DNA of 32,000 nt from Candidatus Electronema halotolerans (GTDB taxonomy: Bacteria; Desulfobacterota; Desulfobulbia; Desulfobulbales; Desulfobulbaceae): assembly GCA_942493095.1 (NCBI GenBank), contig OW818675.1, forward strand, positions 2,280,001 through 2,312,000, given 5' to 3'. Shown here in pieces: positions 1-32,000 of this stretch. The notes under the pieces were generated by a model. The model did not search any database. It worked only from the letters and a program-made list of their open reading frames with translations, and was not told the DNA's origin. A program made the position numbers and the translations under genes. Within the stretch, counting starts at the first letter, position 1. The number at the start of each line of letters is the position of its first letter.

Positions 1-11321: not shown

Positions 11322-11382
11322 GCCAAACCTCCATAAAACTGCTGGTATTGATAAATTGCTTATTCTGGTTCATCTGCAACGC

Positions 11383-11411
11383 AGGATAGAAAGCCCTGCG
11401 GCGCAAGTCAA
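11383..11411 (-). promoter_or_regulatory. Candidate qmoA promoter
   Basis: The minus-strand sense reads TTGACT-17 nt-TATCCT, about 60 nt upstream of the qmoA ATG. This rests on a motif match only. Confidence 0.3.
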
Positions 11412-11435
11412 ACAAAATAAGACGGCCTTGCCGTC
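11408..11435 (-). terminator. Intrinsic terminator downstream of the AT-rich islet
   Basis: The minus-strand sense reads GACGGCAAGGCCGTC followed by TTATTTTGTTTG. Confidence 0.45.
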
Positions 11436-11442
11436 AGAACAT

Positions 11443-11472
11443 AACCTGAGTTCTTTAGGTCGAACTCAGGTT
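11443..11472. repeat. 11-bp perfect hairpin at the qmoA-proximal edge of the islet. It contains one copy of the boundary repeat.
   Basis: The sequence is AACCTGAGTTC-tttaggtc-GAACTCAGGTT. The 14-mer GTCGAACTCAGGTT (11459-11472) recurs inverted at 12776-12789 with a 13/14 match. Confidence 0.6.
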
Positions 11473-11494
11473 AGTGTAACATCAAAATTAATGT

Positions 11495-11818
11495 TCAAGA
11501 AATAGATACCTCGTCAATAGCTTTCCTTACTCTCTTTCTGTTAATTCCAGCAGCCCCATTATAGCATGAACATGCGCATCCTATGTTAAAAATAGGCATA
11601 GAAAAAAAGAGTGGCCAAAAAATTGCACTTAAAAAGAAAAAAAGAATCCAGAAAAAAGTAATAAAAATTGCTCCAATAATCTGCCCCACATATAGGTAAC
11701 CAATAAGAGGAAAGAAAAAACCTAAAAAAACAGCAAGTGCCGGAGATTTTAGTTTTAAACCTTCAATCGCAAGCTGTTCCTCTAAAGCGTACTCATCAGC
11801 TAAAAATTTCTTCTTCAT
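11495..11818 (-). CDS. Hypothetical small integral membrane protein (107 aa, islet gene C)
   Basis: An AAGGAGA SD sits 6 nt before the ATG. A short amphipathic N-terminus is followed by a Phe/Ile-rich hydrophobic block (about 3 helices) and a basic tail (NRKRVRKAIDE). I recognise no enzymatic motif. Codons end strongly in A/T. Confidence 0.7.
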   Translation of the reverse strand: MKKKFLADEYALEEQLAIEGLKLKSPALAVFLGFFFPLIGYLYVGQIIGAIFITFFWILFFFLSAIFWPLFFSMPIFNIGCACSCYNGAAGINRKRVRKAIDEVSIS

Positions 11819-11865
11819 TCCCTATCTCCTTTTTACACAAATACTTATCTTGTATCACAATCACA

Positions 11866-12114
11866 CTACTTATTCCATAGCAAAGTCAAAAAAGCTGCTG
11901 CTATTGTACCAAATGCAATAATTATAGCAGGAAGTATAAATGATGAAAACACTTTGTTGTTCTTGTCCTCATTCAAATCTTCCTTTTCATGACAAGGAGT
12001 CTCAGGATAACAACTGTTATCCATAGAGTTTTCTTGGTTACCATGATAATCTCCTGTGCTAACGTTATTCATGCTCCCATGATAATTCTTAACAGATCTA
12101 TCGTGAATATTCAT
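11866..12114 (-). CDS. Hypothetical tail-anchored membrane protein (82 aa, islet gene B)
   Basis: The ATG overlaps the gene A stop as ATGA. The N-terminus carries the DRSVKNYHGSMNNVSTG motif, followed by an acidic linker and a single C-terminal TM helix (FILPAIIIAFGTIAAAFLTLLW). Confidence 0.65.
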   Translation of the reverse strand: MNIHDRSVKNYHGSMNNVSTGDYHGNQENSMDNSCYPETPCHEKEDLNEDKNNKVFSSFILPAIIIAFGTIAAAFLTLLWNK

Positions 12115-12701
12115 ACCGAGCCTTCCTGTTTTTCGTCTTTATTATTAAATTGATTTTGAACTTTATTACCCGTTCCAACGTTATTCATACTCCCTCCATA
12201 ATTTTTTACAGAGCGATCTTCAAAATTTTCTATAGATTGTTTCTCAATATTAATAAGCACGCTACCTACTCTCCCAGACTCAATGTATTCTGTTACAGAA
12301 TTCATTATTTTTCCTATAAATTCAATATCTCCTGAATAAGCATAAACAACTGATCCAGAATTCATTTCAAAACCAAAGGCATATTTCCGGGGAATAAATC
12401 GTTTTGTAATACCATAGATAGCAACGCCTAAAGGAATAATGCCCAAAATAACTGCCCAAGCATCTCCTGTCGAAAATAGGGCTAACCCAATAAGTGATAA
12501 TAAAACAATCAAAAATATTGGAAATTTTTCTTCTAAAAGCTTGTATTGACCAACACGACTCAAATTATTTATTGGAAAAATTTCTGAACCAAAGTGTATG
12601 CTATAAGGAGTGAGTTCAAGCACCCGAGACTTTGAATGCAGAGGTACTTGTTTATAACGTCCATAATTTCCTAAAAAATCATTTATTGACAAGTAAGCCA
12701 T
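12111..12701 (-). CDS. Hypothetical two-TM membrane protein (196 aa, islet gene A)
   Basis: ATG at 12701 has a GGAGA SD 5 nt upstream; the track ORF starts at a TTG 12 nt earlier. The layout is a soluble N-domain of about 60 aa, a TM hairpin (FPIFLIVLLSLIGLALF / WAVILGIIPLGVAIYGI), a beta-rich C-domain, and a tail with DRSVKNYGGSMNNVGTG. From memory this resembles DUF6232-type proteins; I have not verified that. Confidence 0.7.
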   Translation of the reverse strand: MAYLSINDFLGNYGRYKQVPLHSKSRVLELTPYSIHFGSEIFPINNLSRVGQYKLLEEKFPIFLIVLLSLIGLALFSTGDAWAVILGIIPLGVAIYGITKRFIPRKYAFGFEMNSGSVVYAYSGDIEFIGKIMNSVTEYIESGRVGSVLINIEKQSIENFEDRSVKNYGGSMNNVGTGNKVQNQFNNKDEKQEGSV

Positions 12702-12775
12702 ATTTTTCTCCAAAGCAAGAAACTATAGAATACACCAACTAAGAAAAAACAGAAAAGGAGGAGCAAGGGAGGAGC

Positions 12776-12789
12776 AACCTTAGTTCGAC
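12776..12789. repeat. aprA-proximal copy of the islet boundary repeat
   Basis: AACCTTAGTTCGAC is the reverse complement of GTCGAACTAAGGTT. It differs at one position from 11459-11472. Confidence 0.45.
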
Positions 12790-12840
12790 GTAATGAGATA
12801 GGCAGCTACCTATCTTACAATACTCTGACAAACTTATTGA

Positions 12841-12879
12841 CATAAAATTTCCAGACCCCGCTAACGAGGTCTGGAAATT
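12841..12879 (-). terminator. Intrinsic terminator after aprA
   Basis: A 12-bp perfect stem AATTTCCAGACC/GGTCTGGAAATT with a 10-nt loop runs into TTTTAT on the minus-strand sense. It lies about 75 nt after the aprA stop. Confidence 0.55.
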
Positions 12880-12951
12880 CTTACTGATAAAACTGCGCAG
12901 ACCGCTATGCTGAACAGAGGCTGCAATCAGCCCTGTCCGCAGCCGCTTGGA

Positions 12952-14967
12952 TTAGATCCACGGCTCGGTCTCAACGATGTTGATGCACTCAACCTTCTCG
13001 CACTTCCACTCTTTGGTTGCAGGATCAAAAGTGGAATTGACGAAAGCCTTCCAGTTCTCGTCATCAACTGTCGGGTAATCAGAGCGGTAGTAGAAGCCCG
13101 GATAACGGGATTCCTGACGGAACTCAATGTGACGGATGTGGGTCTCTACACACCAAATGCGGTGATAGTTCTCCCAAGCACGCATCAGCTCATGCAGGTC
13201 GCCCGCAGCCATCTTCTCGGCATCCTCACGCAGCATGCGGAGGAGGTCGAGGCAGATGTTGAGCATCTTGCCGGAGGTCATGTAGTAGGTGGCCACGCCG
13301 CCGCCATACTCATCGGTGGCCTTCATCAGGCGCATCATCAGACCATGCGGCTTGCAGTAGTTGGGGTTGACATCCTGATGGGTGGACGCACCAACATGCT
13401 CCAGATAACGGGTCACTGGAGCGTAGATCTCAGCGGCCAGCTCCTGAGCGGTCTGAGCCAGCTCAGGTTTGAAGTCAGCATGGTCACGGCAATACTTGAC
13501 CAACTGCTTGCCAACGATGCGGCCTTCGGTGTGCGAACCAGAAGAGAACTTGTGACCAGATGCGCCCACGCCGTCGCCAGCAGTGAACAGACCATCAACA
13601 GTGGTCATGCGGTTGTAGCCCCACTTGTACTGATGCGAACGCGGACCGTCAACAGTCGGGACCCAGTCCTCAGCCGGACCAGAAGTCCAGATGCCGCAGC
13701 AGCCAGAGTGAGAACCGAGCATGTACGGTTCGGTCGGCATGATCTCGGAACCGATTTTCTCCGGCTCAATGTTCATGCCCGCCCAGAGGCCAGCCTGGCC
13801 AATGGACATATCCAAGAAGTCTTCCCAAGCCTCAGACTCCAGATGCTTCCAGAACTTCTTCACTTCCTTCTCGTCTTTGCCAGCAGCGCGCATGTCATCA
13901 AGGAAGGAGTTCAAAGCGACATCAGTGGCCATGTAAACCGGGCCGCGTCCTTCTTTGAACTCGTTGACCATCAGATGGTTGCGCAGACAGGTCGGAGTGA
14001 CAGCAGAAGCACCATAAGGCATGAACTTCTTCAGCTCTTCTTTAGCCGCATCGCCCATAGCATAGAACTCGCCATTGCCGTTGGACACTTTAGCCTTGAA
14101 CAGAAGGAACCATGCGCCAACCGGGCCGTAACCGTCTTTGAAACGGGCCGGGGTGAAGCGGTTTTCCATCATGGTCAGGGTGGCGCCAACCTGAGCGCAC
14201 ATGGTGTAGGTGGAACCTGCATTCCAGACCGGATACCAAGCCCGGCCCTTGCCCTCACCAGTGGAGCGCGGACGGAAGATGTTGACTGCGCCGCCGCAAG
14301 CAACCATTGCTGTCTTGCATTTGAAAACATGCACTTTGTTCTCACGAACAGAGAAACCTACTGCACCAGCAATCTGGTTCGGCACGTTCTTGTCAAGCAG
14401 CATCTTGACGATGAAAACGCGCTCCATGATGTTTTCTTCGCCCAGAGCCTTCTTGGCAGCTTCAGCAACGATGCACTTGTAGGACTCACCGTTGATCATG
14501 ATCTGCCATTTGCCGGTGCGAACCGGCTTGCCGCCCTCACGCAGGGTCGGAGCAGGCTTGGAGCCGTCCAGGTTGGAGCCGTCCTCAGCCTTCTTCCAGA
14601 TCGGCAGGCCCCACTCCTCAAACAGCTTGACAGACTCATCCACGTGACGGCCCAGATCGTAGATCAGATCCTCGCGGACAACGCCCATCAGGTCGTTGCG
14701 GACCATCTTGACGTAGTTCTCGATCTCGTTCTCGCCGATATAGGTGTTGATCGCGGACAGGCCCTGTGCAACTGCGCCGGAACGCATCATGGCAGCCTTG
14801 TCAACCAGCATGATCTTCAGGTCAGCAGGTGCCCACTTCTTGATCTCAAAGGCTGCGCCGCAGGCAGACATGCCGCCGCCGACGATCAGCACGTCAGTTT
14901 CATGCTCGACAATCTCAGGATTGGCAACCGCAGGCAGCTCGCCTTTCGGCTTGTTAGGTAAAGCCAT
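12952..14967 (-). CDS. aprA: Adenylylsulfate (APS) reductase alpha subunit
   Basis: The 671-aa ORF has a DVLIVGGGMSACGAAFE FAD motif and flavoprotein length. It lies directly downstream of aprB. Confidence 0.97.
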   Translation of the reverse strand: MALPNKPKGELPAVANPEIVEHETDVLIVGGGMSACGAAFEIKKWAPADLKIMLVDKAAMMRSGAVAQGLSAINTYIGENEIENYVKMVRNDLMGVVREDLIYDLGRHVDESVKLFEEWGLPIWKKAEDGSNLDGSKPAPTLREGGKPVRTGKWQIMINGESYKCIVAEAAKKALGEENIMERVFIVKMLLDKNVPNQIAGAVGFSVRENKVHVFKCKTAMVACGGAVNIFRPRSTGEGKGRAWYPVWNAGSTYTMCAQVGATLTMMENRFTPARFKDGYGPVGAWFLLFKAKVSNGNGEFYAMGDAAKEELKKFMPYGASAVTPTCLRNHLMVNEFKEGRGPVYMATDVALNSFLDDMRAAGKDEKEVKKFWKHLESEAWEDFLDMSIGQAGLWAGMNIEPEKIGSEIMPTEPYMLGSHSGCCGIWTSGPAEDWVPTVDGPRSHQYKWGYNRMTTVDGLFTAGDGVGASGHKFSSGSHTEGRIVGKQLVKYCRDHADFKPELAQTAQELAAEIYAPVTRYLEHVGASTHQDVNPNYCKPHGLMMRLMKATDEYGGGVATYYMTSGKMLNICLDLLRMLREDAEKMAAGDLHELMRAWENYHRIWCVETHIRHIEFRQESRYPGFYYRSDYPTVDDENWKAFVNSTFDPATKEWKCEKVECINIVETEPWI

Positions 14968-15009
14968 ATCGATATCTCCTTTAAGCTGTTCAGATTCTAT
15001 GAAAAGCGA

Positions 15010-15438
15010 TTATTTCATGACCATAGTCGGGGTCTTCAGTGCAGTCTCCATAGCCAAGCATTCGTCATCAAGGTTTGTGCCCTTGGTGTCCTCATAGGCG
15101 TTGGCTGCGCCCTCAGCAGTGGTGCGGATCGGGAACTTGAAGCGCTTGATGTTGCCGTTGCGGAATTTGATGGTCCACATGATGGAGTCAGAAGAGCGCA
15201 TCGGATGCACCTGGCCGCCCATCGGGACAAAGTCATCATAACCGCGCACAGCGATGGCGCCCTGCGGGCATATCTTGACGCAGGAGTAGCACTCCCAGCA
15301 GGCATCCGGCTCCTGATTGTAGGCCTTCATCGCCTCAACATTGAGAACCATCAGGTCGTTGGGGCAGATGTACATGCAGGCGGTCTTATCGCCGCCCTTG
15401 CAACCATCACATTTTTCTGGATTGACGAAACTTGGCAT
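15010..15438 (-). CDS. aprB: Adenylylsulfate reductase beta subunit (2x[4Fe-4S])
   Basis: The 142-aa ORF reads MPSFVNPEKCDGCKGGDKTACMYICPNDLM...CWECYSCVKICPQGAI. Confidence 0.97.
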   Translation of the reverse strand: MPSFVNPEKCDGCKGGDKTACMYICPNDLMVLNVEAMKAYNQEPDACWECYSCVKICPQGAIAVRGYDDFVPMGGQVHPMRSSDSIMWTIKFRNGNIKRFKFPIRTTAEGAANAYEDTKGTNLDDECLAMETALKTPTMVMK

Positions 15439-15568
15439 CGTAAATACCTCCTATTGGATTTTCCTGATGGCGGCGCGGAAGGCCGCCATATATGTTTGCC
15501 TGATTTTCTGTTATGGTCGAAAACGGCGGCGCGGAGTCTGTCCGCAGCAAAGCCGTCAAGTGAATCAT

Positions 15569-15597
15569 TTAATAATTGGTTGCGAGCACAATGTCAA
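15569..15597 (-). promoter_or_regulatory. Candidate aprBA promoter
   Basis: The minus-strand sense reads TTGACA-17 nt-TATTAA, about 130 nt upstream of the aprB ATG. The leader contains an ATGGCGGC/GCCGCCAT hairpin. Confidence 0.35.
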
Positions 15598-15700
15598 GAA
15601 AAATCGTCTCAAAACACACTGGGATGCAGCACATTTTTTCATCAGAAAAATTCATGAGGCCCATCAGGGAAACAACTCTCTGAAAACAGGCGGCTGCGGA

Positions 15701-16189
15701 TCAGCCGCCGCAGTCGGTCATATCGCCTTTCATTTTGCCGATGCCATGTTCCAAGGCAGGCAGAATGGCCTCCAGATTTTCCTGCGCCGCCTTGGCACTG
15801 CCTGGCAGGTTGATGATCAGCGTTTGGCCGCGCATGCCGGCAATGCCCCGCGACCAGACCGCCTGAATGGTCTTGGCCAAGCTGGCCTGGCGCATGGCCT
15901 CGGCCAAGCCGGGCACTTCCCGCTCAATCACCCGGCGGGTGGCTTCCGGGGTGCGGTCAGACGGGGAAACCCCAGTGCCGCCAGTGGTGACGATCAAATC
16001 AAGCTGTTTGCTGTCCGCCCAATCTGTCAACGTGGCAACGATCAGCTCTTCTTGATCCGGCAGGATTGTATAAGCCGTAATTGTGAAGCCCTGCCCTGCC
16101 AAAATTTCTTGCAGCAGCAGGCCGGAACCATCTTCCCGCTGGCCATGAAAACCTTTGTCGCTGAGGGTGAGCACGCCGCAGGTCAGCAT
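15701..16189 (-). CDS. mog: MogA/MoaB-family molybdenum cofactor biosynthesis protein (molybdopterin adenylyltransferase-like)
   Basis: The 162-aa ORF carries LSDKG, TTGGTG.SPSD.TPEA and PG..EAMRQ.SL motifs. Its start overlaps the tatC stop. Confidence 0.82.
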   Translation of the reverse strand: MLTCGVLTLSDKGFHGQREDGSGLLLQEILAGQGFTITAYTILPDQEELIVATLTDWADSKQLDLIVTTGGTGVSPSDRTPEATRRVIEREVPGLAEAMRQASLAKTIQAVWSRGIAGMRGQTLIINLPGSAKAAQENLEAILPALEHGIGKMKGDMTDCGG

Positions 16190-16947
16190 TGGCTCTCCTC
16201 TGAGCGGGCCAGCGGCTTTTTGACAAAAAATCGCACTGCAACAATGCTGATCTCGTACAAAACCAGCAGCGGCCCGGCCATGATGAACTGATTGACCGGA
16301 TCAGGGGTCGGAGTGACTATGGCCGCGACAATAAAGGCGATCAGCACCGCATATTTGCGATGTTTGGCTAAAAAAGGCGCGTTGACGAGGCCGAGCTTGG
16401 CAAAGAAAACCATGAAGACCGGCAGCTCAAAAATAATCCCAAAGGCAAAGAGGAGAAACAGGGCTAAGGAAAAATACTCGCTGACCGCAGGCATGGGTTC
16501 GAGGAACTCATTGGAATAGCCGAGGAGAAAACGGAAAGCTGGCGGAAAAACGATAAAATAACCAAAGGCTGCGCCGCCGATAAAACAGCAGCTCGATACG
16601 GCGGTAAAGGGCAGCATCATTTTTTTTTCGTGCTGATACAGACCTGGAGCGACAAAACGCCAGATTTGCAGGAGGATGACCGGGCTGGCCAAAAAAATGC
16701 CCGCAGCCAAGGCTAATTTCAGGTAAAAAAAGAAGCCTTCCTGATAGGAGATGAAAATCAGGTGGCTGTCCTTGGCCATGACCTTGATCAAGGGGGCGAA
16801 AAACCAGTCCGCCACTGGCTCGATAAAGGCATACGCTGCCGCAAAGCCGACAGCGACAGCGGCCAAGGAGATCAGAATGCAGGAGCGCAGCTCGGCCAAA
16901 TGCTCGGTCAGCGGCTGCTGAGTCAGGGTTTCATTGCGCATGATCAA
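16183..16947 (-). CDS. tatC: Sec-independent (Tat) protein translocase subunit TatC
   Basis: The 254-aa ORF has an LTEHLAELR N-terminal motif and six hydrophobic helices. Confidence 0.93.
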   Translation of the reverse strand: MIMRNETLTQQPLTEHLAELRSCILISLAAVAVGFAAAYAFIEPVADWFFAPLIKVMAKDSHLIFISYQEGFFFYLKLALAAGIFLASPVILLQIWRFVAPGLYQHEKKMMLPFTAVSSCCFIGGAAFGYFIVFPPAFRFLLGYSNEFLEPMPAVSEYFSLALFLLFAFGIIFELPVFMVFFAKLGLVNAPFLAKHRKYAVLIAFIVAAIVTPTPDPVNQFIMAGPLLVLYEISIVAVRFFVKKPLARSEESQC

Positions 16948-16955
16948 CAGCCGCC

Positions 16956-16984
16956 AAGATACCCTGTTTGCCGCAGTCTGTCAA
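16956..16984 (-). promoter_or_regulatory. Candidate tatC-mog promoter
   Basis: The minus-strand sense reads TTGACA-17 nt-TATCTT. The -10 element ends only 8 nt before the tatC ATG, implying a leaderless or near-leaderless mRNA. Confidence 0.3.
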
Positions 16985-17070
16985 ATAGCTTGGCAGGGAT
17001 GCTCAAGGAATGAGGTGATAAAATGGCAGCAGATGCAAAAGTGCCCTGAATGTCGAAAGGCGCTTTTCTG

Positions 17071-17595
17071 TCACTGCCGCCTGCTCCGCTCCTGCGCGGC
17101 TTTCAGGATTCTGAAGATTTCCCGGCTGTGGCGGGGATTGCGGCTGACGGCAAAAAGAAAGGCCAGCCGGGTCAGTTCCTGCGCATCAGCGAACGGCAGC
17201 TTGGCAGCAATTTCTGCGGCAGTATCAGATGACCAGGTCTCGCTGAAATCATCCTGCGTTTCCTTGGCCGCAATCGCCTCTTCGATCAAGGCATCACGCA
17301 GATGCTCTATTTCGTGCTGCTGCTTTTTTTTCAGCAGAGATGCTCCCTTGCGCTCCGAAAGAAACTGATACAGGGCATCTGCGGAATCCTCTTCCCGCAG
17401 CAGCTTGGTGATATGCTTGATCAGGCGGCGGCGGGCACTGTCCCGGCCCAAGGCGGCAGCCTCCAAGAGCAGGACGCGCAGCTCCTCATCCGTTGGCAGC
17501 TGATTGATCAACGCGGGTGGCAGGGCAGCCAAGGCTTCCACTAGCTCCTCCAGCCGCTTGATCCGTCGTTTCTGCTCAGACCTGCTCAGTTCCAT
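17071..17595 (-). CDS. yjgA: YjgA/DarP (DUF615) ribosome-associated protein
   Basis: The 174-aa helical protein has SRSEQKRRIKRLEEL...ARRRLIKHITKLLRE...HSREIFRILK. This is collinear with my recollection of E. coli YjgA (SKSEIKRDAEELK...GRRRQLQLIGKMLR...SARQIFQYLRE). Confidence 0.75.
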   Translation of the reverse strand: MELSRSEQKRRIKRLEELVEALAALPPALINQLPTDEELRVLLLEAAALGRDSARRRLIKHITKLLREEDSADALYQFLSERKGASLLKKKQQHEIEHLRDALIEEAIAAKETQDDFSETWSSDTAAEIAAKLPFADAQELTRLAFLFAVSRNPRHSREIFRILKAAQERSRRQ

Positions 17596-25455: not shown

Positions 25456-25520
25456 CCATTCAGCATGTATTGGGGAAACATGCTGAATGGTATCGGCAAT
25501 GCTGTTCAGCATGTTTTTTT
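25456..25520. terminator. Three-segment alternative hairpin, bidirectional terminator candidate
   Basis: Segment 1 is CCATTCAGCATGT (25456-25468), segment 2 is ACATGCTGAATGG (25478-25490) and segment 3 is TTCAGCATGT (25505-25514), followed by T7. Segment 2 can pair with segment 1 (13 bp) or segment 3 (10 bp). Confidence 0.45.
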
Positions 25521-26832
25521 ATTTGTTATGATGCCGGACAAGGAAGTGCATCCGCAGCCTGTGCAAGGGCGTGATCATAGGCGAGAAGAGCATCTTGAGG
25601 ATGCCGCTGCGCAGGGTCTCGTTTTTACGGAGCAAGTCCATCAGGTCAACAGGAAAATGTTTCAGGCGGTCTTGCAGGCTGGGTTCTTTGATGGCGACAT
25701 GGTAATCAGGGTTGGGCAGGCCGCGCCGCCGCCGTTTGGCCATCTGGATTTCCATCCGGCTTCGCTTGCCCCTGACCATTGCCACAGTCCGGGCCGAGAT
25801 TTTGTCAGCAGGCAGGGGATGAAGGACAATTGCTCCGGCCTGGGCCACTGCCTGCAAAATCTCCCGCCCTTTGGCAGTGCGCTGGAAGACTTGGGTGCAG
25901 TGTTCCAGTTTGCTGAATTCATCCGCATAATCAAAGGCCCAGAAATCTCCCAGGCTGATATCCGCCAGTTCTGAGGTGCCGTCCATGCAGAGGCGGCAGC
26001 GGTCCGGGCCAAAGAGCCGGAACATCACATTGACCACGGTGCCGTAGGCTGCACAGGGATGGAGCGGCACCCCGCTGCCGTCTTTCTTGCGGACAAACAT
26101 GCCGCCCGGCCAGCCGCCGCCCCGGAATTCAAAGCTGGCCACTTCCTCCCTGCGGATGCCCTTGGCTTGCAAGGCCTCCTGCCAAGCATCCCCGCTCATG
26201 GTGCAGGAGCAGCAGAGACCGATGATGACATGGATTTTGGCAAACAGCTTGGGATCAACAAGGGCCAGCTTCCGCAGCCCCTGCACTTGGCAGGGCAGAG
26301 CGACAACGGCAAATCGGCCCTTGCGGCGGCGAATCTCGCGCAAGGCGGCCAAGGAGGGCGTGAGGCAGTATTTGGACTGGGCCGCGCTGCGGATTGCGGC
26401 TGGGGAGTCAGCCAAGCTGCCTTTGGTCAGGTGCTGCCGTTCTGGATCAGCATCCACGACCAGCGCGCCGTCAATCTGGCCGACTGAAAGCAGAAAGAGG
26501 AGCAGGGCCGTGATCAGGCCGCCGCTGGCTCCTGCCCGGCGGGTCTGCTGATCTGCCGCATGAGCGACATAAGCGGACTTGACATGACCAATCAGGCCGC
26601 CCGTGTCGTTTCTGCCGGACAGCTCGCAGGCAAGATCGGGCAGATTGACATCTGCTCCGGGACAGCATTCGACGCAGAAGCCGCATGATGCGCAGCGTCC
26701 GCTCAGAATGGGAAGGTTGTGCTGATCAAAGGCAATGGCATCAGCAGGACAGACACCGGCGCAGATGCCGCAGCAGGTGCAGAGTCCCTGGCTGATGACC
26801 ATCTCATGGAGCAGGGCGAAGTTTGTTGGCAT
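25519..26832 (-). CDS. FrhB/FdhB-family (coenzyme F420 hydrogenase/dehydrogenase beta-like) protein with an N-terminal 2x[4Fe-4S] ferredoxin domain
   Basis: The 437-aa ORF has CTCCGICAGVCP and CASCGFCVECCP at the N-terminus. The family assignment of the remainder comes from recollection of this architecture next to pyruvyl transferases. Confidence 0.8.
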   Translation of the reverse strand: MPTNFALLHEMVISQGLCTCCGICAGVCPADAIAFDQHNLPILSGRCASCGFCVECCPGADVNLPDLACELSGRNDTGGLIGHVKSAYVAHAADQQTRRAGASGGLITALLLFLLSVGQIDGALVVDADPERQHLTKGSLADSPAAIRSAAQSKYCLTPSLAALREIRRRKGRFAVVALPCQVQGLRKLALVDPKLFAKIHVIIGLCCSCTMSGDAWQEALQAKGIRREEVASFEFRGGGWPGGMFVRKKDGSGVPLHPCAAYGTVVNVMFRLFGPDRCRLCMDGTSELADISLGDFWAFDYADEFSKLEHCTQVFQRTAKGREILQAVAQAGAIVLHPLPADKISARTVAMVRGKRSRMEIQMAKRRRRGLPNPDYHVAIKEPSLQDRLKHFPVDLMDLLRKNETLRSGILKMLFSPMITPLHRLRMHFLVRHHNK

Positions 26833-26893
26833 TCAGAAGTCACACGGCAAGGAATGATACGGGCTGGGATGCAAGCTGTCTGCGCGGAGCTGC

Positions 26894-27640
26894 TCAACTG
26901 TTGGCCTCGCGGCGGCTGATGATCTGAGCCGGCACTCCGGCGACAACGGCGAACGGCGGAACATCTTTTGTCACCACCGCATTGGCCCCGATCACTGCCC
27001 CGTCGCCGATTTGCACGCCGTCGTTGACCACAGCATGAGCACCGACCCAGACATCACAGCCAATGATGATGCCGCCCCGGTCAAGCAACGGCTGCTCGGC
27101 AATCGGTCTGCCGGGATCACTGAAGCTGTGCTGGATGCCGCCGACAAAGCAGTTGCCGCCAAAGAGGCAGTGCTCGCCCACTGTGAGCTGCGAGGCAGTG
27201 CCGAGATAACAGAACGCGCCCACGCTGACGCTGTCCGCCAAAGTGATGGTGCCGCCCCGCGCCCGCACTTGACTGTAGCGGCCAATCAGGACATTGCTGC
27301 CTAAGCGGATGCTCTGTTCGGCCTCGCCCCGGAAGCTGAGAAAGACATGCTCGTCCAGCATGACGTTGTCGCCAAGAAAGATGCGGTGCGGGCCGCGCAG
27401 GGAAAGATGCTGACCAAAGACCGGGTTTCTGCCTGTTGCACCGAACAGGGCTGGATAAAAAATCCGCCGCAGTCCCAGTCCCAGCAGGCCGGGCAGCGGG
27501 CCGAGCAGCAGCGTCAGCAGCTCATGGCGAAGAAGCGGGATCAGGCCGCGCTGGCCGATCACTGTGTCCTGATATTTTTGCAGAGCCGACTTGCGCTGAT
27601 CCTGCATCACCTCGCGGAAACGGTATTGCTGGCCGCTCAT
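26894..27640 (-). CDS. Hexapeptide-repeat (LbH) acetyltransferase
   Basis: The C-terminal half has a left-handed beta-helix pattern: IGCDVWVGAHAVVNDGVQIGDGAVIGANAVVTKDVPPFAVVAGVPA. Confidence 0.88.
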   Translation of the reverse strand: MSGQQYRFREVMQDQRKSALQKYQDTVIGQRGLIPLLRHELLTLLLGPLPGLLGLGLRRIFYPALFGATGRNPVFGQHLSLRGPHRIFLGDNVMLDEHVFLSFRGEAEQSIRLGSNVLIGRYSQVRARGGTITLADSVSVGAFCYLGTASQLTVGEHCLFGGNCFVGGIQHSFSDPGRPIAEQPLLDRGGIIIGCDVWVGAHAVVNDGVQIGDGAVIGANAVVTKDVPPFAVVAGVPAQIISRREANS

Positions 27641-28641
27641 GATGCCGCTCCGCCGCTGCTGGCCGCCCGCAGTCTGCTTAGATGGAGCAGGCCGCCCGCA
27701 AGGCCATAGAGAATGCTTTTCAGGCGCATGAGCAGGGCGGTTGAGACGGCCAAGGCCGCGCTGTAGCCGAACAGGGGAAAGAAAAAGGTGAAGGCCGCTT
27801 CCATCAGGCCAATGCCGCCAATGGACACGGGCAGATTCATGGCCAGCATGATCGCAGGCACGGCCAGCAGCATGGAATAAAAACTCACTTCCGGGAAAAA
27901 GGCAAGGGCTGTGACCCAGACATTGACCACGGCCATGAAATAAAAGAGGCAGGAAATGGCAAAGACTTGGGCCAGTACCAGCTTATTGTCCTTGTATTGC
28001 CGGACCGCGTCTTGGAGACGGCTGAGTTTGGCTAACAGGACGGCGGCAAGGCCGAAGCGGCTGCCGAGCAGTCGGGAGAGCAGTGGCAGGATGCGCTGAT
28101 CAAGGATCAGCCAGAAGATGCCGATATTCATCAGGGCCAGCAGGAGGACTCCGGCACTGAGAAGGGGCAGCTGGTAATCATGCGCCAGCACTGCTGCTGC
28201 CGCGACCAGCACCAGCGTGGCCATGCCGGACAGCCGCTCCACCAGCACTGAGGCCAAGGCTTCGTATTTTTCCCCGGAATGGCGGCTGAGTTCCCAGACC
28301 CGGACCACGTCGCCGCCCACTGCGCTGGGCAGGAACATATTGAAGAAGCGGCCTATGAAATAAAAGAGCAGCAGTCTGGCCATGCTGACTTCAATGCCCT
28401 TGCTGCGCAGCAGTATCTGCCATTTCCATGAACTGATCACGGTCAGCAGCACCCCGACCGCAAGCGAACAGGCGAGCCAGAAGCAATTGACCTGACTAAG
28501 CGTGTGCAGCAGGCTGGCCCGGCCTGCCGCGCTGTCCAAGCCGCTTTTCCAGACAACATAGGCCAGCAGCAGCACGCTGACCGCAATCTTGACGAAAAAA
28601 AAGCGGGATTTCTTTTCCCGCTGGCTTGATATGTTCTTCAT
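27637..28641 (-). CDS. UPF0104 / LPG-synthase-TM-type (flippase-like) integral membrane protein
   Basis: It has about 8 TM helices and an N-terminal basic stretch followed by VSVLLLAYVVWKSGLD. ATG at 28641 overlaps the upstream stop as ATGA; the track ORF starts at a GTG at 28653. Confidence 0.78.
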   Translation of the reverse strand: MKNISSQREKKSRFFFVKIAVSVLLLAYVVWKSGLDSAAGRASLLHTLSQVNCFWLACSLAVGVLLTVISSWKWQILLRSKGIEVSMARLLLFYFIGRFFNMFLPSAVGGDVVRVWELSRHSGEKYEALASVLVERLSGMATLVLVAAAAVLAHDYQLPLLSAGVLLLALMNIGIFWLILDQRILPLLSRLLGSRFGLAAVLLAKLSRLQDAVRQYKDNKLVLAQVFAISCLFYFMAVVNVWVTALAFFPEVSFYSMLLAVPAIMLAMNLPVSIGGIGLMEAAFTFFFPLFGYSAALAVSTALLMRLKSILYGLAGGLLHLSRLRAASSGGAAS

Positions 28642-29810
28642 CGCCGCAGGCACTGCTTGAGCAGGGCGGCAGTCGCACGGGCCTTGGCCTTTTCCGCAGG
28701 CACCAGCCGGGCCAGCTCCTCTCTCGTTGCAGCACGTTCATGCCACGCCTTGCTGATCATTGCTGCCAAGCTGTCCGCACTGAGATCAGCAAAGGGCAGC
28801 AGCCAGTCGCCTTGGCCGACTGTGCGGAGAAAACCTGCGCTTTTCGGATACGAGACAATGCCGATCATCGGCGTGTGCATGGCAGCGCAGAAAATCAGAC
28901 TGTGGGTGCGCAGGCCGGAATGCAGCTCCACCCGGCCCAGCAAGGCGGCGATTTCCTCATACGTATAATCAGCATTGGAGATAATCCGCACCCGCTCCTG
29001 CCGGGCTATCTTATCGACACACTGCTTGGTGATTTTAGTGTCCATCACTTGGGTGATGAAGAAGATCAAATCCACGTCCAGCTCGTCCATGACCCGGTCA
29101 GCAGCCCCGGCAATGGCGGCGCAGAAGCTCTCTCTGGTGAAGCTGCCCTTTTTGCTCCAGTTGTCAATGTAAGAATTGACGTTGAAGCCAATGGTTCCTT
29201 TGGGATTGCTGAACAGCCGCTCTTTGGCGATGATCTCCTCCATCCGCGCCTGCGGCGGCGGCGCAGTGTTCAAGGCGCAGTCAGCATGAACATGCAATTC
29301 CGGGCAAGGCAGGGCAAGCCGTTCCAGCAGCTCCTTGGTGTTTTGATCACGGATGACTGCCAGCTCTGTTGCCGCCAGGACCTTGGCCAAGGCTCTTTTG
29401 CCTGCGGGCCGGTCAATCGGCCCGACTGAGGCATTGTAGAGCACCAGCGGAATCCCCTTTTTTTTGCAGAAAGGCGCGAACAGGGCCACAGAAGAGAGAT
29501 AATTGAAGAGCGGATTATATAAGTTGCGGTCAAAGAGAATGTTGTCGCAAATCAGCACCGCATCAGCAGCAGTCATGGCCTTGCACAGTGGCCAGCCGAG
29601 ATTCTTGATGCAGCCGTTCCACGGCAGCAGGCCCATTGGCTTGACCTTGAACTGGCCGAAATGACGGCGGATGAAACCGGGATTGGTGGTTGGAACAAGG
29701 AATTCCGCCTGCGGCAGCTCTGCCGAGACATCGCGGAGGAGATTGCCAAGGATGGCGTTGTCTCCGGCATTGCGGCCCGAGTTGTTGCCGAGGATGGTGA
29801 TGGTGGTCAC
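28638..29810 (-). CDS. Polysaccharide pyruvyl transferase family protein
   Basis: The 390-aa ORF has an N-terminal ITILGNNSGRNAGDNAILGNLL, typical of the CsaB/WcaK-like family. Confidence 0.86.
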   Translation of the reverse strand: MTTITILGNNSGRNAGDNAILGNLLRDVSAELPQAEFLVPTTNPGFIRRHFGQFKVKPMGLLPWNGCIKNLGWPLCKAMTAADAVLICDNILFDRNLYNPLFNYLSSVALFAPFCKKKGIPLVLYNASVGPIDRPAGKRALAKVLAATELAVIRDQNTKELLERLALPCPELHVHADCALNTAPPPQARMEEIIAKERLFSNPKGTIGFNVNSYIDNWSKKGSFTRESFCAAIAGAADRVMDELDVDLIFFITQVMDTKITKQCVDKIARQERVRIISNADYTYEEIAALLGRVELHSGLRTHSLIFCAAMHTPMIGIVSYPKSAGFLRTVGQGDWLLPFADLSADSLAAMISKAWHERAATREELARLVPAEKAKARATAALLKQCLRR

Positions 29811-29834
29811 GTGTATGTTGGTTTCAGATTGTTG

Positions 29835-30833
29835 TCAGAGCCAGCCCTGCTGCTGATACCACTGCGCTGTTTCCGTGATGGTGCTTTCATTGCTGTGCCG
29901 GAAACGATAGTGCAGCAGCCGGTGCAGCTTGGCATTGCAGAATTGCCGGTCTTTGTCGTAAAAGGCGACCCGGCGGCGGTAGAGCGGCGGGCGGAGGCCC
30001 AAGGGTGCGCAGACTGCCTCGCAGCAATCAGCAGCCCAGTAAAAAGGCTGAATCGGCAGCCGGACAAGCACGGCTTTGCGGTGCAAGGCCGTGGCAATGA
30101 TCCGGCCCATTTCAATGATCGAGAGCGGCTGGTCATTGGCCGCGATCAGGGCCTCGCCCAAGGTCTGCTCCGCAGCAGCGGCTTGGAGAATGATTTCGGT
30201 CAGATCATCAACATGAATGAGCTGAATACGGCCTTTGCCCCTGCCCAGCATCAGAATCAGGCCCTTGTTGACCATGCGGAACATTTTCAGCATGCGTTCC
30301 TCGCCAGGACCGCAGATGGCGACTGGCCGAATGATGGAGCAGGGCAGGCCGCTGGCTTGCAGCCACTGCTCTGTCTCCAGCTTGGTGCGCTGATACCCGT
30401 CATTGGGACTGAAACGGTACTGCTCGTCCGCAGGTTCCTCGCCTGGAATATGGCCATGCACCCCGACCGTGGAGACATAGAGAAACCGTTTGAACGCAGG
30501 CTGTCCCTGCACAGCTGCGCCCATAAGCTGGGCCAGATGGAGATGAACCCGGCGGCAGCCCTCCTCTGTGGCCTCGCCCTCGCGGAAGGCGGTGGCTAAA
30601 TGAAAAATATACTCTGCTCCGGCAGCAGCCTGCCTGACAAGCTCAGGATCGGCAATATCGCCCCGGAACCAAGTGATGCCCAAGCCGTCCAGCTCGTCAG
30701 TTTTTGACGAAGGACGAACGATGGCGCTGATTTTCGCTCCGGCAGCAGCCAGCTTTTTGCTTAAAACCCTGCCAGTAAAGCCGGTGGCTCCGGTGATCAA
30801 AACCTTGGCATTCTGGAACTGCTCATGCGCCAT
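29835..30833 (-). CDS. NAD-dependent epimerase/dehydratase (SDR) family protein
   Basis: The N-terminal Rossmann motif is VLITGATGFTGRVL. The ORF is 332 aa. Confidence 0.9.
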   Translation of the reverse strand: MAHEQFQNAKVLITGATGFTGRVLSKKLAAAGAKISAIVRPSSKTDELDGLGITWFRGDIADPELVRQAAAGAEYIFHLATAFREGEATEEGCRRVHLHLAQLMGAAVQGQPAFKRFLYVSTVGVHGHIPGEEPADEQYRFSPNDGYQRTKLETEQWLQASGLPCSIIRPVAICGPGEERMLKMFRMVNKGLILMLGRGKGRIQLIHVDDLTEIILQAAAAEQTLGEALIAANDQPLSIIEMGRIIATALHRKAVLVRLPIQPFYWAADCCEAVCAPLGLRPPLYRRRVAFYDKDRQFCNAKLHRLLHYRFRHSNESTITETAQWYQQQGWL

Positions 30834-31025
30834 TTTTTCACATCTCCTGAGGAGGAAGGCTGCTGCTTGAAATTGGGGACATTATAGCGCAGCAGCCGGA
30901 GCAGTTCAAGGAAAGATGGGGACGGCCCGCCTTTGGCTGGACTGCCCCGCTTCAACTTGAACTCTGGCGCGCAATCGGGTATTACTTTGCCATCTGCATT
31001 CACCCCAGCCAAGGACTGCGCCCCT

Positions 31026-32000
31026 ATGAACCGGAACCGAATCGCCCTCAGCCTCTTTCTCACCGCTTTGACCACCCTGATGGCCGAACTGGCCTTGGTG
31101 CGGATTTTCGATGTGATCTGGTATGCCAACAAAGCCTACATGATCATCACGATGGTCATGTTCTGCTTCGGACTGGCCGGGGTGCAGCAGTCCCTCTGGC
31201 CCGTGCGGAAGGAGAAGCGGCTGAGGACTAAACTTGCAGGACTGGCCTTTTTTTTCGGCCTCTTCCTGCTCGTGCTGCTGCCTGCGGTCAACAGCCTGCC
31301 GCTCAATTTAGCCAACATTCAAGCCAGTTCCGGCAAGGACATTGCCGCCTTTGCCGCTCTGTATCTGCTTTTAGCCACGCCATTTTTTCTCTCCGGCCTG
31401 CTCTTCACCATTATTTTCTCGGCCTATTCTGAGGATATTCAGCGGCTCTACTTCTGGGACTTGGCCGGAGCCGCTGTCGGCTGCTTGGTGCTGATTCCTG
31501 TCCTGCCGTACATTGGCCCGGCAGGCGCGCTCTTTCTCGGCAGCGGTCTCTGCTGGATCACCGCCGGTCTGCTGGCTGAAGGCAGATTCTGGCAAAGGCT
31601 GCTGCCGCTGCTCGGCATTGCCGTTGCCGCAGTCCCGATGATCAAATCCTTCGCCGCTCCTGCCTATTCCCCGGACCGCTACTTTGAATTCCAGCATCAT
31701 GTCTCCAAGCGGGGCGTGCGGGAAAGCTATGCCAAGGAAACTGTGGAAATGAGCCAGTGGGATCCGATCAGCAAAATTGATGTGATCAATATCGGCAGGG
31801 CCAAGCACATTGCCTATGACGGCGGCACCCAGTCCAGCTTCATCTATCCCTTTGACGGCGACTTTGCCAAGCTGCGGGCCGCCCTGCCCAAGGCGACCAC
31901 AGCCAATTTCGGCGGCCAGAATGTCTATCTCAGCCACTGGCTGAAGCGGGATAGCAACGCTGAAGTGCTGATTATCGGCGCGGCTGGCGGTCAGGAAACC
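31026..32000 (+). CDS. Membrane-anchored spermidine-synthase-like (aminopropyl/methyltransferase fold) protein, 5' partial. It runs off the right edge.
   Basis: Own translation from ATG at 31026: MNRNRIALSLFLTALTTLMAELALVRIFDVIWY... It shows several TM helices and then ...NAEVLIIGAAGGQET, a GxGxG motif-I. It is absent from the ORF track because it has no stop in the window. Confidence 0.72.
   Translation, partial: MNRNRIALSLFLTALTTLMAELALVRIFDVIWYANKAYMIITMVMFCFGLAGVQQSLWPVRKEKRLRTKLAGLAFFFGLFLLVLLPAVNSLPLNLANIQASSGKDIAAFAALYLLLATPFFLSGLLFTIIFSAYSEDIQRLYFWDLAGAAVGCLVLIPVLPYIGPAGALFLGSGLCWITAGLLAEGRFWQRLLPLLGIAVAAVPMIKSFAAPAYSPDRYFEFQHHVSKRGVRESYAKETVEMSQWDPISKIDVINIGRAKHIAYDGGTQSSFIYPFDGDFAKLRAALPKATTANFGGQNVYLSHWLKRDSNAEVLIIGAAGGQET

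Follow-up and report, generated by a model that had tools for sequence, protein, structure and literature searches.

In Candidatus Electronema halotolerans, a gap of 1,630 bp lies between the aprBA and qmoABC genes on the minus strand, and it is occupied by three intact genes of 196, 82 and 107 aa (A, B and C), each preceded by a Shine-Dalgarno (SD) motif. This raises the question of whether these genes belong to the sulfur pathway that surrounds them or represent foreign cargo, and what role they might play. Within the window (the whole 32-kb stretch of DNA analysed), the genes concerned are:

15438-15010, minus strand: aprB
14967-12952, minus strand: aprA
12701-12111, minus strand: ORF A, 196 aa from ATG (NCBI name GCAAIG_10195), DUF6232-family membrane protein
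12114-11866, minus strand: ORF B, 82 aa (NCBI name GCAAIG_10190), tail-anchored mini-protein translationally coupled to A
11818-11495, minus strand: ORF C, 107 aa (NCBI name GCAAIG_10185), two transmembrane (TM) helices, DUF6677/TM2-like
11321-10068, minus strand: qmoA
10052-7812, minus strand: qmoB
7776-6472, minus strand: qmoC

The three genes differ markedly from their neighbours in composition, with GC contents of 0.33-0.34 as against 0.55-0.58 for aprB, aprA, qmoA, qmoB and qmoC, and third-position GC (GC3) of 0.21-0.30 as against 0.70-0.73. Similarly, the 1,395-bp insert that contains them has a GC content of 0.340, whereas the remaining segments of this length in the 32 kb have a mean of 0.566 (sd 0.026, minimum 0.513), placing the insert approximately 8.7 sd low. 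SD motifs (GGAG, GGAAGG and AGGAG) lie 6-8 nt 5' of the ATGs of A, B and C, and the stop of A overlaps the start of B in an ATGA. From hydropathy, A is predicted to contain a TM hairpin, B one C-terminal TM helix and C two. The first-pass annotation had reported a separation of about 1.6 kb, same-strand ORFs with their own SD motifs, ATGA coupling of A and B, and membrane proteins as all three products, each of which is upheld by the present coordinates, motif positions and hydropathy; its spot GC counts (19/60 at 12121-12180 and 38/60 at 13201-13260) were exact, and every element that it described was found where it had been placed.

The junctions of the insertion were defined by comparison with the empty site of a close relative, Ca. 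Electronema sp. KV (L004), in which positions 5621-5885 correspond to window positions 13100-12840, and positions 5880-6119 to window positions 11444-11203. The elements at and between these junctions are:

12846..12879, minus strand: aprA intrinsic terminator hairpin, an inverted repeat with dG -25.5 kcal/mol (z = -7.8), then UUUUAU
12840..12845, minus strand: direct repeat TTATGT, left copy, from the L004 comparison
11445..12839, minus strand: inserted AT-rich segment of ~1,395 bp, GC 0.34, comprising leader, A, B, C and terminal hairpin, from the L004 empty-site comparison
12702..12839, minus strand: cassette leader, 5' of A, from alignment with L001, L002 and L003
11442..11473, minus strand: 3'-terminal hairpin of the insert, 32 nt long, its 12-bp stem free of mismatches, an inverted repeat of the form TAACCTGAGTTC ... 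GAACTCAGGTTA
11439..11444, minus strand: direct repeat TTATGT, right copy, from the L004 comparison
11411..11435, minus strand: second terminator-like hairpin, GACGGCAAGGCCGTC then TTATTTTGTT, in the host spacer just 3' of the insert and homologous to the L004 spacer
11322..11438, minus strand: host qmoA leader, intact despite the insertion, with 90% identity to L004

The TTATGT motif is present once in the L004 empty site, within ...attttatgttatgag..., and in two copies flanking the insert in the window, the right copy being abutted by the 3' arm of the 32-nt hairpin. The insert lies 3' of the strong aprA terminator, which is host sequence and is kept in the relatives L001, L004, L005 and L008 (and aligned with the first three of these); the idea in the first-pass annotation of a cassette riding on aprBA transcription gained no support. 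At the opposite end, the hairpins at 11473-11442 and 11435-11421 jointly reach a dG of -29.8 kcal/mol (z = -6.5), with UUAUUUUGU after the latter; the bracketing of the islet by terminators that the first-pass annotation had described is therefore confirmed, with the aprA hairpin (12879-12846) on one side and this pair on the other. Inside the qmoA leader, a promoter scan predicted a sigma-70-like site (TTGACT-17-TATCCT, 11411-11383). No stable RNA fold was predicted for the cassette leader (z = -0.8). Approximately 100 nt of it, proximal to A, are common to the window, L001, L002 and L003; a further ~57 nt present in the three other loci are missing from the window copy, which we count against our main reading.

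Among 77 Desulfobulbales relatives with apr and qmo on one contig, the aprA-qmoA spacer measures 173-411 bp in 76, none of which possesses A, B or C, in agreement with the earlier assertion that apr and qmo are normally contiguous; counted as co-occurrence with the pathway, A, B or C accompany apr-qmo in 0 of the 77 other loci. The loci without the cassette include Ca. Electronema sp. KV and five Ca. Electrothrix genomes, and it is absent in the other cable bacteria sampled. One metagenome contig (L001) carries the cassette at the same apr-qmo site, with the same junction. Three further loci place it away from both apr and qmo: flanked by Uma2 (L002), followed by an Unstab_antitox/ParE pair (L003, in which A is pseudogenised while B and C are intact), and in the gammaproteobacterial symbiont Ca. 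Kentrum (L084). This last locus comprises only the A+B core, lacking C, with the two genes overlapping by 17 nt; the islet has a GC content of 0.40-0.45 compared with 0.55-0.70 for its flanks, and is neighboured by CHAT-TPR, Phd/PIN and AAA-ATPase_like genes. Neighbours of the cassette in non-apr settings also include moaDE genes. The A subgroup is very rare overall, with four relatives among 5.8 billion proteins. Furthermore, in an equally close relative (L005) the spacer holds another AT-rich insert, unrelated to the cassette, which has a GC content of 0.35 and encodes a small TM protein; this marks the aprA-qmoA spacer as an insertion hotspot. The synteny comparison proposed in the first-pass annotation, made here among Desulfobulbales, revealed that the three genes are not kept at this position across these relatives, and their composition is not host-like. 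Its suggestion of foreign DNA is borne out by this composition, by the L004 empty site, and by the occurrence of the same cassette in non-apr contexts and in another phylum. Given this recurrence in unrelated contexts (L002, L003 and Ca. Kentrum), the cassette is best regarded as mobile cargo and not as an Apr/Qmo accessory, and we consider it very likely that it represents a foreign insertion and is not itself an Apr/Qmo component.

The cassette shares with genomic islets at integration hotspots an abrupt break in GC and GC3, a precise empty site, short flanking direct repeats, and a spacer that holds other cargo in another lineage (L005). Unlike typical islets, it lacks an integrase, a transposase, a tRNA target, terminal inverted repeats and an attC-like site, and its location inside an otherwise invariant aprBA-qmoABC block is unusual. 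Compared with insertion sequences, transposons and MITEs, it exhibits a 6-bp direct repeat but no terminal inverted repeats at its ends and no transposase inside its 1.4 kb, the nearest being an IS66 transposase 8 kb off (20970-22478). The lack of a recombinase, terminal inverted repeat or attC-like site by which the cassette might be mobilised also counts against our main reading. An integron gene cassette was considered separately and rejected. The attC site at the 3' end of such cassettes measures 57 nt or more, its R''-L''/L'-R' arms are imperfect and include extrahelical bases, and its core is GTTRRRY. Here the 3' hairpin measures 32 nt, its 12-bp stem is perfect, and the neighbouring GTTATGT departs from GTTRRRY; reading the junctions against attC structure, the crossover that follows from comparison with the empty site lies elsewhere than at G|TT.

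ORF A was taken from its ATG, a 200-aa extension from a TTG start not being conserved in homologues. Residues 31-137 of A match positions 4-114 of the 117-position Pfam profile PF19744 (DUF6232) with 36.4 bits, compared with a gathering cut-off of 27.4 bits; among its relatives, P0001 (32.1) and P0002 (34.1) also exceed the cut-off, and the Ca. Kentrum homologue (24.9) falls slightly under it. These above-threshold matches extend over almost the entire profile. AF2 modelling of A from five sequences (pLDDT 63.6 overall, 70-87 in the core and 27-32 in the tail) predicts N-terminal beta strands, a TM hairpin, two strands and a helix, and a disordered N/G-rich tail. No functional annotation of DUF6232 was found in the literature, which we likewise count against our main reading. 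Unlike DUF6232 proteins generally, the A subgroup has its N/G-rich tail duplicated in the downstream gene, B, homologues of which were identified in L001, L003 and L084. The corresponding features are:

12402..12530, minus strand: TM hairpin of A, ~aa 58-100, from hydropathy; AF2 helices 62-77 and 81-101
12168..12218, minus strand: A-tail motif DRSVKNYGGSMNNVGTG, aa 162-178, direct repeat with the B head
12052..12102, minus strand: B-head motif DRSVKNYHGSMNNVSTG, aa 5-21, counterpart to the motif in the A tail
11875..11949, minus strand: TM helix at the C-terminus of B, FSSFILPAIIIAFGTIAAAFLTLLW, where conservation within B is highest, from hydropathy and homologue alignment

Neither this repeat nor the DUF6232 membership of A had been mentioned in the first-pass annotation.

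The motif is common to the A tail and B head in all four loci possessing both genes, with identities of 15/17 aa in both the window and L084 and, for L003, of 12/17. The pair in the window is a locus-specific variant, differing between its two copies by six synonymous and two non-synonymous codon changes, and within each locus the A and B motifs stay matched at the protein level. A permutation test of this matching, weak with four loci, found that 2 of 24 permutations reach the observed value. Gene conversion between the adjacent repeats could by itself keep the two motifs alike. In composition, the motif is rich in G (17%), N (12.5%), I (10%) and V (7%), as well as in D, S and T, with little K (3%) or P (0.5%) and no L (0%).

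These properties recall bacterial amyloid-signalling (BASS) motifs, which are encoded by collinear gene pairs (42% of them overlapping), one product carrying the motif C-terminally and the next N-terminally, and in which N, G, Q, V and I are over-represented and K, P and L scarce (doi 10.1101/2020.01.06.895854). The Bell/NLR pairs (Dyrka et al. 2020, doi 10.1101/2020.01.06.895854) and Bab/Agp (doi 10.1101/2024.11.07.622273) resemble A-B in the arrangement of a shared motif of ~20 aa at C- and N-termini, in overlapping collinear genes, composition bias and within-pair conservation, and in having one membrane-targeting partner. A and B thus display the BASS-type arrangement, with the same motif over at least 15 aa in adjacent collinear genes, and a BASS-type composition, though Q accounts for only 3.7%. 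No NLR, Bell, TIR or CHAT domain was detected in either protein. In BASS pairs the N-terminal motif belongs to an NLR-like (NB-ARC/NACHT) or other sensor protein, and the C-terminal motif to a protein with a Bell/HeLo-type or enzymatic effector domain. A-B, by contrast, includes neither a sensor (NLR, TPR or other) nor a Bell/HeLo domain, and the partner with the N-terminal motif, B, is only 82 aa long, a linker joining the motif to a single TM helix. A profile HMM made from 21 published BASS6 motifs and searched against 11,673 ORFs returned no match to A or B (top E ~1-10, all unrelated). Individual published BASS4 and BASS6 instances look similar to the A-B motif, e.g. NVNTGNISAGGNVSIGD and GERAVAAGTNTGIIQTGDNAR, the profile covering BASS6 only and BASS4 being compared by eye.

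Searches for a known function were largely negative and lent no support to the roles that the first-pass annotation had offered as possibilities (phage exclusion or abortive infection, toxin/immunity, holin-like). With PADLOC, no family reached E <= 1 for the window proteins A, B and C, the Ca. Kentrum A or the L005 ORF; the Ca. Kentrum B gave a single spurious match to BrxA (E = 0.02, 26 residues). Among PHROGs, the one weak match was of C to phrog_10292, a family of unknown function (E = 0.005). No relative of A was found by tblastn among 50,697 phage and 72,556 plasmid records, nor of A or C among IMG/VR viral contigs; comparison with PDB and viral folds gave no significant match, no endolysin or recognisable toxin was found, and A, B and C have no significant similarity to toxin, holin or immunity families.

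The reading that we favour, and hold to be moderately probable as a whole, combines a horizontally acquired accessory cassette with a membrane module based on A-B pairing. A self-contained three-gene operon was acquired horizontally and inserted into the ancestral ~230-bp aprA-qmoA spacer of a cable bacterium, at a permissive position 3' of the aprA terminator and 5' of the qmoA leader, which was left intact. Its conserved core is the A+B gene pair, A being a DUF6232 protein anchored by its TM hairpin, and B a tail-anchored protein whose cytoplasmic N-terminus repeats the C-terminal N/G-rich tail of A. The two proteins may associate at the membrane through homotypic pairing of their matched tail and head motifs, which could be of beta-strand or cross-beta type, like paired amyloid-signalling motifs. 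Together, A and B, with C in this lineage, would constitute an accessory module that acts at the membrane in conflict, stress or cell death, as opposed to a metabolic one. The pairing mechanism, which we infer from the motifs, is tentative and somewhat doubtful; a membrane-acting conflict module with homotypic, amyloid-signalling-like A-B pairing is nonetheless our best lead from the sequence comparisons, albeit unproven.

Several alternatives were weighed against this reading. The first-pass annotation had raised the possibility of a lineage-specific membrane accessory of the Apr/Qmo electron path, such as an anchor or organiser of AprBA/QmoABC in a cable bacterium running the pathway in the oxidative direction. 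Three membrane proteins encoded on the same strand exactly between aprA and qmoA, in an arrangement recurring in a second organism (L001), would accord with such a role. One comparison is with AprM, which anchors APS reductase to the membrane in some sulfur oxidisers and is encoded beside aprBA (PMC10504309). The likeness to A, B and C lies in their being membrane proteins with genes adjoining aprBA. Contrary to the AprM situation, QmoABC is complete here, and away from this site A, B and C show no linkage to apr; AprM, moreover, is much larger, has multiple helices, is encoded upstream of aprB, and replaces Qmo. The accessory role was not borne out and is extremely improbable: the cassette is missing from 76 of the 77 Desulfobulbales apr-qmo loci, other sampled cable bacteria among them, it resides elsewhere beside Uma2, ParE/antitoxin, CHAT-TPR and moaDE genes, its composition is foreign, a strong terminator separates it from aprA, and an unrelated insert occupies the same spot in L005. 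At the other extreme, the cassette might be a functionless passenger, i.e. decaying foreign DNA tolerated in a neutral intergenic site, as its AT-richness, the lack of a known function, the leader deletion in the window copy and the disruption of A in L003 might suggest. We consider this very unlikely given three intact ORFs with SD sites, an A+B pairing conserved across phyla, and dN/dS values well below 1. For A these are 0-0.09 over aa 1-62 (between the window and L001, 0/146 non-synonymous and 5/40 synonymous changes in the N-terminus) and ~0.3 over aa 63-142, and they reach ~0.11 in the TM segment of B and 0.26-0.36 in C. The substitution patterns show purifying selection on all three genes, and this range of dN/dS (0-0.36) indicates that A, B and C are functional.

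Two further alternatives assign the cassette a more specific activity. As an addiction or lysis-type module, B or C would be a small hydrophobic toxin or holin-like protein and A a membrane-bound antidote or regulator, stabilising a selfish islet. The small proteins with one or two TM helices and charged ends, the translational coupling of A and B, the toxin-antitoxin modules adjoining the cassette in L003 and L084, and the weak PHROG match of C are consistent with this scenario, which is nevertheless quite unlikely in view of the lack of similarity to toxin, holin or immunity families and of an endolysin. In addition, the intact B and C beside a pseudogenised A in L003 fit poorly with A as an essential antidote. 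The remaining alternative is an amyloid-signalling pair of new architecture for regulated cell death or abortive infection, in which a triggered cross-beta template on one partner would recruit the motif of the other, clustering the A TM hairpins and/or B TM helices into a membrane lesion. Pointing in this direction are the matched, ~20-aa, N/G/V/I-rich and L/P-poor motifs that co-vary within loci, a known paradigm with the same layout of overlapping collinear genes and similar BASS4 and BASS6 instances, a multicellular host, and conflict-gene neighbours elsewhere (CHAT-TPR and toxin-antitoxin pairs). Conversely, the BASS6 HMM gave no signal, sensor and Bell/HeLo domains are lacking, the AF2 tail has a pLDDT below 35, Ca. 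Kentrum is not multicellular, no defence database was matched, and gene conversion offers a neutral explanation, leaving this rather unlikely. Its boldest form, to which we assign a small chance of being correct, is that the A-B core constitutes a previously undescribed, sensor-less amyloid-signalling-type pair with both partners membrane-anchored and a matched C-terminal/N-terminal N/G-rich cross-beta motif, which would act as a minimal regulated-cell-death or abortive-infection switch moving between phyla as an AT-rich mini-cassette.

On our favoured reading of an acquired accessory cassette, the otherwise invariant aprBA-qmoABC block can tolerate foreign cargo, and the halotolerant Electronema clade has repeatedly gained such cargo at a single point, with the aprA terminator on one side and the qmoA leader on the other; A, B and C should consequently not be annotated as sulfur-pathway components. 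The cassette also provides a first concrete handle on DUF6232, in the form of a conserved, translationally coupled partner that mirrors its tail. Further, the A-B pair supplies a testable interaction hypothesis and may extend amyloid-type signalling to membrane-only pairs without an NLR. Should the A-B pairing reflect mere gene conversion, the finding would shrink to an ordinary small genomic islet; should an amyloid-type switch prove true, such a pair would have found its way into the core block of sulfur-oxidation genes in a multicellular cable bacterium.

ORF C, which Ca. Kentrum lacks, is an optional part of the cassette. Its sequence features KSPxLAxFLGFFFPxIGxLYVG, a second TM helix and then CYNxAxxxN. 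C itself matched no Pfam model; of its 13 relatives aligned at full length (~100 aa, two TM helices), five weakly match DUF6677 (best E = 0.0065), and single relatives weakly match DUF5683, DUF2628 or TM2. With DUF6677/DUF5683/TM2 modules, C shares the first-helix motif K-x-P-x-x-A-x-x-L-x-F-x-x-P-x-x-G-x-x-Y and the second TM helix. The same two-TM module is also found at the N-terminus of signal-peptidase-like proteins.

Three small AT-rich ORFs, A, B and C, separate aprBA from qmoABC in the cable bacterium Candidatus Electronema halotolerans, and are identical to the NCBI proteins GCAAIG_10195, GCAAIG_10190 and GCAAIG_10185, respectively, all annotated as “hypothetical” and encoded on a contig of 3.2 Mb. 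The locus is arranged as follows (window positions):

15438-15010, minus strand, aprB
14967-12952, minus strand, aprA
12701-12111, minus strand, ORF A, 196 aa
12114-11866, minus strand, ORF B, 82 aa
11818-11495, minus strand, ORF C, 107 aa
11321-10068, minus strand, qmoA
10052-7812, minus strand, qmoB
7776-6472, minus strand, qmoC

The first-pass annotation described this islet as foreign-looking DNA, and its compositional evidence was borne out: the spot GC counts of 19/60 (12121-12180) and 38/60 (13201-13260) hold, and GC3 is 0.21-0.30 in A, B and C, compared with 0.70-0.73 in the apr and qmo genes. The GC content of the insert as a whole is 0.340, against 0.566 +/- 0.026 across all other 1,395-bp segments of the stretch, the lowest of which stands at 0.513. 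Also present, as described there, are a Shine-Dalgarno (SD) sequence for each ORF, the ATGA overlap of A and B, and bracketing terminators, namely a strong hairpin on the aprA side (12879-12846, -25.5 kcal/mol) and a double hairpin that ends the islet (11473-11442 and 11435-11421, -29.8 kcal/mol). A tuf-nusG-rplA-rplJ translation cluster lies directly downstream of qmoC (1357-5787, minus strand; EF-Tu at 4597-5787), from which we infer that the apr-qmo neighbourhood is very highly expressed.

The annotation had proposed a comparison of apr-qmo synteny, and this was carried out by scanning GTDB species representatives for QmoA, which yielded 80 Desulfobulbales loci, 77 of them with aprA and qmoA on one contig. 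The aprA-qmoA spacer measures 173-411 bp in 76 of these 77 loci and 1,630 bp in the window, and A, B and C are encoded in none of these relatives' loci. The empty site is represented by Ca. Electronema sp. KV (L004), whose 231-bp spacer aligns to window positions 13100-12840 and then directly to 11444-11203, thereby delimiting the insert to 11445-12839. The hexamer TTATGT occurs once in this empty site and on both sides of the insert in the window, and the qmoA leader downstream of the insert was left intact, as its 90% identity to L004 indicates. Equally close to the window, Desulfobulbaceae bacterium S01.Bin068 (L005) carries in the same spacer a different AT-rich insert of ~700 bp (5199-5895; GC 0.35), which makes the spacer behind the aprA terminator a recurrent landing site. 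The product of this second insert (~136 aa) is unrelated, with a predicted N-terminal transmembrane (TM) helix and helical C-terminal part, and matched no family in Pfam or PADLOC; an interruption within an A-run (~5519-5537) disrupts its frame, possibly through misassembly or because the copy is a pseudogene.

A search of the insert for a recombinase, terminal inverted repeats or an attC-like site found none, and an integron attC interpretation of the 3' hairpin was dropped on length and structure. A 21-nt inverted repeat, I2 (12776-12796 and 11452-11472; 86% complementary), spans most of the insert and is kept in L001, a metagenome contig with the cassette; its right arm falls within the terminal hairpin, its left arm is internal, ~45 nt inside the left junction. 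I2 might be, for example, the remnant of a recombination site. The cassette leader in the window (12740-12770, corresponding to L001:395-455) lacks ~57 nt conserved in L001 and two further loci, L002 and L003, and a TTTACT...TATGCT sequence within this missing part is a possible promoter of the cassette's own. Rfam models searched over 11000-13200 returned only a chance SCARNA4 match (E = 0.8). The nearest transposase, an intact IS66-family member (20970-22478, minus strand; domains DDE_Tnp_IS66, zf-IS66 and DUF6444), lies ~8 kb from the islet and is adjoined by a 510-aa TPR protein (22966-24498).

Protein searches recovered only a handful of relatives of the cassette proteins among 5.8 billion proteins. 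In L001 (JGI 3300045563), the aprA 3' end, the same terminator and the same junction are followed by A, B and the start of C. In L002, A follows a Uma2-family gene, and the surrounding DNA has 45-50% GC. In L003, A, B and C are followed by an Unstab_antitox/ParE toxin-antitoxin pair (1630-2144); the frame of its A homologue (294-866) is interrupted near 485-495, by a frameshift or an in-frame stop, leaving ORFs of 63 and 123 aa, and B and C are intact. A profile search added P0024 of the gammaproteobacterial symbiont Ca. Kentrum sp. SD, an A homologue with 39% identity followed by an overlapping, uncalled B homologue (L084:5287-5520). C is absent from this islet, which has a GC content of 0.40-0.45 between flanks of 0.55-0.70 and neighbours a CHAT-TPR gene, moaD/moaE, an AAA-ATPase_like gene and a Phd/PIN pair. 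No relative turned up in phage and plasmid collections queried with A by tblastn, in IMG/VR viral contigs scanned with A, the C alignment and alignment A10, or in two scans of JGI metagenomes, one with the A and one with the C alignment. Scans of A, B and C with PADLOC, PHROGs and NCBIfam gave nothing significant, the contig collection has no gene on record whose sequence is exactly that of ORF C (P0004), and the islet is absent from the text of the Ca. E. halotolerans genome paper.

Together, the empty site, the GC break and the copies in unrelated contexts make the foreign-cassette observation real and well supported. The annotation had set against it a lineage-specific accessory of the Apr/Qmo electron path, and had named an ancestral operon component with host-like codons as the finding that would speak against foreign origin. 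Placement behind aprA is shared by the window and L001; the cassette also stands in non-apr contexts and is missing from the other Desulfobulbales apr-qmo loci scanned, and with the unrelated L005 insert at the same site, the ancestral reading is excluded and the accessory reading essentially so. This distribution marks the cassette as mobile and not tied to apr-qmo. In genomic terms it is a small islet of an ordinary kind, at a site that is unusual and repeatedly used.

Nei-Gojobori dN/dS values between cassette copies indicate that A, B and C are real genes. The ratio is 0-0.09 for residues 1-62 of A, where the window and L001 differ by 5 synonymous and 0 non-synonymous changes, about 0.3 for A residues 63-142, about 0.11 for the B TM helix and 0.26-0.36 for C; the A tail and N-terminal part of B evolve fast (0.3-1.0). 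Protein A matches Pfam DUF6232 (36.4 bits; gathering cut-off 27.4), a family for which a literature search found nothing. An AF2 model from 3 sequences was unusable (pLDDT 43); a second run with five sequences reached 63.6 overall and 70-87 in the core, in which five beta strands are predicted to precede a TM hairpin (62-101) and two strands with a helix to follow it, ahead of a disordered tail. The fold of A in this model resembles a beta-sandwich interrupted by a membrane hairpin. Foldseek of the model against PDB and BFVD libraries gave nothing at E <= 0.001, and the A profile had no match among PDB sequences; weak matches to PH/GRAM-containing folds (2yf0, 3v5w; TM-score 0.26-0.29) are not evidence, and a SLATT_4 match (E = 0.22) was judged hydrophobic-helix noise. 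A 200-aa form of A starting at TTG was rejected, since every homologue begins with MAYLS, the SD lies ahead of the ATG, and the protein collection lacks the longer form. B is predicted to be tail-anchored, with the TM helix its most conserved part. C belongs to a small set of ~100-aa proteins with two predicted TM helices and the motifs KSPxLAxxLGFFFPxIGxLYxG and CYxxAxxxN, relatives of which match DUF6677, DUF5683 or TM2 weakly; a UbiA match of C (E = 0.005) was likewise attributed to hydrophobic-helix noise.

The same ~20-residue motif is found in the C-terminal tail of A and at the N-terminus of B, corresponding in the window to a 59-nt direct repeat of 76% identity.

Matched motifs at the A C-terminus (A tail) and B N-terminus (B head)
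Locus; A tail; B head; match
Window; DRSVKNYGGSMNNVGTG; DRSVKNYHGSMNNVSTG; identity 15/17
Ca. Kentrum (L084); DRSITNTGIIGGNAQSG; DRSITNTGIIAGNVQSG; identity 15/17
L003; DRSVTNTGTIGGDVTSG; DSSVTNKGNIGGDVNTG; identity 12/17
L001; DRSITNTGFMGGDVISG; DKSVRNDGGIIHGPVIT; weaker match, one gap needed

Motif composition favours G, N, D, I, S, T and V; L is absent and P almost so. The window variant is locus-specific (6-8/17 identity to motifs from elsewhere), but A and B both carry it, and differing codons are mostly synonymous (6 synonymous and 2 non-synonymous between the window copies; 10 and 5 in L003). This combination argues that the match is kept at the protein level and is not only a product of recent gene conversion. 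In a permutation test of A-B pairing, weak with four loci only, the observed pairing tied for the maximum (2/24 permutations).

Motif placement, collinear gene overlap and composition bias are shared with bacterial amyloid-signalling sequence (BASS) pairs, in which collinear overlapping genes carry a C-terminal motif in the upstream and an N-terminal motif in the downstream product, N/G/V/I-rich and K/P/L-poor, as found in Bell/NLR pairs and the E. coli Bab/Agp abortive-infection system (doi 10.1101/2020.01.06.895854, doi 10.1101/2024.11.07.622273). Published BASS4 and BASS6 instances, e.g. NVNTGNISAGGNVSIGD and GERAVAAGTNTGIIQTGDNAR, resemble the A and B motifs by eye. Even so, when 11,673 ORFs were scored with an HMM derived from 21 BASS6 motifs, the A and B motifs did not rise above noise. 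NLR, TPR, Bell and enzymatic domains are missing from both proteins, so the cassette cannot be classed as a BASS system; at most it may work like one. Most likely it would act as a self-contained membrane-acting accessory module in which A and B may pair through the matched motif, the part that merits pursuit. Only this analogy and neighbours elsewhere (toxin-antitoxin pairs, CHAT-TPR) point to a role in conflict or cell death.

On the plus strand, a 684-aa ORF antisense to aprA (12907-14961) was taken as incidental to the GC-rich coding sequence opposite it, and probably no gene. Between the window and L001, dS is ~0.77 for the aprA 3' end (L001:2-181; 34 sites) and 0.14-0.40 for gene A, a sample too small to interpret; the lower value in A could reflect a cassette younger than the host split, or exchanged since. 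Upstream of the Ca. Kentrum A homologue, short repeats at L084:4059-4343 translate on both strands, to ...PVISTEGRDL... and ...KISPFGRDDR..., hinting at a repetitive element that borders the AT-rich islet.
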